From positions 177,551-217,748 of the forward strand of contig CAZIMC010000002.1 of the NCBI GenBank assembly GCA_964540475.1: a stretch of DNA of 40,198 nucleotides, in the 5' to 3' direction. This stretch comes from an uncultured Gammaproteobacteria bacterium (GTDB lineage Bacteria > Patescibacteriota > Microgenomatia > UBA8517). The notes beneath the pieces were generated by a model. That model was not told the DNA's origin. It made no database searches and worked only from the letters and a program-made list of their open reading frames with translations. Below, piece after piece: positions 1 to 40,198 of the stretch. Numbering within the stretch: position 1 is the stretch's first letter; every line of letters begins with the position of its first letter. The translations under genes and the position numbers were made by a program.

Positions 1-2019
1 ATTTGGGTGGAGTTTGGATTTTATAACATTACTAAGTTTTTTGTATTTCTCCGGGTTGCCCATTATTTCTTCAGCAAGACTCCTAGTTTGCTTGATTAAA
101 TCAATATCCTGCCAGTTGGCAATTTTTAGCTCAGGAAGTCCGTGCTGGCGGACGCCAAATATCTCTCCCGGACCGCGTAGCTTAAGGTCAAGTTCAGAAA
201 GTTCAAACCCGGAGTGGGTCTTTTCCATTGCCGTGAGTCTCTCCAAAATTTCTCGGCTTTGACTTTCAGTAAATAGTAGGCAATAAGATTTTTTTTCTCC
301 TCTCCCAACTCTGCCTCTTAACTGGTGAAGCTGTGCTAAGCCAAATCTTTCAGCCGCTTCAATTAACATAATTGTTGCATTGGGAATATCAATACCCACC
401 TCAACAACGGGTGTTGCAACCAGAATATCAGTACTTCCCTCTTTAAATTTTTTCAGTACTTTTGTTTTTTCCTCTGATGTTAATTTTCCGTGCAATAGAT
501 CTAAATTTAAATCCGGAAAAACGTTTTTGAGCTCTTCATATTCTTTTTTTGCGGATTTGACCGCCTTCATAGTTTCAACTTCGCTCTCCTCAATTAATGG
601 ACAAACAATAAATGCTTGAGATTTATTTTTCTTAATTTGCTGGGAAATCCAGGAATAGGCCCCGGCGCGTTTGACAGGAGGGACAACCCAGGTTGTGGTC
701 TTTTGGCGGCTTTCAGGCATTTCGTCCAAAATAGAAAGATCAAGGTCTCCATAGAAAGTTAAAGCAATAGTTCGCGGGATTGGGGTTGCTGTCATTGTTA
801 AAACGTGTGGGGCAATCTTTTTCTTACTTAGCTCCTCGAGTGCCATGCGTTGTTTAACACCAAACCGGTGCTGCTCGTCAATCACAACCAACCCGACATT
901 TTTATAAATCTCTTTACTATTTTTCTTACTAAGAAGCGCATGTGTTCCCACAAACACATCAATGGAACCTGCGTCTTGTGATTTAACATCAGAAGTTATA
1001 AGGGAAAGTCTTACTTTAAATTTACTAAATATGTGGGTTAAGGTCTGGTAGTGTTGCTGTGCCAAAATTTGTGTTGGAGCCATAATGATTGTTTGATAAC
1101 CATTAAGAAAGTTAATAAGGGCCGCAATACCTGCAACAATTGTTTTACCAGAGCCCACGTCTCCCTGTAGAAGCCGGTTCATTGGAATACTTTTCCCTAA
1201 GTCATTAAGAATTTCTTTAATAACTTTGGTCTGCGCCGTAGTAAGGATGAATGGCAGAGAGTTTATAAATTTCTGTAGCGCACTTTTGTCAACTTTAAGT
1301 TCTGGTGCCTTTTTGTTTTTTATCCATATCTTTTTGCGCTCCAAGCTTTGAAGATGCAAAAACAAAAGTTCTTCAAAGGCAAGACGCTTTCTGCCCTCCT
1401 CGGCCTCCGTAAGCGTTTGTGGGAAATGCACCATTTTAAGAGCATTTGGAAGGTTCGGAACTTTTAAGCGTTTTAATATTTGATCGGAGAAAACCTCCGG
1501 AGGAGCAATTAGATCCAGAGTTAACTTAATCTTGCTTCTCAGCCATTTAGAAGATATTCCCGCAGTTGACGGATAAACAGGCACAAGGCCTTTTGTGTGA
1601 AGTGGGCTGTTTTCGTTAAATATTATTTCATACTCAGGAGAGATTAGAGCAAGTTTATTGCCAAAAAAATCGGCCTTGCCTGCGAGATTAACTTTTGTTC
1701 CCGGGCGCAAAGTTCTTGCCAGAAAAGGCTGATTAAACCAGATTGCCGGGATATCTTTTGTCTCATCTGAGATACTTGCGAACTGCATAAATTTGCCGGA
1801 CTTTGTATATTGGTTTTTTATTGAATCAACGGTTCCCGATACACTAACCACTTCGCCTGCCCGAACTCTGTTAATTTTGGTTTCAGTTGTAAAATCAAGA
1901 TATCTTGCTGGAACGTGCTTTATTAATTCCTCAATGGTTGAAATACTCAGTTTCTGAAGCTTGCTCTGGTAATATGGCCCGATTTTGGGGATTTTAGAAA
2001 CCTTTTCGTCCAAGTTCAT
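1..2019 (-). CDS. recG: ATP-dependent DNA helicase RecG (3' end runs off the window edge, so absent from the ORF track)
   Basis: Manual translation from ATG at 2019: MNLDEKVSKIPKIGPYYQSKLQKL..., with MNRLLQGDVGSGKT (Walker A), IDEQHRFGV (DExH) and MTATPIPRT; reaches position 1 in frame after 673 codons (...KSKLHPN). Confidence 0.95.
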   Translation of the reverse strand, partial: MNLDEKVSKIPKIGPYYQSKLQKLSISTIEELIKHVPARYLDFTTETKINRVRAGEVVSVSGTVDSIKNQYTKSGKFMQFASISDETKDIPAIWFNQPFLARTLRPGTKVNLAGKADFFGNKLALISPEYEIIFNENSPLHTKGLVPVYPSTAGISSKWLRSKIKLTLDLIAPPEVFSDQILKRLKVPNLPNALKMVHFPQTLTEAEEGRKRLAFEELLFLHLQSLERKKIWIKNKKAPELKVDKSALQKFINSLPFILTTAQTKVIKEILNDLGKSIPMNRLLQGDVGSGKTIVAGIAALINFLNGYQTIIMAPTQILAQQHYQTLTHIFSKFKVRLSLITSDVKSQDAGSIDVFVGTHALLSKKNSKEIYKNVGLVVIDEQHRFGVKQRMALEELSKKKIAPHVLTMTATPIPRTIALTFYGDLDLSILDEMPESRQKTTTWVVPPVKRAGAYSWISQQIKKNKSQAFIVCPLIEESEVETMKAVKSAKKEYEELKNVFPDLNLDLLHGKLTSEEKTKVLKKFKEGSTDILVATPVVEVGIDIPNATIMLIEAAERFGLAQLHQLRGRVGRGEKKSYCLLFTESQSREILERLTAMEKTHSGFELSELDLKLRGPGEIFGVRQHGLPELKIANWQDIDLIKQTRSLAEEIMGNPEKYKKLSNVIKSKLHPN

Positions 2020-2025
2020 GGCGAC

Positions 2026-2130
2026 TTATAAAAGTACCATGAGGAACGGTAAAAAAGAAGTCAAGAGAAGCGCCGAACCTGCAATGGCAATTACTATTAT
2101 AACGAATATTTTTTTACGTTTAGGGTTCAT
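2026..2130 (-). CDS. 34-aa small single-TM membrane protein
   Basis: MNPKRKKIFVIIVIAIAGSALLLTSFLPFLMVLL; fills the tyrS-recG gap (4 and 6 nt spacers); basic N-terminus plus hydrophobic helix. Confidence 0.7.
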   Translation of the reverse strand: MNPKRKKIFVIIVIAIAGSALLLTSFLPFLMVLL

Positions 2131-2134
2131 CTGA

Positions 2135-3298
2135 CTATTTTACTACAGTACCGAAAGTTTTCTTGCCGATTTTAATCTTGTCTCCCACTTTGGGTACGAA
2201 GTTGGGATCTGTAACAACTTTTCCGTTAACATCTACTCCCCCTTGAGTAATTAACCTTTTAGCTTCCGAGACACTTCTCTTGCTAGTAAATGGCGCAATT
2301 GTTTTGTCCAGGTTACCATTTAAGTTAACTTCAGTAGTGTAATCACTGTTCTTCTTCTGGAACGAAGCCTCGAAACTTTTTTGTGCGTTAATTGCATAGT
2401 TATTTCCGTGCGTTTGATTAACTACATCAAATGCCAGCATCTTTTTTGCATCCATTGCCCCCAGTCTCTTAATGGTACCTGCTGGTATGTCGGTTAATAG
2501 CTCAGTAGCTGAATTAATAAAACCATCCGGCCAAGACATTATTTTTCCGTAGATCTGTTCTGGTGTATCCGAAAGAAATACAGCGTTTCCTTCTGACTTA
2601 CCCATTTTTTTACCATTTGTATCGGTGAGCAGTTTCAAAGTTAGGACGTATTTTTCTTTTCCTTTAAGCTCTTTCATGAGCGTTCTTCCTGCCATCATGT
2701 TGAAAAGCTGGTCATTGCCACCAATTTCAAGATCAACTCCGCCTGGAATCATGTTTACTGAATCGTATCCCTGCATCAGGGGGTAAAGAAATTCATGCAA
2801 GTATATCGGTTTATCATTCTTAATTCGTTTTTGGAACATATCGCGCTCCAACATCTGTTGCACGGTAAAGAGTGACGCCAGCTCAATTACTTCGGCAAAT
2901 GTCAATTTTGAAAGCCAGTCATAGTTAAATAATACAATTGCTTTATTGGGACCATCAAAATCTAGTACTCTGCCTGCTTGTTTTTTGTAATCTTTTAAGT
3001 TGGTCAGGACTTCATCCCGTGTTTGCTTGGTTCTGGCGGCCTCTTTGTCGGTAGGGTCTCCAATAAGGCCTGTAAAATCCCCAATTAGGAAAACAACTTT
3101 GTGCCCAAGCTTTTGAAACTGAGCGAGCTTTCTTAAACCAATAAAATTTCCGATATGAAGACTTGGGGCGGTAGGGTCAAAGCCTTGGTAAAGAGTGATT
3201 TTTCGCTTGCGCATAAGATCCGCAAGTCCCTTTTTGTTGGGTAGAATATCTTGCACACCTCTTGTTAAAACTTCGTTAATTACGTCCATTTGATTCAT
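2135..3298 (-). CDS. tyrS: tyrosine--tRNA ligase
   Basis: YQGFDPTAPSLHIGN (HIGH-like), KMGKS (KMSKS-like), YPLMQGYD, C-terminal S4-like domain. Confidence 0.97.
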   Translation of the reverse strand: MNQMDVINEVLTRGVQDILPNKKGLADLMRKRKITLYQGFDPTAPSLHIGNFIGLRKLAQFQKLGHKVVFLIGDFTGLIGDPTDKEAARTKQTRDEVLTNLKDYKKQAGRVLDFDGPNKAIVLFNYDWLSKLTFAEVIELASLFTVQQMLERDMFQKRIKNDKPIYLHEFLYPLMQGYDSVNMIPGGVDLEIGGNDQLFNMMAGRTLMKELKGKEKYVLTLKLLTDTNGKKMGKSEGNAVFLSDTPEQIYGKIMSWPDGFINSATELLTDIPAGTIKRLGAMDAKKMLAFDVVNQTHGNNYAINAQKSFEASFQKKNSDYTTEVNLNGNLDKTIAPFTSKRSVSEAKRLITQGGVDVNGKVVTDPNFVPKVGDKIKIGKKTFGTVVK

Positions 3299-3330
3299 AT
3301 TCTACGTTTCATTTGGTACAATTACAATAC

Positions 3331-5865
3331 ATGTGGAGAGAGCGTCTAAGATATAAACGCGGTTTCTATTCCCGTTCGATCAAAAAGAGTCAAAATATGG
3401 CAAAAATCGCTAAGTTTGGCTTTTTCGGGGTAATAGGCCTTTTTGTGCTTTCGTTTTTAATTATTCCTGTTTTGGCTTTTACTTTGCCGGCCCCTGATGA
3501 AGTAGTAAGGCGCGATGGTTTCTCAACGAAAATATTGGATAGAAATGGAAATGTTTTATACGATATATTTGATAACCAGCGAAGAACGCACGTTGCGCTT
3601 GACGAGATCCCCGAAACACTTAAACAGGCAACCATTGCTATTGAAGACAAAAACTTTTATAAGCATCAGGGATTTGACCCTTTTGGAATTATCCGCGGCC
3701 TCTCAAGAGTTGTTACTGCTGGACGTGCCCAAGGGGGCTCAACTTTAACGCAGCAACTTGTTAAGAACGCACTTCTCTCTTCTGAGAGATCCATCTTCAG
3801 AAAGATAAAAGAGTTTGTATTGGCAGTTCAAATTGAAAAGAAATATAGTAAAGACCAGATTCTGGAACTTTATCTGAATGAGATACCATACGGTGGAACC
3901 GCTTACGGTGTTGAAGCTGCAAGCGAGATTTATTTTGGAAAGAAGGCCCGGGATTTGGATTTGGTTGAATCGGCAGTTTTAGCGGGAATTCCCCAGCGGC
4001 CTTCTTCCTACTCACCCTTTTCTTCTACCCCCAAAGCTTATGTAGGAAGGGCAGAGCAGGTATTACGGCGTATGCGCGAGGATGGATATATTACCAAAGA
4101 GGCTGAAGAGGAAGCTAAAAATAAGTTGCCAAATGTAGCCTTCCAAACAAGAGATGCCTCGTTTAAGGCCCCCCACTTTGTTCAGTATGTACAAAAAATT
4201 CTTGAAGAGCGTTACGGCGCGTCGGTTTTGGAGAGCGGTGGATTGAAGGTTACTACAACTTTAGATCTTGAACTGCACGATAAAGCCCAAGCGATTGTGC
4301 GTGAGGAAATTTCAAAGGTAGAAGCTCAAAGAATTACAAACGGCGCAGTTGTTATTATGGACCCTGAGACAGGCGAAATTCTTTCGATGGTGGGATCTAA
4401 AAACTTTAATGATCCCAATTACGATGGACAGGTCAATGTTGCCACTTCGCAGAGACAGCCTGGTTCAGCATTTAAGCCGATTGCATATGTAACAGCATTT
4501 AAAAAGGGTTATACAGCCGCAACTATGATTATGGATGTTCCTACGGTGTTTCCTGCCGGTGCCAACCAGCCGGATTATCAACCGGTTAACTACGATGGAA
4601 AATTTAGGGGGCCAATACAGATCAGGTATGCATTAGGTAACTCTATAAACATTCCCGCGGTTAAGATTTTGGCAATGGTTGGGATTCGGGATGTTCTTCA
4701 AACCGCAACAGATTTGGGTATTACTACGCTTGCGCCTAATGCCGACACTCTAAGACGCGTTGGTTTATCACTTTCCCTGGGAGGAGGAGAAGTCCGGCTT
4801 TTGGATTTAACCTCCGCCTATGCTGCGTTTATGAATGAAGGACACAAGGTTGACCCGGTTGCCATCCTTAAAGTTGAGGACTCAAGCGGGCGCGTATTGG
4901 AAGAAGCTAAGCCCAAAAAGGGCAGAAGAGTTTTATCTGAGGGCGAGGCATTTTTGATTGCCAATATCTTATCAGACAATTCTGCAAGAAGTGATGTCTT
5001 TGGTCCCAATTCGCTTCTTAATATTCCCGGGAGACAAATCGCAGTCAAGACAGGTACTACGAATGACAGGCGTGATAACTGGGCAGTTGGCGGAAACCCT
5101 CAAGTTGTTGTGGGTGTTTGGGTCGGGAACAACGATAATAGCCCGATGGGTAATGTTGCCTCTGGGGTTTCAGGCGCAACCCCAATATGGCGCAAGGCTC
5201 TACTGGAAAGCTTAGCCGGTAAACCAGTAGTTTCTTTCAGGCAGCCGGATTCGGTTGTTACAGCGGAAGTCGACCGTGTGTCGGGTTATGCGGCACACGA
5301 TGGGTTTGCTTCAAGACAGGAGTTCTTTGTTCGCGGTACTGAACCTGGACAAGACCTTGTTCATGTAAAACTGAAAGTTTGCAAAAACGATGGCAAGCTG
5401 GCAACCCCTGCGGACGTTTCATCCGGAAATTATGATGAAAAGGAATTCTTTATGTTCAAGGAGGAAGATGCAACCGGATCACCAACTAATCGGTGGCAAG
5501 AGGGTATACTTTCTTGGATTGCTACACAAAACGATTCAAAATATCACCCGCCTACTGAGTATTGTGGTACAAGTAATCCGGTTAGCGCAGGCTTTCATGA
5601 GCCTGGTAACCAATCGTCAAACTTGCCAAACAGTTTTACTGTGAGAATAAGAGCTGAATCAACCTCTAAAATTAACAGGGTGGAGCTGTTTGTTAACGAT
5701 CAAAATGTACGAAACTTTGATGGTCCTCCCTATAACTACGATGCAAATTTGCAAAACGGTGTATATAAACTCAAAGCCATAGTTAAAGATGAAAATGGGA
5801 ATCAGGCTGAAAATACGATCACTGTTGGTGTGGGGACTGTCTGGAACCCTTCCCCCGCGCCTTAA
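3331..5865 (+). CDS. class A penicillin-binding protein (transglycosylase/transpeptidase) with C-terminal Ig-like domain
   Basis: EDKNF and QGGSTLTQQLVKN (GT51); SAFK (SxxK), SIN (SxN), KTGT; N-terminal TM; start placed at ATG 3331 (alternatives 3313, 3397). Confidence 0.92.
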   Translation: MWRERLRYKRGFYSRSIKKSQNMAKIAKFGFFGVIGLFVLSFLIIPVLAFTLPAPDEVVRRDGFSTKILDRNGNVLYDIFDNQRRTHVALDEIPETLKQATIAIEDKNFYKHQGFDPFGIIRGLSRVVTAGRAQGGSTLTQQLVKNALLSSERSIFRKIKEFVLAVQIEKKYSKDQILELYLNEIPYGGTAYGVEAASEIYFGKKARDLDLVESAVLAGIPQRPSSYSPFSSTPKAYVGRAEQVLRRMREDGYITKEAEEEAKNKLPNVAFQTRDASFKAPHFVQYVQKILEERYGASVLESGGLKVTTTLDLELHDKAQAIVREEISKVEAQRITNGAVVIMDPETGEILSMVGSKNFNDPNYDGQVNVATSQRQPGSAFKPIAYVTAFKKGYTAATMIMDVPTVFPAGANQPDYQPVNYDGKFRGPIQIRYALGNSINIPAVKILAMVGIRDVLQTATDLGITTLAPNADTLRRVGLSLSLGGGEVRLLDLTSAYAAFMNEGHKVDPVAILKVEDSSGRVLEEAKPKKGRRVLSEGEAFLIANILSDNSARSDVFGPNSLLNIPGRQIAVKTGTTNDRRDNWAVGGNPQVVVGVWVGNNDNSPMGNVASGVSGATPIWRKALLESLAGKPVVSFRQPDSVVTAEVDRVSGYAAHDGFASRQEFFVRGTEPGQDLVHVKLKVCKNDGKLATPADVSSGNYDEKEFFMFKEEDATGSPTNRWQEGILSWIATQNDSKYHPPTEYCGTSNPVSAGFHEPGNQSSNLPNSFTVRIRAESTSKINRVELFVNDQNVRNFDGPPYNYDANLQNGVYKLKAIVKDENGNQAENTITVGVGTVWNPSPAP

Positions 5866-5935
5866 TTGATTGAATTTTTGTAATTATTGAGTATACTTTA
5901 AAAGAGGTTGTTGTCTGTCTCCTGCCTACGGAGTT

Positions 5936-6247
5936 ATGACAAAAGAAAATTTAAATAACGGATTTATTGAAGCTCGAAAGTGTATTAACTCTTGGGCTCA
6001 GATTGAGATACATTTACCTGACGATTATAACCCACACAATAAAAGATTTTTAAGGGACTATTTTAGGGCTCAGCTTAGGGTTGCTCAAGGAAAACCGGTT
6101 AAGGCTAAAAGAATATTCCAGGGCTTAGTAAAAAGGACTGGTTACAATGAATTTGAAGAGACTAACGAGCCATATCTGGCGGCAGTAGATTTAGCAGTAA
6201 AAGGGCATACCAGATGGCAATCAGCGCCTGCGTTTAGGGTTAATTAA
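5936..6247 (+). CDS. hypothetical protein (103 aa)
   Basis: ATG preceded by GGAG; occupies the gap between PBP and pheT; no motif recognised. Confidence 0.6.
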   Translation: MTKENLNNGFIEARKCINSWAQIEIHLPDDYNPHNKRFLRDYFRAQLRVAQGKPVKAKRIFQGLVKRTGYNEFEETNEPYLAAVDLAVKGHTRWQSAPAFRVN

Positions 6248-6250
6248 AAC

Positions 6251-8203
6251 TTAGGAAGATAATTTTCCTCCGAATTTGCTTTCGATGGCTTTTAAAATCT
6301 TATTTCTTGTATTTGCAACCTCGGTATCTGTAAGAGTTTTTGTTGGATGTTGATACCAAATTCGGAAAGTGTAATTACTATTAAACGTGTCTTTAAGTTC
6401 TACATTTTTTACAAGCTTGCTCACTTTTGAAATTTCACCCAATACCCCTCCTATGCGTGTTTTAGGAGGGAGAATCAAAGTTATATCCTCGATTTGTGGC
6501 GGATATTTTGGTATTGGAACAAACTTAGCAATCGGGCTATGTAAAGTTCTTAATTTTTGTACATCAAATTCGTAATATAAAAGGCCATTATTTTCCAGGA
6601 CTCCCAATTCTCCTATTACATTAGTGGAATGTGCAAAAACAATCCTTTGGGAGGGTAGGTAGTTTTTAGAGTCTACCGGCTTTACTTCATAATTTACCCG
6701 GAGCTCCTTCAGTAGCCCCTCAACAAATCCTTTTGCTATGCGGTAGTCATAATTTGCCAGTATTCCACCCAGCTTCATACATTCCTCGGGAGTATCATTT
6801 TTGCGAGGGATGTATACATTGGCAATTTCAAACAGATGAAATGGCTCTTTTATGTGCGAATTGTCATTTGCCGCTTGAGTAAGCGAAGGCATTAGCGAGG
6901 TTCTTAAATATTGAAAATCGGAGCCTAATGGGTTTTTAAGTTTCAAAGCACTTCCCTCGACATCTTTTTCAGCAACAAGCGACAGTGTAAAAATTTCTGT
7001 GGCCCCGAAACCCTTTAGAGTGGATTTAATTTTCATTTCAAATTCAAATGGTGAGTCAGCAGGAAAATCCGGAAGACTCCCTGTCATAAGTTTTGATGGC
7101 AATCTGTGGTAGCCGTAGATTCTTGCAACTTCTTCAACCAAATCTTCCGGTATATTAATGTCTCGTGCTCTCCATGAGGGAACCTTTACATTTATAGTAT
7201 TTTTCTTTCTTTGAACCCCAAACCCCAAACTGGTTAAAATGCTGTCAATTTCTTGCTCAGCAATTTCAACACCCAATATCTTGTTAATAAAATCATTTGA
7301 AATACTAACCGCTTTTGGTTTGTAAGGTGAAGGATGAATATCAAGAATTTGCTTTTCAGCTTTACCTTTTGTTAACTCTTCAATAAGCTTGATACCCCGA
7401 AGTATGGTGGGAGTTACTGCTTCTGTATCTAATCCTTTTTCGAATAGCTCCGAAGCTAAAGTCCTATGTGCTAAAGTCATCGAGGTTTGCCTAATTCTTA
7501 CCGGATTGTAGGTTTGGACAAACAGTAAAACATTCTTAGTATTTGTATCAACTGCTGAGTTAGCACAACCCATTATTCCTGCTAAGTCGATCAATTTTCC
7601 TGAACCATCTTCTATGACAATGTCTCCCCCAGAAAGCTTGTGAGTTTTTCCATCGAGCGTCGTAACAACCTCCCCTTTATTCGATTCGCGTAAAATCATT
7701 TTTGCTCCCTGAATCTTGTCATAATCAAATGTGTGCACTGGTTGCCCTAGTTCGTGCATTAAGTAATTTGAAATATCAACAACATTGTTTATTGCCCGTT
7801 CTCCCACAAGTTCAAGTCTTTCTCCAAGCCACTTTGGAGACGAGGTAACATTAACATCATTAATTAACACAGCCGCAAATCGACCACAGAGATTCGTATC
7901 AACCCGAGCTTTGAGATATGGCACTTTTTGGGTAAATTTGGAAGGTTTTATGTTAAGCTTGTTTAAGGTAGCCTTAACACCGAATCGTGGCAGGATAACT
8001 GAAGCCTCTCTTGCAATCCCATATACGGAGGCTGTATCCACTCTATTTGTTGTAACTTCGATCGTATACAAATAATCATTACCTGACTTAGCCACCTTTT
8101 CAACAGACGGCCCACATAATGATAAGCATTCAGCAATTTTAGAGGGCTTAGCGTCAGTCTTTAAAAACTCCCTAAGCCATTTGTCTGATATTAAAATGTC
8201 CAT
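6251..8203 (-). CDS. pheT: phenylalanine--tRNA ligase beta subunit (short form lacking the tRNA-binding OB insert)
   Basis: IEVTTNRVD, NNVVDISNY, VPSWRARDI..EDLVEEVARIYGY, LRTSL, C-terminal ferredoxin-fold anticodon domain. Confidence 0.95.
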   Translation of the reverse strand: MDILISDKWLREFLKTDAKPSKIAECLSLCGPSVEKVAKSGNDYLYTIEVTTNRVDTASVYGIAREASVILPRFGVKATLNKLNIKPSKFTQKVPYLKARVDTNLCGRFAAVLINDVNVTSSPKWLGERLELVGERAINNVVDISNYLMHELGQPVHTFDYDKIQGAKMILRESNKGEVVTTLDGKTHKLSGGDIVIEDGSGKLIDLAGIMGCANSAVDTNTKNVLLFVQTYNPVRIRQTSMTLAHRTLASELFEKGLDTEAVTPTILRGIKLIEELTKGKAEKQILDIHPSPYKPKAVSISNDFINKILGVEIAEQEIDSILTSLGFGVQRKKNTINVKVPSWRARDINIPEDLVEEVARIYGYHRLPSKLMTGSLPDFPADSPFEFEMKIKSTLKGFGATEIFTLSLVAEKDVEGSALKLKNPLGSDFQYLRTSLMPSLTQAANDNSHIKEPFHLFEIANVYIPRKNDTPEECMKLGGILANYDYRIAKGFVEGLLKELRVNYEVKPVDSKNYLPSQRIVFAHSTNVIGELGVLENNGLLYYEFDVQKLRTLHSPIAKFVPIPKYPPQIEDITLILPPKTRIGGVLGEISKVSKLVKNVELKDTFNSNYTFRIWYQHPTKTLTDTEVANTRNKILKAIESKFGGKLSS

Positions 8204-8204
8204 T

Positions 8205-9230
8205 TTAGAATTGATTTAAAAACCTAAGATCCGTACTGTATAAAAGCCTAAGATCAGGTATTTTAAGACCAGATTTCATCATCATTACTCTTTCAACTCC
8301 GATACCAAAAGCAAAACCAGAGTTTTTGGTGGGGTCGAATCCGCCATTTTTAAGTACAACCGGGTGAACCATGCCGGCTCCCCCAAGTTCCAGCCAACCT
8401 TCCTTGCAAACCTTACAACCTGTGCCACTACAAATATCACAGGTTATATCAACTTCAAATGATGGCTCTGTAAACTGAAAGTGATATGGGCGCAGTCTGG
8501 TTTTCCTTTCCTGCCCAAAAAATTGCCCAGCAAAGTGATCGATAACACCCTTTAAATGAACAATCGATATATTTTCATCAACAACCAAGCCTTCAAACTG
8601 ATGAAACATTTGAGTGTGGGAAGCATCCGATTGTCGCCTATAACACTTGGCGATATTCATCATCCTAATTGGAGGCCTACCAACCCTTTTCATTTCTCTT
8701 ACTTGACCTGATGAAGTGTGAGGTGTGAGGACCATTTTACCCAATTTTGGGTGTGGAGGAACGTCGACAAAAAAGGTCTCCCATTCGTCTCTTGCAGGAT
8801 GCCCTTTAGGCATATTGAGTGACTCAAAGGGGTACCAATCCCACTCAACTTCCGGATATCTAACCCTAACAAATCCTATTTTTTCAAAAACTGATGAAAT
8901 TTCTTGAATTGCAGTGGTTAATAAATGAAGATGACCTTGTGGTGGCTTAATGCCAGGAATTGTTGGGTCAAACCAGCTTCTAGCATTTTCCTGGAAGCTT
9001 AATTTTTTTGAAGCAATTTCAGAAAGAAGTGTGTTTTTTGCTTCGTTTAATGTAATTCCAACTCGTTTTTTTTCCTCGCTACCCAAACCTCTGATGTCTT
9101 TTATGAGCTTTGTAAACTTTCCGCTTTTACCAAGGTATGCAATCCTAATTCTTTCCAACTCTTCCTTATCCCCAGCCTCCATAATTTGCGCCAGGGCCTC
9201 ATTTTTTATATTGTTAACTTCTTCCTGCAT
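8205..9230 (-). CDS. pheS: phenylalanine--tRNA ligase alpha subunit
   Basis: HPARDEWETF, LTPHTS, FHQFEGL, RPYHFQFTEPSFE, GFAFGIGVER; start at ATG 9230. Confidence 0.97.
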   Translation of the reverse strand: MQEEVNNIKNEALAQIMEAGDKEELERIRIAYLGKSGKFTKLIKDIRGLGSEEKKRVGITLNEAKNTLLSEIASKKLSFQENARSWFDPTIPGIKPPQGHLHLLTTAIQEISSVFEKIGFVRVRYPEVEWDWYPFESLNMPKGHPARDEWETFFVDVPPHPKLGKMVLTPHTSSGQVREMKRVGRPPIRMMNIAKCYRRQSDASHTQMFHQFEGLVVDENISIVHLKGVIDHFAGQFFGQERKTRLRPYHFQFTEPSFEVDITCDICSGTGCKVCKEGWLELGGAGMVHPVVLKNGGFDPTKNSGFAFGIGVERVMMMKSGLKIPDLRLLYSTDLRFLNQF

Positions 9231-9239
9231 GTTTTGTAA

Positions 9240-9266
9240 CAAAAAAAGCTCTCTGGTGGAGAGCTT
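9240..9266 (-). terminator. attenuator terminator upstream of pheS
   Basis: Minus strand AAGCTCTC-CACCA-GAGAGCTT followed by a T run. Confidence 0.9.
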
Positions 9267-9294
9267 GCTTATAAATTAATATACCCCCACCAGC

Positions 9295-9339
9295 TTAATT
9301 GATTCTAAAGCAAAAGCCGCTGAAGGAAAAGGTTTTCAT
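9295..9339 (-). CDS. Phe-rich leader peptide of the pheST attenuator (pheM-like), MKTFSFSGFCFRIN
   Basis: 14 codons, 4 Phe; ATG overlaps the rplT stop (ATGA); followed by antiterminator strand CTGGTGGGGG and a terminator; same position as E. coli pheM. Confidence 0.85.
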   Translation of the reverse strand: MKTFSFSGFCFRIN

Positions 9340-9677
9340 TGCTTGGTTGACTCAACAATTTTTTTGAATGTTTCTTTATCGGTTGCTGCAATATCAGAGA
9401 GTATTTTCCTGTCAAGCTCGATATTGGCCCTTTTTAATGCGGCTATAAATTTGCTGTAGGAATAACCATTCTCGCGAACTGCGGCATTAAGACGCATTAT
9501 CCAGGTAGCCCTTAAATCTCTTTTTCTAAGCTTCCTTCCTGCATAGGCATATTGGCCTGCGTGCAAAACCGCCTCTTTGGCGGTTCTAATGCGTCTGCTT
9601 CTGGACTGCTTAAAGCCCTTAGCCTTTGCTAAGATTTTTCTATGTTTTCTTGCTGCTGGTGATTTTACTCTTGCCAT
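9336..9677 (-). CDS. rplT: 50S ribosomal protein L20
   Basis: MARVK..., AGQYAYAGRKLRKRDLRATWIMRLNAA, LDRKILSDIA. Confidence 0.98.
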   Translation of the reverse strand: MARVKSPAARKHRKILAKAKGFKQSRSRRIRTAKEAVLHAGQYAYAGRKLRKRDLRATWIMRLNAAVRENGYSYSKFIAALKRANIELDRKILSDIAATDKETFKKIVESTKQ

Positions 9678-9712
9678 AATATTTTACAAATCCTTCGACT
9701 CCTAATAGTCGC

Positions 9713-9913
9713 TCAGGACGGTCTTCCGACCAGCTTTCTAATCTTTTTAGCCATTGAACCCTTCATTCTGATCGTCTTTTTAAGGTTTGTTAAGCGTTTG
9801 GAACTTTTGCTTGCTTTTAAATGGCGCCTAAAGCCCTGCCTACGCATGACCTTACCAGTTTTGGTGATTTTAAATCTGTTTGAAATTGACTTTTTAGTTT
9901 TTTGTTTTGGCAT
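9713..9913 (-). CDS. rpmI: 50S ribosomal protein L35
   Basis: [22 protein letters not shown]; between infC and rplT. Confidence 0.97.
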
Positions 9914-9953
9914 ATATTAGTTACTTAAATTAAAGAGCAGAAGAGTGAAAGTA

Positions 9954-10535
9954 TCATTCGTTTTCTTTAGTTTCACTACCTCCGCTTGTCTGATCAGCGC
10001 GTTGGTCAGACTGAACTACCTTTTTATTCGTTGGCGATATGACCATCATTAAATGTTTGCCTAAAAACTTAGGCTCCATATCAACGACTATTGTTTCACC
10101 CAACTCTTCAACAATCCTTTTTAGTAAATTGTATCCAAATTGCTTGCTACCCATTTGTGGTCCCCGGAAAACGACCACAAGCCGAACCTTGTCTTTATCA
10201 CTTAAAAATTCTTTAACCCTGTTAAGTCGCGTATTATAGTCATTTTGGGCAATAAAGGGAGAAAACCTGACTTCTTTCAGTTCTCCACCCTTACTTTTAG
10301 AACTCTTCTTAAGCTTTTTTTCTTCCTGGTATCTAAATTTTCCGAAATCGACTATTTTTGCAACAGGTGGCTTAGCATTTGGGGCAATTTCGACAAGTGT
10401 TAAGCCTTCCTTTTGTGCCAGGTCTAGCGCCTCTTGGCGCTTAAGTATTCCCAGCTGTTTGCCATCGGCTCCTATAACCCGGAGCTCCGGTGCTTGTATT
10501 CTAAAATCGATTTTCCAGTAAAGATTGTTTCGCAA
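9954..10535 (-). CDS. infC: translation initiation factor IF-3
   Basis: IQAPELRVIG, LVEIAPNAKPPVAKIVDFGKFRY, KEVRFSP; TTG start; candidate promoter TTGTTT-17-TAAAAT upstream. Confidence 0.96.
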   Translation of the reverse strand: MRNNLYWKIDFRIQAPELRVIGADGKQLGILKRQEALDLAQKEGLTLVEIAPNAKPPVAKIVDFGKFRYQEEKKLKKSSKSKGGELKEVRFSPFIAQNDYNTRLNRVKEFLSDKDKVRLVVVFRGPQMGSKQFGYNLLKRIVEELGETIVVDMEPKFLGKHLMMVISPTNKKVVQSDQRADQTSGGSETKENE

Positions 10536-10582
10536 CTTATCAGTTTGATTTTACCACGTGCCTAGAGCTTAAACAAGATTGA

Positions 10583-12322
10583 TTAGAGTTCAAGGGATTT
10601 TTCGCTGATTTTTGCGACCATCCTCGCTTTGAAGTTTTCAAGTGAAATTTGTCCCAAGTCTTCACTGTTTCTTAATCTCACACTTAAACCATTACTTTCC
10701 ACTTCTTTGTCGCCAACAATTATCATATATGGGACCTTTTCCATCTGAGCATCGCGGATTTTGGCGCCAAGCGTTTCGCTTCGTGCGTCAACTTCTACTC
10801 TTATATTCTCTTTCATTAATTCGCTCACAACGGAGTTTGCATATTCCAAATTCTTCTCAGAGATAGGTAGAATTTTAGCCTGAACCGGAGCAAGCCAGAC
10901 AGGAAACGCCCCAGCAAAGTGCTCGGTTATTATACCAATAAAACGTTCTAAAGACCCGTAAACTACTCTATGTATTACTACCGGGGTTTTCTCAGATCCG
11001 TCTTCTGCAGCATATTTCAGTTTGAATCGCGCAGGAATCTGAAAGTCTAGCTGCAATGTCCCCATCTGCCAGTCGCGTCCAAGTGAATCTTTCATCAAGA
11101 TGTCAATTTTTGGACCGTAAAACGCGCCATCTCCTTCTAAAACAAAATACTCTTTACCTGATTTTTTTAGTATTTCTTTCAGTTCTTTTTCAGCCTTATC
11201 CCAAAGTTTGGGGTCTCCCATGAAATCTGATGGTCTTGTACCTAACCTGAAGCTGTATTTAAGACCAAAAATAGAATAAAATTTTTCAGTTATTTCAAAC
11301 AGTTGTTCAAACTCTGGTGCTATTTGTTCTTCGGTTACAAACAAATGCGCATCATCTTGCCGGAACTCCCGGATTCTTAACAATCCATTTAAAGTACCTG
11401 ATTTTTCGAATCGATGCAGTGTGTCTGTGTCGCCCAAACGAAGGGGCAGATCTCTATATGACCTGGTTTTAGAGTCGAACACTATCATTGCGTTAGGGCA
11501 ATTCATAGGCTTTAGTGCATAAGTTTCCCCCTCCTCCGTTTCGCTAATGAACATATTTTCTTTATAATGGTCCCAGTGCCCTGAAATTTCATATAATTCC
11601 TGTTTGTTTATTAATGGAGATACAATTTCCTGATAACCATATTGTTTATGCTCCTCACGCCAGAAACCAACCAGCTCGTTGTATAAAACAACTCCTTTTG
11701 GAAGCCAATATGCCATACCTGGCGCCGTATGATGAAAAATAAAGAGTTCTAATTCTTGTCCTAACCTTTTATGATTTCTTTTTTCTGCCTCCTCTTGCAT
11801 TTTAAGATAATGGTCTAGCTCTTCCTGCGTTGGGAAAACCGTTCCGTAGATTCTAGTGAGCATTTTATTTTTCTCGCTTCCCCGCCAGTAAGCTCCTGCA
11901 ATAGACAATAATTTAAAGTGTCTTAATTCTTCTGAGGGTTTTTCTACATGTCCACCACGGCATAAGTCCCAGTAATCACCTGATTTATAAAAAGTTAACG
12001 TTTGTCCATCGCCTGAAAATTCATCTATTAATTCATGCTTAAACTCATTATCAGGATATTCCTCTTTTGCTTTCGCGGAGTCAAGCTCGTGTCTTTCAAA
12101 GCTTTTCCAGGAAGGAAGAATTTTTTGCATTTCTTTTTCAATTTTGGAAAGATCATTGTCTGAAATTTTTATATCACCAAAATCAAAGTCAAAATAAAAG
12201 CCGTTTTCGATAGCAGGCCCAATTGTGCGCTTTGTATTAGGCCACAAATTCATAACAGCAGCTGCCAAAAGGTGTGCCGCCGAGTGTCTTAGGTTAACTA
12301 GATAATCTTTATCGTTTTTCAT
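10583..12322 (-). CDS. thrS: threonine--tRNA ligase (lacks N-terminal TGS domain)
   Basis: LRHSAAHLLA, DLCRGGHV, KPMNCP, LRIREFRQDDAH, GAFYGPKID, HRVVYGSLERF. Confidence 0.98.
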   Translation of the reverse strand: MKNDKDYLVNLRHSAAHLLAAAVMNLWPNTKRTIGPAIENGFYFDFDFGDIKISDNDLSKIEKEMQKILPSWKSFERHELDSAKAKEEYPDNEFKHELIDEFSGDGQTLTFYKSGDYWDLCRGGHVEKPSEELRHFKLLSIAGAYWRGSEKNKMLTRIYGTVFPTQEELDHYLKMQEEAEKRNHKRLGQELELFIFHHTAPGMAYWLPKGVVLYNELVGFWREEHKQYGYQEIVSPLINKQELYEISGHWDHYKENMFISETEEGETYALKPMNCPNAMIVFDSKTRSYRDLPLRLGDTDTLHRFEKSGTLNGLLRIREFRQDDAHLFVTEEQIAPEFEQLFEITEKFYSIFGLKYSFRLGTRPSDFMGDPKLWDKAEKELKEILKKSGKEYFVLEGDGAFYGPKIDILMKDSLGRDWQMGTLQLDFQIPARFKLKYAAEDGSEKTPVVIHRVVYGSLERFIGIITEHFAGAFPVWLAPVQAKILPISEKNLEYANSVVSELMKENIRVEVDARSETLGAKIRDAQMEKVPYMIIVGDKEVESNGLSVRLRNSEDLGQISLENFKARMVAKISEKSLEL

Positions 12323-12328
12323 CTTTGT

Positions 12329-12475
12329 TTAAATTTTTTTCACTCTTTTATTTAATGCTGCCATGACAGATTCCACTTTGCACTTAACTGCGGCTACATA
12401 TCTAGCGCTTTTGTTAGGATCTTTGACAAAATCCTTCGCCGCCTCTGTAACTGATAATTCTCGTTCTGTTTGCAT
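12329..12475 (-). CDS. 48-aa orphan protein between the T-box leader and thrS
   Basis: MQTERELSVTEAAKDFVKDPNKSARYVAAVKCKVESVMAALNKRVKKI; GGAG 6 nt before ATG; stop 6 nt before thrS. Confidence 0.6.
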   Translation of the reverse strand: MQTERELSVTEAAKDFVKDPNKSARYVAAVKCKVESVMAALNKRVKKI

Positions 12476-12488
12476 CTTATACTCCAAC

Positions 12489-12621
12489 AAAAAAGCGCCC
12501 GATACTTGTGGGAACCCGCTACGCGGATGGTTCCATCCCACTTTCTTGGACACTTGCTTCTCTATACTTCGCAATAGACGCGTACAACTAGTAGTTGGTG
12601 AATCTACGTCGTGGCTGCAAT
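12489..12621 (-). promoter_or_regulatory. compact T-box riboswitch-like leader of the thrS operon
   Basis: Antiterminator GTGGGA-[TGGAACC bulge]-ATCCGC-GTA-GCGGGT-TCCCAC (12508-12541) has T-box geometry; overlaps imperfect terminator AGCG..CCC/GGG-CGCT-TTTTTT. Confidence 0.8.
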
Positions 12622-12627
12622 TAATTT

Positions 12628-12657
12628 ATTATACGGCTGATTTTAATGCGTTGTCAA
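12628..12657 (-). promoter_or_regulatory. sigma70-type promoter for T-box/thrS
   Basis: TTGACA (12657-12652), 18 nt, TATAAT (12633-12628). Confidence 0.85.
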
Positions 12658-12660
12658 CAA

Positions 12661-12873
12661 CTACCTGACCAGCGGAGTGCGACGAGCAAGCTGAGCTTGG
12701 GTTGCTTCTACGATGTCTGCAATCCATCCTCCTACAACTGGTAAACCACCCAACGCGTTAAGGATCCAAACAATAATTGTAGACACGATAACAAATCCAA
12801 CAGTTACTCCCGCAGCCCAACCAATGCCATTTATAAAACCCTGCTTTATCGCCTTTACAGTTTCACTAGCCAT
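12661..12873 (-). CDS. small membrane protein (DUF5665-like)
   Basis: GFINGIGWAAGVTVGFVIV..LGGLPVVGGWIADIV; family assignment from memory, unverified. Confidence 0.7.
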   Translation of the reverse strand: MASETVKAIKQGFINGIGWAAGVTVGFVIVSTIIVWILNALGGLPVVGGWIADIVEATQAQLARRTPLVR

Positions 12874-12936
12874 ATATTTATATTACTTTTTGAAAACTTT
12901 AAAGTAAAGCAACTGAAGACTTAAAGGACAAAAAGG

Positions 12937-13009
12937 TGGACTCGAGGGGAGTCGAACCCCTAACCCCCTGACTGCCAGCCAGGTGCTCTAACCATTGAGC
13001 CACGAGCCC
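12937..13009 (-). tRNA. tRNA-Ala(GGC)
   Basis: Cloverleaf; anticodon arm cctgg-CTGGCAG-tcagg; T-loop GTTCGACTC. Confidence 0.95.
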
Positions 13010-13069
13010 ATGAATCAAATTATACCATCTTTAAGTTTACATATTAATTGCCGTATACTGGTTTATACA

Positions 13070-13837
13070 ATGAACATATTGGAAGTATTAATTCTTTCTG
13101 TTGTCGAAGGTTTGACAGAATTTCTTCCAATTTCCTCTACCGGGCATTTGATCCTTACTTCCAAGCTACTTGGCATTGCTCAAACCGAGTTTTTAAAAAC
13201 ATTTGAAATTTCAATTCAGCTTGGGGCGATATGCTCGGTAGTATTTTTATACTGGAAACGAGTTCTAGAAAATAAACAAATAATTGGCAAGATATTAGTA
13301 GCCTTCATACCCACTGCAATTGTTGGTCTTCTTTTTTACCCTCTTATAAAAAACGTGTTCTTTGTTAGCACGCAAATAGTTGTTTCTGCGCTTTTTATTG
13401 GCGGTATAATTTTGATACTTTTTGAAAAATTTGTTCCCCAAAATGCAGAAAGACATACATTAAAAGAAATTCCATACAAAAACTCAATTTTAATAGGTCT
13501 TATTCAATCCATTTCGATAATTCCAGGCGTATCACGAGCGGCAGCTACAATTATTGGTGGCATGACTGCAGGGCTCGACCGAAAGTCAGCAGTTGAGTTT
13601 TCATTTCTCTTGGCAGTTCCTACCATGTTTGCTGCTACCGCTCTTGACTTAGTAAGTACAGCCGGTAATTTTACTCCTAATCAGTATGGTAACCTGGTTG
13701 TTGGGTTTATTCTCTCGTTCTTCGTGGCACTTGCTACAATCAAGTTCTTCATTAACTACGTAGAAAAAAATAATTTTCTTATATTCGGTGTTTACAGAAT
13801 TATATTAGGATTTTTGTACTGGACATTTGTAGGCTAG
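13070..13837 (+). CDS. uppP: undecaprenyl-diphosphate phosphatase (BacA/UppP)
   Basis: VEGLTEFLPISSTGHL and SIIPGVSRAAAT motifs; polytopic; start at ATG 13070. Confidence 0.95.
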   Translation: MNILEVLILSVVEGLTEFLPISSTGHLILTSKLLGIAQTEFLKTFEISIQLGAICSVVFLYWKRVLENKQIIGKILVAFIPTAIVGLLFYPLIKNVFFVSTQIVVSALFIGGIILILFEKFVPQNAERHTLKEIPYKNSILIGLIQSISIIPGVSRAAATIIGGMTAGLDRKSAVEFSFLLAVPTMFAATALDLVSTAGNFTPNQYGNLVVGFILSFFVALATIKFFINYVEKNNFLIFGVYRIILGFLYWTFVG

Positions 13838-13907
13838 TAGCTAGAATTGATTTTTGTAATTGATTCCAGGCGTCAGTTTCTTGTAGCATTATAATAGCTT
13901 GGAAAGG

Positions 13908-14834
13908 ATGTTGGTTACTTATCACCCTGCCAGACCAGATCATGTTGATACGAAGTTTTCAACCGAAGCATTTTCCTCATTTTACGGCCAGGATCCTTTT
14001 GTGACTTATGATTCGGTAAGAAGCCTCTATTACCTTTTACAATCGGTAAATCATGATACTCAAATTGCTTTGTGGGCATCTATGAGCCTTAATAATTTAG
14101 GACAGGGTACTCCGGTAAACCTGTTTACCCCCACTCTAGAGAATGCCACTTGCTCGGTTTGGGCTCCTGAAATGCACCTTGTTAACGGTGAATGGTACTT
14201 TTATTATGCTGCATGCGATGGTAGGAATTTTAATCACCGAATGTATTGTGCCAGGATCTCGGATCCACTTTCTGAAGATTGGCACGAGTTAGGAAAGATT
14301 TGTGACCCCGATGATGACTGCTGGGGCATTGATCAGACAATCTTAAGACATGCAGGTAAGCTTTACACAATCTGGTCTGGTTGGGATGATCCAAGTGCCA
14401 CAGAAGACTTTTACCCCCAAAACCTATACATTGCCGAAATGATTAACCCCTGGACTGTAAAACCTGGAACCAAGGTTGTGATATCTAAGCCGGAGTATGA
14501 ATGGGAAGGAGTTAAAGACCACCCGATTAATGAAGGCCCGCAAGTTTTACTGAATAACGGTCACACACTAGTTGTTTATTCAGCAAATGCCAGTTGGAAA
14601 GCCCAGTATACTCAAGGACTCATAAAATTAATTGGCAAAGACCCGCTTAACCCTTCCCATTGGCAAAAATTACCAGATCCGATTTTTGGATTAAATGTTG
14701 GCCACCCGAGTTTTCTTGAAGACCTGGTCTTTTATCATTACAAAAGTTTGCCCAATGTACCCGGCTGGAAGGATCGTGTCGTTGCCTGTCGGGAATTCTC
14801 GTGGACAAACGAATTACCCGTATTTACCTCATAA
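13908..14834 (+). CDS. glycoside hydrolase family 43 (arabinofuranosidase/xylosidase-like)
   Basis: QDPFV (base), VWAPEMH, WGID, INEGPQ (acid); ATG 13908 with GGAAAGG upstream. Confidence 0.85.
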   Translation: MLVTYHPARPDHVDTKFSTEAFSSFYGQDPFVTYDSVRSLYYLLQSVNHDTQIALWASMSLNNLGQGTPVNLFTPTLENATCSVWAPEMHLVNGEWYFYYAACDGRNFNHRMYCARISDPLSEDWHELGKICDPDDDCWGIDQTILRHAGKLYTIWSGWDDPSATEDFYPQNLYIAEMINPWTVKPGTKVVISKPEYEWEGVKDHPINEGPQVLLNNGHTLVVYSANASWKAQYTQGLIKLIGKDPLNPSHWQKLPDPIFGLNVGHPSFLEDLVFYHYKSLPNVPGWKDRVVACREFSWTNELPVFTS

Positions 14835-14870
14835 ATTGCTTAAACACTTAGCTCATACTACAATTCTTGT

Positions 14871-15509
14871 ATGAAAGTTTATTTAGTCAGGCATGGTCAA
14901 TCAGAAGGCAACAAAAACAATTTTCACCAAACGGAGGATACACCTTTATCCAGCGAGGGAATAAGTCAGGCCAAGTTTGTTGCCAAGCGTCTACTTACAA
15001 TACCCTTTGACGTTATATATTCTTCCCCATATGTTCGTACTAAAAAAACGGCAGAAATAATAAGTAAAATTACCAAAAGAGAAATCGAATATTGGGATAG
15101 TTTGGTGGAAGTAAAACGACCTACTGAAATTGTTAACTTGATGTACGAGGATCCGGAAAGTATAAGGATAAGGAATATTATTCGAGAAAACTACCAAGAT
15201 CCTGATTGGAAATTTTCAGATGAAGAGAGCTTTAACGATTTAGTAACCAGAGCCCAAAAAATACTGGATCATCTTTTGCAGCACCACAAAGATCAGGACG
15301 TTGTATGTGTGACACATGGAGGATTGATAAAAATGCTTGCGTGCTTGGTAATATTAGGTGAGGATATAAATCCCCAGCTTTACCTTCGATTCCGTAATCA
15401 CACCTGGGAACAAAATACAGGAATAAATGTAATCGAATATACGGACAAATACGGCTGGGCATTAAACCACTGGAATGATATCGCCCACTTAGGAGATAGG
15501 TTTACTTAG
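14871..15509 (+). CDS. histidine phosphatase family protein
   Basis: YLVRHGQS, SSPYVRTKKTA, VTHGG. Confidence 0.92.
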   Translation: MKVYLVRHGQSEGNKNNFHQTEDTPLSSEGISQAKFVAKRLLTIPFDVIYSSPYVRTKKTAEIISKITKREIEYWDSLVEVKRPTEIVNLMYEDPESIRIRNIIRENYQDPDWKFSDEESFNDLVTRAQKILDHLLQHHKDQDVVCVTHGGLIKMLACLVILGEDINPQLYLRFRNHTWEQNTGINVIEYTDKYGWALNHWNDIAHLGDRFT

Positions 15510-15515
15510 ATTAGG

Positions 15516-15587
15516 TGGAGCCAGTAGGGATCGAACCTACGACCTTCTACACGTCAAGTAGACGCTCTACCACTGAGCCATGGCTCC
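15516..15587 (-). tRNA. tRNA-Val(GAC)
   Basis: Anticodon arm tctac-TTGACGT-gtaga. Confidence 0.95.
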
Positions 15588-15640
15588 GCCTGGACAGATA
15601 AATTATACTTGATCGCTCAAGTTTTTTCCAACCTCTATAT

Positions 15641-15838
15641 TTATTTTTCAGTAGACGGTGGATCTTCTAAAACACCCTCAATTGCGCTATTTAGATCAAT
15701 TCTGTGCGCCTCTAACACTTCCTGATCAGTAAGTCCAGCAACATTTATGCCTTTTCTGTCCAAGGCCAATGCAGCTCTGACAACATCTGCTCTACCCTTC
15801 CAGGGCGATCCGCCGTTACAAGATGATTCTATACTCAT
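15641..15838 (-). CDS. 65-aa orphan protein downstream of the Phe-type attenuator
   Basis: Strong SD AAAGGAGGTGA before ATG; acidic C-terminus; no motif recognised. Confidence 0.75.
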   Translation of the reverse strand: MSIESSCNGGSPWKGRADVVRAALALDRKGINVAGLTDQEVLEAHRIDLNSAIEGVLEDPPSTEK

Positions 15839-15865
15839 AAATTAAACTCACCTCCTTTCACCAAC

Positions 15866-15889
15866 AAAAAACCCCGATTTTATCGGGGT
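15866..15889 (-). terminator. attenuator terminator
   Basis: ACCCCGAT-AAA-ATCGGGGT followed by TTTTT. Confidence 0.9.
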
Positions 15890-15934
15890 ATGTTGCTAAA
15901 ATTAATTTTTTATAAACGCAACTTTACCCCCTGT

Positions 15935-15982
15935 TTAGGAGGTAAAGTAAAATCCAAAAAGGATATTGTTAGTTGCGTTCAT
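15935..15982 (-). CDS. Phe-rich leader peptide MNATNNILFGFYFTS, apparently leaderless
   Basis: 15 codons; F-G-F-Y-F cluster; ATG 7 nt after the -10 box; part of a four-segment attenuator. Confidence 0.8.
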   Translation of the reverse strand: MNATNNILFGFYFTS

Positions 15983-15989
15983 TTTACCT

Positions 15990-16018
15990 ATTTTATTTTT
16001 ATTATATTAGCTTGTCAA
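15990..16018 (-). promoter_or_regulatory. sigma70-type promoter
   Basis: TTGACA (16018-16013), 17 nt, TAAAAT (15995-15990). Confidence 0.8.
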
Positions 16019-16200
16019 TCCACCGATTGAGGAGTGGTTTCAGTTCTAACAAACGGCTTATGATCGGTAGCGTTCCAGCTAACATTCTTATGACCAAGCA
16101 TTCTGGCTAATTCCGAACCGATTTTAACTTTATCGCTACTAGTAGCCCGTTTTGCTTTTTGTTCAGCCGTGGCTTTCCCGTTTTCAAATTTTCTATCCAT
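16015..16200 (-). CDS. 61-aa basic orphan protein
   Basis: GGGGTGA SD before ATG 16200; directly follows the Zn-ribbon ORF. Confidence 0.65.
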   Translation of the reverse strand: MDRKFENGKATAEQKAKRATSSDKVKIGSELARMLGHKNVSWNATDHKPFVRTETTPQSVD

Positions 16201-16205
16201 AATTA

Positions 16206-16427
16206 TCACCCCATTCTCTCGATTCCAGCTAGTGAATAATTGCGTCCTGGATTCCTAATTTCACCTTCAGCACCAACAGACCAACCACATCCGTTACAAT
16301 GTGTTTCTAGCACATATGTTTCACCATGATTTCCTTTAAAGGAAATTTCATATGCCGAGCTGTTATTTATTCCCTGACTTTCGCAATTAGGACAAGCTCC
16401 TACTTTTTTTGCTTTACTTCCTGCCAT
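16206..16427 (-). CDS. 73-aa putative zinc-ribbon protein
   Basis: CPNC ... HCNGCG (two CxxC pairs); first gene after the Ile-type attenuator. Confidence 0.7.
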   Translation of the reverse strand: MAGSKAKKVGACPNCESQGINNSSAYEISFKGNHGETYVLETHCNGCGWSVGAEGEIRNPGRNYSLAGIERMG

Positions 16428-16446
16428 ATTTTTGTTTTATAAAACT

Positions 16447-16472
16447 AAAAAAACCTCTCTGGTGAGAGGTTT
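16447..16472 (-). terminator. attenuator terminator
   Basis: AAACCTCTC-ACCA-GAGAGGTTT followed by TTTT. Confidence 0.9.
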
Positions 16473-16511
16473 AGAATTGTTTATTTGATTAAATTGGTTA
16501 TTCTCTCACCA

Positions 16512-16571
16512 TTAAGCGCTAACCCCAATAAAGAGGTTAATGCTAATAATGAGTGAAAGATTTCTTATCAT
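16512..16571 (-). CDS. Ile-rich leader peptide MIRNLSLIISINLFIGVSA, apparently leaderless
   Basis: 19 codons, 5 Ile + 3 Leu + 1 Val; ATG 6 nt after the -10 box; followed by antiterminator strand TGGTGAGAG. Confidence 0.8.
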   Translation of the reverse strand: MIRNLSLIISINLFIGVSA

Positions 16572-16577
16572 ATATAT

Positions 16578-16607
16578 ATTTTAGTTTCTAGCAGTTGTTT
16601 TTGTCAA
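16578..16607 (-). promoter_or_regulatory. sigma70-type promoter
   Basis: TTGACA (16607-16602), 18 nt, TAAAAT (16583-16578). Confidence 0.8.
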
Positions 16608-16620
16608 GCTGAAAGACTAA

Positions 16621-17256
16621 TTATCCAGCAGAGCGTTGGAGATAGTGATCCGGGGCAAGAAGGAAAGAGCTTCCCTTTTTCTTGTACATTGACCAGTAAT
16701 TTTTCTTTTGCGCGCGTTTGTTGGTTGCGTGAAGCCAGACTGCTGCGCTATCAATTTTCTTTCTAAAATCCTTCAAAAATTCCAATAGCTTTTCAAAGAA
16801 TATAACATGGTAGATTCCCGGATTAACTGGAGCCTGCATTGTTGCAACTTTAAGCTCATCGGAGATATTTTGAGTAGTTTTTGCTAGACTCATGACCTCC
16901 TGGGTCAAAGCCTGTAGCTGTACACGTAGCTCGTTAGCCTTTTTTTCTACAAGGACTTTTTCCTCCCGTGCAAGGTTCCTTTCAAGAGAGATTTGCGCTT
17001 TTAATTTTTTGTTTTCTTCAAGCTTGCCAGAAAAAACTTCACCCATTTCAATGGATTCACCCGGGGTGATTTCACCTGAATATTTTTTGCTGATTCTGGG
17101 TCCAAATAACTGATCGAAAAATTCCTGCGAGGTGTCTTGCAGCAGATCCTTTTTCATAGTTTTTACGCCAGTATTTCCTATATCCTTTAGAGCTTCCAGG
17201 ACACTTGCCTGCCTTCGTTGTTTTTGGCCTTTTGGTTTTTGATTTTTAGGATCCAT
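16621..17256 (-). CDS. conserved hypothetical coiled-coil protein (DUF5660-like)
   Basis: 211 aa, central coiled coil, PVNPGIYHVIFFEKL; family name from memory, unverified. Confidence 0.75.
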   Translation of the reverse strand: MDPKNQKPKGQKQRRQASVLEALKDIGNTGVKTMKKDLLQDTSQEFFDQLFGPRISKKYSGEITPGESIEMGEVFSGKLEENKKLKAQISLERNLAREEKVLVEKKANELRVQLQALTQEVMSLAKTTQNISDELKVATMQAPVNPGIYHVIFFEKLLEFLKDFRKKIDSAAVWLHATNKRAQKKNYWSMYKKKGSSFLLAPDHYLQRSAG

Positions 17257-17282
17257 TATAGAGGCTTACTTAAGCAAGAATA

Positions 17283-18167
17283 TTACAGTAGGGCAACCAG
17301 TGAGTCAAGCGCGGCGCGTTTGGTTAACACACGCCTTACAACTCTTTTTTGCTCATCACTTTGTGCATTTTTAGCTAGGTTTGGATCGGCTGATGAAGCT
17401 TTAAGCGCTTCATCGATTTGCTCTTCATTTACACTAATTTTTTCCTCTTCGATGATTTTTCCTAATATTAAATCAAGCTTAAGCGTACCTTCAGATTGTT
17501 TATTGTATTCTTCTCGCAGGCTTTCCGGAGTTTTACCTACAGAGGTCAAATAACTTTCTAAATTTAAACCCAAGTGTTCAATTCTATGCAGCAAATTGGA
17601 AAGTCTTGCGTTAACCTCTTCTTCTAATAAAACTTGAGGAATATTTACCTTTGCAGTTTCTAGAAGGGTTTTGATGACTAATTCTTCCTTTTGCTCTTTT
17701 GTGGGTTCTGTTTTTTCTTTGTTGTCTCCCGGTTTCCAAATTGCATCAGTCTTTCCAGCATTTTTGAGTGCCTCTTTATAATTTCCCAGATCTACCTTGG
17801 GCATTTCGCATGTTAAGGCTCTTACTTGCCAATCCTCGTTTTCATCAGCCTTAATCAGTTCAAACTTGGGGTAAATTGCGGGAATAATTTTATGCCCCTT
17901 TATTGCTTCAGCTAATGCGTGCGGCAGAAGTTTAGATAAAGTTTCTTGAATAAGCTTATCTTGGGGAATTTTTTCGGCTGCCTTCTCTTTAGGGGCCTTA
18001 CCTTTTCTGAACCCGGGGACGTCTATATTTTTTGCAAGTTCTGTTATTACTTCGTCACGTGTACTCTTGACTATCTCAAAGGGAACGGTAAATGTTAGTT
18101 GCAATGTTCCATCGTCTGTTTTGGCTAAGGCAGAAGTAATTTTAAGTTTAGTATTATTTTGTGCCAT
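17283..18167 (-). CDS. tig: trigger factor lacking the FKBP PPIase domain
   Basis: VPGFRKGKAP ribosome-binding signature; C-terminal chaperone domain; only 294 aa. Confidence 0.9.
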   Translation of the reverse strand: MAQNNTKLKITSALAKTDDGTLQLTFTVPFEIVKSTRDEVITELAKNIDVPGFRKGKAPKEKAAEKIPQDKLIQETLSKLLPHALAEAIKGHKIIPAIYPKFELIKADENEDWQVRALTCEMPKVDLGNYKEALKNAGKTDAIWKPGDNKEKTEPTKEQKEELVIKTLLETAKVNIPQVLLEEEVNARLSNLLHRIEHLGLNLESYLTSVGKTPESLREEYNKQSEGTLKLDLILGKIIEEEKISVNEEQIDEALKASSADPNLAKNAQSDEQKRVVRRVLTKRAALDSLVALL

Positions 18168-18239
18168 AAATTAAAAATCCACGTGTATCCGTGGTAATAG
18201 TATTATACCAGAAAGTTGGCAAATCCGATAATCGGACAA

Positions 18240-18413
18240 TTAACTACCGCCTTTGTGTTGGGTTTTAAACTGGCTGGGGTTAAATTTTATTTGAGGAGCT
18301 TGTCCGTGACTATTGCTGGGTTTTCCGAATCTGCTGAATTTAACAATATCCGGAGTCCTAAATCCCAACTGTGGCCCCGCTTTCTTTTTGGAAAAACTAT
18401 TATTTTGTGACAT
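18240..18413 (-). CDS. 57-aa basic, Gly/Lys/Phe-rich small protein (missed by the ORF track)
   Basis: MSQNNSFSKKKAGPQLGFRTPDIVKFSRFGKPSNSHGQAPQIKFNPSQFKTQHKGGS; TATAAT 7 nt before ATG; fills the tig-RRM gap. Confidence 0.7.
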   Translation of the reverse strand: MSQNNSFSKKKAGPQLGFRTPDIVKFSRFGKPSNSHGQAPQIKFNPSQFKTQHKGGS

Positions 18414-18435
18414 ACCCCTAATTATATAGTATAAT
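18407..18435 (+). promoter_or_regulatory. promoter for the RRM gene (overlaps the divergent 57-aa gene start)
   Basis: GTGACA (18407-18412), 17 nt, TATAAT (18430-18435). Confidence 0.7.
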
Positions 18436-18533
18436 TCAAGTACCTTCTAGGAATATTAAGGCTTCGAAGGCCCCCTTGCAGATTTGCGAGTATTTCCCAA
18501 GAGTGGATTAAAGTAGAAAGGAGGGGATAATTA

Positions 18534-18788
18534 ATGTCAGCAAAATTATTTGTAGGTAACTTGGATTACACTGTTACCACAGACGAGCTAAGAGATCTGT
18601 TTGCACAAGCAGGAAACGTTGTAGACGCAGTTGTTATAAACGACAGAGAGACAGGACGAAGCAGAGGTTTTGGATTTGTAGAATTTGATTCAGAAGAAAC
18701 CGCTAAAGCGGCTATTGAGAAATTTAATGGTTACGATTTGAAGGGCAGGAAAATCAACGTAAACGAAGCGCGAGCTCCTCAACAGTAA
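18534..18788 (+). CDS. RRM-domain RNA-binding protein
   Basis: RNP2 KLFVGNL, RNP1 RGFGFVEF; SD AAAGGAGG. Confidence 0.95.
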   Translation: MSAKLFVGNLDYTVTTDELRDLFAQAGNVVDAVVINDRETGRSRGFGFVEFDSEETAKAAIEKFNGYDLKGRKINVNEARAPQQ

Positions 18789-18809
18789 TCCCAATACAAT
18801 TACAAAGCA

Positions 18810-18842
18810 AAAAACATATACACGCTGTGTATAAGTGTTTTT
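18810..18842 (+). terminator. intrinsic terminator, possibly bidirectional
   Basis: AAAAACA-TATACAC-GCT-GTGTATA-AG-TGTTTTT. Confidence 0.7.
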
Positions 18843-18996
18843 GTGGCCAATTATTAAATACCCCACACCTATCGTGGGTTTGATTAGTATGCCTATATTC
18901 TTTTAGTATAGAGGCTATGTGTCGTATGTGCGCTAAAGAGGGGTTAAAAAAAGTTAAATTGTACTAGCCACAACCACTATATTTGAAGACTTTATA

Positions 18997-19335
18997 TTAT
19001 TCTGAGGCGAGTTTGTTAAGAAACCAGGATACGAGGGATAATACGACGGAGGCGATCACTGCTGTAAGGAATGTGTCGATTGTGAAACCCGGCACAACCC
19101 TTGATGTCCCCCAGAGAAGTAGTACGTTAATCAAAAAGGCTGCAACTCCAAAAGTAAGAATGGAAACTGGCAGCGCAATAAGCTGTAAAATGGGTCTTAT
19201 AAATGTGTTAACTACACCTATTGCTACAGCAGCAACAATTGCTGTCCAAAGATCCGCAAGAATAAATCCAGGAACAATGTAGGCTACAATAAGAAGTGTG
19301 AAGACATTTACACCGAGTCTTACTAAAATCTTCAT
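18997..19335 (-). CDS. phage holin family 4-like (YvlD/DUF360) membrane protein
   Basis: GVVNTFIRPILQLIALPVSILTFG..FLINVLLL..VPGF signature. Confidence 0.85.
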   Translation of the reverse strand: MKILVRLGVNVFTLLIVAYIVPGFILADLWTAIVAAVAIGVVNTFIRPILQLIALPVSILTFGVAAFLINVLLLWGTSRVVPGFTIDTFLTAVIASVVLSLVSWFLNKLASE

Positions 19336-19353
19336 ATACTCATAATGAACTAT

Positions 19354-20418
19354 TTATTCACCCGTTGTCAAATGTTTGTTGAAAAATGCCAAACTTCTTG
19401 CAACTGCCACGTTCCATGACGGGTTTAAGTTGTGATCTGCGCCAGGATATGTAAACAATTCTACTTCTTTTTCCTTGCTCTCTAAAATTCTCACAAATTG
19501 ACTACTCCAGGAAACAGGAACTGCGTTGTCCGCAGTTCCCTGGTGAATTTGAATTGGCGCGTTAATACGGTCGTAGTAATTGTGAATTGAATAGCTATCT
19601 GTATCGTACAAAGCCTCGAATTTTGAAAGTTCAGATCTTAAAAATTTACCTAAGTCATTCGAGCTGTCGGTATAGTAGAGAATTGAATACGGAAAAGGTT
19701 TCGTAACCGGCGCCCAAAGAACAGTTGGAATTGGCTTTTGCGTAACTTCCAGACTGGTTATTGCAATTTGTCCTCCATTTGAGTGTCCCCAGATGAATAA
19801 GCTGGAATGGTCAATTAGTTTATTGGTTACCTGGGCGGGACCGGAGATCAACATGGGACTGTATTGCATTTCCTCGAGTGTCTTTAGCAAAACCAAGGCA
19901 GTTGTATATGTTTGAAATCGAGTTTCAAAAATATTGTCAGATTCGCGACTTGAGCCAGCATAGCCTAAAAAATCCGGCGCTATGGTAATAAAGCCATTTT
20001 CCGAAAAATACTCCCCCGCTCTTTTAGTGCCAACACCAGTCTGATAAATCGAGGGATCCACATATCCCCGGAACATTACGATTAATGGGTGTGGGCCATT
20101 TGTTTTGGGCAAGTTTATAAGTCCGGTGACGGTTTTTTCTGTTTTATTAGTAAGTGTAGGATCAAAATTCATCCTGAAAAGATGGGAGGTAAAGTTTTCG
20201 GTTTCATTAAGTGTTTCAACTATTTCTATTTGTGCAGGTAATACGTTAGTGTTTGAGAGGTTTTCAATTGAATATTTATCAAGGGGTCTGCTAATAATTT
20301 CAGCGACTTCCGGTATGGGAATTTCTTTTACCAGATAATCCCTACCAAACCAACCACCCGCAAATGCTGTGGCGATTAGAAGTATGGCTATAAGAACTTT
20401 TAGTATTTTTTTAGGCAT
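19354..20418 (-). CDS. membrane-anchored alpha/beta hydrolase (S9 peptidase-like)
   Basis: GHSNGG nucleophile elbow, HQGTADNAV, GADH; N-terminal TM. Confidence 0.85.
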   Translation of the reverse strand: MPKKILKVLIAILLIATAFAGGWFGRDYLVKEIPIPEVAEIISRPLDKYSIENLSNTNVLPAQIEIVETLNETENFTSHLFRMNFDPTLTNKTEKTVTGLINLPKTNGPHPLIVMFRGYVDPSIYQTGVGTKRAGEYFSENGFITIAPDFLGYAGSSRESDNIFETRFQTYTTALVLLKTLEEMQYSPMLISGPAQVTNKLIDHSSLFIWGHSNGGQIAITSLEVTQKPIPTVLWAPVTKPFPYSILYYTDSSNDLGKFLRSELSKFEALYDTDSYSIHNYYDRINAPIQIHQGTADNAVPVSWSSQFVRILESKEKEVELFTYPGADHNLNPSWNVAVARSLAFFNKHLTTGE

Positions 20419-21834
20419 CTAAAGAAGAAAATTAACTACGGTAAATATACTAAATGAACCGTAGAAAAGGAAAGCCACTAAAAGTGCAAACTTTCTTAAA
20501 AGGTTAGGACGAGTTTTAACGGGTAAAAGTGTCGCGTTTAAGAAAAGTACCATGCCTGTATAAATAAACATAGAAATCGCGTTTAGTACTGCTCCCAAAA
20601 CGACTAAAGTTAGCGGTTCGGTAAATCCTAGTGCAAAGACACTGATACCTGCAAGAATTTGCAACCAAAGAAAGAAATAAAAGAATTTAGAGACGCTCTT
20701 TGGGGTAAACCTTTTAGGGTTTGTGATTATTAAGTTTTCAGTCATTATTCTGCTGGTTGAACCATAAATTGAAAATTGGGTCCCGAAAAGCATAAGGCCA
20801 GCAGTAACAAGAAATATGGTTCCGACAACTGGAAGCGTTATTGATGAAATTGCTGCCGCCTCGCTTATGACAAAATTAATACTGGTTTCAACACCCTCGT
20901 GGCCAAATACGGTTGTATAGGCAAGAAGAGCAAGGAGTAACATAGATATTGTACCGGTAAGCCAGAAAACCAGGAAGTGTTCAAGATTAATTTTTTTCCA
21001 CCAGCCGTCAAAATGTTTAAGATTCATGGGAGTTTGCGGGAAAGTGGCTCCTTCAAGCTGAATTTCACTTTTTTTTCGGGAAAATATATTAGTTAGTTTG
21101 CCGAAATATTTACCCATTCCGTAGCCCTTTTCTTTAGCATAAAAGGATTGGGCAAGGTTTAAATTGCCCCCTGCACCCGAATATGCGAAAGCGGCTAAAA
21201 ATGTAGCAAAAGGGATGCCTGCCGGTATTAACCAATAGGTCTCTAAATTCACTGTTTCTCCGCGGCCAACAATTCCGGCCAGTAAGGTAAGCCAATCATT
21301 TCTTTGTGCAAGGTAAAGCGTTATGCCAACAATTAGCGGAACTCCCAGAATAATGATTAGTTTTTGAACAGTCTCCTGGGTTTTATAAACAACATGCCCC
21401 AAGCTAAAGAATAACCCGATTAATAAAAGCAGGGCTATGCCGATATACCCCGAATAGGCTATACCCAATGAGGCTGCCAGAACTTTCGCACTTGATGCTA
21501 TGATCCCCGGCCATATCCAGGGAACAAAGCTTGTAAACATAAACCAGTAAGGCGAGAGTTTTCCAAACCTTCTTGTTAACCCGACAAATATGCTTTCTCC
21601 GGTAACGAGCGAATACCTCTCAATTTCCATATTGAGAAAAAACTGGAATGTTATTCCAAGAATTGCTGCCCACATTATTCCCAATCCGAAATTGGAAGCT
21701 AAATACGGCCAGAGAATCACTTCCCCACTCCCCAGCCCTGCGGCCAAAATAATAAAGCTCGGGCCGATCAAGTTTCTAAGTGGTGGGGCAGACGGCAGAC
21801 TCTGATTACTAATGGGGATTTTTTTGTTCATCAC
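20419..21834 (-). CDS. Nramp-family/APC-superfamily transporter
   Basis: IGPSFIILAAGLGSGEVILWP, EIERYSLVTGE; about 11 TM. Confidence 0.8.
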   Translation of the reverse strand: MMNKKIPISNQSLPSAPPLRNLIGPSFIILAAGLGSGEVILWPYLASNFGLGIMWAAILGITFQFFLNMEIERYSLVTGESIFVGLTRRFGKLSPYWFMFTSFVPWIWPGIIASSAKVLAASLGIAYSGYIGIALLLLIGLFFSLGHVVYKTQETVQKLIIILGVPLIVGITLYLAQRNDWLTLLAGIVGRGETVNLETYWLIPAGIPFATFLAAFAYSGAGGNLNLAQSFYAKEKGYGMGKYFGKLTNIFSRKKSEIQLEGATFPQTPMNLKHFDGWWKKINLEHFLVFWLTGTISMLLLALLAYTTVFGHEGVETSINFVISEAAAISSITLPVVGTIFLVTAGLMLFGTQFSIYGSTSRIMTENLIITNPKRFTPKSVSKFFYFFLWLQILAGISVFALGFTEPLTLVVLGAVLNAISMFIYTGMVLFLNATLLPVKTRPNLLRKFALLVAFLFYGSFSIFTVVNFLL

Positions 21835-22061
21835 AGATTAAACCTCTTCTTGACCATATTTCTAAAAAACTTTATATCAACTACGAGCTCGCTAACTATC
21901 GCAAAAGGCAAAGCCACCATAAAAGCTATCCAGACTGTTTGCCAGGTAATTTTTGCATCTGTTGCAATCTTGATAGCAAGAAGATCTTCGATAATCCCAA
22001 AAACAAGTCCAATTACAAAAAATTCAAGTAATCTGAAAGTTATTCTCTTTTTCGTGGACAT
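21831..22061 (-). CDS. small 2-TM hypothetical protein
   Basis: 76 aa, two hydrophobic helices; overlaps the transporter start. Confidence 0.75.
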   Translation of the reverse strand: MSTKKRITFRLLEFFVIGLVFGIIEDLLAIKIATDAKITWQTVWIAFMVALPFAIVSELVVDIKFFRNMVKKRFNL

Positions 22062-22148
22062 TAGTGCAACTCATTCAGCTTAATGAAGAATTGCCCTGCG
22101 TGTCAAGAAACACTTGACTTCGGGTTTTGTTTGGGTGTAAAAATAGAT

Positions 22149-22409
22149 ATGGTACAAAAACTCTCTGAACCGGTTTCAGTCTACTACTCATATAATCACA
22201 ATAGAAGCTTGGTGGATCTTCACTGGGTTGTCTGGAAAGGAAGGATGCACCGGATCAAAAAAATCGGGCTTCACCATACATACCGCAAAGGAAGAAATCT
22301 TTATCATGTTTTCTCGGCAGTATCGGATACTTTATTTTTCCGGCTGGTTTTAGACACCGAAAGTCTAACCTGGAAGCTGGAAGAGATTTCAGATGGACTA
22401 CCGGATTAA
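22149..22409 (+). CDS. 86-aa beta-rich protein upstream of dinB
   Basis: MVQKLSEPVSV..VWKGRMHRIKKIGLHH..FRLVLDTESLTWKLEE; start at ATG 22149. Confidence 0.8.
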   Translation: MVQKLSEPVSVYYSYNHNRSLVDLHWVVWKGRMHRIKKIGLHHTYRKGRNLYHVFSAVSDTLFFRLVLDTESLTWKLEEISDGLPD

Positions 22410-22510
22410 AAATTGACCTAATTAATCTAATTTCTAAACCATATTAATTTTAGATTCCTGAAATTCTTAAACTTTAGGTCAATTAGAAACTAAAATAATT
22501 AGAAATTTTT

Positions 22511-23779
22511 ATGATGGAGTCTGGCAATAGTCTTAAGCTAGCTTTTAATCCCGCCCCTTCCCGCATCTTGCACATCGATCTTAATTCCTGCTTTGCAACG
22601 ATTGAACAGCAGGCAAACCCTCTTCTTCGGGGAAAACCAATTGTGGTTGCCGCCTATACTACCCCGAGCGGTTGTGTCTTGGCTCCGTCAGTAGAGGCAA
22701 AAAGATTTGGGATCAAAACTGGCATGAGGGTTAAGGATGCCAGAAGGCTTTGCCCCAATGTTGTGGTTCTTCCTTCTGACCCTTGGAAATACAGAAACGT
22801 TCATTTGGGTTTAAGAAAAATAATGGCCAGCTTTACGGATGATTTTTATCCGAAAAGCATTGACGAATTTGTCCTGAACCTTTCTGATTATATCGTTGTG
22901 CACGAAAGAGACATTTGTGATATTGGAATGGAAATCAAGCAAAGAATCAAGAAAGAGGTTGGTGATTGGTTAACAGTTTCAATCGGCATAGCCCCAAACA
23001 GATATTTAGCCAAAATTGGCGCCTCTTTGCATAAACCTGATGGGCTTGATGAGATTAACCAGTCTAACCACACGGATATTTATTCCAAGCTTAAGTTAAC
23101 TGATTTAACTGGGATTAAGGATGCGAATGCTTTTAGGCTTGAACGTATGGGAATTGTTTCTGTCCACGATTTCTATAATGCGTCGGTCCAGACTTTAAAA
23201 GCCGCATTTAATTCCATAACCGGATATTACTGGTATTTAAGATTGCGAGGCTGGGAGATTGATAACGTAGAATTCTCCCGACGCAGTTATGGTAACTCAT
23301 ATTCTCTACCTAAGCCCTTGGTGTCTCCGCAGGAGCTTTCCCCCATCCTTTGTAAATTATGTGAGAAAATGGGTGCCAGGCTTCGTAGGGCGGGTTTTAA
23401 AGCCTCTGGAATCCATTTGGCGGTATGGTACCGGGATGGAAGCTTTTGGCACAAAGGAAAAACAACAAAAGTAATCTTTGATTCTAGAGATTTTTTCAAA
23501 GAAGCTTTCAGGATACTTACCATCTCTCCATCCAGAAAACCTGTTCGCAACCTGGCGGTTTCTTGTTTTAATTTGGTAAAACAGAATTTTTGCCAGCTGG
23601 ACCTATTTGATAAAACCGACATGAGACGGAGGGCCGTTGAATCTGTTGATAAAATCAATAGGCGTTGGGGAGAATTCGTGGTAACCTCCGCAAGGATGGT
23701 TGATACGGGAAGGTTTGTTCCTGACAGGATAGAGTTTGGAAACGTAAAAGAGATTGAAGAGTTTACTTTAAGCCCTTGA
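22511..23779 (+). CDS. dinB: Y-family DNA polymerase (DinB/Pol IV-like)
   Basis: LHIDLNSCFATIEQ, SVEAKRFGIKTGM, SIDE, SIGIAPNRYLAK, C-terminal little-finger domain. Confidence 0.92.
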   Translation: MMESGNSLKLAFNPAPSRILHIDLNSCFATIEQQANPLLRGKPIVVAAYTTPSGCVLAPSVEAKRFGIKTGMRVKDARRLCPNVVVLPSDPWKYRNVHLGLRKIMASFTDDFYPKSIDEFVLNLSDYIVVHERDICDIGMEIKQRIKKEVGDWLTVSIGIAPNRYLAKIGASLHKPDGLDEINQSNHTDIYSKLKLTDLTGIKDANAFRLERMGIVSVHDFYNASVQTLKAAFNSITGYYWYLRLRGWEIDNVEFSRRSYGNSYSLPKPLVSPQELSPILCKLCEKMGARLRRAGFKASGIHLAVWYRDGSFWHKGKTTKVIFDSRDFFKEAFRILTISPSRKPVRNLAVSCFNLVKQNFCQLDLFDKTDMRRRAVESVDKINRRWGEFVVTSARMVDTGRFVPDRIEFGNVKEIEEFTLSP

Positions 23780-23781
23780 AA

Positions 23782-24291
23782 CTAAAGGGAGGACAAATCA
23801 ACCGGGTCACCAGTGGCCACATTAAACTTTTCAGAAAAACCTGCATTTACCTCTAAAACATGATCTATCGGGCTTGGGGGCATATAGACTGTGAGTTTGC
23901 TGTCGGGCGTGTCGGCATCAGGAGGAGAAACTTGCTTGTCAATTTTGACAATTTTTCCGTCTTTTATCCAAATTATGTCTATGGGAATTAACATGTTTTT
24001 CATCCAAAAAGAGGGTCTGGTGTTTTTGCCATTAAAAACAAAGAGCATTCCTTCGTTTTCTTTTAGATCGTTTTTACCCGATAAACCCTTTTGCCGTTTT
24101 TCTTCTGTGTCTGCAATATCCACTAATATTTCTACATCCTTTACCTTTATTGCAGGCTTTGAAGGTGGGTTAGAGGAGGTGTTTATTGTTGGAAATATGG
24201 AAAAAGAATTGTTTTGGACATTTCTAGTTAACAACCCCACCACAGTTATAAATATTATTACCCCCAAAAGTGGCAGAAGAATTTGTTTCAT
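23782..24291 (-). CDS. DUF192-domain protein
   Basis: ADTEEKRQKGLS, GMLFVF, FWMKNMLIPIDIIWI, VLEVNAG. Confidence 0.9.
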   Translation of the reverse strand: MKQILLPLLGVIIFITVVGLLTRNVQNNSFSIFPTINTSSNPPSKPAIKVKDVEILVDIADTEEKRQKGLSGKNDLKENEGMLFVFNGKNTRPSFWMKNMLIPIDIIWIKDGKIVKIDKQVSPPDADTPDSKLTVYMPPSPIDHVLEVNAGFSEKFNVATGDPVDLSSL

Positions 24292-24311
24292 ATAAGGAGC
24301 CTAATTTACTA

Positions 24312-24551
24312 TTAATTAAGTTCTCTTTCAATATCCAAAAGCTCTTTGTCCAAGTCAGTAAAATCTGTGTCCCCCAGCTCCTGTTCAATAACAGTCAGTT
24401 CGTCTGAGCTTGATATTTCGAGCAAAACCCTCACATCTTCCGGAACAGGCGGGCTTGAAGTATTGTGCTTAAAGAGATAAAAACCAACACCCAGGAGCAT
24501 AATTAGTACCCCTGATAGGAAAATAATTGTATTTTTCGGCTCGATTTTCAT
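24312..24551 (-). CDS. hypothetical membrane-anchored protein
   Basis: N-terminal TM, acidic tail. Confidence 0.7.
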   Translation of the reverse strand: MKIEPKNTIIFLSGVLIMLLGVGFYLFKHNTSSPPVPEDVRVLLEISSSDELTVIEQELGDTDFTDLDKELLDIERELN

Positions 24552-25123
24552 TGTCCACTCCCCGTTCGTAAACCTTTTATTCCGCCAACTACTTTGACCA
24601 GTAATCTGTGTGTTTGCTGCAACTCTGTTTTAATGTCGGTAACAAGGGATCTGAGTTCGGGTATTTTGTTTTTGGGTTCGTCTGAAGCTGCCATGCTATC
24701 TAATAATACCTTTATATTTTCAAGTGTAATTTTGGCATTTTCTAGATTATTTTTTGCTGAGTCAATATCTGAATTGATAGCAGTTAAATTAACTTCTGGA
24801 TTTTCCTCTTGTAGCTTTGAAAGTCTATTTTCAATTTTATTAATAAGCTGTTCAAGCCTACTTATAGCAGCAGAAAGCTTTCTAAACATATTTTGTCCAT
24901 ACACTTCTGTGGCGCGTTTCTTAGCTAATCTTGCCTTAGCTTCACCTGTAGCACGCATTTCGGGAGTATTCTTCTCGATGTTGTCCCGGATCCGGTTTTG
25001 TTGTTGCCTTTCAATTTGTAAATTACGGTCTGGTTTTAGTAAATTACCTCTGTCTTGTGCGGAAGCGGCAGAAACATGAAGAAAAGTTAGAAGTAATGCA
25101 AGTACAATTAATCTTATTGTCAC
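24548..25123 (-). CDS. secreted coiled-coil hypothetical protein
   Basis: Signal peptide (..SAASA), long heptad helices. Confidence 0.8.
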   Translation of the reverse strand: MTIRLIVLALLLTFLHVSAASAQDRGNLLKPDRNLQIERQQQNRIRDNIEKNTPEMRATGEAKARLAKKRATEVYGQNMFRKLSAAISRLEQLINKIENRLSKLQEENPEVNLTAINSDIDSAKNNLENAKITLENIKVLLDSMAASDEPKNKIPELRSLVTDIKTELQQTHRLLVKVVGGIKGLRTGSGQ

Positions 25124-25140
25124 GTTAATTCATTTTTCAC

Positions 25141-25353
25141 TCATTTGACAGTATTGTCAATACTGTCTGCAAAATCCCCGAGAATCGCTGAATCCTGTGC
25201 GGAAATGCCAATTTGAGGAGGTTGTAGCTTTAACACTACACCAAATATTAAGAAAAAGACAAGCAATGGCAAAACTAGTAGAAGTATAAGTGGATTTGCA
25301 TGAAACTTATTGGAGTGTAAATGAAGCAAATCCATACCATATTCTATACACAA
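25141..25353 (-). CDS. small membrane hypothetical protein
   Basis: One TM (PLILLLVLPLLVFFLIFGVVL); start uncertain. Confidence 0.55.
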   Translation of the reverse strand: MCIEYGMDLLHLHSNKFHANPLILLLVLPLLVFFLIFGVVLKLQPPQIGISAQDSAILGDFADSIDNTVK

Positions 25354-25403
25354 CCCCAGTGTCCATTCAAGTACTTGCTCTTAATATAGCAAAGTCTTTT
25401 GTG

Positions 25404-25486
25404 TGCCGAGGAGAGGACTCGAACCTCCACGTCCGAAAGGACACAGGATCCTAAATCCTGCGCGTCTACCATTCCGCCACCCCGGC
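25404..25486 (-). tRNA. tRNA-Leu(TAG)
   Basis: Anticodon arm cagga-TTTAGGA-tcctg; long variable arm. Confidence 0.95.
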
Positions 25487-25503
25487 AAATACAATAGGCA
25501 TAA

Positions 25504-25564
25504 GGAATGGCCAAACTTTGCTTACTTTGAACGATTGTGAAAAGCAAGCTTTGCTTACCATTCC
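25504..25564. repeat. 61-bp palindromic REP/MITE-like element, copy 1
   Basis: Terminal inverted repeat GGAATGG/CCATTCC; 25516-25560 is the exact reverse complement of 31025-31069. Confidence 0.85.
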
Positions 25565-25624
25565 GCCACCAGTCCTTAAACCAGACCAAACCTTATTATA
25601 CTATTTCTAGAGAGATTCAACCAC

Positions 25625-25701
25625 AAAAAAGGCCCCCCATAAAGGAGGGCCAAGAAAAATCCTAACGCTTGTTCCCGTAAACGGGACTTGCCTCAGAATC
25701 T
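25625..25701 (-). ncRNA. candidate ~77-nt small RNA or leader RNA
   Basis: Promoter TTGACG-17-TATAGT (25736-25708); stem GATTCTGA/TTAGGATT enclosing hairpin TCCCGT-TT-ACGGGA; terminator GGCCCTCC-TTTAT-GGGGGGCC-TTTTTT. Confidence 0.55.
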
Positions 25702-25794
25702 ATAAGTACTATAACATAATACTATAAGATCGTCAAGTTTTGCTCTAAATAATGTACAAAAATGGGTCAAATGGAGGTTGATAATAAATATGAC

Positions 25795-26553
25795 TCAGCG
25801 TTGCTTTTGGGAAAGAATGAATATAGATGGACCAAAATTAAGACGTGCCAGGGGCTTTTGTAGATGTTTTTCCAGGTAATCTATAGTCTCGGGAGGAAGA
25901 ATAGCTTTTAAAAAGCTGTTCCTAAAGTTACTTACAGATCTGGTTTCCAGTATGGTAAAACCCATTTCTTCCAGTTTATGTTTTATCAAGTCTGTGTGCC
26001 AATTAATAAATGGAAGAGAGTTGTTTTTAAGCGACCTTTTGCTTCTTAAGTCCTTAGGGGTCAGGTCTAAAGGGAAAGTTAAGTTGCCTTTTACGAACTC
26101 CCTTAAGGTGGCTTTTAAATGGCCCTTATTTGCAAACTCAAGGATAAAATAACCGTTTTGACAAAGAAGCCTATCAATGATTGTAAATGCCTTATCTATA
26201 TCTTCTATGTGGTGAAGTACGCGCACCATTACAACCAGATCAACTGATCTGGGTTTAACTTTTTTAATTAAGTTCTCAAGTTTACAATGAACAAACTTAA
26301 CCTTTTTATTTTTGCCATATTTCTTATTTGCCAGCCTCAAAAGCTTTACTGAGGGGTCGGTTAAAATAACCCTTTTTGACCTGAAGATATACGTTGGCAA
26401 AAGTCTTCCAAAACCGCAGCCTATCTCAAGTGAAGTTTTTAGCCGAGGTATCTTAATAAGTAGATCTTTTAAGGCTGTCACTTCTGATTTGTGTTCATAG
26501 TCTCGCCCAGACCAGTATGAGGGATAATCGTATGTGTCGTATGGAGCTGTCAT
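25795..26553 (-). CDS. class I SAM-dependent methyltransferase
   Basis: LEIGCGFGRL motif I, VMVRVLHHI. Confidence 0.9.
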   Translation of the reverse strand: MTAPYDTYDYPSYWSGRDYEHKSEVTALKDLLIKIPRLKTSLEIGCGFGRLLPTYIFRSKRVILTDPSVKLLRLANKKYGKNKKVKFVHCKLENLIKKVKPRSVDLVVMVRVLHHIEDIDKAFTIIDRLLCQNGYFILEFANKGHLKATLREFVKGNLTFPLDLTPKDLRSKRSLKNNSLPFINWHTDLIKHKLEEMGFTILETRSVSNFRNSFLKAILPPETIDYLEKHLQKPLARLNFGPSIFILSQKQR

Positions 26554-26604
26554 ATATTTCTAAAGAAAATGAACCAAGTTTCTAGTTTAGCAAATAATTA
26601 GAAG

Positions 26605-27237
26605 CTACTCCATTTCGGTCATGAATTGGTTCACACCTCTGGCCCAAGTGCCATCAGACATAGGGGTGTATTTGCTCATAATTTGCTCTATTGTTAAATA
26701 CCCTTTGTTTATATATTCGTTCCGTAGCCCCTTTGATACTGCTTCAATACCTTCAGCGAAAGATGTAAACCCTAGAGTACCTTGGCTGTGGATCCCCCAC
26801 CCCCAGCAGTTATAAGTTCCTTCGGGTATTATTTTGCAAAGATTACTTTCTTGCTGTGCAATTGCCGTTATCAGCCTGAAATCCAATTCATACTTGTCCG
26901 CAGCCGCAAGGATATCTGCGGCGTGCTCTGTCAACGGAGAATTGTACTTAAGAAGATATTGCCTTACGATCTCCTCCCGCGCATCAACCGCCTCAATGGC
27001 CTGGGAAACTGAAGATTCGTTAACTGTATGGGGTGCATAAATTTGTGCCCCCGTAGACGATAAATAATTTGGATAATTTGTGGTTACCTCCGTATTCACG
27101 GCATCAGAATGTCTGAGAGAAATTAATGAAAATAGGCTCGTTGCAAGAGTTATAGGGGTAAGTAAAAAAAATGCAGCAGTCAAGATCAAATTTTTCCAAA
27201 ACAAGAAACCTTCTTCTGCCTCATTTGTGATTTCCAT
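26605..27237 (-). CDS. membrane-anchored lysozyme-like/glucosaminidase-domain protein
   Basis: LITAIAQQESN, NCWGW, FTSFAEGI, IMSKYTP..WARGVNQFM. Confidence 0.75.
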   Translation of the reverse strand: MEITNEAEEGFLFWKNLILTAAFFLLTPITLATSLFSLISLRHSDAVNTEVTTNYPNYLSSTGAQIYAPHTVNESSVSQAIEAVDAREEIVRQYLLKYNSPLTEHAADILAAADKYELDFRLITAIAQQESNLCKIIPEGTYNCWGWGIHSQGTLGFTSFAEGIEAVSKGLRNEYINKGYLTIEQIMSKYTPMSDGTWARGVNQFMTEME

Positions 27238-27294
27238 ACTGTACGGTCTGAGTCTCAGGATGACACAAATGAAGCTTTAGTGTCAAGTTAGGGG

Positions 27295-27366
27295 TGCCCC
27301 CAGTAAGAATCGAACTTACATTTCACCCTTAGAAGGGGCGCGCTCTATCCGTTGAGCTATGGGGGC
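27295..27366 (-). tRNA. tRNA-Arg(TCT)
   Basis: Anticodon arm cgccc-CTTCTAA-gggtg. Confidence 0.93.
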
Positions 27367-27376
27367 CAAATGTTCT

Positions 27377-27471
27377 TGAGCGGCGGACCGGATTTGTGTG
27401 CAAAGCAAACTCTATAATTAGCACTATCAAACCTGGTTCGACGCGAGCTTGTGAGCGGCGGACCGGATTTG
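27377..27471 (-). repeat. 20-bp direct duplication of the tRNA-Gly 3' end flanking a 55-bp insert
   Basis: tgagcggcggaccggatttg at 27377-27396 and 27452-27471. Confidence 0.95.
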
Positions 27472-27525
27472 AACCGGCGACCCCTTCCTTGGCAAGGAAG
27501 TATTCTACCACTGAACTACCGCCGC
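27454..27525 (-). tRNA. tRNA-Gly(GCC)
   Basis: Anticodon arm cttcc-TTGCCAA-ggaag; U discriminator. Confidence 0.95.
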
Positions 27526-27613
27526 ATTGTGTGTATTTTATCAAAAATGACCGCACTTGTCAGTAAGTGGCTTGACACGGCATTGTAAAGATCATAATCT
27601 TGACTATGATTTT

Positions 27614-28669
27614 ATGCAAAACGAAATTCCACTCGGTTTGTCTTACGATGATGTGCTTCTTGTCCCCCAGTACTCGGAAATAAACTCACGGTCAGACGTT
27701 GATCTAACTACAAAAATTACTCCCAAAATTACACTTAAACTGCCTTTAATTAGCATAAATATGAGCGATGTCACCGGGGTTGAAATGGCAATTACTCTTG
27801 GCAAACTTGGGGGCTTGGGGTTTTTACCACGGTTTGAGACCCCCGCCAAGCAAGCCGATATGGTAAGTGCTGTCAAGAAAAAGGGCCACATAGCAGCTGC
27901 TGCGATTGGTTGTCGGGATGGATATAAAGATCGGGCTGAGCAACTGGTTAAAGCGGGTGTTGATATTTTAACAATAGACGTTGCTCACGGAGCAATGAAA
28001 ATGTGTATTGATGCAACATCCTACCTTAAAAATAAACACGGCAAGAGCGTTGAAGTCATAAGCGGAGTAATTGCCACGTACGAAGGCGCAGACGCTTTAT
28101 TTAAGGCAGGCGCAGACAGTGTCCGCGTTGGGGTTGGGCCTGGGACAATCTGTGTTACCCGTATAGTAACCGGTGTGGGAGTTCCGCAAATTACAGCAGT
28201 TCTTCAGGCTGCAAAGGCAGCCAGAAAACATAAAAAAACGATACTTTGCGATGGTGGAACCAAAAACACGGGAGATATTGTTAAGGGATTGGCTGCTGGA
28301 GCATCGGCGGTAGTAATTGGTAGCCAATTTGCAGGCACAGACGAGGCTCCAGGCAAAATAATTGGAATAGACGGGAAAATGTTCAAACAATACAACGCTT
28401 CCACATCCCTCTCTGAAAAGAAGACACACACCAAAAAACTTAAGGATGTGGGGTTGAAATATACAAAATATATCGAAGGAGTTGAAAGTGTTGTTACCTA
28501 CAAAGGCCCTGTGGTAGGAGTTGTTGAACGTATGAAATATGCACTTTCTTCTGGATTAAGTTATTGTGGTGCCAAGAATATTTTAGATCTATGGGAACGA
28601 GCTAAATTTGTTCGTGTGTCTCCTCACGGGGCAAAAGAGAACGGAAGCCACGATGTGGTGGTTGTTTAA
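27614..28669 (+). CDS. IMP dehydrogenase/GMP reductase family protein, no CBS domains
   Basis: [28 protein letters not shown] (catalytic Cys), DGG, EGV; start at ATG 27614. Confidence 0.88.
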
Positions 28670-28672
28670 ATG

Positions 28673-28746
28673 TGCTGAGGATGTGAGTCGAACACATATT
28701 TGACGCTCTTCAGGCGCCCGCCGTGACCACCTTGGCTACCTCAGCT
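28673..28746 (-). tRNA. tRNA-Phe(GAA)
   Basis: Anticodon arm ggcgc-CTGAAGA-gcgtc. Confidence 0.92.
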
Positions 28747-28777
28747 TAAACTTATTATACCATTGCCAGCTTACGTG

Positions 28778-28851
28778 TGGTCGATGTAGGATTCGAACCT
28801 ACGACCTTTCGGATGTAAACCGAACGCTCTAACCAACTGAGCTAATCGACC
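28778..28851 (-). tRNA. tRNA-Val(TAC)
   Basis: Anticodon arm ttcgg-TTTACAT-ccgaa. Confidence 0.95.
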
Positions 28852-28897
28852 TTAATGCGATTGACAGTCTTGAACCTAGAATCCACGTAGGTAAAAA

Positions 28898-29185
28898 CTA
28901 TTTCTCTACTTCCTTTTCGCTTAACTGATTTTCAAAAAAAATGCGATCTTCTTCTTTTTCAAATTCTATCGCAGCCCTAAGGCGACCTCGGGCTTCAGCT
29001 ATATCCATAGCTATTGGGTCTACTCTAAGCCTGTTGGCAATTTTAACATGTTTCGTATATTCTTCGTGTGCTCGCTCGTAGATCACCTTATCCGATGCGT
29101 AGGTGGCTGATTGCATATTATATGCAGCAGCCTCCATTCTGGTAAATAAGTTTTCTTTTGTTTCTCCTATATCCTTTGTTTCCAT
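28898..29185 (-). CDS. 95-aa orphan helical protein inside a tRNA cluster
   Basis: ORF between tRNA-Leu(GAG) and tRNA-Val(TAC); ATG at 29185. Confidence 0.6.
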   Translation of the reverse strand: METKDIGETKENLFTRMEAAAYNMQSATYASDKVIYERAHEEYTKHVKIANRLRVDPIAMDIAEARGRLRAAIEFEKEEDRIFFENQLSEKEVEK

Positions 29186-29221
29186 AAGCACTCAAGAGTG
29201 GACCAGCACGAGCAAAGCGAG

Positions 29222-29303
29222 TGCGGGAGACAGGACTTGAACCTGCACGCCAAAAGGCATAGCCTCCTCAAGACTACGTGTATACCAATTTCACCACTCC
29301 CGC
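29222..29303 (-). tRNA. tRNA-Leu(GAG)
   Basis: Anticodon arm tagtc-TTGAGGA-ggcta; long variable arm. Confidence 0.93.
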
Positions 29304-29377
29304 CTATATAGCAAATGTCTGCAGATAAGTAAACTTACTGCGCAATCTGTATTTTCTGCCCAAACCATAATTGATTG

Positions 29378-29461
29378 TGCAGATGAGAGGACTTGAACCT
29401 CCATGTCTTGTTAGACATACGGCCCTGAACCGTACGCGTCTGCCAGTTCCGCCACATCTGC
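29378..29461 (-). tRNA. tRNA-Leu(CAG)
   Basis: Anticodon arm tacgg-TTCAGGG-ccgta; long variable arm. Confidence 0.94.
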
Positions 29462-29548
29462 AGAAACCATTGTATTATATCAAACTCTGCCCCTTTAAGA
29501 ACAGAATTGTCTACGTCTTGGTTTTTCATTTGGTACAATGACTACTCT

Positions 29549-30967
29549 ATGAGAAAAGTACTTGCCCTAATTCTTTCAATAGCAGCCGTGCTTATAATGG
29601 CACCAACCGCTAACGCGACCCACGATCCCCAGGGGTTTCCAAATAACAAATATGGAATTCATGTTATAGATACGTCGGATATCCAAGAAGCAGCTGAACT
29701 TGTAAATTCAAATGGGGGTGAGTGGGGCTATGTGACTATTGTTATTACTGAAGAAGACAGAACCATAAACAAATGGCAGCAGACTTTCGACGAAATGAGG
29801 AGGCTTAAACTTATACCCATTGTCAGAATTGCAACGAAATCCGAAAACGGAATTTGGCAGAAACCCTCCCTGGATGACATAGATAATTGGGTCAATTTTC
29901 TGAACTCATTAAATTGGGTAATTAAAAATCGCTATGTGATTATTGCAAACGAACCCAACCATGCTAAAGAATGGGGAGGCCAGGTTAATCCTGAGGAATA
30001 CGCCGCTTATTTGAAAACATTTAGCATAAAACTTAAAGAGAAAAACCCTGACTTTTACGTGCTACCTGCAGGGTTTGATGCTTCAGCCCCAACGGCTTAT
30101 ACAAATCATCGCACAGGCGAGCTTTCAATGTTGGATCAGGAAGTATACATGAAACGAATGAAAACGCACGTACCGGATGTTTTCGACCACATTGACGGTT
30201 GGACTTCTCATTCATATCCCAATCCGGCTTTTTCAGGTCCCACCAGTGGAATTGGACGTGGAAGTGTTAAGACATATGAGTGGGAGCTTGAATTATTAAA
30301 GAAGTTAGGAATTAAACACGATTTACCTGTATTTATAACTGAGACAGGTTGGGCGCAAGCGATTGAGGGTTATGAGAAAGGTGTTTCAGAAGAAGAAGTC
30401 GCGCAGAGGCTAAAATATGCGTTTGAGAACGTGTGGAACACTGAGCGCGTGGTGGCAGTTACCCCGTTTATATTAAATTACCCGGCATTTCCTTTTGCTA
30501 ATTTTTCCTGGAAGGATGATAAGGGTGTCCACTACAAAGTATTTGGCAGTATAAAAGACATAAAAAAAATTAAAGGCGAACCAGTGCAAGTTAATGATGG
30601 AGAAATCACAAGCCTATTTCTTTTTCCAGTGCAAATTTCCGGAAAAAAACTTACAGGCTTTGCAGTTGTTAAAAATACGGGACAGTCTATTTGGACTAAG
30701 GATAACATTCAACTTAAAGATCACGACATCGAGTTAAACGTAACAGGAGCAACATTTGACAGTCTAGAACCAGGACAAAGAGGTGCAATTTACTTTGAAG
30801 GTAAAGCACCAGAAACAAGTGGTATATACGTGGTGGGTATTAATTTAAGCAAAGATGGCGAAAAATTCGGTAATCAGTTTGAAGTTAAATTTATTTCCGA
30901 AAACCCCTTCAGGTCTGTTTTGTTTGGTGTATTCGACAAGCTCACAGAGCTTTTTGACTCCAGATAA
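29549..30967 (+). CDS. secreted clan GH-A-like glycoside hydrolase with C-terminal Ig-like domain
   Basis: Signal peptide; IANEPN (acid/base), SHSYP, FITETGW (nucleophile); start at ATG 29549. Confidence 0.75.
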   Translation: MRKVLALILSIAAVLIMAPTANATHDPQGFPNNKYGIHVIDTSDIQEAAELVNSNGGEWGYVTIVITEEDRTINKWQQTFDEMRRLKLIPIVRIATKSENGIWQKPSLDDIDNWVNFLNSLNWVIKNRYVIIANEPNHAKEWGGQVNPEEYAAYLKTFSIKLKEKNPDFYVLPAGFDASAPTAYTNHRTGELSMLDQEVYMKRMKTHVPDVFDHIDGWTSHSYPNPAFSGPTSGIGRGSVKTYEWELELLKKLGIKHDLPVFITETGWAQAIEGYEKGVSEEEVAQRLKYAFENVWNTERVVAVTPFILNYPAFPFANFSWKDDKGVHYKVFGSIKDIKKIKGEPVQVNDGEITSLFLFPVQISGKKLTGFAVVKNTGQSIWTKDNIQLKDHDIELNVTGATFDSLEPGQRGAIYFEGKAPETSGIYVVGINLSKDGEKFGNQFEVKFISENPFRSVLFGVFDKLTELFDSR

Positions 30968-30996
30968 CCACCTAACTTGGCCACCACCCGTGCTCA

Positions 30997-31110
30997 TGGT
31001 AAGCAAAGCTTGGCCAATAAAACTTGGTAAGCAAAGCTTGCTTTTCACAATCGTTCAAAGTAAGCAAAGCTGGGCCATCTATCTTGCAGATGGTAAGGAA
31101 ACCTTGGCCA
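30997..31110. repeat. cluster of REP-like hairpin units TGGTAAG(C/G)AAA(G/C)CTTGGCCA
   Basis: Units at 30997-31016, 31025-31077 (extended, matches 25516-25560) and 31091-31110; compensatory GC/GC to GG/CC stem change. Confidence 0.85.
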
Positions 31111-31179
31111 TTCTCTTCAAGAATGGTAAAATACAGGTGTTTGGGATTTACCCTGAAACTGTAGAAACTGAAGTTTTTC

Positions 31180-31251
31180 GGGCCGTTAGCTCAATGGTAG
31201 AGCATCTCCCTCTTAAGGAGGTGGTTGGAGGTTCGAATCCTCCACGGCTCA
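31180..31251 (+). tRNA. tRNA-Lys(CTT)
   Basis: Anticodon arm tctcc-CTCTTAA-ggagg. Confidence 0.94.
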
Positions 31252-31331
31252 CTCGAAGACTCGTTGTTGTGTCGGGTTCGATATTGTCGGTTACGGTTTA
31301 ATTTGTGCAAACGAATCCTCCACGGCTCACT
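31234..31331 (+). repeat. 20-bp direct duplication of the tRNA-Lys 3' end flanking a 58-bp insert
   Basis: cgaatcctccacggctcact at 31234-31253 and 31312-31331. Confidence 0.95.
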
Positions 31332-31387
31332 TGTTAGATCAAAGCTCCTGCATTTAAACCTTCATAAGTTTATGATATCTTTTGAAC

Positions 31388-33160
31388 ATGAAGAATATCA
31401 TTCAAATTATTAGAATCTCTAAGCCACTACACCACATTGTGGGGCTTCTGGCTTTATTAATACTTATGTCCTCAGTTTTAGCACTTGGTGCACCCATTCT
31501 CTCTAAGTTTATAGTAGACGAAATCGTTGCAAATCTAGGAGATAACGGCGGCGATATGAACCGCTTATTCATCTTAATTGGTTTCTCCTTAGTGGCCAGC
31601 TTTGCAGGGATAGTAACAACAGTGGTTAGCGAACGGATCGGTGATCACTTTCAAGGCAGACTCAGAAAATTTTTAACTGAAAAGTTTTATGACAAAGTGT
31701 TAACGCTTCCTCAGTCGTATTTTGATTCACAAATTAGCGGTAAAATTGTAAACCAGTTAAATCGGGGGATTACGACAATTTACGAATTCTTAAACGGTGC
31801 CTCAAATTTTATAGTTCCAACTTTCATCCGAAGCGTCTTTACAGTTATTGTATTGGCCTATTACAACATACCCATAGCAGCCTTTACCTTTCTTCTTTTT
31901 CCCGTTTACATTTTAATAAGCCATTACTCAACTGTTAGATGGGGTATGGAGGAAGTAAAGAAAAACAAATGGGAAGACATAACTAGAGGACGAATTCAGG
32001 AGGTTATAGGAAATATCCGGCTCGTTAAAAGCTTTATTACTGAAAAAAAGGAGTTTAATATTGTTGAAAAAAACTTAAGCAGAATAAATAGAATATATGC
32101 AAGACAAAGCAGAACATTCCACATTTTTGATTTCTTCAGAGGGCTATCTCTAATTGTCATTCTTTTTGTTATAAATGTGTTGGTCTTTTATAATACTTTT
32201 ATAGGATTACTCACAATTGGTGAGATGGTTTTGATACTTCAATTAGTTAATCAGGCAAGGCTTCCCCTCTTTGCAATGTCTTATATCTTAACTCAAATTC
32301 AAGCAGCTGAAAGCGGATCAAAAGAGTTTTTCGAAGTTATGAGTCTTCCTTCAACTGAAGATTATAAGAAAAGGGTTAATAGAAAAAGAATTGTTCATCC
32401 TCAAATCATATTTAAAAATGTATCCTTTGAATACGCCCACACTCACAAGGTTATTAATAACGTTTCTTTCAATATTAAGGGCAATGAAAGTGTAGCGTTG
32501 GTTGGACCAAGCGGTGCAGGAAAATCAACTATTATCAATTTGATTCTTAAGTTTTATAATCCTACCTCCGGAAATATTTATTTAAAGGAAAAAAATTACA
32601 AAACCCTAGAAGCTTCGGAAATTAGGAATAATATTGCATTGGTTTTTCAAGAGAGTGAACTTTTTTCTTCGACTGTTTATGAGAATGTGGCTTATGGTAC
32701 AAGCAAGGCTACTAAGGAAGGTGTAATTCGCGCCCTTAAACTGGCTAACGCTTACGAATTTGTTAAAAAACTTCCACTGGGAATTGAGTCAGAAGTTGGC
32801 GAACGGGGAGTAAGACTTTCGGGTGGACAAAAGCAGCGTATACAAATCGCAAGGGCCATCTTTAAAAATGCCCCAATTTTAATCTTAGATGAGGCAACCA
32901 GCAGTCTTGATGCAAAATCTGAAAAAGAGGTTCAAAAGGCTCTGGAAAACTTAATGAAAGACAAGCTCGTAATAATCATTGCTCACAGATTTTCTACAAT
33001 TCAAAATGTAGATAAGATTATGGTTTTGAGTAAGGGTAAAATCGTTGACTACGGTGCTCCGTATCAACTATCCAAAAAGGACGGAATATATAAAGACTTA
33101 CTTACATATCAAATTGAAGGGAACAGAAAACTTCTCCGTGCTTTTGATATATCAGCGTAA
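31388..33160 (+). CDS. ABC exporter, fused permease/ATPase (MsbA-like)
   Basis: 6 TM; GPSGAGKST, LSGGQKQRI, ILDEATS, IAHRFSTI. Confidence 0.95.
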   Translation: MKNIIQIIRISKPLHHIVGLLALLILMSSVLALGAPILSKFIVDEIVANLGDNGGDMNRLFILIGFSLVASFAGIVTTVVSERIGDHFQGRLRKFLTEKFYDKVLTLPQSYFDSQISGKIVNQLNRGITTIYEFLNGASNFIVPTFIRSVFTVIVLAYYNIPIAAFTFLLFPVYILISHYSTVRWGMEEVKKNKWEDITRGRIQEVIGNIRLVKSFITEKKEFNIVEKNLSRINRIYARQSRTFHIFDFFRGLSLIVILFVINVLVFYNTFIGLLTIGEMVLILQLVNQARLPLFAMSYILTQIQAAESGSKEFFEVMSLPSTEDYKKRVNRKRIVHPQIIFKNVSFEYAHTHKVINNVSFNIKGNESVALVGPSGAGKSTIINLILKFYNPTSGNIYLKEKNYKTLEASEIRNNIALVFQESELFSSTVYENVAYGTSKATKEGVIRALKLANAYEFVKKLPLGIESEVGERGVRLSGGQKQRIQIARAIFKNAPILILDEATSSLDAKSEKEVQKALENLMKDKLVIIIAHRFSTIQNVDKIMVLSKGKIVDYGAPYQLSKKDGIYKDLLTYQIEGNRKLLRAFDISA

Positions 33161-33312
33161 ACTTTCCGGTTTATTACTACTTTTTAATATTAATCTAATT
33201 AATTCTTACTACAAATTATTTGAGGGCGTCTCAAAAAATATATTAACAAGTTAATGTCAACTGATGGTTATTTAGCTTCCAAGTATATTTGACCCCTAAC
33301 TGCTGCATTATT

Positions 33313-40198: not shown

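What the first reader, a model, noticed from the sequence alone, without database searches (positions are those of the whole stretch)
9240..9339. pheM-type leader peptide translationally coupled to rplT
Seen: MKTFSFSGFCFRIN starts inside the rplT stop (ATGA). It is followed by CTGGTGGGGG, which can pair with CTCTCCACCAG of the terminator 5' arm or with the upstream TCCTTCAGC. Established: E. coli has thrS-infC-rpmI-rplT-pheM-pheS-pheT with this attenuator. Inference: the same logic operates in a probable CPR lineage, with leader translation supplied by ribosomes finishing L20, linking PheRS output to ribosomal-protein operon flux.
Basis: partly seen in the sequence, partly recalled or inferred. 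Interest (0 to 1): 0.7.

Follow-up and report, generated by a model that had tools for sequence, protein, structure and literature searches.

The report
Phenylalanine leader-peptide attenuator before pheST
Between the ribosomal protein gene rplT and the phenylalanyl-tRNA synthetase genes of this Woesebacteria-like (CPR) bacterium lies a 14-codon, phenylalanine-rich mini-gene followed by a switchable terminator; this is the classic E. coli way of sensing charged tRNA-Phe, here compacted so that the mini-gene starts inside the rplT stop codon.

Summary
On the minus strand, ATG 9339 overlaps the rplT TGA. It opens MKTFSFSGFCFRIN* (4 Phe), whose stop abuts GCTGGTGGGGG. That segment can pair either with leader codons 5-9 or with the 5' arm and loop of the terminator at 9266-9246, which is followed by 7 T. 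pheS starts 10 nt after the T-run.

Constraint folding gives the three classical attenuator states. In 86 non-redundant Patescibacteria rplT-pheS junctions, 28 carry an ATG sORF with at least 3 Phe followed by a terminator. Dinucleotide shuffles give 2.6 ± 1.5 against the 28 of 34 testable loci observed. Terminators elsewhere in the same loci give 4%. No other amino acid behaves like this.

Six loci share the window's terminator. They keep the 13-14 aa leader, Phe at positions 9 and 11, the stop-to-region-2 spacing, and the antiterminator, which includes one compensatory U-A to C-G change.

The coupling to rplT is supported indirectly. Leaders that start within 4 nt of the rplT stop lack a promoter (8 of 9). 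Leaders that start 10 nt or more downstream sit on near-consensus promoters as leaderless ORFs.

The element is not a member of Rfam Phe_leader (16 bits; E. coli control 75 bits). No expression data exist. I call it a new variant of a known mechanism in a phylum where I found none described.

The parts
9336..9677 (-). rplT (ribosomal protein L20, 113 aa). Its TGA stop at 9338..9336 overlaps the leader ATG.
   Evidence: ORF list. tblastn finds L20 in relatives. Pfam PF00453 is recorded on the orthologues.
9295..9339 (-). Leader ORF MKTFSFSGFCFRIN* (14 aa, 4 Phe at codons 4, 6, 9 and 11), with ATGA overlap onto the rplT stop.
   Evidence: One search gives the translation. One search gives P=0.0026 for >=4 Phe. 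Homologous leaders appear in L081, L088, L170, L174, L172 and L124.
9314..9326 (-). Region 1 (CCUUCAGCGGCUU, leader codons 5-9). It pairs with region 2 and so acts as the anti-antiterminator.
   Evidence: Minimum-free-energy fold. Duplex of -16.4 kcal/mol, P 0.012 against shuffles.
9284..9296 (-). Region 2 (AAGCUGGUGGGGG). It starts inside the leader stop codon and pairs with either region 1 or region 3.
   Evidence: The distance from stop codon to region 2 is 0-1 nt in all seven related leaders.
9253..9263 (-). Region 3 (CUCUCCACCAG: part of the terminator 5' arm, the loop, and the first base of the 3' arm). It pairs with region 2 to form the antiterminator.
   Evidence: masked-leader fold -15.7 kcal/mol. 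(P 0.0055). Compensatory CUGG/CCAG to CCGG/CCGG change in L088.
9241..9266 (-). Intrinsic terminator: stem AAGCUCUC/GAGAGCUU, loop CACCA, seven U (9247..9241).
   Evidence: scan. folds. The AGCTCTCCAC core is shared by 6 other fetched loci, 5 of them non-redundant.
8205..9230 (-). pheS (341 aa), the regulated gene. Its ATG lies 10 nt after the U-run and has no Shine-Dalgarno sequence.
   Evidence: PF01409/PF02912; best relatives are Woesebacteria/Patescibacteria at 75% identity..
6251..8203 (-). pheT (650 aa), the second regulated gene. A terminator-like hairpin follows it at 6271..6254.
   Evidence: Pfam B3_4/B5/FDX-ACB on the orthologues.
9713..12322 (-). Upstream genes of the same transcription unit: thrS (12322..10583), infC (10535..9954) and rpmI (9913..9713). 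No terminator-like site separates them from rplT.
   Evidence: A consensus promoter lies at 12657..12628.

Best explanation
This is a ribosome-mediated (leader-peptide) transcription attenuator that adjusts pheS-pheT expression to the supply of charged tRNA-Phe.

Shown by sequence and computation:
- A 14-codon ORF has Phe at codons 4, 6, 9 and 11.
- Three mutually exclusive helices exist: 1:2, 2:3 and 3:4.
- Helix 3:4 is a hairpin followed by seven U.
- The leader stop codon directly abuts region 2.

Inferred mechanism:
- With ample Phe-tRNA, the ribosome runs to the leader stop and covers region 2. The terminator 3:4 forms and most transcripts end at about 9241-9247, before pheS.
- With no leader translation, 1:2 and 3:4 form and transcription also terminates.
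- With scarce Phe-tRNA, the ribosome stalls on a Phe codon. It covers region 1 but leaves region 2 free. Helix 2:3 forms, RNA polymerase reads through, and more PheRS is made.
- The U-run ends only 10 nt before the pheS AUG in an organism without Shine-Dalgarno sequences. The antiterminated form therefore also leaves the pheS start region single-stranded and U-rich, which may add a translational component.
- The leader has no promoter or Shine-Dalgarno sequence of its own, and its AUG overlaps the rplT UGA. It is therefore most likely translated by ribosomes that terminate on rplT and reinitiate. That would make this an internal-operon attenuator fed by L20 translation.
For: Anatomy and coordinates.

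Three-state folding: the free RNA forms 1:2 plus the terminator. Masking the leader gives 2:3 (-15.7 kcal/mol against -10.8 for the terminator). Masking through the stop codon plus 13 nt gives the terminator only. L081, L088 and L172 behave the same way.

Window-only shuffle tests: P 0.0026 for Phe content, 0.0055 for 2:3, 0.012 for 1:2.

Comparative evidence:
- 28 of 34 junctions with a terminator and at least 45 nt upstream carry an ATG sORF with >=3 Phe. Shuffles give 2.56 +/- 1.48 (maximum 7), the antisense strand gives 0, and the next amino acids are A at 8 and T at 7.
- 28 of 51 terminators in the rplT-pheS spacer have such a sORF, against 15 of 356 elsewhere in the same loci.

Same-class relatives (WIN, L081/83, L088, L170, L174, L172):
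- The leader is 13-14 aa.
- Phe 9 and Phe 11 are invariant. Phe 4 is kept in all but the shorter L081 leader, through TTT/TTC changes, and Phe 6 in all but L081 (where it is ACC).
- The stop codon sits 0-1 nt before region 2.
- The 12-18 nt spacer is not conserved.
- Helix 2:3 scores -13 to -21 kcal/mol and includes one fully compensatory pair (L088) and several G-C/G-U/A-U switches.

Coupling:
- No promoter-like site precedes the leader.
- Only 1 of 24 genes in the window has a Shine-Dalgarno sequence.
- 8 of 9 leaders starting at -4 to +4 nt from the rplT stop lack a nearby promoter. 14 of 22 leaders starting at +10 nt or more have a >=9/12 promoter whose -10 ends 4-9 nt before the ATG; three more have it with a TATAAA -10 that the script's filter rejected (visible).
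- ATGA overlaps are an established substrate for termination-reinitiation coupling (PMC6728339).
Against: - There are no transcript or ribosome data. The only public runs holding this sequence are low-depth DNA contigs.
- The element is patchy. The closest PheS relative (L173, 75% identity) and several others (L161, L084, L165, L169, L171, L082) have no leader or terminator, so it is dispensable.
- Only six sequences belong to the window's class, with one fully compensatory pair. L170 has a mismatch in 2:3, and there the terminator stays the minimum-free-energy fold even with the leader masked.
- The whole-region fold z-score is not significant (-1.65).
- The ribosome footprint sizes used for the geometry come from E. 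coli.
- Transcription-translation coupling and intrinsic termination have not been shown in Patescibacteria.
- Reinitiation at the ATGA is inferred, not shown.
Confidence: 0.8

Rival explanations
1. This is an ordinary, constitutive (partial) terminator that ends or tapers the thrS-infC-rpmI-rplT unit and sets the ratio of ribosomal-protein mRNA to pheST mRNA. The sORF and the complementary segment are by-products of a T-rich spacer.
For: 19 of 86 related junctions have a terminator without any Phe-rich sORF. The window's overall fold is not exceptional (z -1.65). The element is dispensable in close relatives.
Against: Phe-rich sORFs occur about 11 times more often than in shuffles and about 13 times more often than at other terminators in the same loci. 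The antisense strand has none. Leader length, Phe positions and stop-to-region-2 spacing are conserved while the spacer is not. The terminator loop co-varies with region 2 (L088), which a plain terminator does not require.
Confidence: 0.05
2. The switch acts mainly on translation of pheS rather than on transcription. The hairpin and U-run lie within about 30 nt of the pheS AUG and occlude the ribosome landing site unless a ribosome stalled in the leader frees region 2 to open the hairpin. This would be translational attenuation of the ermC type.
For: The U-run ends 2-10 nt before the pheS ATG in the window, L081, L088 and L170. The organism lacks Shine-Dalgarno sequences, so an open U-rich start region should matter. 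L124 keeps the leader and region 2 but has no terminator, and region 2 abuts the pheS ATG.
Against: The hairpin followed by 5-7 U is a canonical intrinsic terminator and is conserved as such. In L172, L163, L085, L086 and L168 the same kind of attenuator is followed by another gene or a long spacer, not by the pheS start. The L124 fold is not significant (z -0.59). The two mechanisms are not exclusive.
Confidence: 0.1
3. The sORF encodes a functional hydrophobic micropeptide, and its position next to a terminator is incidental.
For: ORF length and several residues (F.F..F.F[RT][IL]) are conserved among seven relatives.
Against: Across leader classes only the Phe richness and the position before a terminator are shared. 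Examples are MQVPT..AFFFFA..FFAFVTS and ..KFFSFTFS. The conserved nucleotides coincide with the pairing partners of region 2. The peptide has no signal or membrane-span length.
Confidence: 0.03
4. A trans-factor riboregulator controls the terminator: a T-box sensing tRNA-Phe, an L20-binding leader, or another riboswitch.
For: pheS is T-box-regulated in Firmicutes, and L20 autoregulates its operon in E. coli and Bacillus (established knowledge).
Against: No Rfam family reaches its gathering score in the window or in 40 related loci. At E<=10 the only relevant hit in 9100-9500 is Phe_leader at 16 bits. Only 38 nt separate the leader stop from the terminator, which is far too short for a T-box.
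Confidence: 0.02

Closest known systems
E. coli pheM-pheST attenuator (Rfam RF01859 Phe_leader)
   Same: Same regulated genes and the same chromosomal slot (thrS-infC-rpmI-rplT-leader-pheS-pheT). The leader is also 14 aa and Phe-rich ([14 protein letters not shown]). Both have an intrinsic terminator and alternative hairpins.
   Different: E. coli pheM starts 122 nt after the rplT stop, behind the rplT terminator and its own promoter, and pheS starts about 210 nt after the attenuator. In the window the leader ATG overlaps the rplT stop, no terminator or promoter intervenes, and pheS starts 10 nt after the U-run. There is no sequence or structure homology: 16.1 bits against a 55-bit cutoff, while the E. 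coli control scores 75 bits. The Phe codons are spread out (4, 6, 9, 11) rather than in a run.
Classical amino-acid operon attenuators (trpL, hisL, leuL, thrL, pheL) of Proteobacteria, and the predicted trpS/leuS attenuators of Streptomyces
   Same: Three-state 1:2 / 2:3 / 3:4 logic. The regulatory codons lie in or just before region 1. The leader stop is placed so that a terminating ribosome masks region 2.
   Different: Those leaders sit at the 5' end of a transcript and are translated by de novo initiation. This one lies inside a polycistronic unit. At 99 nt from ATG to the end of the U-run it is also among the shortest. Their taxonomic range as described is Proteobacteria, Actinobacteria and some Firmicutes (PMC2965389, PMC1262725); I found no description for Patescibacteria.
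T-box leaders of pheS in Firmicutes
   Same: Same regulated gene, same signal (tRNA-Phe charging) and same output (terminator versus antiterminator).
   Different: T-boxes bind uncharged tRNA directly, are about 200 nt long, and need no leader translation. None is detected here.
Translational coupling by termination-reinitiation at ATGA overlaps (PMC6728339, PMC10666635)
   Same: The 4-nt stop/start overlap of rplT and the leader is the canonical coupled arrangement.
   Different: The known cases couple two protein-coding genes, often subunits of a complex. Here the downstream ORF would be a regulatory leader, so coupling would gate an attenuator. This is untested.

Membership tests
Ribosome-mediated (leader-peptide) transcription attenuator | Short ORF upstream of the regulated gene, enriched in codons of the cognate amino acid | tested here: met
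   4 Phe in 14 codons. P 0.0026 against shuffles. The enrichment is specific to Phe and to this junction in relatives.
Ribosome-mediated (leader-peptide) transcription attenuator | Intrinsic terminator between the leader ORF and the structural gene | tested here: met
   8-bp stem with 4 G-C pairs, 5-nt loop, 7 U, at 9266..9241.
Ribosome-mediated (leader-peptide) transcription attenuator | Mutually exclusive helices 1:2, 2:3 (antiterminator) and 3:4 (terminator) | tested here: met
   Constraint folding. Duplex energies against shuffles. The helices are kept in 5 of 6 class members, with one compensatory pair.
Ribosome-mediated (leader-peptide) transcription attenuator | Geometry: a ribosome at the leader stop masks region 2, and a ribosome on the regulatory codons masks region 1 but not region 2 | tested here: met
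   The stop TAA overlaps the first bases of region 2. The Phe codons lie 12-35 nt upstream of region 2. The 0-1 nt stop-to-region-2 spacing is conserved. The footprint size is assumed from E. coli.
Ribosome-mediated (leader-peptide) transcription attenuator | The leader is translated, and read-through responds to charged-tRNA supply | not testable with these tools
   No RNA runs hold this sequence. This needs Term-seq or ribosome profiling, or an in vitro system.
Rfam RF01859 Phe_leader (E. coli pheM/pheL type) | Covariance-model score at or above the 55-bit gathering threshold | tested here: not met
   The window scores 16.1 bits, E 4.3, and only the terminator half aligns. None of 20 related leader-bearing loci scores. 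The E. coli pheM control scores 75 bits.
Orthologue of E. coli pheM locus architecture | Leader between rplT and pheS, with its own promoter downstream of an rplT terminator | tested here: not met
   The position is met. The own promoter and rplT terminator are absent in the window. Some relatives do have a promoter.
T-box riboswitch | Match to the T-box model (specifier loop, T-box sequence) in a leader of about 200 nt | tested here: not met
   No T-box hit at the gathering threshold in the window or 40 loci, nor at E<=10 in 9100-9500. Only 93 nt separate the rplT stop from the nominal TTG start of pheS.
L20 autoregulatory leader (RF00558) | Match to the L20_leader model upstream of infC/rpmI/rplT | tested here: not met
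   No hit in the window at the gathering threshold.
Termination-reinitiation coupled gene pair | Stop/start overlap of -4 or -1 nt on the same strand | tested here: met
   ATGA at 9339..9336. The same overlap occurs in L081/83, L170, L174 and L124.
Termination-reinitiation coupled gene pair | Downstream translation depends on upstream translation | not testable with these tools
   Only indirect evidence exists: no promoter or Shine-Dalgarno sequence here, and a dichotomy among relatives.

The most novel reading that the evidence does not exclude
Patescibacteria, which generally cannot make their own amino acids, use classical leader-peptide attenuation as a routine regulatory device, and they have rebuilt the pheST attenuator in several architectures. 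In the window's form the leader has no initiation signals of its own and is translated only by ribosomes reinitiating after L20. PheRS synthesis would then be gated jointly by ribosomal-protein translation flux and by tRNA-Phe charging. In sister lineages the same junction carries a promoter whose transcript starts at the leader AUG, giving a leaderless leader peptide whose 5' end pairs with region 2. Two further promoter-leader-terminator modules in the same 40 kb (15.9 kb and 16.5 kb) would belong to the same regulatory repertoire.
Probability: 0.35. Interest if true: 0.65.

Novelty: new variant of a known kind. Interest (0 to 1): 0.5.

Why it matters
Gene regulation in the Candidate Phyla Radiation is almost unexplored, because these organisms are rarely cultured. 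This result gives a concrete cis-regulatory mechanism that can be predicted from sequence alone. It implies several things about these reduced-genome bacteria:
- transcription and translation are coupled closely enough for attenuation to work;
- intrinsic terminators are in use;
- charged tRNA-Phe is monitored to set PheRS levels.

The compact version overlapping the rplT stop would be an unusual case in which translational coupling feeds an attenuator inside an operon. The promoter-fed leaderless versions in relatives form a natural comparison set. The conserved leaders also give annotation pipelines a handle for a class of unannotated sORFs. The core mechanism itself has been textbook knowledge since the 1980s, which limits the surprise.

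Tried and rejected
- **Rfam**, at gathering threshold on the window and 40 related loci, and at E<=10 on 9100-9500: only tRNAs and a sub-threshold Phe_leader hit that aligns the terminator alone. The element is therefore not a member of RF01859, T-box or L20_leader.
- **Public reads**: the runs found are DNA or of unrecorded type, three of them holding 15-20% of the sampled words. They gave three short contigs identical to the window, with no RNA and no variants.
- **MAFFT alignment of the six same-class sequences (A2)**: it misplaces region 2 and the 3' arm. I did not use it for the count of structure pairs and tabulated the helices per sequence instead.
- **First terminator detector**: it let the stem run into the U-tract and missed many class B terminators. 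I corrected it.
- **Own promoter for the leader inside rplT**: the best candidate scores 7/12 and lies 81 nt upstream. Rejected.
- **Loci where pheS is not preceded by rplT**: none has a Phe-rich sORF with a terminator, apart from truncated class B contigs.
- **L124 (leader without terminator)**: the fold is not significant.
- **The 5' UTR before thrS**: the fold is not significant.
- **Pfam on small ORFs downstream of the other leader-like modules**: nothing above threshold.
- **Literature**: five full-text searches (three on the question itself) found no description of leader-peptide attenuation in CPR/Patescibacteria. The library does not include most subscription journals. The broad survey by Lopatovskaya et al. 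2010 (pmid 20198868) could not be read, but it predates CPR genomes.

Full report
**Anatomy**

All relevant genes are on the minus strand: thrS (12322..10583), infC (10535..9954), rpmI (9913..9713), rplT (9677..9336), a 105-nt spacer, pheS (ATG 9230..8205) and pheT (8203..6251). This is the E. coli gene order, which I checked on MG1655. PheS identifies the organism as a Woesebacteria-like member of Patescibacteria. The best relatives share 75% identity, and the few named ones are labelled Candidatus Woesebacteria or Patescibacteria group.

The spacer reads as follows:
- The leader ATG at 9339..9337 shares TG with the rplT stop TGA at 9338..9336.
- The ORF is ATG AAA ACC TTT TCC TTC AGC GGC TTT TGC TTT AGA ATC AAT TAA, encoding MKTFSFSGFCFRIN.
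- The stop codon runs directly into AAGCTGGTGGGGG (region 2, 9296..9284).
- An A/T-rich 17-nt spacer follows.
- Next comes the hairpin AAGCTCTC-CACCA-GAGAGCTT (9266..9246) with seven T (9247..9241). This is the only terminator-like site inside the thrS-to-pheT unit.
- The pheS ATG lies 10 nt further on.

The plus strand here holds only spurious ORFs antisense to pheS and rplT. The hairpin is not followed by T on that strand.

**Is it more than chance?**

For the window alone:
- An ATG sORF of 8-30 aa with at least 4 Phe appears in 13 of 5000 dinucleotide shuffles of the 79 nt before the terminator.
- The duplex between the post-leader segment and the terminator 5' arm plus loop is -17.3 kcal/mol, against -9.4 ± 2.3 in shuffles (0.55% reach it).
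- The duplex between the leader and region 2 is -16.4 kcal/mol, against -10.2 ± 2.3 (1.2%).

Free folding gives 1:2 plus the terminator. Masking the leader, to imitate a ribosome stalled inside it, makes the 2:3 antiterminator the best fold (-15.7 against -10.8 kcal/mol for the terminator). Masking through the stop codon plus 13 nt leaves only the terminator. I assume E. coli footprint sizes, with the 3' edge about 15 nt from the first P-site base. On that assumption, a ribosome with any of the four Phe codons in its A site covers region 1 and leaves the region 2 core free. A ribosome at the stop codon covers region 2. This is the classical attenuator geometry.

**Relatives**

I fetched 160 loci with a PheS alignment or protein and 14 more by exact protein look-up. 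rplT directly precedes pheS on the same strand in 86 non-redundant Patescibacteria loci. These divide as follows:

| Junction type | Loci |
|---|---|
| Spacer under 40 nt | 16 |
| Neither leader nor terminator | 18 |
| Terminator only | 19 |
| Phe-rich sORF, no detected terminator | 5 |
| ATG sORF (8-30 aa, ≥3 Phe) with a terminator hairpin within 110 nt | 28 |

Controls:
- Among the 34 loci with a terminator and at least 45 nt before it, 28 have such a sORF, against 2.56 ± 1.48 (maximum 7) in 200 dinucleotide shuffles. The antisense strand gives 0.
- The same count for other amino acids is at most 8 (Ala) and 7 (Thr), and those come from one conserved peptide class.
- Terminator-like hairpins elsewhere in the same loci have a ≥3-Phe sORF in 15 of 356 cases, against 28 of 51 in the rplT-pheS spacer.
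- Loci where pheS is not preceded by rplT lack the element.

The sequences are related, so these counts are not independent events. However, the leaders fall into several classes with unrelated nucleotide sequences.

**The window's own class**

Five other non-redundant loci share the terminator core AGCTCTCCAC: L081/L083, L088, L170, L174 and L172, at 72-75% PheS identity. Their leaders are:

| Locus | Leader peptide |
|---|---|
| L081/L083 | MIFKSTSFSFRIK |
| L088 | MKFFFFTSFFFTID |
| L170 | (MTV)MKNFTFTGFSFTLS |
| L174 | (MTA)MKNFTFAGFSFTLS |
| L172 | MTHFTFASFYFRIK |
| L124 (60% PheS identity, no terminator) | MNSYFFATFFFRMK |

Conserved features:
- A 14-aa ORF; it is 13 aa in L081, and L170 and L174 also have an in-frame ATG three codons upstream that overlaps the rplT stop.
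- Phe at positions 9 and 11 is invariant.
- Phe at positions 4 and 6 is nearly invariant and is maintained through TTT/TTC changes.
- The stop codon lies 0-1 nt before CTGGTGG.
- Region 2:3 complementarity is kept (-13 to -21 kcal/mol).

The 12-18 nt spacer between region 2 and the terminator is not conserved.

L088 carries a double change, CTGG to CCGG in region 2 and CCAG to CCGG in the terminator loop. This preserves the antiterminator and is irrelevant to the terminator stem. Other differences are G-U/A-U or G-C/G-U switches. L170 has one mismatch, and its sister L174 has none.

The element is patchy. L173 (the closest PheS), L161, L084, L165, L169, L171 and L082 have no leader.

**How the leader is translated**

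The window has no promoter-like site near the leader. Only 1 of 24 genes in the window has a GGAG/GAGG/AGGA motif upstream, so the lack of a Shine-Dalgarno sequence before the leader says nothing.

Across leader-bearing relatives there are two modes:
- When the leader ATG lies -4 to +4 nt from the rplT stop (9 loci, 5 of them with ATGA), 8 have no nearby promoter.
- When it lies 10 nt or more downstream (22 loci), 14 have a ≥9/12 match to TTGACA-N16-18-TATAAT whose -10 ends 4-9 nt before the ATG. Three more have the same arrangement with a TATAAA -10. This implies a leaderless leader mRNA.

It remains inference.

**Comparison with the known**

E. coli pheM ([14 protein letters not shown]) is also 14 aa. 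It starts 122 nt after rplT, behind the rplT terminator and its own promoter, and pheS starts about 210 nt after the attenuator. Rfam Phe_leader scores 75 bits on E. coli but 16.1 bits on the window, below the 55-bit cutoff, and scores nothing on 20 related leader-bearing loci.

The element therefore works like pheM and occupies the same slot, but it is not a detectable member of that family. Descent from a common ancestor and convergence cannot be told apart here.

Published surveys place leader-peptide attenuation in Proteobacteria, Actinobacteria and some Firmicutes (PMC2965389, PMC1262725). My searches found no description for CPR/Patescibacteria.

**Verdict**

- The mechanism is a classical Phe-tRNA-sensing attenuator of pheST (confidence about 0.8).
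- Leader translation probably depends on rplT translation (about 0.55).
- There may be an added translational effect on the nearby pheS start.
- It is a new variant of a well-known mechanism in a poorly studied phylum. It is useful and testable, but not a conceptual surprise.

Noticed in passing
window 16018..15641 (minus strand): A second Phe-type leader module. TTGACA-17-TAAAAT is followed 7 nt later by ATG 15982, encoding MNATNNILFGFYFTS*. Its 5' end and ACCUCCU pair with downstream AGGGGGU..AGUUGCGUU. Next come the terminator ACCCCGATAAAATCGGGGT with T5 (15889..15871), a strong AAAGGAGGTGA Shine-Dalgarno sequence, and a 65-aa ORF with no Pfam match (15838..15641). The leader ending (..TS*, ACCTCCTAA) and the strong-SD small ORF resemble the cassettes that sit between rplT and pheS in L163, L085 and L086. 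The antiterminator is weak in the fold.
   Followed up: partly
window 16606..16206 (minus strand): A third module. TTGACA-17-TAAAAT is followed by ATG 16571, encoding MIRNLSLIISINLFIGVSA* (5 Ile, 3 Leu, 1 Val). TGGTGAGAG is complementary both to the leader and to the terminator CCTCTCACCAGAGAGG with T7 (16469..16454). That terminator closely resembles the pheST one (GCTCTCCACCAGAGAGC). Downstream lie a 73-aa Cys-rich ORF (weak zinc-ribbon hits only) and a 64-aa ORF. It looks like a branched-chain-type attenuator before genes of unknown function.
   Followed up: partly
L100/L139, L102, L107, L109, L113, L114, L115, L118, L121, L120, L125, L128, L129, L130, L133, L098, L105, L108 (rplT-pheS spacer): A second, larger class of pheS leaders (MQVPTxT...AFFFFA) with a near-consensus promoter. 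In several loci its -35 box overlaps the rplT stop codon, and its -10 ends 4-8 nt before the ATG. The first 15 nt of the leader, AUG included, pair with GGUUGGnUUUUGCAU after the leader. Pair 9:83 co-varies (UA 7, AU 4, GU 4). The adjacent GGGGAG can pair with the terminator 5' arm. Region 1 therefore sits at the start codon, not at the Phe codons. How a ribosome stalled 40 nt downstream opens it (steric exclusion or a trailing ribosome) is unexplained.
   Followed up: partly
L167 (1918-2000), L097, L155: Junctions with a terminator and an upstream copy of its 3' arm directly after the rplT stop, but no leader ORF. The last rplT codons (for example ACCTCCAAAGAATAA in L167) are complementary to that copy, so the rplT 3' end itself would act as region 1. 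This could be a degenerate attenuator or one read out by L20 translation alone.
   Followed up: no
L124 820-880: The leader MNSYFFATFFFRMK overlaps the rplT stop (ATGA) and keeps region 2 (GCTGGTGGG), but there is no terminator and region 2 abuts the pheS ATG. It may be a purely translational version. The predicted fold is not significant.
   Followed up: partly
L168, L172, L163, L085, L086/L087 (between attenuator and pheS): Extra genes are inserted downstream of the Phe attenuator and upstream of pheS: an M20 peptidase (L168), a 269-aa ORF (L172), and small Cys-containing ORFs with strong Shine-Dalgarno sequences. The L163 and L086 products share CLQxxxGSCxGC. An amino-acid-releasing peptidase under a Phe sensor would make physiological sense.
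   Followed up: no
window, whole: Only 1 of 24 long ORFs has a Shine-Dalgarno-like motif. Several have a TACAAT/TATAAT-like hexamer a few nt before the ATG, which suggests frequent leaderless or very short-leader mRNAs. The rare strong Shine-Dalgarno sequences seen (AAAGGAGGTGA) precede small ORFs that follow attenuator-like modules.
   Followed up: partly
window 12657..12323 (minus strand): A perfect TTGACA-18-TATAAT promoter (12657..12628) is followed by a 5' region of about 150 nt containing a T-run, then a 48-aa ORF (ATG 12474, no Pfam match) immediately before thrS. There is no Rfam hit, and the fold z-score is -1.44.
   Followed up: partly
L001, L002, L004, L005, L007, L010, L020, L029-L032, L036, L080 (record titles): Several GTDB-representative MAG records titled 'uncultured Gammaproteobacteria' or 'Pseudomonadales' carry PheS 50-64% identical to this Woesebacteria-like protein, with Patescibacteria-type rplT-pheS junctions. 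The record titles look like mislabels.
   Followed up: no

What the first reader, a model, noticed from the sequence alone, without database searches (positions are those of the whole stretch)
12489..12657. Compact T-box riboswitch with a non-canonical short Stem I before thrS
Seen: a consensus promoter, then about 130 nt containing a T-box antiterminator (helix A1 GUGGGA/UCCCAC, 7-nt UGGAACC bulge, helix A2 AUCCGC/GCGGGU), an overlapping imperfect terminator, and AGUA/GAA loop-E-like bases. The 5' domain is far shorter than a canonical Stem I: GACG..CAAC-UACUA-GUUG..CGUC, with Thr codons ACU in the apical loop and ACC in the adjacent internal loop. Established: T-boxes are mostly Firmicutes; ultrashort Stem I with an apical specifier is known from actinobacterial ileS T-boxes. 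Inference: a minimal Thr T-box variant.
Basis: partly seen in the sequence, partly recalled or inferred. Interest (0 to 1): 0.75.

Follow-up and report, generated by a model that had tools for sequence, protein, structure and literature searches.

The report
Minimal threonine T-box riboswitch leader
The stretch is a real but unusually small tRNA-sensing "T-box" RNA switch ahead of the threonyl-tRNA synthetase operon of a candidate-phyla (Patescibacteria) bacterium, and it lacks several parts now thought essential for such switches.

Summary
The finding holds. On the minus strand a perfect sigma-70 promoter (12657-12628) precedes a ~130-nt leader (about 12622-12489). It contains a T-box antiterminator (A1 GUGGGA/UCCCAC, bulge UGGAACC, A2 AUCCGC/GCGGGU) and a U6 tract.

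Rfam's T-box model does not detect it. A covariance model built only from five homologous thrS leaders of related Woesebacteria-like genomes finds it as the only hit in the window (27.7 bits, E~6e-5). All helices covary.

The conserved element is a hairpin (12612-12584) with a 9-nt apical loop, AUUCACCAA, that carries the Thr codon ACC plus A. Next comes a Stem IIA/B-like element and then a purine string. There is no upper Stem I, no Stem II and no Stem III.

Relatives pair this core with a classical terminator or with a helix that hides the start codon. The window copy is atypical. Its antiterminator (-15.8 kcal/mol) is more stable than the overlapping terminator (-4.9). A lower stem, GUGUCC/GGGCGC, turns the whole element into a long hairpin before the U tract. 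An orphan 48-codon ORF separates it from thrS.

Verdict: new variant of a known kind. Function is untested.

The parts
12628..12657 (-). Sigma-70-type promoter, TTGACA (12657-12652), 18-nt spacer, TATAAT (12633-12628). The transcription start is inferred near 12622.
   Evidence: 12 of 12 matches. Homologous leaders in L161, L169, L173-175 and L178 also start with TTGACA-17-GATAAT.
12584..12612 (-). Ultrashort Stem I. Outer helix ACGAC (12612-12608) / GUUGU (12588-12584). UA bulge (12590-12589). Inner helix GUAG (12607-12604) / CUAC (12594-12591). Apical 9-nt loop AUUCACCAA (12603-12595).
Evidence: It is in the MFE fold. The inner helix covaries across relatives: GUAG/CUAC, CAAG/CUUG, CUGG/CCAG, CAG/CUG, CGG/CCG.
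12597..12599 (-). Proposed specifier codon ACC (Thr), followed by A12596. It would pair with the GGU anticodon of tRNA-Thr.
   Evidence: UCACCAA is invariant in all 8 distinct leaders. The downstream gene is thrS. The pairing with tRNA is inferred.
12561..12582 (-). Stem IIA/B-like element, a candidate H-type pseudoknot. S1 is CGC (12582-12580) / GCG (12572-12570). S2 is UCUAU (12578-12574) / AUAGA (12565-12561). Loop AAGU is at 12569-12566.
   Evidence: S2 pairs in every member with unrelated sequences, and S1 CG..CG is invariant. Rfam aligns the equivalent of L161 to Stem IIA/F-box. Model R1 aligns it to the IIA/B region of canonical thrS T-boxes L047 and L091. The pseudoknot itself is inferred.
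12542..12560 (-). Purine-rich linker GAAGCAAGUGUCCAAGAAA, with AAGUG (12555-12551) matching the RRRxG purine-string motif. No Stem III hairpin is present.
   Evidence: Comparison with L161 (AAGAG-UAC-AA), L173, L174 and L178. In the Rfam alignment of L161, Stem III shrinks from 17 to 2 nt. Motif definition from PMC7583486.
12508..12541 (-). T-box antiterminator (discriminator core). A1 is GUGGGA (12541-12536) / UCCCAC (12513-12508). The 7-nt bulge UGGAACC is at 12535-12529. A2 is AUCCGC (12528-12523) / GCGGGU (12519-12514). Loop GUA.
   Evidence: A1 and A2 covary with invariant UGGNACC in six related leaders. Stability -15.8 kcal/mol.
12495..12553 (-). Lower stem GUGUCC (12553-12548) / GGGCGC (12500-12495). 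It encloses the antiterminator and turns the whole element into a long interrupted hairpin that abuts the U tract.
   Evidence: MFE and centroid. It adds -7.3 kcal/mol, giving -23.1 in total. It is seen only in the window copy, so there is no comparative support.
12489..12494 (-). U6 tract, the presumed site of intrinsic termination.
   Evidence: Sequence. L169 and L174 have U7 after a classical T-box terminator.
12329..12485 (-). GGAG Shine-Dalgarno (12485-12482) and an orphan 48-codon ORF (12475-12329). The ORF ends 6 nt before the thrS ATG.
   Evidence: No Pfam or NCBIfam hit. No homologue among 5.8 billion proteins except the contig's own 74-aa gene call, which overlaps the riboswitch. Absent from all relatives.
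10583..12322 (-). thrS, the regulated gene. It is the first gene of thrS-infC-(rpmI)-rplT-pheS-pheT.
   Evidence: TIGR00418 at 679 bits; infC, rplT, pheS and pheT lie downstream.

Best explanation
This is a threonine-specific T-box riboswitch of a strongly reduced type. It sits in the 5' leader of the thrS-infC-rplT-pheST operon of a Woesebacteria/Microgenomates-like Patescibacterium.

Proposed working:
- Transcription starts at the consensus promoter.
- The ACC codon, displayed in the apical loop of a 29-nt Stem I, pairs with the GGU anticodon of tRNA-Thr.
- A Stem IIA/B-like element and a purine string follow.
- The free 3'-NCCA end of uncharged tRNA pairs with UGGA of the 7-nt bulge between helices A1 and A2.
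- When tRNA-Thr is uncharged the operon is read through. When it is charged, transcription stops at the U6 tract.

Shown: homology to T-boxes, covarying helices, the conserved specifier loop and bulge, and the gene context.

Inferred: tRNA binding and the switch itself.

In the window copy the off state is most likely not the classical terminator. Instead a lower stem (GUGUCC/GGGCGC) would sequester the purine string and extend the antiterminator hairpin down to the U tract. tRNA binding would then have to compete for the purine string. This last step is speculative.
For: - Model R1, built from five relatives without the window, finds 12508-12622(-) full length as the only window hit (27.7 bits, E 5.9e-5). 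Eighty decoy loci that hold both motifs give nothing.
- Relatives L161-165, L173, L175, L169, L174 and L178/179 have the same layout directly upstream of thrS. Each has a TTGACA/GATAAT promoter, the loop nYUCACCAA, and UGGNACC between helices.
- Covariation: 94.3% of cells are paired, against 40-56% in slid controls. Nine of 15 pairs show double changes. 0 of 500 shuffles reach the observed value. A manual check of all helices agrees.
- Rfam RF00230 aligns L161 end to end (30.9 bits, E 1.3e-5 locally). It keeps the Stem I base, Stem IIA/F-box, the purine string and the antiterminator.
- R1 also cross-hits canonical Firmicute thrS T-boxes.
- In relatives the off-state helices are the MFE and overlap the A1/A2 3' strands. 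L169 and L174 have a terminator at -14.8/-16.4 against an antiterminator at -5.6. L161, L173 and L175 have the AUG-sequestering helix as their MFE, and L178 shows the same AUG-sequestering pairing by inspection.
- No other promoter for thrS was found between the leader and the gene.
Against: - Rfam's curated T-box model gives no hit in the window, even on 171 nt at E<=10.
- Upper Stem I, Stem II and Stem III are absent. The literature treats them as needed for tRNA binding (PMC7583486).
- In the window the antiterminator (-15.8) is far more stable than the overlapping terminator (-4.9, or -11.3 with a 5' hairpin). The canonical mutually exclusive switch is therefore not evident.
- The lower stem has no counterpart in relatives.
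- The leader is separated from thrS by an orphan ORF.
- Several equally close relatives (L081-083, L166, L168, L170-172, L176, L177) have no leader at all, so it is dispensable.
- No tRNA-Thr gene is available to check the discriminator base.
Confidence: 0.75

Rival explanations
1. Relic or locked T-box. The window copy descends from a working minimal T-box but no longer switches. Its over-stabilised A1/A2 hairpin plus the lower stem acts as a fixed partial terminator (attenuator), or simply as a stable 5' structure. thrS expression would then be set by leaky read-through and by coupling to the small ORF.
For: - The antiterminator at -15.8 beats the overlapping terminator at -4.9, and the extended hairpin is at -23.1.
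- The window scores only 27.7 bits against 94-115 for relatives.
- The orphan ORF insertion and the longer linker suggest rearrangement.
- Many relatives have lost the leader entirely.
Against: - The specifier loop, the UGGAACC bulge, the IIA/B-like element and the perfect promoter are all intact. A1 and A2 are kept by compensatory changes, which argues for continued selection.
- A constitutive terminator in front of an essential operon with no other promoter would be costly.
Confidence: 0.17
2. ThrRS-binding operator, meaning protein autoregulation as in E. coli thrS. The hairpins would mimic the tRNA-Thr anticodon arm and bind ThrRS rather than tRNA.
For: The element is a conserved hairpin loop upstream of thrS. 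The mechanism is established for E. coli (own knowledge).
Against: - The invariant loop carries the codon ACC, not a Thr anticodon (GGU/UGU/CGU).
- The 3' half is a T-box bulge with covarying A1/A2 and classical overlapping terminators in relatives.
- It shows homology to RF00230.
Confidence: 0.03
3. Protein-coding sequence or leader-peptide attenuator. The region would be part of the 74/81-aa ORF that the gene caller reported, or a Thr-codon leader peptide like that of L002-L005.
For: - An open frame runs from 12574/12553 to 12329, and the source gene call P0121 is 74 aa.
- The more distant relatives L002-L005 do have a short Thr-rich leader ORF.
Against: - No homologue of the ORF exists in 5.8 billion proteins.
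- The reading frames across the conserved loop differ between the window, L085 and L161, while the nucleotides and pairings are conserved.
- No conserved start codon is present.
Confidence: 0.03

Closest known systems
Canonical transcriptional T-box leader (Rfam RF00230), e.g. the thrS T-boxes of Clostridia (L017, L038)
   Same: - It is a 5' leader of thrS.
- It has a Thr specifier followed by a purine.
- It has a Stem IIA/F-box-like element and an RRRxG..AA purine string.
- The antiterminator has a 7-nt UGGAACC bulge between A1 and A2.
- A U tract follows.
- The relatives L169 and L174 have the classical overlapping terminator.
- The first A2 pair is A-U, as in L038.
   Different: - It lacks the roughly 75 nt of upper Stem I (specifier internal loop, AG bulge, distal loop/elbow platform).
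- It lacks Stem II with its S-turn, and Stem III.
- The specifier sits in an apical loop.
- The core is about 105 nt, against about 210.
- It scores far below the Rfam threshold: the window gives no hit and relatives give 20-31 bits against a gathering score of 93.
- The window's terminator logic is non-canonical.
Actinobacterial translational ileS T-boxes with ultrashort Stem I (Sherwood et al. 2015, as summarised in PMC7583486)
   Same: - Stem I is truncated and lacks the elbow-binding platform.
- The specifier is mounted in an apical loop.
- Some family members (L161, L173, L175, L178) regulate translation.
   Different: - Those RNAs keep a long Stem II with an S-turn, reported as essential once Stem I is truncated. 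They also keep Stem III. Both are missing here.
- They sequester the Shine-Dalgarno sequence, whereas here the start codon itself is paired.
- Members of this family also use transcription terminators (L169, L174, probably the window). The review says that normally requires a long Stem I.
- The amino acid (Thr, not Ile) and the phylum (Patescibacteria) differ.
glyQS T-boxes (naturally lacking the Stem II domain)
   Same: There is no Stem II S-turn. The architecture is compact.
   Different: glyQS keeps the long Stem I with the elbow platform, and keeps Stem III. Its strong GGC/GCC pairing is thought to compensate for the missing Stem II. Here neither compensation is present.

Membership tests
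T-box leader (RF00230) | Reaches the curated Rfam gathering score (93 bits) | tested here: not met
   No hit in the window at gathering or at E<=10, on 40 kb, 751 nt or 171 nt. Relatives score 20-31 bits. Positive controls L017 and L038 score 134 and 121 bits.
T-box leader (RF00230) | Located in the 5' leader of an aminoacyl-tRNA synthetase or amino-acid gene, downstream of a promoter | tested here: met
   A 12/12 promoter lies at 12657-12628. thrS is downstream, although 166 nt and an orphan ORF intervene.
T-box leader (RF00230) | Antiterminator: helices A1 and A2 separated by a 7-nt bulge UGGNACC | tested here: met
   GUGGGA[UGGAACC]AUCCGC..GCGGGU-UCCCAC. A1 and A2 covary and the bulge is invariant in six related leaders.
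T-box leader (RF00230) | Specifier codon matching the regulated gene, followed by a purine | tested here: met
   ACC followed by A, in the loop AUUCACCAA. UCACCAA is invariant in 8 distinct thrS leaders. It sits in an apical loop rather than an internal loop.
T-box leader (RF00230) | Long Stem I with AG bulge and distal loop (elbow-binding platform) | tested here: not met
   Stem I is 29 nt (12612-12584). In the Rfam alignment of L161, 75 model positions are replaced by 8 nt.
T-box leader (RF00230) | Stem II with S-turn | tested here: not met
   Only 1 nt separates Stem I from the IIA/B-like element in the window. The Stem II columns are empty in the Rfam alignment of L161.
T-box leader (RF00230) | Stem IIA/B pseudoknot with F-box | tested here: inconclusive
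   The candidate is CGC..UCUAU..GCG-AAGU-AUAGA. S2 covaries and S1 is invariant. It is aligned to IIA/F-box by Rfam in L161 and by R1 in canonical T-boxes. It is absent in L178. The pseudoknot is not provable from invariant pairs.
T-box leader (RF00230) | Stem III flanked by the RRRxG..AA purine string | tested here: not met
   There is no hairpin between the IIA/B-like element and A1. Only AAGUG..AA-like purines remain.
T-box leader (RF00230) | A terminator or sequestrator that shares the 3' strands of A1/A2 and is more stable than the antiterminator | tested here: not met
   Window: the overlapping terminator is -4.9 (-11.3 with a 5' hairpin) against an antiterminator at -15.8 kcal/mol. Met in relatives L169, L174, L161, L173 and L175 and, by inspection, L178.
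T-box leader (RF00230) | N of UGGN complementary to the discriminator base of the cognate tRNA | not testable with these tools
   No tRNA-Thr gene was found among the 14 tRNAs of the window or in the 73 related loci scanned for tRNA genes.
T-box leader (RF00230) | Read-through or translation that depends on uncharged tRNA | not testable with these tools
   This needs an experiment. No RNA run holding this organism was found.
Patescibacterial minimal thrS T-box (family defined here by model R1) | Significant full-length match to a model built without the window | tested here: met
   27.7 bits, E 5.9e-5, model positions 1-110, the only hit in the window. Decoys are negative.
Actinobacterial ultrashort-Stem-I translational T-box | Apical specifier loop, plus a Stem II S-turn domain, plus Shine-Dalgarno sequestration | tested here: not met
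   The apical specifier is present. Stem II is absent. The window ends in a U tract rather than an SD-sequestering helix. Translational relatives pair the AUG, not the SD.

The most novel reading that the evidence does not exclude
Patescibacteria carry a previously undescribed class of minimal T-boxes with an 85-110 nt core. These sense tRNA-Thr with only an apical specifier hairpin, an optional IIA/B-like knot, and a discriminator without Stem III. The same core drives both transcription terminators and start-codon-sequestering helices. In the window copy the off switch has moved. A lower stem sequesters the purine string and completes a terminator around a permanently folded antiterminator, so tRNA binding would act by freeing that string rather than by competing for the A1/A2 3' strands.
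Probability: 0.25. Interest if true: 0.85.

Novelty: new variant of a known kind. Interest (0 to 1): 0.68.

Why it matters
Current structural work (reviewed in PMC7583486) makes three claims:
- Transcriptional T-boxes need a long Stem I with the elbow platform.
- Stem III is indispensable for capturing the tRNA 3' end.

This natural family lacks all three. It is still kept by compensatory evolution in front of thrS, and it is coupled to both terminators and start-codon sequestration.

If it works, it would be the smallest natural tRNA sensor of this kind known to me. It would make a compact scaffold for structural work and engineering. No paper in the searchable library links T-boxes to the Candidate Phyla Radiation or Patescibacteria, so it may extend their known range.

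It also exposes an annotation gap. Rfam and TBDB-style models miss it, and a gene caller placed a 74-aa 'protein' over it.

Tried and rejected
- Rfam at gathering and at permissive thresholds on the window gave no T-box hit.
It has no comparative support and a slightly worse energy.
- The mid hairpin read as Stem III was considered, because an RRRCG motif precedes it. It was set aside because both Rfam and R1 align it to Stem IIA/B, and a second RRRxG..AA string lies next to A1.
- MAFFT alignments A1 and A2 misregistered A2 and the mid hairpin. I used the model-based alignment A5 and a manual check instead.
- A leader peptide was rejected because the frames are not conserved.
- An anticodon-mimic operator was rejected because the loop holds a codon.
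- The 48-aa ORF has no family and no homologue.
- A search for tRNA-Thr, to test the discriminator base, found none in the window or in the 73 loci scanned.
- A search for sequencing runs found one DNA-type run with 23% of the words and no RNA data.
- A motif scan of viral contigs returned only chance matches. These were reused as decoys.
- A possible pairing of the specifier loop (CCAAC) with GUUGG at the Shine-Dalgarno region was noted. It is not conserved in relatives and was not pursued.

Full report
**Setting.** The feature lies on the minus strand. NCBIfam identifies 12322-10583 as thrS (TIGR00418, 679 bits). It is followed by infC, rplT, pheS and pheT. Upstream lie a 70-aa DUF5665 gene (12873-12661) and tRNA-Ala.

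The closest named ThrRS relatives are Candidatus Woesebacteria and Microgenomates MAGs at up to 75% identity. The window is therefore from a Patescibacterium, at about 40% GC.

**Check of the observation.**
- A 12/12 promoter, TTGACA-18-TATAAT, is at 12657-12628.
- The transcript contains GUGGGA[UGGAACC]AUCCGC-GUA-GCGGGU-UCCCAC (12541-12508). This is a 7-nt UGGNACC bulge between two 6-bp helices, as in a T-box antiterminator, and it is part of the MFE fold.
- GGGCGC-U6 follows at 12500-12489.
- Rfam's T-box model finds nothing in the window, even at E<=10 on 171 nt. The same model scores 134 and 121 bits on the thrS leaders of the Clostridia controls L017 and L038.

**Relatives.** Scans with ThrRS and context look-ups gave seven further distinct leaders of the same kind, each directly upstream of thrS:
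- L161-165
- L173, L175 and L174
- L169
- L178/L179
- L085, which is partial

L084 is cut by its contig end but finishes with the same terminator tail as L169.

Most of these leaders begin with TTGACA-17-GATAAT (L085 has a weaker -10). All carry an apical loop nYUCACCAA. All except L085 carry UGGNACC 44-66 nt downstream, between helices whose sequences differ.

Equally close relatives have no leader at all: L081-083, L166, L168, L170-172, L176 and L177. The element is therefore sporadic.

**Independent test of homology.** I built covariance model R1 from five relatives only, without the window.
- It finds window 12508-12622(-) across the full model, as the only hit in the window (27.7 bits, E 5.9e-5).
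- The E-value is rough because the calibration was shortened.
- Eighty viral-contig decoys that each contain TCACCAAC and GTGGAACCA at the right spacing give no hit. L178, which was not in the model, scores 53.6 bits.

**Covariation.** On the model-based alignment A5, Stem I, A1 and A2 behave as follows:
- 94.3% of cells are paired, against 40-56% when partners are slid.
- 9 of 15 pairs show changes on both sides.
- 0 of 500 shuffles reach the observed value.

Two caveats apply. There are only six sequences, and the alignment was fitted to the model. A manual check of every helix in every member agrees.

**Corrected anatomy.** The conserved Stem I in the window is ACGAC-GUAG-[AUUCACCAA]-CUAC-UA-GUUGU (12612-12584). 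The inner helix reads GUAG/CUAC here, CAAG/CUUG in L085, CUGG/CCAG in L161, and CAG/CUG or CGG/CCG elsewhere.

The loop ACU becomes UGCC in L085.

The invariant loop holds ACC (12599-12597) followed by A. This is the expected specifier for tRNA-Thr(GGU) and matches the 'apical specifier' form of short Stem I described in PMC7583486.

**What is missing and what remains.** Rfam's sub-threshold alignment of L161 (30.9 bits) is instructive.
- It keeps the Stem I base.
- It deletes 75 positions of upper Stem I and all of Stem II.
- It aligns ACG-UUGAUUU-CGUAA to Stem IIA/F-box.
- It reduces Stem III from 17 to 2 nt.
- It keeps the AAAGAG..AA purine string and the antiterminator.

In the window the equivalent middle element is CGC-G-UCUAU-U-GCG-AAGU-AUAGA (12582-12561). 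S2 covaries in all members and S1 (CG..CG) is invariant. The arrangement matches the 21-nt IIA/B knot of the long-Stem-I T-box L091. L178 lacks the element altogether.

**Expression platforms.**
- L169 and L174 have a classical terminator that reuses the 3' strands of A2 and A1 and ends in U7. It scores -14.8/-16.4 kcal/mol, against -5.6 for the antiterminator.
- In L161, L173, L175 and L178 a 7-8-bp helix pairs the A1 3' strand with the thrS start codon. In L161, L173 and L175 it is the MFE; in L178 it was identified by inspection.
- The window differs. The antiterminator is -15.8 kcal/mol.
- In the window a lower stem, GUGUCC (12553-12548) / GGGCGC (12500-12495), adds -7.3 kcal/mol. This gives a -23.1 kcal/mol interrupted hairpin that ends at the U6 tract.
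- The 5' strand of that stem overlaps the AAGUG purine-string motif. I therefore propose that tRNA binding competes for this strand. This is an inference from one sequence only.
- The alternative is a locked relic.

**Downstream of the leader.** After the U tract come a GGAG Shine-Dalgarno and a 48-codon ORF (12475-12329) that ends 6 nt before the thrS ATG.
- The ORF has no family hit.
- It has no homologue among 5.8 billion proteins, apart from the contig's own 74-aa gene call. That call starts at 12553, inside the riboswitch.
- It is absent from relatives.
- It may be spurious, or it may be a young ORF that couples translation into thrS, whose own ribosome-binding site is weak.

**Rivals rejected.**
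- A ThrRS operator that mimics the anticodon arm does not fit, because the loop holds a codon.
- A leader peptide or coding sequence does not fit, because frames across the conserved loop differ between members while nucleotides and pairs are kept.

**Comparison with known systems.** The RNA is homologous to T-boxes and most likely works like one. It fails several membership features of the curated family: the Rfam score, the long Stem I, Stem II, Stem III and, in the window, the terminator energetics.

It resembles the actinobacterial ultrashort-Stem-I ileS class in its apical specifier. However, it lacks the Stem II domain that the review calls essential there. It also includes transcriptional members, which the review says need a long Stem I (PMC7583486).

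TBDB ran its short-Stem-I model only on Actinobacteria (PMC7778990). Three literature searches found no paper that links T-boxes to the Candidate Phyla Radiation or Patescibacteria. That is absence in this library only, not proof of novelty.

**Not testable here.**
- tRNA dependence could not be tested.
- The match of UGGA to the tRNA-Thr discriminator base could not be checked, because no tRNA-Thr gene lies in the window or in the 73 loci scanned.

**Verdict.** This is a genuine, reduced Thr T-box, a new variant of a known kind. I am confident in the homology and less confident that this particular copy still switches.

Noticed in passing
L003:2850-2935, L004:2842-2920, L005:2866-2950, L002:2866-2950, L090:2342-2420: More distant Shapirobacteria/Woesebacteria thrS genes (54-57% identity) carry a different conserved leader. 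It has a short ORF ending T-(T/I)-S-P-x-R-A-stop, with a GCCC-nnnn-GGGC hairpin at its 3' end. A second GGGC and a T run follow. It looks like a Thr-codon leader-peptide attenuator.
   Followed up: partly
L085:150-291: This leader has the same specifier hairpin and IIA/B-like element as the window but no UGGNACC bulge. It ends in a simple hairpin, GUCACC-AGA-GGUGGC, plus U6 directly before the thrS AUG. It is either a variant or a decayed form.
   Followed up: partly
L178:1075-1200 (also L179): This is the smallest member. It has no IIA/B-like element and only 44 nt from specifier loop to bulge. The A1 3' strand CUUCA pairs with the start codon region AUAUGAAG.
   Followed up: partly
window 12329-12553 (-): The source annotation calls a 74-aa protein (P0121) that starts at a GTG inside the riboswitch. 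It has no homologues and is probably a false or young gene call over a structured RNA.
   Followed up: yes
L091:717-916; L047:2621-2725; L015:2616-2723: L091 is a long-Stem-I thrS T-box. It falls below the Rfam threshold (82.6 against 93 bits) and nearly lacks Stem III. L047 and L015 carry T-box-like antiterminators that model R1 hits but RF00230 does not report at E<=5. Their Stem I was not examined.
   Followed up: partly
window, whole: There are fourteen tRNA genes scattered over 40 kb and none is for Thr. tRNA-Ala(GGC) and DUF5665 lie upstream of thrS, as in L166 and L169 (synteny).
   Followed up: no
L003:2111-2219, L002:1080-1188, L005:1648-1756: R1 gives weak hits (17-26 bits) in three related genomes. 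They lie 0.8-1.9 kb upstream of thrS and have no UGGNACC. They are probably A-rich chance matches but recur across genomes.
   Followed up: no

What the first reader, a model, noticed from the sequence alone, without database searches (positions are those of the whole stretch)
15641..16607. Tandem amino-acid-sensing attenuator cassettes controlling only small orphan proteins
Seen in sequence: two back-to-back units on the minus strand, each built as consensus sigma70 promoter, ATG 6-7 nt after the -10 box (leaderless), 15-19 aa peptide enriched in one amino acid (Ile; Phe), mutually exclusive protector/antiterminator/terminator hairpins, then small unknown ORFs (73-aa Zn ribbon plus 61-aa basic protein; 65-aa protein). 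Established: such attenuators normally control amino-acid biosynthesis or aminoacyl-tRNA synthetase genes. Inference: no such gene follows here, so this may be an undescribed amino-acid-starvation regulon of small proteins in a host-dependent CPR organism that senses charged-tRNA levels. The same window uses both a T-box (thrS) and a leader peptide (pheST), so the mechanisms are in use in this genome.
Basis: partly seen in the sequence, partly recalled or inferred. Interest (0 to 1): 0.9.

Follow-up and report, generated by a model that had tools for sequence, protein, structure and literature searches.

The report
Tandem leader-peptide attenuators before small proteins
Two back-to-back amino-acid-sensing transcription switches of the classical leader-peptide type, part of a large undescribed family in Woesebacteria (CPR), here control only small proteins of unknown function, pointing to an uncharted starvation response in these host-dependent bacteria.

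Summary
Both units (minus strand, 16607-16447 and 16018-15866) have a near-consensus promoter, an ATG 6-7 nt after the -10 box, a 19- or 15-codon ORF inside a strong hairpin (z -7.3, -7.7) and an intrinsic terminator.

Unit 1 belongs to a family of more than 50 elements in Woesebacteria. In all of them the short ORF is kept open, although the conserved RNA motifs fall in all three reading frames. Leader composition matches known downstream genes: Phe-rich before pheST (in this window), DAHP synthase and an aminotransferase; Ile-rich before ileS; Ile/Val/Leu-rich before an IlvE-like gene.

A model built from nine Phe-type leaders elsewhere finds unit 2 at E=1.5e-9. Ribosome-masking folds place unit 2's antitermination window on codons F-G-F-Y-F.

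Corrections:
- The 65-aa "orphan" belongs to a conserved, nearly Phe-free small-protein family. It follows a Phe leader in 6 of 8 contexts, in at least two of them between the leader and pheS.
- The Zn-ribbon protein recurs behind the same leader.
- Unit 1 looks branched-chain (Ile/Leu/Val) rather than Ile-only.
- The claimed thrS T-box is not supported.

No expression data exist. The mechanism is classical; the lineage and the targets are new.

The parts
16578..16607 (-). Unit 1 promoter: -35 TTGACA (16607-16602), 18-nt spacer, -10 TAAAAT (16583-16578)
   Evidence: 11/12 matches. A -10-like hexamer ends 6-13 nt before the sORF ATG in nearly all family members. The transcription start is inferred, not mapped.
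16512..16571 (-). Unit 1 leader ORF MIRNLSLIISINLFIGVSA*. No Shine-Dalgarno; the ATG lies 6 nt after the -10 box, so it is probably leaderless. 5 Ile, 3 Leu, 1 Val of the 18 residues after Met.
   Evidence: The ATG sits at the same model position in 50/52 family members. The frame is open for at least 14 codons in 51/51, against 14/51 and 19/51 in the other frames.
16542..16560 (-). Unit 1 region 1 (TCTTTCACTCATTATTAGC), the 5' arm of the protector helix, inside the sORF (codons 4-10)
   Evidence: MFE fold. Region 1:2 duplex across the family is -11.9 kcal/mol against -8.0 in shuffles.
16519..16540 (-). Unit 1 inner hairpin (TTAACCTC-TTTATT-GGGGTTAG)
   Evidence: Seven of its 8 pairs show changes on both sides across 41 sequences.
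16501..16518 (-). Unit 1 region 2 (core GGTGAGAGA at 16510-16502). It pairs either with region 1 or with region 3 (antiterminator).
   Evidence: RNAalifold picks the 2:3 pairing. Duplex 2:3 is -14.0 kcal/mol against -4.9+/-2.0 in shuffles.
16447..16472 (-). Unit 1 intrinsic terminator. Region 3 includes CTCTCACC (16468-16461); region 4 is GAGAGGTTT (16459-16451); T7 run at 16453-16447.
16206..16427 (-). 73-aa CxxC...CxxC (Zn-ribbon-like) protein, first gene of cassette 1
   Evidence: Pfam gives only sub-threshold zinc-ribbon hits. One database homolog, P0002 (56% identity), lies directly behind the same leader. A third homolog in L079 is the second gene of the same leader's cassette. AF2 pLDDT is 85.6 for the best model, but the other four score 41-64, and there is no PDB match.
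16015..16200 (-). 61-aa basic protein (64 aa from the GTG at 16209), second gene of cassette 1; SD GGGGTGA
   Evidence: No homolog in 5.8 billion proteins and no Pfam hit.
15990..16018 (-). Unit 2 promoter: TTGACA (16018-16013, overlapping the stop codon of the 61-aa ORF), 17-nt spacer, TAAAAT (15995-15990)
   Evidence: 11/12 matches. The same layout is present in L079.
15935..15982 (-). Unit 2 leader ORF MNATNNILFGFYFTS*, with control codons F9-G-F-Y-F13
   Evidence: Orthologs and homologs: MNAIKIFFGFYFTS (L079), MKSDEVVFFGFFFTPMI (L064), MTTQKAYFAFFFTS (L083) and others.
15912..15946 (-). Unit 2 region 1 (TTTACCTCCT, 15946-15937) and region 2 (AGGGGGTAAAG, 15932-15922). The next stretch, AGTTGCGTTTAT (15923-15912), overlaps the end of region 2 and pairs with the start of the sORF (15982-15971).
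   Evidence: MFE -45.2 kcal/mol. Duplex 1:2 is -11.4 and 2:3 is -11.2 kcal/mol, against -4.6+/-2.1 in shuffles.
15866..15890 (-). Unit 2 intrinsic terminator ACCCCGAT-AAA-ATCGGGGT plus T-run. Its 5' arm (TACCCC) is region 3.
   Evidence: L084 has an identical terminator. L079 has a different one (ACCTCCG/CGGAGGT) whose 5' arm is still complementary to region 2.
15641..15838 (-). 65-aa protein, a member of the 'SPWK' small-protein family (C-x-G-G-S-P-W-K...EVxRAxLxL.R.G..VAGLS..EVL). Strong SD AGGAGGTGA; no Phe, no Tyr.
   Evidence: It follows a Phe-type leader in 6/8 contexts, and in L078 and L080/81 lies between the leader and pheS. AF2 predicts two helices, pLDDT 73.
15514..15587 (-). tRNA-Val(GAC) with its own promoter (TATAAT 15607-15602). 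It is the conserved 3' boundary of the variable region.
9241..9350 (-). pheS leader of the same family: sORF MKTFSFSGFCFRIN* overlapping the rplT stop, region 2 GCTGGTGGGGG, terminator AGCTCTCCACCAGAGAGCT plus T7, then pheS-pheT
   Evidence: R1 model 41.6 bits, E=1e-6. pheS/pheT confirmed by Pfam. Masking folds.

Best explanation
Both units are ribosome-mediated (leader-peptide) transcription attenuators of the trp/pheA/pheST/ilv kind.

Proposed mechanism:
- Each is transcribed from its own sigma-70-type promoter.
- The transcript starts at or 1 nt before the AUG of a short ORF. A ribosome therefore loads without a Shine-Dalgarno as soon as the 5' end emerges.
- If the ribosome runs to the stop codon, it masks region 2 and the terminator (3:4) forms. 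If the ORF is not translated, region 1 pairs with region 2 and the terminator also forms. Either way transcription stops before the downstream genes.
- If the ribosome stalls on hungry codons inside or just before region 1, region 2 is free when region 3 is made. The 2:3 antiterminator then forms and RNA polymerase reads through.

What each unit senses:
- Unit 2 senses Phe (and Tyr) through codons F9-G-F-Y-F13. It controls a 65-aa member of a conserved, almost Phe-free small-protein family that elsewhere sits between a Phe leader and pheS.
- Unit 1 senses branched-chain amino acids (Ile and Leu, some Val) over a broad window, codons about 3-16. It controls a Zn-ribbon protein and a 61-aa protein.

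Shown here: the sequence elements, the predicted folds, conservation of the ORF and of the pairings, and the match between leader codons and known target genes.
Inferred: the transcription start, translation of the sORFs, the response to amino-acid limitation, and what the small proteins do.
For: 1. Anatomy and folding stability.

2. Unit 1 is one of more than 50 related elements.
- They come from the metagenome pattern scan, model R1 and loci next to DUF5660.
- In about 42 of 44 unique elements from the pattern set, a same-strand ORF starts 0-40 nt after the terminator.

3. The sORF is under selection as an ORF.
- The ATG is at the same model position in 50/52 elements.
- The frame is open for at least 14 codons in 51/51, against 27-37% in the other frames and 36% in shuffles.
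- The conserved GTGRGAG motif falls in all three frames relative to the ATG.
- A -10 box ends 6-13 nt upstream, with no SD.

4. Leader codons match known downstream genes.
- Phe-rich leaders precede pheST (window 9241-9350), DAHP synthase (L027) and a class I/II aminotransferase (L046).
- An Ile-rich leader precedes ileS (L023; TIGR00392, 655 bits).
- An Ile/Val/Leu-rich leader precedes a class IV aminotransferase (L028).

5. Unit 2 membership.
- Model R2, built from nine Phe-type leaders and no window sequence, scores unit 2 at 65.5 bits (E=1.5e-9).
- Unit 1 (E=4.6e-4) and the pheS leader (E=0.014) are the only other hits below E=1.

6. Three-way complementarity co-varies among Phe-type leaders: CCTCC/GGAGG, CCCCG/CGGGG and CCTCCC/GGGAGG.

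7. Ribosome-masking folds of the transcript truncated before region 4.
- Unit 2's antiterminator forms only with the A site at codons 9-13.
- Unit 1's forms for stalls at codons about 3-16 and is lost at codon 18 to the stop.
- Without a ribosome the protector helix wins.

8. The whole tandem is conserved in L079, with the same families and 47-60% protein identity for the 65-aa homolog. The same design occurs in L064 and L083.

9. Sub-threshold Rfam hits are only to leader families: Trp_leader E=0.028, Phe_leader, His_leader.
Against: - There are no transcript, TSS or ribosome data. Only three DNA metagenome runs hold the sequence.
- At equilibrium on the full-length unit 2 RNA, the terminator always wins (P=0.96). 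Read-through therefore needs kinetic trapping of a 6-bp antiterminator, which is the weakest in the family.
- In the full-length equilibrium model of unit 1, stalls exactly at Ile codons 8, 9 and 11 still favour the terminator.
- Unit 1's orthologous leaders change from Ile-rich to Leu-rich (L077: 6 Leu, 1 Ile). Specificity is therefore not sharply defined.
- 'Type B' relatives upstream of M20 peptidases have no obvious repeated control codon.
- The targets in this window have no known link to amino-acid supply.
- The pattern used to collect unit 1 relatives fixed regions 2-4, so their invariance is partly ascertainment.
Confidence: 0.8

Rival explanations
1. The leaders, especially unit 1, report general translation speed or ribosome stalling of any cause (global starvation, ribosome-targeting antibiotics, low tRNA charging in general). 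This would resemble the ribosome-mediated attenuators of bmrCD or vmlR, not an amino-acid-specific sensor.
For: - Unit 1's antitermination window spans codons about 3-16.
- Orthologous leaders differ in which hydrophobic residue dominates.
- Type B leaders before M20 peptidases lack runs of one codon.
- Downstream genes are not biosynthetic.
Against: - Across the family, leader composition tracks the target gene: Phe with pheST, DAHP synthase and an aminotransferase; Ile with ileS; Ile/Val/Leu with IlvE.
- Unit 2's window coincides exactly with F-G-F-Y-F.
- Ile+Leu+Val stays at 44-50% in all three orthologs of unit 1.
Confidence: 0.12
2. The units are independent small-RNA genes (promoter, stable hairpin, terminator) acting in trans, and the short ORFs are incidental.
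For: - Each unit has a strong promoter and terminator about 120-130 nt apart.
- The folds are very stable.
- An A/U-rich linker precedes the terminator.
Against: - The ORF is conserved in 51/51 members while the peptide and frame vary.
- A same-strand gene nearly always starts just after the terminator.
- Codon composition matches the downstream gene.
- Region 2 is complementary to both region 1 and region 3.
Confidence: 0.04
3. The short ORFs encode functional hydrophobic micro-peptides (type I toxin-like or membrane peptides) and the hairpins only control their translation.
For: Type A peptides are hydrophobic and 16-19 aa long, e.g. MRNLSLIISFFLFIEG.
Against: - The peptide sequence is not conserved, and the conserved RNA motifs are read in all three frames.
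- Phe-type and type B peptides are not membrane-like.
- No antisense partner was seen, though none was searched for specifically.
Confidence: 0.02
4. Chance juxtaposition: the terminators simply end the upstream genes, the promoters serve the downstream genes, and the short ORFs are noise.
For: Promoter-like and terminator-like motifs are not strongly enriched over shuffles in the 12-kb neighbourhood.
Against: - Fold z-scores are -7.3 and -7.7.
- Covariance-model E-values are 1e-9 to 1e-21.
- The whole architecture is conserved in many genomes.
Confidence: 0.01

Closest known systems
Escherichia coli pheST attenuator (pheM leader) and pheA attenuator (pheL leader)
   Same: - A short Phe-rich leader ORF ends in or before region 1.
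- Regions 1:2, 2:3 and 3:4 pair alternatively, and an intrinsic terminator precedes the regulated gene.
- In this window the pheS leader sits between rplT and pheS, as in E. coli (my knowledge of the E. coli operon; window data).
- pheL diversity is described in PMC3082878.
   Different: - No sequence-level membership: Rfam Phe_leader scores 27 bits against a gathering score of 55.
- Unit 2 has its own promoter with the AUG at the predicted transcript start.
- It controls a 65-aa protein, not a synthetase or a biosynthetic enzyme.
- In relatives, that small gene is wedged between the leader and pheS.
ilvGMEDA / ilvBN multivalent leaders of enterobacteria, and the actinobacterial attenuator candidates before ilvB, leuS and trpS (PMC1262725)
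   Same: - The leader ORF is rich in several branched-chain residues and is followed by a terminator.
- Attenuators before aminoacyl-tRNA synthetase genes are known: leuS and trpS in Streptomyces (PMC1262725). Here, ileS in L023 and pheST in the window.
   Different: - Unit 1's leader is much shorter (19 codons).
- It has no runs of one codon.
- Its targets are small proteins of unknown function.
- The lineage is CPR.
Leaderless polycysteine short ORFs of mycobacteria ('Cys ribulon', bioRxiv 10.1101/834739)
   Same: - Sensory short ORFs start at the 5' end of the transcript.
- Many independent copies give a genome-wide, ribosome-mediated response to one amino acid.
   Different: [quoted passage not shown] Here an intrinsic terminator and a 2:3 antiterminator are present (transcription level).
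- Leaderless initiation here is inferred only from promoter spacing.
T-box riboswitches (the usual control of aminoacyl-tRNA synthetase genes in Firmicutes)
   Same: Same physiological logic: both sense tRNA charging and control synthetase and amino-acid supply genes by antitermination.
   Different: - There is no tRNA-binding Stem I or T-box sequence.
- Rfam finds no T-box anywhere in the window at its gathering score, and none at E<=10 in 9000-17000, which covers both units, pheS and the thrS upstream region.

Membership tests
Ribosome-mediated (leader-peptide) transcription attenuator | A short ORF upstream of the regulated gene, enriched in codons of the sensed amino acid | tested here: met
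   - Unit 2: F, F, Y, F within codons 9-13 of 15.
- Unit 1: 5 Ile, 3 Leu, 1 Val among the 18 residues after Met, against Ile+Leu+Val of about 25% in the window's proteins.
- Pooled family enrichment: Ile 1.74x, Phe 1.87x.
Ribosome-mediated (leader-peptide) transcription attenuator | A Rho-independent terminator between the short ORF and the structural gene | tested here: met
   The downstream start codon lies 20-30 nt after the T-run.
Ribosome-mediated (leader-peptide) transcription attenuator | Mutually exclusive 1:2, 2:3 and 3:4 pairings, with region 1 inside the ORF | tested here: met
   - Predicted folds and duplex energies.
- Masking simulations.
- Co-variation of the pairings among homologs.
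- All of this is computational.
Ribosome-mediated (leader-peptide) transcription attenuator | The ORF (start, frame, stop position) is conserved in relatives while the peptide sequence is free to vary | tested here: met
   - 51/51 members are open for at least 14 codons.
- The ATG is at a fixed model position in 50/52.
- The stop falls between -8 and +26 nt of region 2 (pattern-collected set).
- Region 2 lies in all three frames.
Ribosome-mediated (leader-peptide) transcription attenuator | The control codons correspond to the function of the regulated genes | tested here: inconclusive
   - Met for family members with known targets: pheST, DAHP synthase, aminotransferases, ileS.
- For the two units themselves the targets have no known function.
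- Indirect link: the 65-aa family is embedded in pheST operons and is nearly Phe-free.
Ribosome-mediated (leader-peptide) transcription attenuator | Read-through rises on limitation of the cognate amino acid or charged tRNA and depends on translation of the leader | not testable with these tools
   No RNA runs contain the locus, and the organism is uncultured.
Rfam Phe_leader (RF01859), Trp_leader (RF00513), His_leader (RF00514) | A score at or above the family's gathering threshold | tested here: not met
   - Unit 2: Trp_leader 27.3 bits (gathering score 41); Phe_leader 27.0 bits (55).
- Unit 1: His_leader 26.7 bits (49); Phe_leader 23.8 bits (55).
- Source. The units are not members of these curated families, though they have the same architecture.
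   - No hit at the gathering score.
- No hit at E<=10 on 8 kb or on 401 nt.
- The fold z-score of that leader is only -1.7.
Leaderless sensory short ORFs ('ribulon' type) | The transcript begins with the start codon of the sensory ORF | not testable with these tools
   There is only promoter geometry. The -10 box ends 6 nt (unit 1) and 7 nt (unit 2) before the ATG. The family range is 6-13 nt, with 7 the most common, and no SD.
Type I toxin or trans-acting small RNA | A conserved peptide sequence or an antisense partner, and no obligatory downstream gene | tested here: not met
   - The peptide is not conserved and the frames shift.
- A downstream same-strand gene is present in about 42/44 elements.

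The most novel reading that the evidence does not exclude
Woesebacteria (CPR) may use one expandable family of probably leaderless leader-peptide attenuators as their main regulatory device for amino-acid supply.
- Copies are re-coded for Phe, for Ile/Leu/Val, or for aromatic/Trp codons.
- They are scattered before synthetase genes, a dipeptidase-like M20 enzyme and a fast-evolving set of small proteins. Most of these lie in a hypervariable island between tig-DUF5660 and tRNA-Val.
- The small proteins (the SPWK family, the Zn-ribbon family and others) would be dedicated starvation effectors, built to be poor in the very amino acid whose shortage induces them.
- Some, such as SPWK next to pheS and the 78-aa ORF next to ileS, would act on the cognate synthetase or on translation.

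This would be a ribosome-driven regulon ('ribulon') that tells an episymbiont which amino acid its host is failing to supply.
Probability: 0.35. Interest if true: 0.8.

Novelty: new variant of a known kind. Interest (0 to 1): 0.66.

Why it matters
- CPR/Patescibacteria are thought to have few regulators and to depend on hosts for amino acids, and how they sense supply is unknown. I found no paper in the held library that links leader-peptide attenuation to this group.
- This analysis points to a large, recognisable RNA family with two working covariance models. The family could be used to read out the amino-acid-responsive gene set of each genome directly from sequence.
- It assigns a regulatory context to many 'hypothetical' small proteins.
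- It suggests that synthetase genes in this lineage use leader peptides rather than T-boxes.
- It nominates the SPWK family as a Phe-limitation protein linked to PheRS.
- The elements are short and self-contained, so they can be tested in cell-free coupled systems without culturing the organism.

Tried and rejected
- **Rfam at gathering thresholds:** only tRNAs. The PyrR-site resemblance of CCAGAGAGG in the unit 1 terminator loop was dropped, because the loop is not conserved in relatives.
- **tblastn of the three small proteins against 20 syntenic Woesebacteria loci:** nothing.
- **Word-indexed protein search:** one homolog for the Zn-ribbon protein and none for the 61-aa and 65-aa proteins. 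Only the exhaustive phmmer search revealed the 65-aa family.
- **61-aa protein vs the second gene of L076:** no similarity.
- **Zn-ribbon family vs the 87-93 aa Cys/His family found behind other leaders:** hhalign probability 3.9%, so unrelated.
- **Structure searches of both AF2 models against PDB:** no match with E<0.5. PDB profile search with the SPWK alignment found nothing.
- **RNA-seq evidence:** no RNA runs, only three wastewater DNA runs.
- **Column-wise pair counting on MAFFT alignments:** weak for the outer 1:2 helix (53% of cells paired) because of indels. I used per-sequence duplex energies instead.
- **Equilibrium folding of full-length leaders with a masked ribosome:** did not reproduce antitermination for unit 2. 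The truncated-transcript version did.
- **Idea that read-through regulates tRNA-Val:** set aside, because the tRNA has its own strong promoter, which is also present in L001 where no leader precedes the tRNA.
Full report
**1. What is in the sequence**

Read on the minus strand, the region follows trigger factor (18167-17283) and a DUF5660 protein (17256-16621). It then holds two units of the same design.

Unit 1:
- TTGACA, 18-nt spacer, TAAAAT (16607-16578; 11 of 12 consensus positions).
- An ATG 6 nt after the -10 box.
- A 19-codon ORF, MIRNLSLIISINLFIGVSA.
- An intrinsic terminator at 16472-16447.
- A 73-aa CxxC...CxxC protein and a 61-aa basic protein.

Unit 2:
- TTGACA, 17-nt spacer, TAAAAT (16018-15990; 11 of 12).
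- An ATG 7 nt after the -10 box.
- A 15-codon ORF, MNATNNILFGFYFTS.
- A terminator at 15889-15866.
- A 65-aa protein with a strong Shine-Dalgarno, then tRNA-Val(GAC).

Both leader transcripts fold far better than dinucleotide shuffles: -41.0 and -45.2 kcal/mol, z -7.3 and -7.7. In each, a long 5' hairpin encloses the short ORF and is followed by the terminator. Strong intrinsic terminators are rare in this window. My scan found about six in 40 kb, and three of them sit behind short ORFs: these two units and the rplT-pheS spacer.

**2. Unit 1 belongs to a large family**

- Anchoring on DUF5660 gave 20 syntenic loci, nearly all labelled Woesebacteria or Patescibacteria. Five of them carry a recognisable copy of unit 1.
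- A pattern built from the conserved blocks found 55 metagenome loci.
- A covariance model built from 41 unique copies (R1) found 73 hits in the 77 loci held, including copies the pattern had missed.
- In about 42 of 44 unique elements from the pattern set, a same-strand ORF starts 0-40 nt after the T-run. The element is therefore a 5' leader and not a free-standing gene.
- The inner hairpin co-varies, with changes on both sides in 7 of 8 pairs.
- The region 1 motif (TCTCAC-like) was not part of my search pattern, yet it is complementary to region 2 well beyond shuffles: -11.9 against -8.0 kcal/mol.
- Regions 2-4 were fixed by the search pattern, so their invariance in that set is partly ascertainment.

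**3. The short ORF is conserved as an ORF**

- In 50 of 52 model hits, an ATG sits at exactly the same model position.
- That frame is open for at least 14 codons in 51 of 51. The other two frames reach this in 14 and 19 of 51, and shuffled sequence in 36% of trials.
- In the pattern-collected set, the stop codon always falls from 8 nt before to 26 nt after the start of region 2. That is where a terminating ribosome would mask region 2.
- The conserved RNA motifs lie in all three reading frames relative to the ATG. TCTCAC, for example, is read as Ser-His, as (Phe)-Leu-Thr or as Ser-Leu. The peptide is therefore not what is conserved.
- A -10-like hexamer ends 6-13 nt before the ATG (7 nt is the most common), and there is no Shine-Dalgarno. 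This argues for leaderless or nearly leaderless initiation. It is an inference from geometry only.

**4. Leader composition matches the known downstream genes**

| Leader | Locus | Downstream gene |
|---|---|---|
| MKTFSFSGFCFRIN | window 9241-9350 | pheS-pheT (R1: 41.6 bits, E=1e-6) |
| MKQFFFYFFGFYFAPQ... | L027 | DAHP synthase |
| MQSTRAYFAFFFTS | L046 | class I/II aminotransferase |
| MKCISFTQIISLIIRA | L023 | a 75-78 aa ORF (start codon uncertain), then isoleucyl-tRNA synthetase (TIGR00392, 655 bits, above cut-off) |
| MKSISLIQIVNLIVNGA | L028 | class IV (IlvE-type) aminotransferase |

A third leader type has one Trp and several Tyr/Phe/His, for example MKLKSHITYMYPHFWRSF. It precedes an M20 peptidase in eight loci. 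This correspondence is the strongest argument that the family works as classical attenuators.

**5. Unit 2 and its target**

- R1 scores unit 2 only marginally (19.4 bits, E=0.1).
- Phe-type leaders with the same layout exist in L064/L065, L046, L016, L078, L080, L083, L084, L086 and L079.
- A second model, built from nine of them and from no window sequence (R2), scores unit 2 at 65.5 bits, E=1.5e-9. Unit 1 (E=4.6e-4) and the pheS leader (E=0.014) are the only other hits below E=1 in the window.
- Among these leaders, regions 1 and 3 are near-copies of each other, as are regions 2 and 4. The set co-varies between CCTCC/GGAGG, CCCCG/CGGGG and CCTCCC/GGGAGG.
- The ortholog in L079 has a different terminator (ACCTCCG/CGGAGGT, against ACCCCGAT/ATCGGGGT here). 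Its 5' arm is still complementary to region 2 (GGGGGTA).

The 65-aa protein looked like an orphan in the word-indexed search. An exhaustive phmmer search found ten small proteins of 61-96 aa sharing a 45-residue core, C-x-G-G-S-P-W-K...EVTRAxLxL.R.G.xVAGLSxxEVL. I call this the SPWK family.

Contexts of the SPWK gene:
- In L078 and L080/81 it lies between a Phe leader and pheS, in thrS-infC-rplT-[leader]-SPWK-pheS-pheT.
- In L086 it lies behind a Phe leader downstream of thrS-infC-rplT and a 124-aa ORF. The contig ends after the SPWK gene, so whether pheS follows is not known.
- In L083, in L079 and in this window it lies behind a Phe leader in the region after DUF5660 or the M20 peptidase.
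- In L084 and L082 it lies behind other leader types.

It is thus directly behind a Phe-type leader in 6 of 8 contexts. The family has 3 Phe in 839 residues and none in the conserved core (read), against 5.1% Phe in the window's proteins. The AF2 model shows two helices (pLDDT 73) and has no informative structural match.

**6. Unit 1 and its targets**

- The Zn-ribbon protein has one database homolog, P0002, at 56% identity. A third copy is in L079.
- All three copies sit in cassettes behind orthologous leaders. P0002, like the window copy, directly follows the leader. In L079 a 56/77-aa ORF comes first.
- The three leader peptides are MIRNLSLIISINLFIGVSA, MFGNLTLNLITLVLFEGLK and MFRNLTLTIISLVLVEGQN.
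- Ile falls from 5 to 1-2 while Leu rises from 3 to 4-6. Ile+Leu+Val stays at 8-9 of 18. I therefore read unit 1 as a multivalent branched-chain leader, not an Ile-only one.
- The 61-aa protein has no homolog at all. The second gene of this cassette differs between genomes.
- L079 reproduces the whole tandem: unit 1, two small genes including the Zn-ribbon protein, unit 2, SPWK, tRNA-Val. L064 and L083 have the same two leader types in the opposite order, each before a small ORF. The tandem design is therefore a conserved theme.

**7. Mechanism by simulation**

I masked the RNA from the 5' end to 9-15 nt beyond the A-site codon. I then folded the transcript as it exists just before the 3' arm of the terminator is made.

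- Unit 2: region 3 is sequestered (0.54-0.63) only when the A site is at codons 9-13, F-G-F-Y-F. It is sequestered at no more than 0.35 at earlier codons, and about 0.09 at the last codons and the stop. This is because the start of the ORF pairs with the stretch after region 2 and locks the protector helix.
- Unit 1: stalls anywhere from codon about 3 to 16 free region 2. A ribosome at codon 18 to the stop masks it. Without a ribosome the protector helix dominates.
- pheS leader: it behaves like a textbook case even at equilibrium.

Caveats:
- On the full-length unit 2 RNA at equilibrium, the terminator always wins (0.96). Read-through therefore needs kinetic trapping of a 6-bp antiterminator.
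- For unit 1, the equilibrium model does not favour antitermination exactly at Ile codons 8, 9 and 11.

**8. What is not supported**

- Rfam finds no T-box upstream of thrS, even at E<=10 on a 401-nt query. That leader's fold is not unusual, with z -1.7.
- Neither unit reaches the gathering score of any Rfam leader family. The best sub-threshold hits are Trp_leader, Phe_leader and His_leader.
- No RNA sequencing run holds this locus. Transcription starts, termination and regulation are all inferred.

**9. Comparison with known systems, and verdict**

The mechanism is the classical leader-peptide attenuator:
- The E. coli pheST, pheA and ilv leaders (my knowledge).
- Actinobacterial candidates before ilvB, leuS and trpS (PMC1262725).
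- pheL diversity (PMC3082878).

Leaderless sensory short ORFs that form a ribosome-directed regulon are known from mycobacteria. There they act on translation (bioRxiv 10.1101/834739).

What appears new:
- The lineage. I found no paper linking leader-peptide attenuation with CPR/Patescibacteria in the held library.
- One re-codable family that serves synthetase genes, an M20 peptidase and many small proteins.
- Small ORFs wedged between the leader and the synthetase gene.
- Cassettes that control nothing but small proteins.

I also saw, on small numbers, that small proteins behind Phe-type leaders are poor in aromatic residues (about 1%) but not in Ile+Leu+Val. Those behind branched-chain-type leaders are poor in Ile+Leu+Val (15% against about 24%) but not in aromatics. 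This fits proteins made during shortage of that amino acid.

I rate the finding a real and interesting new variant of a known mechanism. Confidence is 0.8 that both units are amino-acid-responsive attenuators, higher for unit 2 (Phe) than for unit 1 (branched-chain).

Noticed in passing
window 9241-9350 (-): The rplT-pheS spacer holds a Phe leader (MKTFSFSGFCFRIN, start overlapping the rplT stop) with an antiterminator and a terminator. It is a member of the same RNA family as unit 1 (R1: 41.6 bits, E=1e-6).
   Followed up: yes
window 12475-12657 (-): A perfect-consensus promoter (12/12) is followed by a ~150-nt leader and a 48-aa ORF before thrS. Rfam finds no T-box even at E<=10, and the fold z-score is only -1.7. 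What regulates thrS here is unexplained.
   Followed up: partly
window 15514-17256 (-), compared with L001-L020, L064, L076-L086: The stretch between tig-DUF5660 and tRNA-Val(GAC) / tRNA-Ala(GGC) is hypervariable across Woesebacteria. It holds anything from nothing to three attenuator cassettes, an M20 peptidase and assorted small ORFs. In L084 it also holds a HEPN/nucleotidyltransferase pair and AbiEii.
   Followed up: partly
L004, L007, L024, L030, L053, L070, L074, L082: A leader subtype with one or more Trp plus several Tyr/Phe/His and no codon runs (e.g. MKLKSHITYMYPHFWRSF) always precedes an M20-family peptidase. This suggests peptide hydrolysis is switched on by amino-acid shortage. Which residue is sensed is unclear.
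   Followed up: partly
L023:8270-11579 (also L021, L043, L044, L050); L078 and L080:2370-3900: A small ORF is wedged between the leader and the synthetase gene in two independent cases: Ile leader, a 75-78 aa ORF, ileS; and Phe leader, SPWK protein, pheS-pheT.
   Followed up: partly
L024:1648-1804, L040:5600-5756, L070:7877-8033, L030:988-1131, L057:3733-3886: A second leader placed after the M20 peptidase gene precedes an 87-93 aa Cys/His-rich protein. In four of the five loci this is followed by a BipA/TypA-like GTPase; in L030 the downstream gene was not seen. hhalign finds no relation between this small protein and the window's Zn-ribbon protein.
   Followed up: partly
window, whole 40 kb: Strong intrinsic terminators are scarce, about six in 40 kb. 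Half of them are the three leader attenuators, so this genome seems to use them mainly for regulation.
   Followed up: partly
window 15641-15838, 16015-16427; L064, L065 and other loci: Small proteins behind Phe-type leaders contain almost no Phe/Tyr/Trp (0-1.5%) but near-normal Ile+Leu+Val. Those behind branched-chain-type leaders have low Ile+Leu+Val (mean 15% against about 24%) but normal aromatics. The numbers are small.
   Followed up: partly
L076:775-2631: In the closest syntenic relative of cassette 1, a RelA/SpoT-family (HD_4, weak RelA_SpoT) gene follows tRNA-Val. It is absent from the window at that position.
   Followed up: no
window 18179-18194 (-): A short hairpin plus T-run lies about 10 nt upstream of the trigger-factor start codon. 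Its role, as terminator of an upstream transcript or as a leader element, was not examined.
   Followed up: no

Follow-up and report, generated by a model that had tools for sequence, protein, structure and literature searches.

A putative phenylalanine-sensing transcription attenuator upstream of a conserved microprotein gene in a CPR bacterium

Leader-peptide attenuation is textbook biology in enterobacteria. CPR bacteria, Woesebacteria included, are generally thought to be unable to make their own amino acids and to depend on an outside supply, and to our knowledge next to nothing has been described of how they regulate their genes. The locus studied here raises the question of whether such a bacterium carries an attenuator of this kind and, if so, what the attenuator controls: on the minus strand of the window (by which we mean the whole 40,198-nt stretch of DNA that was analysed), a short ORF rich in phenylalanine codons is followed by a series of potential hairpins, a U run and a gene for a 65-aa protein, p65. 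A full-text literature search returned no leader-peptide attenuator described for Patescibacteria/CPR. Judging from its sequence, its modelled folds and its conservation, we propose, with a probability of about 0.8, that the element is a classical ribosome-mediated transcription attenuator that would sense charged tRNA-Phe and gate the transcription of p65. This was also the core of the original prediction (a Phe-codon attenuator before a microprotein gene), which the leaders of homologs, their layout and folding support computationally, the response to phenylalanine being a prediction.

The earlier description of the sequence held base for base on the minus strand, including the four segments with their U run and the strong Shine-Dalgarno sequence before the 65-aa gene. 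In window coordinates the element consists of:

16018..16013, minus strand: -35 hexamer TTGACA, overlapping the TGA stop codon of a 64-aa ORF, p64
15995..15990, minus strand: -10 hexamer TAAAAT, separated from the -35 hexamer by a 17-nt spacer and from the leader ATG by 7 nt (AGGTAAA)
15982..15935, minus strand: leader ORF MNATNNILFGFYFTS, 15 codons closed by TAA, of which 9, 11 and 13 encode Phe and 12 encodes Tyr
15948..15937, minus strand: segment 1, ACUUUACCUCCU, running from codon 12 through codon 15 into the first base of the stop codon
15932..15918, minus strand: segment 2, AGGGGGUAAAGUUGC, with segment 1 (plus leader nucleotides 1-12) or segment 3 as its partner
15896..15882, minus strand: segment 3, GCAACAUACCCCGAU, antiterminator partner of segment 2, doubling as the 5' arm of the terminator
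15889..15871, minus strand: terminator hairpin ACCCCGAU-AAA-AUCGGGGU with the loop AAA, reported by the terminator scan
15878..15866, minus strand: segment 4, AUCGGGGU, plus the U run, from the terminator scan
15856..15848, minus strand: strong Shine-Dalgarno sequence of p65, AGGAGGTGA, 9 nt before its ATG
15838..15641, minus strand: p65, the regulated gene, a 65-aa ORF

The sigma-70-type promoter, TTGACA-17-TAAAAT, matches the consensus at 11 of 12 positions in the promoter scan, and the leader reads ATG AAC GCA ACT AAC AAT ATC CTT TTT GGA TTT TAC TTT ACC TCC TAA. Since the -10 hexamer lies only 7 nt before the ATG, the leader probably has a leaderless start, a reading drawn from promoter geometry alone; any Shine-Dalgarno sequence of its own is weak at best (AGG, 4 nt upstream), and leaderless initiation was assumed throughout.

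Segment 1 (15948..15937) can pair with AGGGGGUAAAGU (15932..15921) across an AAAC loop, forming 12 pairs of which one is G-U, while GGGGUA..GUUGC within segment 2 (15932..15918) can instead pair with GCAAC.UACCCC (15896..15885) in segment 3, from which it is separated by a 21-nt A/U spacer. The four segments thus give mutually exclusive folds, 1:2 together with 3:4 versus 2:3, and 3:4 is an intrinsic terminator right upstream of p65, its U run (15871..15866) ending 27 nt before the p65 ATG. The energies of the core duplexes are -11.4 kcal/mol for 1:2, -11.2 kcal/mol for 2:3 (-15.6 kcal/mol with the GUUGC/GCAAC extension) and -11.6 kcal/mol for 3:4. The whole element takes up ~117 nt. Contigs from independent wastewater DNA runs were identical to the window over 15636..16139, save for an A>G difference at 16069, outside the element. 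Downstream, the 3' side of p65 carries a separate promoter and then tRNA-Val(GAC).

Folding of the 162-nt region gave -49.1 kcal/mol, compared to -28.5 +/- 3.5 kcal/mol for dinucleotide shuffles (z = -5.9; 0/200 shuffles as good). Its minimum free energy fold is the terminated state, consisting of the terminator and a long 1:2 helix in which leader nucleotides 1-12 also pair with AGUUGCGUUUAU. We then simulated the switch by folding the transcript up to the point before segment 4, forcing a 27-nt ribosome footprint to be unpaired for each A-site codon in turn and reading out the paired fraction of the terminator 5' arm, which in the target has a ceiling of ~0.62, as at most 5 of the 8 arm bases pair in 2:3. 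The paired fraction was 0.01 with no ribosome, 0.60-0.62 with F11, Y12 or F13 in the A site, 0.12 at T14 and back to 0.01 for S15 and the stop codon. With the mask at the last Phe codon, the 2:3 structure formed at -15.6 kcal/mol. F9 falls outside the effective window, which therefore holds two Phe codons and one Tyr codon, and masks at T4/N5 gave partial sequestration (0.39-0.40). As a positive control, E. coli pheM run through the same script gave 0.09 without a ribosome, 0.68-0.70 at F6-S13, 0.58 at T14 and 0.09 at the stop codon. In this model, the target would have the geometry of a working Phe attenuator, with the same on/off profile as pheM. All of the related Phe leaders described below behaved likewise, their sequestration peaking at the Phe codons and falling once the ribosome advances.

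Equilibrium folding of the full leader was also tried as a test and set aside, for the terminator wins at every masked codon (P = 0.95) and the approach cannot discriminate. Such dominance at equilibrium is expected for attenuators, and it means that read-through would depend on co-transcriptional kinetics, which are assumed here. As for chance, 5 of 300 sequences in which the upstream 90 nt were shuffled and the terminator kept fixed matched the native switch amplitude, and of the 375 short ATG ORFs in the window, 21 contain a stretch of 8 codons with three or more Phe. Phe-rich short ORFs are thus not rare in this AT-rich window, so the argument hinges on ORF, codon position and structure coinciding and, most of all, on conservation.

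Conservation was traced through p65, which had been described as an orphan. A word-indexed homolog search did match only its own contig, and it took an exhaustive HMMER search to find that p65 belongs to a conserved family, with 10 small relatives of 61-96 aa (E 6e-10 to 2e-4; family profile E-values 5e-24 to 5e-17) that have so far been found only on Woesebacteria-type contigs and that share the motif C-x-G-x-SPWK-(S/G)-x-x-E-V-x-x-A-x-L-x-L-x-x-x-G-(I/V)-x-(I/V)-AG-(L/M/V)-(S/T)-x-x-E-V-L. Four large HMMER matches (P0006, P0007, P0009 and P0013, repeat proteins of 650-3975 aa) were dropped, as they look spurious. By its sequence conservation, then, p65 is taken to be a real microprotein. AlphaFold predicts two helices for it (12-28 and 38-55, pLDDT ~90 there, mean 73), folded into a hairpin, and models the conserved CxGxSPWK N-terminus poorly. 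No Pfam family and no PDB sequence matched p65, and Foldseek found no match to the fold of the model in the PDB (best E = 1.7); nothing in these searches accounts for control by Phe.

The original prediction had proposed to look among homologs of the 65-aa ORF for Phe-rich leaders; such a leader, laid out in four segments like that of the target, precedes the family gene in 7 of 9 lineages. The loci of the relatives are arranged as follows:

L022 and duplicates (P0005; source label Woesebacteria RBG_19FT_COMBO_42_9): thrS-infC-rpmI-rplT, leader MTKVLSVTFFSFTLS with 1:2, 2:3 and 3:4 pairings, p65 homolog, pheS-pheT
L028 (P0002): arranged as L022, with rplT, leader MKEIVSVRIFGFAFS, terminator, homolog, pheS
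L038 (P0014): rplT, leader MTAQKLMLSFAEAFFTS..., in full MTAQKLMLSFAEAFFTSKNGGSLGCRK, terminator, homolog
L036 (P0015): rplT, 78-aa ORF, leader MKATKNIRFLKFYLAE..., in full MKATKNIRFLKFYLAECGAGLGI, terminator, ~170 nt, homolog
L029 (P0012): rplT, 124-aa ORF, leader MQTKKNDQFFTFFFTT..., in full MQTKKNDQFFTFFFTTRMRGSLGW, terminator, homolog
L033-35 (P0016): trigger factor, DUF5660, leader MTKMTFIGFLFNLS..., in full MTKMTFIGFLFNLSSGRVGNYS, terminator, homolog, tRNA-Val, tRNA-Ala
L025 (P0011) and L037 (P0008): a different, Ile/Val/Leu/Phe-rich leader of the leader2 type (see below), before the p65-family gene

The contigs of L038, L036 and L029 end before any pheS could appear. In L029, the frame of the first ATG would give a 36-aa ORF that reads through the terminator, which is implausible, and was rejected; the Phe frame starts upstream, its ATG overlapping the end of the preceding ORF. 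p65-family genes are not linked to Phe throughout, as two members (those of L025 and L037) lie behind the Ile/Val/Leu/Phe-rich leader. This comparative set, collected through p65 itself, covers 7-9 lineages with about four stem types. A metagenome scan with a 5-sequence alignment returned three loci, all of them duplicates of loci already in the set, and none of the DUF5660-anchored loci of 20 species genomes held p65, p64, p73 (the small ORF before p64) or the Phe leader.

The related leaders are 15-27 aa long and have 2-5 in-frame Phe in the codons just before segment 1. Among the leaders of the family, only the Phe run and the ACC-YCN codons that follow it, which form segment 1, are conserved. 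The three early Asn codons of the target, to which the original prediction had pointed, are not conserved in the family and neither is Tyr, and the other leaders start with MTK, MKE, MKA, MTA or MQT rather than MNA. Phe-codon attenuation looks like a recurrent device in this lineage, of which the target is one instance.

The hairpins were maintained while their sequences changed. In eight related terminators the stem was 100% paired, with compensatory changes on both sides in 3 of 7 pairs (a small sample), and the stem differed by lineage, being ACCCCGAU/AUCGGGGU, AACCUCCC/GGGAGGUU, ACCCCGC/GCGGGGU or ACCUCC/GGAGGU. Segments 1 and 2 tracked the local type of segments 3 and 4, segment 2 copying segment 4 in each lineage, and the 2:3 duplex averaged -15.4 kcal/mol for cognate combinations versus -11.2 kcal/mol for non-cognate combinations of lineages. 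Covariation of 1:2 was judged by duplex energies per sequence, the MAFFT alignment of the 1:2 hairpins being structurally inconsistent.

The relatives also bear on where this unit belongs. The window derives from the genome of an uncultured Candidatus Woesebacteria member (Patescibacteria/CPR). Its DUF5660 protein has its nearest relatives (41-62% identity) mostly in MAGs labelled Woesebacteria, Microgenomates or Patescibacteria group, and the conserved neighbourhood reads TF-DUF5660-...-tRNA-Val-tRNA-Ala-thrS-infC-rpmI-rplT-pheST. Within it, the interval between DUF5660 and tRNA-Val is hypervariable among relatives, measuring from 44 nt to several kb and holding lineage-specific small ORFs, peptidases and toxin-antitoxin genes. 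It is here that the leader and the p65 homolog of L033-35 are found, in the same position as in the window, where the interval holds, in order, a second leader (leader2), p73, p64, the Phe leader and p65. The remaining features of the window that matter here are:

16607..16445, minus strand: leader2, a second and different leader-attenuator heading p73-p64, with a promoter, ORF MIRNLSLIISINLFIGVSA, antiterminator GGUGAGAG and terminator CCUCUCACCAGAGAGG plus U run
16427..16206, minus strand: p73, a small ORF with a Zn-ribbon-like CxxC...CxxC
16209..16015, minus strand: p64, a small ORF of 64 aa
9339..9246: pheS leader MKTFSFSGFCFRIN plus terminator, directly before pheS, its ATG overlapping the rplT stop codon

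Leader2 is a conserved attenuator-like element that came to light in the DUF5660-anchored loci; p73 and p64 had no relatives in any of the loci compared. A p73-p64 transcript would run into the Phe leader and, given the order of the interval, transcription begun at the leader2 promoter would meet two attenuators, one after the other, before p65, and transcription begun at the Phe leader's own promoter just one.

The Phe leader-p65 unit and pheS share a strand, with the unit ~6.4 kb upstream. That the element is not linked to pheST, as originally stated, holds locally but not in L022 and L028, where leader and family gene lie between rplT and pheS. Taken strictly, the position of pheM or a pheST leader is the rplT-pheS junction, in control of pheST; the target lies outside it, pheS of the window having a leader of its own, and the homologous units of L022 and L028 fit it. 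Judging from these arrangements, the target appears to be a genuine phenylalanine-sensing switch that has been displaced, its ancestry tying it to the pheST neighbourhood.

The closest known counterpart is pheM of E. coli, whose sequence the original prediction had given correctly (NC_000913.3 b1715). As in pheM, there is a short leader ORF (14 codons there, 15 here), a Phe run ending in F-Y-F, four-segment pairings and a U run, and, as at pheM/pheST-ihfA, the homologous unit of L022 and L028 occupies the same place, between rplT and pheS. Unlike pheM, the target regulates the gene of a 65-aa protein and not pheST, has 3 Phe codons instead of 5, has its -10 hexamer 7 nt from the AUG where pheM has a longer 5' region, and is found in a CPR host. 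The two peptides share MNA, an I and F-Y-F followed by S/T, but are too short and too constrained by Phe to establish homology; and as the same likeness is absent from the target's own relatives, homology with PheM cannot be claimed. Beyond the Phe run the resemblance is probably chance or convergence, the latter a possibility already raised in the original prediction.

Among the Rfam families that scored best on the element were two whose cis-regulatory leaders fall in its own class, Phe_leader (RF01859, pheL-pheA) and Trp_leader (RF00513). Their scores, 27.0 bits for Phe_leader (gathering threshold 55) and 27.3 bits for Trp_leader (E = 0.004; gathering threshold 41), are well below gathering, so the element belongs to neither family; at gathering thresholds, only tRNAs were matched in the whole window. 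Phe_leader and Trp_leader control biosynthetic operons, and operons of that sort are largely missing from CPR bacteria. In mycobacteria, leaderless polycysteine short ORFs act as Cys-responsive attenuators (bioRxiv 10.1101/834739), and the target resembles them in having a leaderless first-cistron short ORF, rich in the codons of one amino acid, that would regulate downstream genes by its supply. It differs from them in phylum and amino acid and in its explicit intrinsic terminator with an antiterminator, and its leaderless start is deduced from promoter geometry only. Classical attenuators before aminoacyl-tRNA synthetase genes have been described in gamma-proteobacteria (pheST) and Streptomyces (trpS, leuS), Firmicutes using T-boxes (PMC1262725); those of Streptomyces are instances of synthetase-linked leader-peptide attenuation outside the gamma-proteobacteria, but have the synthetase gene itself behind them.

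We infer that the switch would work in the manner of E. coli pheM and of the trp, phe and his leaders, as follows, the start of transcription, the translation of the leader, stalling, the kinetic choice between 2:3 and 3:4, the specificity for Phe and any role of p65 all being parts of the model. RNA polymerase would start at TTGACA/TAAAAT, so that the 5' end would fall on the leader AUG or no more than ~2 nt from it, or would arrive on the upstream p73-p64 transcript, and a ribosome would translate the 15-codon leader. With ample Phe-tRNA, the ribosome would reach codons 14-15 or the stop codon and cover the start of segment 2; with no ribosome, 1:2 would form. Either way, segment 3 would be left free to form 3:4, and transcription would stop at the U run (15871..15866). 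A ribosome stalled with F11, Y12 or F13 in its A site would instead cover segment 1 and expose segment 2, so that 2:3 (GGGGUA..GUUGC/GCAAC.UACCCC) could form before segment 4 is made, pre-empting the terminator; p65 would then be transcribed, and translated from its strong Shine-Dalgarno sequence. Its homolog in other Woesebacteria is the leader that stands before p65-family genes and, beyond these, pheST; here the unit occupies the alternative conserved site between DUF5660 and tRNA-Val.

This reading had to be weighed against others. An attenuator of the same build could report general translation capacity, another amino acid (Tyr, Asn, Thr or Ser) or several hydrophobic ones rather than Phe specifically: Tyr12 lies inside the effective window, masks at T4/N5 already give 0.39-0.40, any strong pause at codons 11-13 would act alike, and two family members carry the mixed Ile/Val/Leu/Phe leader. 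Yet Phe is the sole residue enriched in all of the related leaders, Asn and Tyr not being conserved, and in L022 and L028 the homologous leader is predicted, by its position, to control pheST, and we consider a sensor not specific for Phe improbable. We think it slightly more improbable still that the hairpin and U run simply terminate the p73-p64 operon, with the ORF and pairings thrown up by chance in AT-rich DNA and p65 made by leaky read-through or not at all. The terminator does stand 126 nt past the p64 stop codon, too close to p65 for a promoter to fit in between, short ORFs rich in Phe are not unusual (21/375) and ~2% of the shuffles yield a comparable switch; what chance would hardly produce is the recurrence of an ORF, a Phe run ending at segment 1, the 2:3 pairing, a terminator and a p65-family gene in six other lineages, where the sequence has diverged and the stems covary, and of a consensus promoter exactly 7 nt before the ORF, as in L022 and L028.

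The two remaining explanations, which do away with a sensing ribosome, strike us as very improbable. The 15-aa ORF might encode a functional hydrophobic micropeptide, such as a membrane peptide or a type I toxin, the RNA structure serving mRNA stability or translational control. The C-terminus of the peptide is hydrophobic, and the 5' end of the ORF, including its start codon, lies buried within the long 1:2 stem in the minimum free energy fold, as is also seen in some type I toxin mRNAs. The leaders, however, vary in length (15-27 aa) and in sequence outside the Phe run and the segment-1 codons, the position of the stop codon relative to the hairpins varies in a manner that suits a sensor and not a product, and neither an antisense RNA nor an Rfam toxin family gave a match at threshold. 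No more credible is a 2:3 versus 3:4 switch set by a trans factor without involvement of the ribosome, be it a protein, an uncharged tRNA acting as in a T-box, or the small ligand of a riboswitch. Alternative terminator and antiterminator folds are common to all such mechanisms, and pheST of Firmicutes is under T-box control (PMC1262725), but an Rfam search of 15600..16650 that admitted E-values up to 10 listed neither a T-box nor a riboswitch family, and the element, of only ~117 nt, shares no conserved unpaired sequence blocks with its relatives; the feature that persists among them is an ORF carrying Phe codons in frame.

If the Phe attenuator works as proposed, the reduced genomes of these bacteria would monitor tRNA-Phe charging directly and couple more than the synthetase to it. 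The Phe-codon attenuator is found repeatedly before pheST, a conserved microprotein family and other genes; the CPR host, the probably leaderless leader and the uncharacterised microprotein under its control add to the interest of the case. The p65 family would gain a concrete functional lead through its association with pheST. That lead comes from position, namely the repeated occurrence of the family behind a Phe attenuator and, in two lineages, between attenuator and pheS. We tentatively suggest, as a possibility that we would not yet favour, that Woesebacteria run a small Phe-starvation regulon entirely via leaderless leader-peptide attenuators, which would include pheST and the p65 family (in some lineages inserted between attenuator and pheS), and that p65, so far unrecognised in this role, partners or modulates either the function of PheRS/tRNA-Phe or the cellular response to a shortage of Phe. 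More boldly still, a pheM-type leader at the rplT/pheS junction might be ancestral to CPR bacteria and Proteobacteria alike instead of having arisen by convergence.

A scan of all collected loci revealed two further Phe leaders, both before unrelated genes. One, at L025 2662 (MASTRRSFFFFFTPII), has a terminator near-identical to that of the target and precedes a 76-aa ORF; the other, at L016 11181 (MSKKLISFFFFAFNPTKAG), precedes a long ORF, whose likeness to the GCS2-like ligase of L015 was judged only by eye.

With these two and the pheS leader of the window included, 6 of 10 Phe leaders have a sigma-70-type promoter with 10-11 of 12 matches whose -10 hexamer lies 7-10 nt before the leader ATG (the target, L022, L028, L038, the L025 leader before the 76-aa ORF, and L016). 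In these six, the leader mRNA is probably leaderless or nearly so, which would add a set of leader ORFs of a kind that gene callers miss. In the other four (L029, L033, L036 and the pheS leader of the window) the ATG directly adjoins the stop codon of the gene before it or overlaps that codon, an arrangement that suggests translational coupling.

Upstream of p73 and p64, the two small ORFs preceding the Phe-rich leader of the 65-aa microprotein gene p65, the window contains another leader, termed leader2, and copies of it were found at nine related loci (L numbers denote loci compared from related genomes):

Window 16445-16607, minus strand: leader2
L003 ~6650-6766: leader2 copy
L006 6978-7156: leader2 copy
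L011 ~8130-8269: leader2 copy
L012 ~8110-8255: leader2 copy
L013 ~3980-4105: leader2 copy
L015 ~7360-7494: leader2 copy
L016 ~8300-8432: leader2 copy
L025 3826-3976: leader2 copy
L037 ~90-232: leader2 copy

Its promoter is of the sigma-70 type, with 8-12 nt from the -10 hexamer to a hydrophobic ORF of 17-23 codons (for example MIRNLSLIISINLFIGVSA, MRNISLSIISFFLFIEG, MTIISLILVNFVLFIEG and MKSLYFLIVWIVLFMGAV), which is followed by a hairpin (CCUCUUUAUUGAGG), an antiterminator (GGUGAGAG) and a terminator (CCUCUCACCA(C)GAGAGG) with a U run. Leader2 is a conserved leader-attenuator family, the second beside the type found ahead of p65, and it looks like an Ile/Val/Leu/Phe-codon attenuator that is widespread in Woesebacteria. 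The top Rfam match was His_leader at 26.7 bits, below threshold. The genes behind leader2 differ by locus and include small ORFs, a GCS2-like ligase and p65-family genes, as well as unknown proteins of 400-650 aa that have either an M20 peptidase or an AlaDH-like gene behind them.

Phe-rich leaders were also found before genes unrelated to p65:

L025 2662-2780: Phe-rich leader MASTRRSFFFFFTPII (to its stop codon) and terminator, ahead of a 76-aa ORF
L016 11181-11287: Phe-rich leader MSKKLISFFFFAFNPTKAG (to its stop codon) and terminator, ahead of a long ORF

The L025 terminator, ACCCCGAU-UAG-AUCGGGGU, is near-identical to that of the p65 leader, and the long ORF of L016 resembles, as judged by eye only, the GCS2-type ligase of L015. 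Together, these two leaders suggest a small Phe-attenuator regulon.

The pheST operon of the window genome has a leader of its own:

Window 9246-9339, minus strand: pheST leader, ORF MKTFSFSGFCFRIN (to its stop codon)

Here the ATG of the ORF overlaps the rplT stop codon (ATGA), and the ORF is followed by a CUGGUGG/CCACCAG antiterminator and then by a terminator (AAGCUCUC-CACCA-GAGAGCUU and a U run) directly 5' of pheS (8205..9242). No sequence similarity was found between this leader and that of p65. At L022 and L028, where a leader and p65 homolog lie between rplT and pheS, the spacer between the homolog and pheS (4292-4377 and 3732-3780, respectively) carries a conserved block, CTATTTTCTCAAYCAAGCCTATACTATAAAATGGGTAT, that includes a -10-like hexamer, TATACT; a similar sequence, AGCCTATACT, precedes the p65-family homolog P0015 at L036. 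The block may be an internal pheS promoter that bypasses the attenuator.

In two lineages (L037 247-724 and the contig of the p65 homolog P0004), an ORF of 86-87 aa without a Pfam match lies immediately 5' of the p65 homolog, overlapping it in the former and ending 1 nt upstream of it in the latter. This ORF is a candidate for a second partner gene in the family.

The genes headed by leader2 in the window had no relatives among the loci fetched for comparison:

Window 16015-16427, minus strand: p73 and p64

Two CxxC pairs occur in p73, which shows weak Zn-ribbon matches and whose stop codon is overlapped by the start of the Lys-rich p64, which contains the sole variant seen in sequencing run X1 (A>G at 16069). 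The surrounding interval, from the DUF5660 gene to tRNA-Val(GAC), is hypervariable among Woesebacteria (window 15588-16620 compared with L001-L020 and with L025 downstream of DUF5660) and is bordered by conserved flanks, trigger factor-DUF5660 on one side and tRNA-Val-tRNA-Ala-thrS on the other. The interval measures 44 nt in L001, contains toxin-antitoxin genes (HEPN/nucleotidyltransferase, AbiEii and PIN) in L025, and holds an M20 peptidase or lineage-specific small ORFs at other loci.

What the first reader, a model, noticed from the sequence alone, without database searches (positions are those of the whole stretch)
16447..16607. Leaderless Ile-rich leader-peptide attenuator upstream of a Zn-ribbon microprotein
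Seen: TTGACA-18-TAAAAT, 6 nt, then MIRNLSLIISINLFIGVSA (5 Ile including ATT ATT AGC ATT). Protector: CTTTCACTCATTA pairs with TAATGGTGAGAG around an inner AGCATTAACCTC/GGGGTTAGCGCT hairpin. Antiterminator: TGGTGAGAG pairs perfectly with CTCTCACCA. Terminator: AAACCTCTC/GAGAGGTTT plus T run. Inference: stalling on Ile (perhaps Leu/Val) codons frees the antiterminator and switches on a CxxC-CxxC protein of unknown role.
Basis: partly seen in the sequence, partly recalled or inferred. Interest (0 to 1): 0.8.

Follow-up and report, generated by a model that had tools for sequence, protein, structure and literature searches.

The report
Leader-peptide attenuator in a Woesebacteria genome
The flagged stretch is a real, conserved switch in which translation of a tiny 19-codon ORF most likely decides whether transcription stops at a terminator or reads on into a small zinc-ribbon protein gene. 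It belongs to a previously undescribed family of such switches in the ultra-small Woesebacteria, but which amino acid it senses is not settled.

Summary
That covers the TTGACA-18-TAAAAT promoter, an AUG 6 nt later, the 19-codon ORF MIRNLSLIISINLFIGVSA, a -28 kcal/mol protector hairpin, a perfect 9-bp antiterminator and an intrinsic terminator.

It is not chance. A covariance model finds about 30 relatives in Woesebacteria and Blackburnbacteria genomes. All share four features:
- a promoter;
- an AUG 6-13 nt after the -10 with no Shine-Dalgarno sequence;
- an open 14-28 codon ORF (31/31);
- the same 1:2 / 2:3 / 3:4 logic.

The antiterminator is supported by compensatory changes that fall in the terminator loop. 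The same window also carries a Phe-rich leader between rplT and pheST and a second F/Y-rich leader, so this lineage does use ribosome-mediated attenuation.

Ile-specificity is weak. The nearest relatives have 1-2 Ile but 6 Leu. Across the family Ile, Leu and Phe are each enriched only 2-2.6-fold, and RNA constraints can explain much of that.

The first genes downstream differ between relatives and are mostly of unknown function. M20 peptidases recur as second genes.

Verdict: a new member of a known kind, the leaderless leader-peptide transcription attenuator. It probably senses Leu/Ile. No transcript data exist.

The parts
16602..16607 (-). -35 hexamer TTGACA of the leader promoter
   Evidence: TTGACA or a near match is conserved in most relatives.
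16578..16583 (-). -10 hexamer TAAAAT, after an 18-nt spacer
   Evidence: TAnAAT is conserved in relatives.
16512..16571 (-). Leader ORF of 19 codons plus UAA: MIRNLSLIISINLFIGVSA. The AUG lies 6 nt after the -10, so it is predicted to be leaderless.
   Evidence: An ORF in the same frame is open in 31/31 family members.
16547..16559 (-). Region 1, CUUUCACUCAUUA. It covers codons 5-9 (Leu-Ser-Leu-Ile-Ile) and forms the 5' arm of the protector (anti-antiterminator) hairpin.
   Evidence: Region 2 pairs with codons about 5-8 in relatives.
16515..16544 (-). Inner or apical hairpin, AGCAUUAACCUC-UUUAUU-GGGGUUAGCGCU
   Evidence: The apical helix is 89.8% paired across 27 sequences, with double changes in 2 of 4 pairs.
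16503..16514 (-). Region 2, UAAUGGUGAGAG. It contains the stop codon UAA, forms the 3' arm of the protector and is one strand of the antiterminator.
16473..16502 (-). A-rich unstructured spacer between regions 2 and 3. It is 30 nt here and roughly 20-65 nt, with variable sequence, in relatives.
16460..16468 (-). Region 3, CUCUCACCA. It comprises part of the terminator 5' arm plus the terminator loop, and is complementary to UGGUGAGAG.
   Evidence: Covariation occurs at the loop positions.
16447..16472 (-). Intrinsic terminator AAACCUCUC-ACCA-GAGAGGUUU followed by U7
   Evidence: 9 pairs, 4 GC. Hairpin energy is -11.9 kcal/mol. It is invariant in relatives.
16206..16427 (-). Regulated gene 1: a 73-aa microprotein with CPNC...HCNGC. 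It starts 19 nt after the U-run.
   Evidence: The family has about 20-33 members with invariant C12, C15, E41, H43, C44 and C47.
16015..16209 (-). Regulated gene 2 (probable): a 64-aa ORF overlapping the stop of gene 1. Its function is unknown.
   Evidence: It has no Pfam or NCBIfam family.
16621..17256 (-). Upstream DUF5660 gene, preceded by trigger factor at 17283-18167. Its transcripts must also end at the attenuator's terminator.
   Evidence: No other terminator lies between them.

Best explanation
The element is a ribosome-mediated (leader-peptide) transcription attenuator. It belongs to a previously undescribed family in Woesebacteria and related Microgenomates.

How it most likely works:
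1. A sigma-70-type promoter starts the transcript at, or within a few nucleotides of, the AUG of a 19-codon ORF (leaderless initiation, inferred).
2. If nobody translates the ORF, or the ribosome has already run to the stop codon, codons 5-9 (region 1) pair with UAAUGGUGAGAG (region 2) in a -28 kcal/mol hairpin. The terminator (3:4) then forms and the roughly 125-nt transcript ends. The same terminator also ends tig-DUF5660 read-through transcripts, in which the internal AUG has no ribosome-binding site.
3. If a ribosome stalls with its A site on about codons 5-11 (Leu-Ser-Leu-Ile-Ile-Ser-Ile), region 1 is covered. UGGUGAGAG is then free to pair with CUCUCACCA as soon as that sequence emerges, the terminator cannot form, and RNA polymerase reads into the Zn-ribbon microprotein gene and the 64-aa ORF.
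4. A ribosome sitting on the last sense codon or the stop codon covers region 2, which favours termination.

The most likely signal is a shortage of charged tRNA-Leu and/or tRNA-Ile, rather than Ile alone.

Shown here: the sequence anatomy, conservation, covariation and in-silico switching. Inferred: the transcription start, translation, the sensed amino acid and regulated read-through.
For: Anatomy and stability:
-.

Family:
- Covariance model R1 finds 27 hits at E<0.001 in 25 sources, plus L111, L121, L205 and L208.
- All have a TTGACA/TAnAAT promoter and an AUG 6-13 nt after the -10 without a Shine-Dalgarno sequence.
- An ORF of 14-28 codons is open in 31/31, against 6/31 and 12/31 in the other frames. 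By composition alone the chance per sequence is about 0.54.
- Region 2 pairs with codons about 5-8 in nearly all of the 31 relatives (exceptions: L017, L048; a few assignments blurred by over-long duplexes) (H1 -18 to -33 kcal/mol), and the first 10-13 nt after the AUG are usually unpaired.

Antiterminator:
- 87% of cells are paired.
- Double changes are G-C to A-U (3 sequences) and to C-G (2), and U-A to C-G (1), at positions that lie in the terminator loop.
- 0 of 500 shuffles reach the observed score, and slid registers collapse to 30-73% paired.
- RNAalifold itself picks the 2:3 helix as the consensus.

Switching in silico:
- With the A site on codons 5-17, the 9-bp antiterminator forms in the transcript that still lacks region 4.
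- On codons 7-8 the antiterminator beats the terminator even in the full-length transcript.
- On codon 19 or the stop codon, region 2 is covered.

Internal controls:
- The window has MKTFSFSGFCFRIN plus a terminator between rplT and pheS-pheT.
- It also has MNATNNILFGFYFTS plus a terminator at 16018-15866.
- In relative L036, MKINSVKFYFYFTS precedes chorismate mutase and a PDH/PDT fusion.

Other support:
- Only 19 nt separate the U-run from the Zn-ribbon start codon, and 8-30 nt in most relatives, leaving no room for a separate promoter.
- Homologues of the Zn-ribbon protein sit behind other leader-peptide attenuators (L213, L209, L212) or at the end of pheST (L214).
- 64% of Leu codons in type-A leaders are CUC, which makes up 7% of Leu codons in the window's genes.
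- The best Rfam near-misses are His_leader and Phe_leader, both matched full length.
Against: - There are no RNA data of any kind. The transcription start, translation and read-through are therefore all inferred.
- There is no clear run of a single regulatory codon. Ile, Leu and Phe are enriched only 2.1-2.6-fold, against 5.4-fold for Phe in the Phe-type leaders. This bias, including the CUC preference, can be a by-product of the pyrimidine-rich arm that must pair with GGUGAGAG.
- The downstream genes are not amino-acid genes in the window, and they are unrelated to each other across relatives.
- The element tracks the upstream tig-DUF5660 genes more than any downstream gene. It directly follows DUF5660 in only about a quarter of the roughly 72 DUF5660 loci with a located stop codon.
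- Equilibrium folding of some relatives lets the antiterminator form without a ribosome, so the decision must be kinetic, and that was not modelled.
- Many covariation cells may stem from only 3 independent events.
Confidence: 0.7

Rival explanations
1. The RNA switch is the same, but it reports general translation capacity rather than a particular amino acid. Any slowing of the pioneer ribosome would open the antiterminator. Possible causes are overall starvation, ribosome-targeting antibiotics, or loss of transcription-translation coupling.
For: - The leader has no clean run of one codon.
- The peptide sequence is largely dictated by RNA pairing. The apical-hairpin residues vary (LFIEG, LLRGE, LFTRR) while the helix is kept.
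- Masking the ribosome anywhere from codon 5 to 17 opens the switch.
- The downstream cargo is variable and has no link to a single amino acid.
Against: - In the same genomes, Phe-type leaders with cognate targets (pheST, chorismate mutase/PDT) show that codon-specific sensing is in use.
- Leu and Ile occupy the critical codons in nearly all type-A members.
- The rare CUC codon is strongly preferred.
Confidence: 0.15
2. The functional product is the terminated transcript of about 125 nt itself: a stand-alone small RNA, or an attenuator-derived trans-acting RNA like rnTrpL of Sinorhizobium. The downstream genes are just neighbours.
For: - It has its own strong promoter and an efficient-looking terminator.
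- Its sequence is very conserved, including an invariant terminator stem.
- It is syntenic with the upstream tig-DUF5660 genes while the downstream genes vary.
- Attenuator RNAs acting in trans are documented (PMC6614838).
Against: - A pure sRNA does not explain the AUG at the 5' end with a conserved open frame in 31/31 members.
- It does not explain the covarying 2:3 helix that competes with its own terminator.
- The downstream genes have no promoter of their own.
- This reading is not exclusive of the attenuator reading.
Confidence: 0.07
3. The short ORF encodes a functional hydrophobic micropeptide, such as a membrane peptide or type I toxin, with its own terminator.
For: - The peptides are hydrophobic with a recurring N-terminal pattern (M-R-N-L-S-L-I-I..L-F-I).
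- The ORF is always open.
Against: - Length (14-28 aa), C-terminal half and stop position all vary freely.
- The residues that are conserved are those encoded by the paired RNA segments.
- Peptides of 16-19 aa are too short to span a membrane (my own knowledge).
- Other family branches encode quite different peptides on the same RNA scaffold (type B, Phe-type).
Confidence: 0.04
4. The element is an ordinary terminator of the tig-DUF5660 operon, preceded by a chance hairpin, a chance promoter match and a chance ORF.
For: - The terminator is the only one downstream of DUF5660.
- A 19-codon ORF in pyrimidine-rich sequence is open by chance about 40-55% of the time.
Against: - Fold z-score is -6.2.
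- Promoter, AUG, frame and all three helices are conserved in about 30 diverged genomes, with compensatory changes.
- Copies also occur away from DUF5660 and twice per locus.
Confidence: 0.02

Closest known systems
Corynebacterium glutamicum ilvBNC attenuator (leader peptide MTIIRLVVVTARRLP; three-hairpin AAT/AT/T model; PMC11857589 and Morbach et al. 2000 cited therein)
   Same: - The leader peptide has no ribosome-binding site, and the transcription start is 1 nt from its start codon.
- The codons are mixed Ile/Leu/Val.
- There are three competing hairpins: anti-antiterminator, antiterminator and terminator.
- The first roughly 10 nt after the AUG are left unpaired.
   Different: - The target there is the branched-chain amino-acid biosynthesis operon. 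Here it is a Zn-ribbon microprotein of unknown role, in an organism of a lineage generally poor in biosynthesis.
- There is no sequence similarity.
- Val is not enriched here.
- The spacer between regions 2 and 3 is a long A-rich stretch.
Enterobacterial leader-peptide attenuators (trp, his, pheA, leu, ilvGMEDA, ilvBN; Rfam His_leader RF00514, Phe_leader RF01859)
   Same: - The 1:2 / 2:3 / 3:4 logic is the same, with the regulatory codons in region 1.
- The stop codon is placed so that a finished ribosome masks region 2.
- An intrinsic terminator lies directly before the structural genes.
- These families are the best, though sub-threshold, Rfam matches over their full length.
   Different: - Scores are far below the gathering thresholds (26.7 against 49, and 23.8 against 55).
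[quoted passage not shown]
- They carry clear runs of one cognate codon.
- Their targets are biosynthetic.
E. coli pheM-pheST attenuator (thrS-infC-rpmI-rplT-pheM-pheS-pheT; from my own knowledge)
   Same: The window contains the same arrangement. thrS, infC and rplT are followed by a Phe-rich 14-codon ORF plus terminator and then pheS-pheT. This shows that the mechanism class operates in this genome.
   Different: That is a different element in the window (9339-9241), not the one flagged. The flagged element has no aminoacyl-tRNA synthetase or biosynthetic gene behind it.
Mycobacterial polycysteine leaderless short ORFs (bioRxiv 10.1101/834739)
   Same: Leaderless short ORFs at the start of polycistronic transcripts act as amino-acid-responsive attenuators of the downstream genes.
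   Different: - Those leaders are Cys-specific and lie upstream of Cys-related genes.
- I did not check whether they use an intrinsic terminator switch.
- They have no RNA similarity to this element.

Membership tests
Ribosome-mediated (leader-peptide) transcription attenuators | A short ORF at the very start of the transcript, conserved as an open frame | tested here: met
   The ORF has 19 codons starting 6 nt after the -10. The homologous frame is open for at least 14 codons in 31/31 relatives, against 6/31 and 12/31 in the other frames.
Ribosome-mediated (leader-peptide) transcription attenuators | Three mutually exclusive helices: 1:2 protector, 2:3 antiterminator and 3:4 terminator | tested here: met
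   The 2:3 helix is supported by compensatory changes at terminator-loop positions, and 0 of 500 shuffles reach the score.
Ribosome-mediated (leader-peptide) transcription attenuators | The 3:4 helix is an intrinsic terminator with a U-tract immediately upstream of the regulated genes | tested here: met
   The stem has 9 bp followed by U7, and the start codon lies 19 nt downstream.
Ribosome-mediated (leader-peptide) transcription attenuators | Regulatory codons for the sensed amino acid are concentrated where a stalled ribosome frees region 2 | tested here: inconclusive
   Codons 5-11 are L S L I I S I, and the family core is S-L-I-I. Enrichment is only 2.1-2.6-fold for Ile, Leu and Phe, and the closest relatives have 1-2 Ile. 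The result is confounded by RNA constraints.
Ribosome-mediated (leader-peptide) transcription attenuators | The regulated genes are functionally tied to the sensed amino acid | tested here: inconclusive
   The window's targets have no known function. Relatives have M20 peptidases as second genes (L046, L208). Zn-ribbon homologues sit in pheST or other aminoacyl-tRNA-synthetase operons.
Ribosome-mediated (leader-peptide) transcription attenuators | The leader is translated, and read-through rises when the cognate tRNA is uncharged | not testable with these tools
   No RNA or ribosome-profiling runs hold this sequence.
Leaderless leader peptides (Corynebacterium ilvBNC type) | The transcription start is at or next to the AUG, with no Shine-Dalgarno sequence | tested here: inconclusive
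   The -10-to-AUG spacing of 6 nt places the A of the AUG at the canonical +1. Spacing is 6-13 nt, with no Shine-Dalgarno sequence, in relatives. The start site itself is not mapped.
Rfam His_leader (RF00514) and Phe_leader (RF01859) | The score reaches the family's gathering threshold | tested here: not met
   Scores are 26.7 bits against 49, and 23.8 bits against 55. Nothing reaches gathering level.
Riboswitch or T-box leaders | A match to a curated ligand- or tRNA-binding RNA family, or conserved unpaired core nucleotides | tested here: not met
   No Rfam match was found. The only long unpaired stretch is an A-rich spacer of variable length and sequence.
Type I toxin or small membrane protein gene | The peptide is conserved beyond what the RNA structure imposes, and is long enough to span a membrane | tested here: not met
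   Peptides are 14-28 aa with variable C-terminal halves and stop positions.

The most novel reading that the evidence does not exclude
Woesebacteria, tiny bacteria of the CPR lineage, which is generally poor in amino-acid biosynthesis (not checked for this genome), may use a diversified battery of leaderless leader-peptide attenuators as their main starvation sensors. At least five peptide types share one RNA scaffold: Leu/Ile-rich type A, type B (S-H..Y.PFW), Phe/Tyr-type, a Leu-run type and a type C. These would be wired not to biosynthesis but to peptidases, aminoacyl-tRNA synthetases and a conserved CxxC...HCxxC microprotein. On this reading the microprotein is a new starvation-induced effector, for example a factor that binds the ribosome or tRNA.
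Probability: 0.25. Interest if true: 0.7.

Novelty: new member of a known kind. Interest (0 to 1): 0.5.

Why it matters
Classical leader-peptide attenuation is textbook biology for amino-acid biosynthetic operons, mainly in Proteobacteria and Actinobacteria. I found no report of it in the Candidate Phyla Radiation in the searchable literature, and no Rfam family covers these elements.

- If confirmed, it gives uncultured CPR bacteria a concrete regulatory mechanism that can be predicted from sequence. These organisms have few recognisable regulators.
- It shows attenuators wired to amino-acid salvage and translation genes (M20 peptidases, pheST) and to unknown microproteins, rather than only to biosynthesis.
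- It flags the Zn-ribbon microprotein family as a candidate starvation-response gene.
- The promoter is close to the E. coli consensus, so the switch can be tested directly in a standard coupled transcription-translation system.

Tried and rejected
- **Rfam.** Only tRNAs reach gathering thresholds. At permissive E-values only sub-threshold His/Phe leader matches appear.
- **Metagenome scan.** The pattern was anchored on the terminator stem. It returned mostly unrelated terminators from other organisms. Only L111 and L121 are true members.
- **Protector outer stem.** The covariance-model alignment aligned it poorly, with 65.7% paired because of register shifts. I replaced this with per-sequence folding.
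- **Equilibrium ribosome-masking across all relatives.** The trend is as expected, but several relatives form the antiterminator without a ribosome. Thermodynamics alone therefore does not decide, and the script also crashed on the last three entries.
- **Function of downstream genes.** Pfam, NCBIfam and PDB sequence searches found nothing for the 73-aa and 64-aa proteins or for the large type-A cargo proteins. These proteins are not related to each other.
- **Structure of the Zn-ribbon protein.** AlphaFold2 gave pLDDT 85.6, but only 1 of 5 models was confident. Foldseek against the PDB gave no hit better than E = 0.5.
- **Weak sequence hints for the 73-aa protein.** ZPR1 and MqsA-N hints are below cut-off and were not adopted.
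- **Link to the stringent response.** Relatives carry a RelA/SpoT gene a few genes downstream. A tRNA-Val lies in between, the RelA/SpoT start codon directly abuts that tRNA, and the gene is absent at this position in the window. I rejected it as part of the regulated unit.
- **Nascent leader peptide sensing trigger factor, the upstream gene.** Rejected. A 19-aa peptide cannot leave the ribosomal exit tunnel (my own knowledge).
- **Test for ileS, leuS or ilv behind the element.** The window has none of these genes.
- **RNA-seq evidence.** None is available.
Full report
**Setting**

The window comes from a Candidatus Woesebacteria genome (Microgenomates, CPR). The flanking DUF5660 protein has 888 relatives, almost all from Woesebacteria or Patescibacteria assemblies. 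The neighbouring genes are a trigger factor without a PPIase domain, an RRM protein and many tRNAs.

The finding lies on the minus strand between the DUF5660 gene (17256-16621) and a 73-aa ORF (16427-16206).

**1. Observation**

- TTGACA (16607-16602), an 18-nt spacer and TAAAAT (16583-16578). This is 11 of 12 consensus positions.
- An ATG 6 nt later, at 16571.
- The ORF MIRNLSLIISINLFIGVSA, ending in UAA at 16514-16512.
- A long hairpin in which CUUUCACUCAUUA pairs with UAAUGGUGAGAG around an inner stem-loop (-28.1 kcal/mol).
- A perfect 9-bp complementarity between UGGUGAGAG and CUCUCACCA.
- A terminator, AAACCUCUC-ACCA-GAGAGGUUU plus U7, at 16472-16447.

The 193-nt intergenic RNA folds with z = -6.17, and 0 of 200 dinucleotide shuffles fold as well.

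**2. It is a conserved family**

The only close homologue of the 73-aa protein (P0002, 56% identity) sits on a contig (L002) that carries the same element. It has the same promoter, an AUG 6 nt after the -10, a 19-codon ORF and an identical terminator. The sequence of its inner hairpin is different but still pairs.

I fetched 80 loci encoding DUF5660 from species-representative genomes. Motif searches and a covariance model built from 16 instances (R1) then found 27 hits at E<0.001 in 25 sources. Further hits turned up in loci fetched independently (L111, L121, L205, L208). Some loci carry two copies about 1.5 kb apart.

Thirty-one instances were tabulated:
- Nearly all have a TTGACA/TAnAAT promoter.
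- All have an AUG 6-13 nt after the -10 with no Shine-Dalgarno sequence.
- All have an ORF of 14-28 codons in the same frame. It is open for at least 14 codons in 31/31, against 6/31 and 12/31 for the other two frames. The chance per sequence from composition alone is about 0.54.
- The stop codon always falls between the apical hairpin and about 25 nt past region 2.
- Per-sequence folding shows that region 2 pairs with codons about 5-8 of the ORF in nearly all of the 31 relatives (exceptions: L017, L048; a few assignments blurred by over-long duplexes). Hairpin energies are -18 to -33 kcal/mol with z down to -7.5.
- The first 10-13 nt after the AUG usually stay unpaired, as leaderless initiation requires (the requirement is discussed in PMC11857589).

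**3. The antiterminator is under selection**

On the model-based alignment, which was fitted to the protector and terminator and not to the 2:3 helix, the antiterminator is 87% paired. Two of its pairs show changes on both sides:
- G-C becomes A-U in L037, L047 and L052.
- G-C becomes C-G in L056 and L057.
- U-A becomes C-G in L018.

These positions lie in the loop of the terminator, so the terminator stem cannot explain them. None of 500 column shuffles reaches the observed covariation score, and sliding the partner by 1-3 columns drops pairing to 30-73%. RNAalifold on the plain MAFFT alignment also chooses the 2:3 helix as the consensus.

In more distant variants all four segments have a different sequence, yet the logic is kept:
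- CCUCCUA / UAGGGGG / CCUCCUAG in L036, L063 and the second window element.
- CCCUCC / GGGAGGG / ACCCUCC in L213.
- UUGGCGG / CCGCCAA in L209 and L212.

**4. In-silico switching for the window element**

- Growing transcripts complete the protector at nt 72 and the terminator at nt 116-126. No antiterminator appears.
- I then forced a 28-nt ribosome footprint to be unpaired. A-site positions on codons 5-17 give the 9-bp antiterminator in the transcript that ends before region 4.
- On codons 7 (CUC) and 8 (AUU) the antiterminator wins even in the full-length RNA.
- With the A site on codon 19 or on the stop codon, region 2 is covered and only the terminator remains.

This is the behaviour the attenuator model predicts. 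The critical codons are about 5-11 (L S L I I S I). Across relatives the same trend holds. However, equilibrium folding is not decisive for all of them, so the decision must be kinetic.

**5. This lineage uses the mechanism**

- The window contains thrS, infC, rplT and then pheS-pheT. Between rplT and pheS sits a 14-codon ORF, MKTFSFSGFCFRIN, whose AUG overlaps the rplT stop codon. It is followed by an alternative pairing (CUGGUGG / CCACCAG) and a terminator. This is the arrangement known for pheM-pheST in E. coli (my own knowledge).
- A second promoter-ORF-terminator unit lies just downstream of the finding, at 16018-15866. It encodes MNATNNILFGFYFTS, folds with z = -7.15, and precedes a 65-aa ORF that has a strong Shine-Dalgarno sequence.
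- In L036 a sibling, MKINSVKFYFYFTS, precedes chorismate mutase and a prephenate dehydrogenase/dehydratase fusion.
- These Phe-type leaders are 5.4-fold enriched in Phe.

**6. Which amino acid?**

In 21 type-A leaders, the first 15 codons are enriched 2.6-fold in Ile, 2.1-fold in Leu and 2.4-fold in Phe. Val is not enriched.

The window peptide has 5 Ile. Its nearest relatives have 1-2 Ile and 6 Leu (L002 and L205). The conserved core at the critical position is S-L-I-I or S-L-x-I.

Sixty-four per cent of Leu codons in these leaders are CUC, the rarest Leu codon in the window's genes at 7%. This would sharpen sensitivity to one tRNA-Leu. It also follows trivially from the CUCUCA and CCUC pairing motifs.

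I therefore regard Leu and/or Ile as the best guess, Ile alone as unsupported, and a non-specific translation sensor as the main rival.

**7. What is controlled?**

Only 19 nt separate the U-run from the start of the 73-aa gene. In relatives a co-directional ORF starts 8-90 nt after the terminator. These genes can therefore be transcribed only by read-through.

The first gene after type-A elements differs between genomes, and these genes are unrelated by BLASTP. None has a Pfam, NCBIfam or PDB match. M20 peptidases follow as second genes in L046 and L208.

A sister branch, type B, encodes peptides like MNLMSHTLIIRYLPFWKA. It precedes M20 peptidases in 6 of 8 cases.

The 73-aa protein belongs to a small family of 20-33 members, all 67-93 aa, with invariant C12, C15, E41, H43, C44 and C47. 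Nine contexts were examined:
- Directly behind type-A elements: the window and L002.
- Behind a Leu-run leader, MKNVINNTASLSLLLMLA, after tig-DUF5660: L213.
- Behind a further leader type, in an operon with an S9-like hydrolase and a class I aminoacyl-tRNA synthetase: L209 and L212.
- At the end of pheS-pheT: L214.
- No visible leader: L210, L216 and L217.

The fold prediction and structure search gave no functional lead.

**8. Caveats**

- The element tracks the upstream genes. L111, which was found without using DUF5660 as bait, again has tig-DUF5660-element.
- It directly follows DUF5660 in only about a quarter of the roughly 72 DUF5660 loci with a located stop codon, and the downstream cargo varies.
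- The terminator therefore also serves tig-DUF5660, and a role for the released RNA cannot be excluded.
- No RNA-seq run holds this sequence.

**9. Comparison and novelty**

The architecture matches the classical leader-peptide attenuators. It is closest to the leaderless ilvBNC attenuator of Corynebacterium glutamicum, with its three-hairpin model (PMC11857589). It also resembles the mycobacterial leaderless Cys-responsive short ORFs (10.1101/834739).

It is not a member of any Rfam family. The best hits are His_leader at 26.7 bits against a threshold of 49, and Phe_leader at 23.8 against 55. Full-text searches found no description of leader-peptide attenuation in CPR, Patescibacteria or Woesebacteria.

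I classify it as a new member, in fact a new family, of a known kind of system.

**10. Verdict**

- My confidence that it is a ribosome-mediated attenuator is about 0.7.
- Interest is moderate, at 0.5.

Noticed in passing
window 16018-15866 (minus strand): A second attenuator-like leader lies directly downstream of the Zn-ribbon/64-aa pair. It has TTGACA-17-TAAAAT, an AUG 7 nt later (15982), the ORF MNATNNILFGFYFTS, a hairpin ACCUCCU/AGGGGGU, and a terminator ACCCCGAU-AAA-AUCGGGGU plus U-run (fold z = -7.15). A GGAGGTG Shine-Dalgarno sequence and a 65-aa ORF (15838-15641) of unknown function follow, and then tRNA-Val.
   Followed up: partly
window 9339-9241 (minus strand): A Phe-rich leader ORF, MKTFSFSGFCFRIN, lies between rplT (9677-9336) and pheS (9230-8205) / pheT (8203-6251). 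It overlaps the rplT stop codon and is followed by an alternative pairing CUGGUGG/CCACCAG and a terminator. The gene order thrS-infC-rplT-leader-pheST matches the E. coli pheM arrangement.
   Followed up: partly
L072:3654-3784, L030:3623-3761, L014:912-1043, L059:3657-3793, L018:4832-4971, L022:3624-3768: A sister branch (type B) of the same RNA scaffold encodes peptides such as MNLKSHITCMYLHFWRYF and MNLMSHTLIIRYLPFWKA, with single His, Tyr, Phe and Trp residues. It sits upstream of M20-family peptidase genes. This suggests starvation-induced peptide salvage.
   Followed up: partly
L213:1661-1765; L209:2138-2262; L212:11-146: Two further leader types have the same three-hairpin logic. One is a Leu-run leader, MKNVINNTASLSLLLMLA, after tig-DUF5660. 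The other is a type C leader (…QHT..QKFIL.NR..FLAVL) in front of an operon of small ORF, Zn-ribbon microprotein, S9-like hydrolase, a 155-aa ORF and a class I aminoacyl-tRNA synthetase.
   Followed up: partly
window 16427-16206 and P0124-P0162: The 73-aa protein defines a small microprotein family of 67-93 aa with invariant C12, C15, E41, H43, C44 and C47 (motif LETHCNxCG). It has no Pfam family. One member lies at the end of a pheS-pheT operon (L214).
   Followed up: partly
window 17283-18167 (minus strand): The trigger factor is only 294 aa, with Pfam Trigger_N and Trigger_C domains but no PPIase domain between them.
   Followed up: no
L001:775-2631, L205:4767-6626 against window about 15510-15640: In close relatives a RelA/SpoT-type gene (HD_4 plus RelA_SpoT) immediately follows the tRNA-Val downstream of this locus. 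In the window that gene is missing, and the tRNA-Val abuts a convergent histidine-phosphatase gene.
   Followed up: partly
window 38259-39872 (minus strand) and the tRNAs at 38052-38326: A large serine recombinase (Resolvase plus Zn_ribbon_recom) abuts a cluster of tRNA-Leu, tRNA-Pro and tRNA-Gly. This could mark the edge of an integrated element.
   Followed up: no
L011:3779-5056, L044:5272-, L045:5268-, L046:3781-5478, L058:5450-, L111:2497-3612: Large proteins of 370-565 aa lie directly behind type-A leaders. They have no Pfam, NCBIfam or PDB sequence match and are mostly unrelated to one another. Only L045 and L058 share 34% identity.
   Followed up: partly

Follow-up and report, generated by a model that had tools for sequence, protein, structure and literature searches.

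Gene-less 70–80-nt modules carrying a second copy of the tRNA 3' end behind tRNA and tmRNA genes of CPR bacteria

Introduction

When islands and prophages integrate into tRNA or tmRNA genes, tyrosine integrases with a crossover in the T loop duplicate the 3' end of the gene as attL and attR. The CTX phage uses dif through a hairpin that imitates the duplex target. At the RNA level, there are modules that are cut by the enzymes processing tRNA ends, such as mascRNA from the 3' end of MALAT1, the tRNA-pre-miRNAs of murid herpesvirus 68, and the bacterial 3' external transcribed spacers, in which the module is fused to a tRNA-like structure. In archaea, related short introns are found at different positions of different tRNAs, and split and permuted tRNA genes also occur.

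Here we analysed two inserts behind tRNA-Gly(GCC) and tRNA-Lys(CTT) in a stretch of DNA of 40,198 nucleotides (the window, meaning the whole stretch). They are members of a conserved gene-less family of 70-80-nt modules behind many tRNA and tmRNA genes in a clade of Patescibacteria (CPR), a family that is apparently undescribed so far. The units always lie on the same strand as the host gene and begin right after C74. Read in the tRNA sense, each comprises a linker (often UCGAAGACUC), a segment (IR) that is an imperfect antisense copy of positions 74/72 to 56 of its own tRNA, a cap in which a 4-bp stem, with a loop that mostly begins CAAGUAAGG, stands between AUA and a single A, and finally DR2, an exact second copy of C56 to C74.

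Like att duplications, every unit shows a direct repeat that starts within the T loop and reaches the 3' terminus of the gene, an arrangement that leaves the tRNA intact, and the units share with them the tmRNA target and the existence of empty alleles. They differ in that the 50-63 bp between the repeats contain neither a gene nor an integrase, and in having a spacer that is conserved across deep lineages, contains an antisense copy and a covarying stem, and follows the host phylogeny. With attC sites and the CTX attP the units share their 60-80 nt of length, a predicted imperfect hairpin in which the same positions recur unpaired, a structure that is kept more than the sequence of the stem, and the occurrence of arrays with gain and loss of single units; judged from sequence alone, the hairpin falls within the 57-141 nt of attC sites. 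However, there is no integron integrase, attI or cassette ORF, the stem is target-specific and it is the apical cap that is conserved, the repeat is 19 bp long instead of a 7-bp core, and Xer/dif-like arms are missing.

As in the mascRNA-type modules, a hairpin or look-alike would adjoin the tRNA in one transcript, placed so that RNase P or RNase Z would set its ends, but those modules have neither a repeat of the neighbouring tRNA 3' end nor an antisense clamp, and they are eukaryotic, viral or enterobacterial. Attenuators and T-box leaders also have four segments that pair either 1:2 and 3:4 or 2:3 and 1:4, and for the units too the predicted energies of the two folds lie close together; here, however, the unit lies downstream of a tRNA gene and not in front of an operon, a terminator U-tract is missing, and the tRNA itself supplies two of the four segments. 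Archaeal introns and split tRNAs are similar in their homologous short inserts at the D or T loop and in the complementary segments that join pieces. The hosts of the units are nevertheless bacteria, as their tmRNA shows, the units have no evident motif for a splicing endonuclease, and splicing is not needed because the insert brings its own copy of the tRNA's downstream part.

Results

Two tRNA genes of the window carry homologous inserts

A repeat search found exact 20-nt direct repeats at both genes, at 27377-27396 and 27452-27471 (period 75) for tRNA-Gly(GCC) and at 31234-31253 and 31312-31331 (period 78) for tRNA-Lys(CTT), separated by spacers of 55 and 58 bp. In both tRNAs the repeat starts at C56, immediately 3' of the GGTT of the T arm. 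A preliminary description of this DNA had reported these repeats, their spacing and their shared start in the T loop, and all three were confirmed, except that the biological repeat is the 19 nt from C56 to C74 seen family-wide, the 20th base in the window being a chance extension. The insert is carried by 2 of the 14 tRNAs of the window, and its parts are listed in Table 1.

Table 1. Parts of the Gly and Lys units and their host genes in the window.
Feature	Position	Strand	Basis
tRNA-Gly(GCC), host gene	27453..27525	-	ARAGORN and Rfam (27453/4-27525); Rfam tRNA 69.8 bits
Gly repeat copy 1, last 19 nt of tRNA-Gly(GCC), C56..C74	27453-27471	-	repeat search
Gly linker, tRNA sense ACAAGCUC, immediately past C74	27445..27452	-	sequence; family and CM alignment
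Gly IR GCGUCGAACCAGGUUUG, imperfect antisense of tRNA positions 72..56	27428..27444	-	RNAfold, duplex energies, pairing map
Gly conserved cap: AUA, stem, 19-nt loop, A	27397..27427	-	fold, family covariation, CM alignment
Gly cap stem GUGC / GCAC	27421-27424 / 27398-27401	-	stem covaries across family
Gly repeat copy 2, exact copy of C56..C74	27378..27396	-	sequence, repeat search
tRNA-Lys(CTT), host gene	31180..31252	+	ARAGORN and Rfam (31180-31251/2); sequence
Lys repeat copy 1, last 19 nt of tRNA-Lys(CTT), C56..C74	31234-31252	+	repeat search
Lys linker UCGAAGACUC	31253..31262	+	sequence, family alignment
Lys IR GUUGUUGUGUCGGGUUCG, imperfect antisense of C74..C56, G.U-rich	31263..31280	+	RNAfold, pairing map
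Lys cap: AUA, stem, 19-nt loop, A	31281..31311	+	fold, covariation, CM alignment
Lys cap stem UUGU / GCAA	31284-31287 / 31307-31310	+	fold, covariation, CM alignment
Lys repeat copy 2, exact copy of C56..C74	31312..31330	+	sequence, repeat search, X11 unitig

The two window copies are about 60% alike. In a global alignment their spacers score 39, compared with 15.4 ± 5.6 after shuffling and 13.3 ± 5.8 when random segments of the window are aligned, and this score was reached by 1/5000 in each of the two controls; the local alignment score alone is not significant (731/5000 shuffles reach it). As a stronger, external test, a covariance model (R2) trained only on 21 elements from other genomes, with the window sequences excluded, gave the two inserts 64.9 and 59.8 bits (E ~2e-18 and 8e-17) and found nothing else in the window, the next best match in the 40 kb having 10 bits. 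Together with the global alignment this upholds the homology originally proposed for the two inserts, including against the shuffled control. A 151-nt unitig from a public sequencing run (X11, which may have fed the original assembly) covers 31222-31372 with 0 differences; because it spans the Lys structure unchanged, that structure is real and not an assembly artefact. For the Gly insert, where read coverage is too low, support comes instead from homologous inserts at tRNA-Gly(GCC) in other genomes.

The units match no described family or mobile element

No ORF lies between the repeats of the units. Amongst the 30 window ORFs scanned with Pfam there was no integrase and no tyrosine recombinase, and the only recombinase found, a large serine recombinase at 38259-39872, sits beside a different tRNA 7 kb away. 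Rfam 15, including the small self-cleaving ribozymes and tRNA, matched only the true tRNAs and tmRNA and left the units unmatched even at E up to 1-5 with permissive filters, which sets aside a described RNA family. The tRNA model had no match on the spacers, the phage and plasmid collections had none to the units, and in IMG/VR the cap 17-mer gave only chance matches within unrelated sequence, with no tRNA nearby.

Several other classes were rejected. Neither unit region contains an intrinsic terminator-like site, and the sequences after repeat copy 2 vary across the family, which excludes an intrinsic terminator. A MITE or other non-autonomous transposon does not fit, as the units lack terminal inverted repeats (UCGAAGAC... 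at one end and ...UGCACA at the other do not form any), the 19-bp repeat corresponds to a defined piece of the tRNA, and many near-identical genome copies are absent, the window pair being dissimilar and the five units of genome L014 mutually divergent. An integron cassette array was discarded on the lack of ORFs between units and of a tyrosine recombinase among the 30 window ORFs scanned, and on the junction of GGUU with CRA, which is the T loop and not GTTRRRY. In a CRISPR-like array the spacers would not be homologous to each other, as they are here, with at most two units in tandem (L020).

The same architecture recurs at many tRNA genes and at tmRNA

In Patescibacteria-like sequences, database scans recovered this architecture at the 3' ends of tmRNA and of nine kinds of tRNA, on dozens of independent contigs, so the search for further copies succeeded and the gene-less family anticipated at different isoacceptors extends to many of them, and to tmRNA too. 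A metagenome scan with the cap only gave 21 matches in 20 loci, all of them with the repeat and antisense architecture, and in 18 of the 20 the upstream gene could be recognised as a tRNA or tmRNA. With covariance model R1 there were 38 matches with E < 1e-4, from 23 sources.

C74 was encoded in 85/85 distinct tRNA genes, and CCA in only 12. Repeat copy 2 differs from copy 1 at about 1% of positions and follows lineage-specific changes in the T stem of tRNA-Gly (CCGGU, CCGCU, CCCUU, CCCGU), while the IR is mismatched at about 25%. The linker motif of the Lys unit is also present in Leu, Arg, Ser and tmRNA units elsewhere. To the left of repeat copy 2 stands TGCACA or a variant (TGCAUA, TGCAAA, TGCAGAG), and to the left of copy 1 NGGUU. 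Mirror-image partial duplications of tRNA 5' ends, which stop in the D loop (positions 1-21), share motifs with the 3' units. Two units lie behind dead tRNA fragments (L009 and L021), and foreign-allele copies were found at L016 and L021.

The antisense segment is predicted to pair with its own tRNA end

IR duplexes are stronger with the cognate partner than with non-cognate ones (mean -13.9 vs -8.2 kcal/mol; -15.6 vs -6.6 for the Gly and -16.5 vs -8.9 for the Lys unit), and in 13/26 no non-cognate partner matches the cognate duplex. RNAfold gives 14 pairs between the Gly IR and repeat copy 2. Positions 56-59 of the tRNA are paired with the IR in 24/24, and the IR follows the T-loop variants (CAAA/UUUG, CGAA/UUCG, CAAU/AUUG, CAAC/GUUG, CGAU/AUCG). 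In the covariation analysis 89.9% of cells were paired, compared with 80.6% in shuffles (0/500 reach the observed value) and 30-54% in slid controls, and cells with a double change numbered 33 vs 8.7 in shuffles. The outer pair of the small stem can be GC, AU, UA or CG, with several types within genome L014. On the tRNA-sense strand G.U is preferred over A.C, 21 to 10, and hairpin mismatches recur at positions 60, 63-65 and 69. Some old tmRNA units have a weak helix (-3 kcal/mol), and fold z-scores average a modest -1.2. A single DNA strand that folds could explain the covariation just as well.

Units are conserved within lineages and variable between strains

Spacers linked to tmRNA follow the tmRNA phylogeny, with spacer identity at least equal to tmRNA identity in 5/6 pairs (for instance 95.2 vs 83.9, 75.8 vs 63.4 and 69.8 vs 63.1; the single exception is 74.6 vs 77.7), and in distant pairs the flanks on the downstream side show about 50% identity and are unalignable. 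This pattern suggests that the spacers are under purifying selection with vertical descent. With compensatory changes and conservation above its flanks, the unit has the general features of a selected structured element.

Whole units have also been gained or lost between strains that are 99.5-99.7% identical, so the empty-site alleles sought earlier do exist amongst near-identical strains. Empty, single-unit and double-unit alleles occur within one population, two tandem units being the maximum found, and orthologous tRNAs have or lack a unit depending on the lineage. No recent insertion was seen, and the single polymorphic site represents a loss, since three lineages have the Arg(TCT) unit.

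Discussion

The reading we favour, tentatively and with somewhat less than even confidence, is that the unit is a selected, co-transcribed 3'-trailer RNA module able to swap strands with its tRNA. It would be transcribed together with the tRNA and act as RNA; the Gly unit of the window lies between tRNA-Gly and tRNA-Arg(TCT), which begins 11 nt beyond repeat copy 2 (27366), past the only promoter-like site and without a terminator. The tRNA body, DR1 (repeat copy 1), IR and DR2 may work as four segments that exchange strands between two alternative folds. In fold A, DR1 would close the normal cloverleaf, followed by an IR:DR2 hairpin resembling the acceptor/T-arm helix; in fold B, DR2 would close the tRNA body and the IR would clamp DR1. 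Their predicted energies are near (mean A-B +1.8 kcal/mol, B lower in 14/19). Through this look-alike, strand-swapping hairpin the module might affect how the precursor of its own tRNA or tmRNA is matured, quality-controlled or protected, with the conserved cap as the putative point of contact for a partner, either protein or RNA. DR2 could stay identical because it has to fit the tRNA body; alternatively, whole units that often come and go by way of the repeats may homogenise it, with selection acting on the tRNA. The family must at one time have spread between tRNA genes through some insertion process.

Several observations weaken this trailer reading. In one metatranscriptome related tmRNAs stop at the mature 3' end. 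The patchy presence, as on the tRNAs of the window, is unlike a core maturation device and makes the module look too dispensable, a hairpin alone requires no exact copy of the tRNA end, and a repeat from the T loop to the gene end at tRNA and tmRNA targets is a classic mark of site-specific integration. The units behind dead tRNA fragments, the weak helix of some old tmRNA units and the modest fold z-scores count in the same direction.

The integration marks lead to the main competitor, a less probable though live one: a non-autonomous integrative element, devoid of genes, that would function in the form of a folded single strand. Its IR:DR hairpin would mimic the double-stranded 3' end of the tRNA gene it targets, or base-pair with it, a recombinase acting in trans would read cap and linker, recombination would leave flanks with the 19-bp repeat, and the sequence would be maintained by selection for mobility, akin to integron attC and the CTX phage attP. 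Such an element would account for a repeat running exactly from C56 to the functional gene end at C74, for the many tRNA targets plus tmRNA, for an IR covering exactly the repeat, and for the imperfect hairpin with its recurrent mismatches and covarying stem; the allele series within one population, the foreign-allele copies and the mirror-image 5' duplications with common motifs also agree with it. However, no recombinase is linked to the units, a single genome (L014) contains old, divergent copies, the only polymorphic site reflects a loss, and the spacers follow the host phylogeny. The cap 17-mer and the phage and plasmid collections gave no support either, and TGCACA to the left of repeat copy 2 is no mimic of the T-stem half-site.

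Rather improbable, in our view, is that the unit makes a trans-acting small RNA. As a decoy it would offer the exact 3' end of the tRNA to an agent attacking or hijacking tRNA 3' ends; as a spare part, its C56..C74 fragment would replace a 3' end lost by T-loop cleavage, the 5'-side copies of positions 1-21 being spares for cuts in the D loop. This would explain why DR2 is exact over the functional piece and tracks T-stem changes, why the mirror copies terminate in the D loop, why units persist behind dead tRNA fragments, and a patchy, strain-variable presence typical of conflict systems. Against it, the nuclease, the ligase, the attacker and a release of DR2 with its 5' end at C56 are all conjectural, and concerted evolution via gain and loss of units explains the identity without a function for DR2.

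The preliminary description had offered minimal integrative elements or collapsed att scars, with an RNA-level or tandem-duplication origin as a further option. The gene-less family stands, and an origin or role at the RNA level fits at least as well. Inert remnants without function or mobility, whether collapsed attL/attR island scars or decayed tandem tRNA duplicates, are very unlikely. Partial tRNA duplications by integrating elements are common (PMC9897764), the unit is near one tRNA in length, and its cap loop UGCCAAGUAAG resembles the anticodon arm of tRNA-Gly(GCC), UGCCAAGGAAG, over 11 nt, a score reached by 99/10000 shuffles and uncorrected for the 24 tRNA species compared. Conservation and covariation nevertheless count strongly against this view. 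An island with integrase and cargo between or beside the repeats does not agree with spacers of this size and no ORF; collapsed scars are unlikely given the absence of a linked integrase and a TGCACA-type sequence, not NGGUU, as the element-side half-site, and half of each spacer is antisense to its own tRNA 3' end, with a covarying small stem. Because the tmRNA-linked spacers are conserved and follow the tmRNA phylogeny beside unalignable flanks, neutral decay of recombinase-less remnants is unfit as well. The same architecture of 50-63 nt recurs at more than 10 targets with tRNA-specific antisense segments and compensatory changes, and copy 2 is nearly exact where the IR is not. Simple tandem duplication of a tRNA, or a pseudogene derived from it, fails because the spacers resemble one another and not their own tRNA bodies (positions 1-55; global alignment, p = 0.07 for the L014-type Gly and 0.44 for the window Gly).

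Chance similarity or an assembly artefact, for which only the local alignment score of the window pair could be cited, is already refuted by the leave-out model (E ~1e-17), by the unitig covering the entire Lys unit, and by dozens of independent contigs from different studies with the same architecture.

Two homologous units in the window

The preliminary description had reported duplicated 3′ ends at tRNA-Gly(GCC) and tRNA-Lys(CTT), and both proved to be exact 20-nt copies, starting at C56, immediately 3′ of the T-arm GGUU, and separated by spacers of 55 nt (Gly) and 58 nt (Lys). The likeness of the two spacers also held against controls: among 5000 shuffles, and again among 5000 random window segments, a single one beat the score of their global alignment (z about 4.2-4.4). 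Taken by itself, the score of the local alignment was unremarkable. None of the remaining 12 window tRNAs has a duplicated 3′ end, and the window holds no further copy of the spacer. The Lys unit is covered by a 151-nt unitig from a sludge metagenome with 0 differences. A 148-aa ORF crossing tRNA-Lys and most of its unit is almost certainly no gene.

The closest homologues of the organism's GMP reductase are ~70% identical, with named matches from Woesebacteria, Saccharimonadales and the 'Patescibacteria group'. On the basis of protein matches, a single named MAG (L004) and the common tRNA-cluster order, we assign the organism to the Patescibacteria (CPR). This GMP reductase had no exact match on record, a scan of GTDB genomes for close relatives gave none, and the named Woesebacteria loci reached via its homologues have a different gene order and no units.

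A family of units behind tRNA and tmRNA genes

Scanning GTDB genomes for either window repeat duplicated at a distance of 42-72 nt gave two additional tRNA-Gly(GCC) cases with clearly homologous spacers (L001 and L004; L001-L025 are fetched loci of other genomes or metagenome contigs). A scan of JGI metagenomes, with a pattern made only of the apical part of the spacer, TGCAMA and CRAWYCC, gave 21 matches in 20 loci. Although neither was in the pattern, the upstream repeat copy and the antisense architecture were present in all 21 matches, and a recognisable tRNA or tmRNA gene, also absent from the pattern, lay upstream in 18 of the 20 loci, the other two having a decayed gene (L009) or being cut at the contig end (L017). 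When all tRNAs of the fetched loci were screened for 3′-end duplication, extra, more divergent units were found. The further copies that the preliminary description had proposed to look for thus exist in other genomes, with Gly(GCC), Lys(CTT), Leu(CAG), Leu(GAG), Leu(TAG), Thr(UGU), Ser(GGA), Ser(CGA) and Arg(UCU) as tRNA hosts and tmRNA as host in six loci. On the contig L014 units follow five of ten tRNAs, and L020 carries two in tandem; since loci were found with family-derived patterns, prevalence figures are biased.

A covariance model of the unit gave 38 matches (E < 1e-4) in 23 sources. A second model, from which the window sequences had been left out, recovered both window units, at 64.9 and 59.8 bits, and no others, the rest of the window scoring at most 10 bits with filters off. 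The tRNA-Phe(GAA) of L001 has the same C56..C74 repeat, with a spacer of only 31 nt and no conserved cap, and is a shortened or different variant. The tRNA-Tyr of an unrelated MAG (L002), which is followed, after a spacer of 58 nt, by a 31-nt duplicate of its T-arm and 3′ end, was rejected as a member, being an ordinary partial tandem duplication because the spacer repeats part of the tRNA D arm.

Coordinates of features in the window and in the fetched loci (L handles)
Feature	Position	Strand	Remarks
Repeat pair, tRNA-Gly(GCC)	27377-27396 / 27452-27471	-	one copy is the tRNA 3′ end
Repeat pair, tRNA-Lys(CTT)	31234-31253 / 31312-31331	+	one copy is the tRNA 3′ end
148-aa ORF	30855-31301	+
Sludge unitig	31222-31372
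tRNA-Gly(UCC)	38253-38326	+
Large serine recombinase ORF	38259-39872	-	537 aa; Resolvase and Zn_ribbon_recom domains
tRNA-Phe(GAA) variant	L001:5997-6121	-
tRNA-Tyr duplication	L002:4540-4712	+	not this family
6S RNA-like match	L007:534-683	+
Hammerhead-like match	L009:201-240	-
Cap example	L014:10152-10162
Unit with mixed T-stems	L016:1086-1230	-
5′ mirror unit	L014:9265-9385		two 60-nt units
5′ mirror unit	L018:9016-9075
5′ mirror unit	L010:2397-2487
5′ mirror unit	L013:3197-3298
5′ mirror unit	L020:103-195
5′ mirror unit	L021:2531-2623
5′ mirror unit	L001:4093-4173
5′ mirror unit	L016:984-1046
5′ mirror unit	L018:1880-1938
tRNA-Arg(UCU) body copy	L016:821-983	-
tRNA-Arg(UCU) body copy	L013:1952-2120	+
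tRNA-Arg(UCU) body copy	L021:2164-2363	-

Anatomy and pairing of the unit

Every unit begins, in tRNA sense, immediately 3′ of C74, with an 8-13-nt linker (in many cases UCGAAGACUC or UCGCAGACUC), followed by a 17-19-nt imperfect antisense copy of the host's 3′ end (the antisense segment), AUA, a cap made of a 4-bp stem (GUGC...GCAC) and a 14-19-nt loop usually opening with CAAGUAAGG, and finally A and an exact second C56..C74 (copy 2, copy 1 being the tRNA's own). The repeat is 19 nt long family-wide, longer matches being chance extensions. C74 is the encoded gene end in the window and loci: N73-C74 is encoded in all 85 distinct tRNA genes (window and L001-L025), the full CCA in 12 of them, and position 75 is mostly A or U. 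The pattern of N73-C74 without CCA suggests a 3′ maturation that leaves or needs C74.

With its own tRNA 3′ end the antisense segment forms a duplex of -13.9 kcal/mol on average, against -8.2 with other tRNA species, and for 13 of the 26 units none of the other species pairs as well as the host's own end. All 24 distinct units show pairing at positions 56-59, with the antisense segment tracking each T-loop variant. Pairing also prevails at positions 61-62, 66-68 and 70-72, and positions 60, 63-65 and 69 are mostly wobbles or mismatches, which recur at the same positions in different hosts. The mismatches are mainly pyrimidine against pyrimidine (U opposite C, 31; C opposite U, 14; U.U, 12), and the tRNA-sense strand shows 21 G.U against 10 A.C. 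Where the perfect complement needs G or A, the antisense segment carries U or C. A pyrimidine-motif triplex was rejected as the source of this odd pattern, its base rules not fitting.

In the covariance-model alignment 89.9% of cells pair, compared with 80.6% in shuffles (0 of 500 reach it), double-change cells number 33 against 8.7 in shuffles, and slid registers give 30-54% pairing. Because indels shift its register, pairing in the lower helix was assessed from duplex energies and pair maps, not from a column alignment. In the small stem the outer pair varies between GC, AU, UA and CG, with differing types within one genome, which argues for base pairing within a single strand and not for a palindromic protein site. 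Both the antisense segment and the small stem are real.

The sequence UGCCAAGUAAG in the cap loop of most units, for example in L014, matches the anticodon loop and 3′ stem of tRNA-Gly(GCC), UGCCAAGGAAG, at 10 of 11 positions, and this tRNA is both the best-matching species for the cap loop and the commonest unit host. The likeness, whose score was reached by 99 of 10000 shuffles (uncorrected), may hint that the family originated at tRNA-Gly.

Conservation, gain and loss

For four tmRNA loci we compared the identity of the spacer with that of the tmRNA itself. The spacer identities reproduce the tmRNA tree, and in five of the six pairs the spacer is at least as conserved as the tmRNA (95.2 versus 83.9%, 75.8 versus 63.4%, 76.1 versus 65.2%, 69.8 versus 63.1% and 75.0 versus 72.0%), the sole exception being a pair with 74.6 versus 77.7%. 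The 300 nt downstream of these units show ~50% identity in distant pairs. This congruence, together with the conservation of the spacer over its flanks, indicates great age, vertical descent and purifying selection for the tmRNA units.

Whole units appear and vanish quickly. A precise 71-nt unit at tRNA-Arg(UCU) distinguishes L014 from L018, although their sequences are 99.5-99.7% identical, and L020 has two Gly units against one each in L014 and L018. The empty Arg(UCU) form, seen in contigs of two groundwater runs with 19 ambiguous bases at the joint, represents a loss, since Arg(UCU) units are present in three lineages (L014, L016 and L021); among the loci compared we saw no recent de novo insertion. 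Copy 2 differs from copy 1 at ~1% of positions, compared with ~25% mismatch in the antisense segment, and repeat-mediated gain and loss of units can preserve the identity of copy 2 with the tRNA end that is under selection. In one L016 unit copy 2 has the T-stem CCCUU, with the tRNA and antisense segment of the CCGCU type, which suggests recombination between alleles inside the conserved cap.

Possible nature of the units

Units always lie on the strand of their tRNA, frequently in tRNA clusters, and in the window a promoter-like site lies just upstream of tRNA-Gly, a terminator is absent and tRNA-Arg(UCU) starts 11 nt past the Gly unit; the unit is thus predicted to belong to the precursor RNA. 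We tentatively favour an RNA-level module, which accounts for strand and position, for an antisense segment specific to its tRNA, for a helix that is weak yet conserved, for the conservation of the cap and for purifying selection. The tRNA body, copy 1, antisense segment and copy 2 would form a four-segment system with two alternative folds: in fold A the cloverleaf would be closed by copy 1 and the antisense segment would pair with copy 2 as a hairpin, and in fold B copy 2 would close the tRNA body, with copy 1 clamped by the antisense segment. According to ViennaRNA the two folds lie within a few kcal/mol, B being lower in 14 of 19 cases (mean difference 1.8 kcal/mol), and the minimum free energy favours fold A for the Gly unit and fold B for the Lys unit. 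Such a module might serve as processing signal, quality control, regulator or decoy.

Less probable, but to be taken seriously, is a gene-less integrative element folding as a single strand, whose hairpin would serve to locate the end of the tRNA gene or to imitate it. This reading gives the best account of where the repeat begins and ends, of tmRNA as a target, of how units first spread among tRNAs and of the variation between alleles, but neither a recombinase, nor a recent insertion, nor an incongruent phylogeny stands behind it. Pfam scans of 30 window ORFs gave housekeeping genes and, as sole recombinase, a large serine recombinase 7 kb away, whose ORF converges on tRNA-Gly(UCC) with an overlap of ~68 nt; this tRNA alone among those of the window encodes CCA, and the site is possibly the edge of an integrated element running off the window. 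GenBank phages and PLSDB plasmids gave no match, nor did IMG/VR for the full cap pattern, and the cap 17-mer gave five chance matches in IMG/VR, within unrelated sequence and in no case with a tRNA nearby.

A decoy or spare-part small RNA is improbable, although it is made attractive by copy 2 reproducing C56..C74 exactly and by the mirror copies on the 5′ side. The collapsed integrase scars of the preliminary description, or decayed tandem tRNA copies, would be inert and are hard to reconcile with a tRNA-specific antisense segment, a covarying stem, spacer conservation under purifying selection and vertical descent.

A rather doubtful proposal, with two versions, is that the units and the mirror-image 5′ copies of tRNA positions 1-21 together act on the ends of tRNA and tmRNA as one system guided by nucleic acid. 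In the first, the antisense segment of a gene-less hairpin element would base-pair with the tRNA gene 3′ end to choose the target, and the insertion duplication would have the length of the guide duplex; in the second, exact tRNA end fragments would be supplied as spare parts or decoys. We know of no described bacterial precedent for either version.

We rejected the units as terminators or promoters, as hammerhead or other known ribozymes (no Rfam covariance model matches them), as a tiny ORF from the NUG of UGCACA (the downstream frame is not conserved) and as an aminoacylatable minihelix (G3.U70 is lost in tmRNA units, and A73/C74 are paired in many units). Rfam gave no match on the units even at permissive thresholds. 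Sub-threshold Rfam matches were a type III hammerhead (28.7 bits, E 0.014) ~40 nt downstream of the L009 unit on the other strand, and a 6S RNA (30.7 bits) upstream of tRNA-Thr in L007. RNA runs with word matches to the tmRNA or tRNA-Gly loci contained only related tmRNAs or other bacteria's tRNAs; in one ambiguous run labelled 'RNA?' a contig covers a related unit at low depth.

In the literature we found no description of such units. If the unit works as RNA, the CPR bacteria, a little-known group, would have a tRNA-linked structured element of a new class, which copies its host's 3′ end and clamps it with an antisense strand; its conservation at tmRNA, at or above that of tmRNA in most comparisons, would point to a new step in making, checking or protecting tRNAs in organisms with reduced genomes. 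A DNA element would be the smallest known integrative element, with the choice of target written in its own hairpin. On either reading the units create tRNA fragments, which ordinarily arise by integration (PMC9897764), and can mislead searches for genomic islands; the covariance model is ready for surveying CPR genomes.

Related duplications

On the 5′ side of tRNA-Gly(GCC), Arg(UCU) and Gly(UCC) there is a mirror-image family, in which positions 1-20/21 of the tRNA, up to a point in the D loop, are duplicated upstream of the gene, and a 40-80-nt spacer follows that opens with a small hairpin, which covaries (AAGC-GAA-GCUU or AAGCCGCUUCGCGUCUU), and GCUUGGCCA. The linker motif of the 3′ units, UCGCAGACUCGAAG, recurs in some of these spacers, and L014 has two such units in tandem where L018 has one. 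At three loci tRNA-Arg(UCU) is followed, after a spacer of 35-40 nt (73 nt in L021), by a second copy of tRNA positions ~21-74. The spacer in L013 and L016 carries an antisense copy of the second copy's start and the motif CUUCUC...CUCGAAG, and the L021 fragment is a foreign allele with its own intact 3′ unit.
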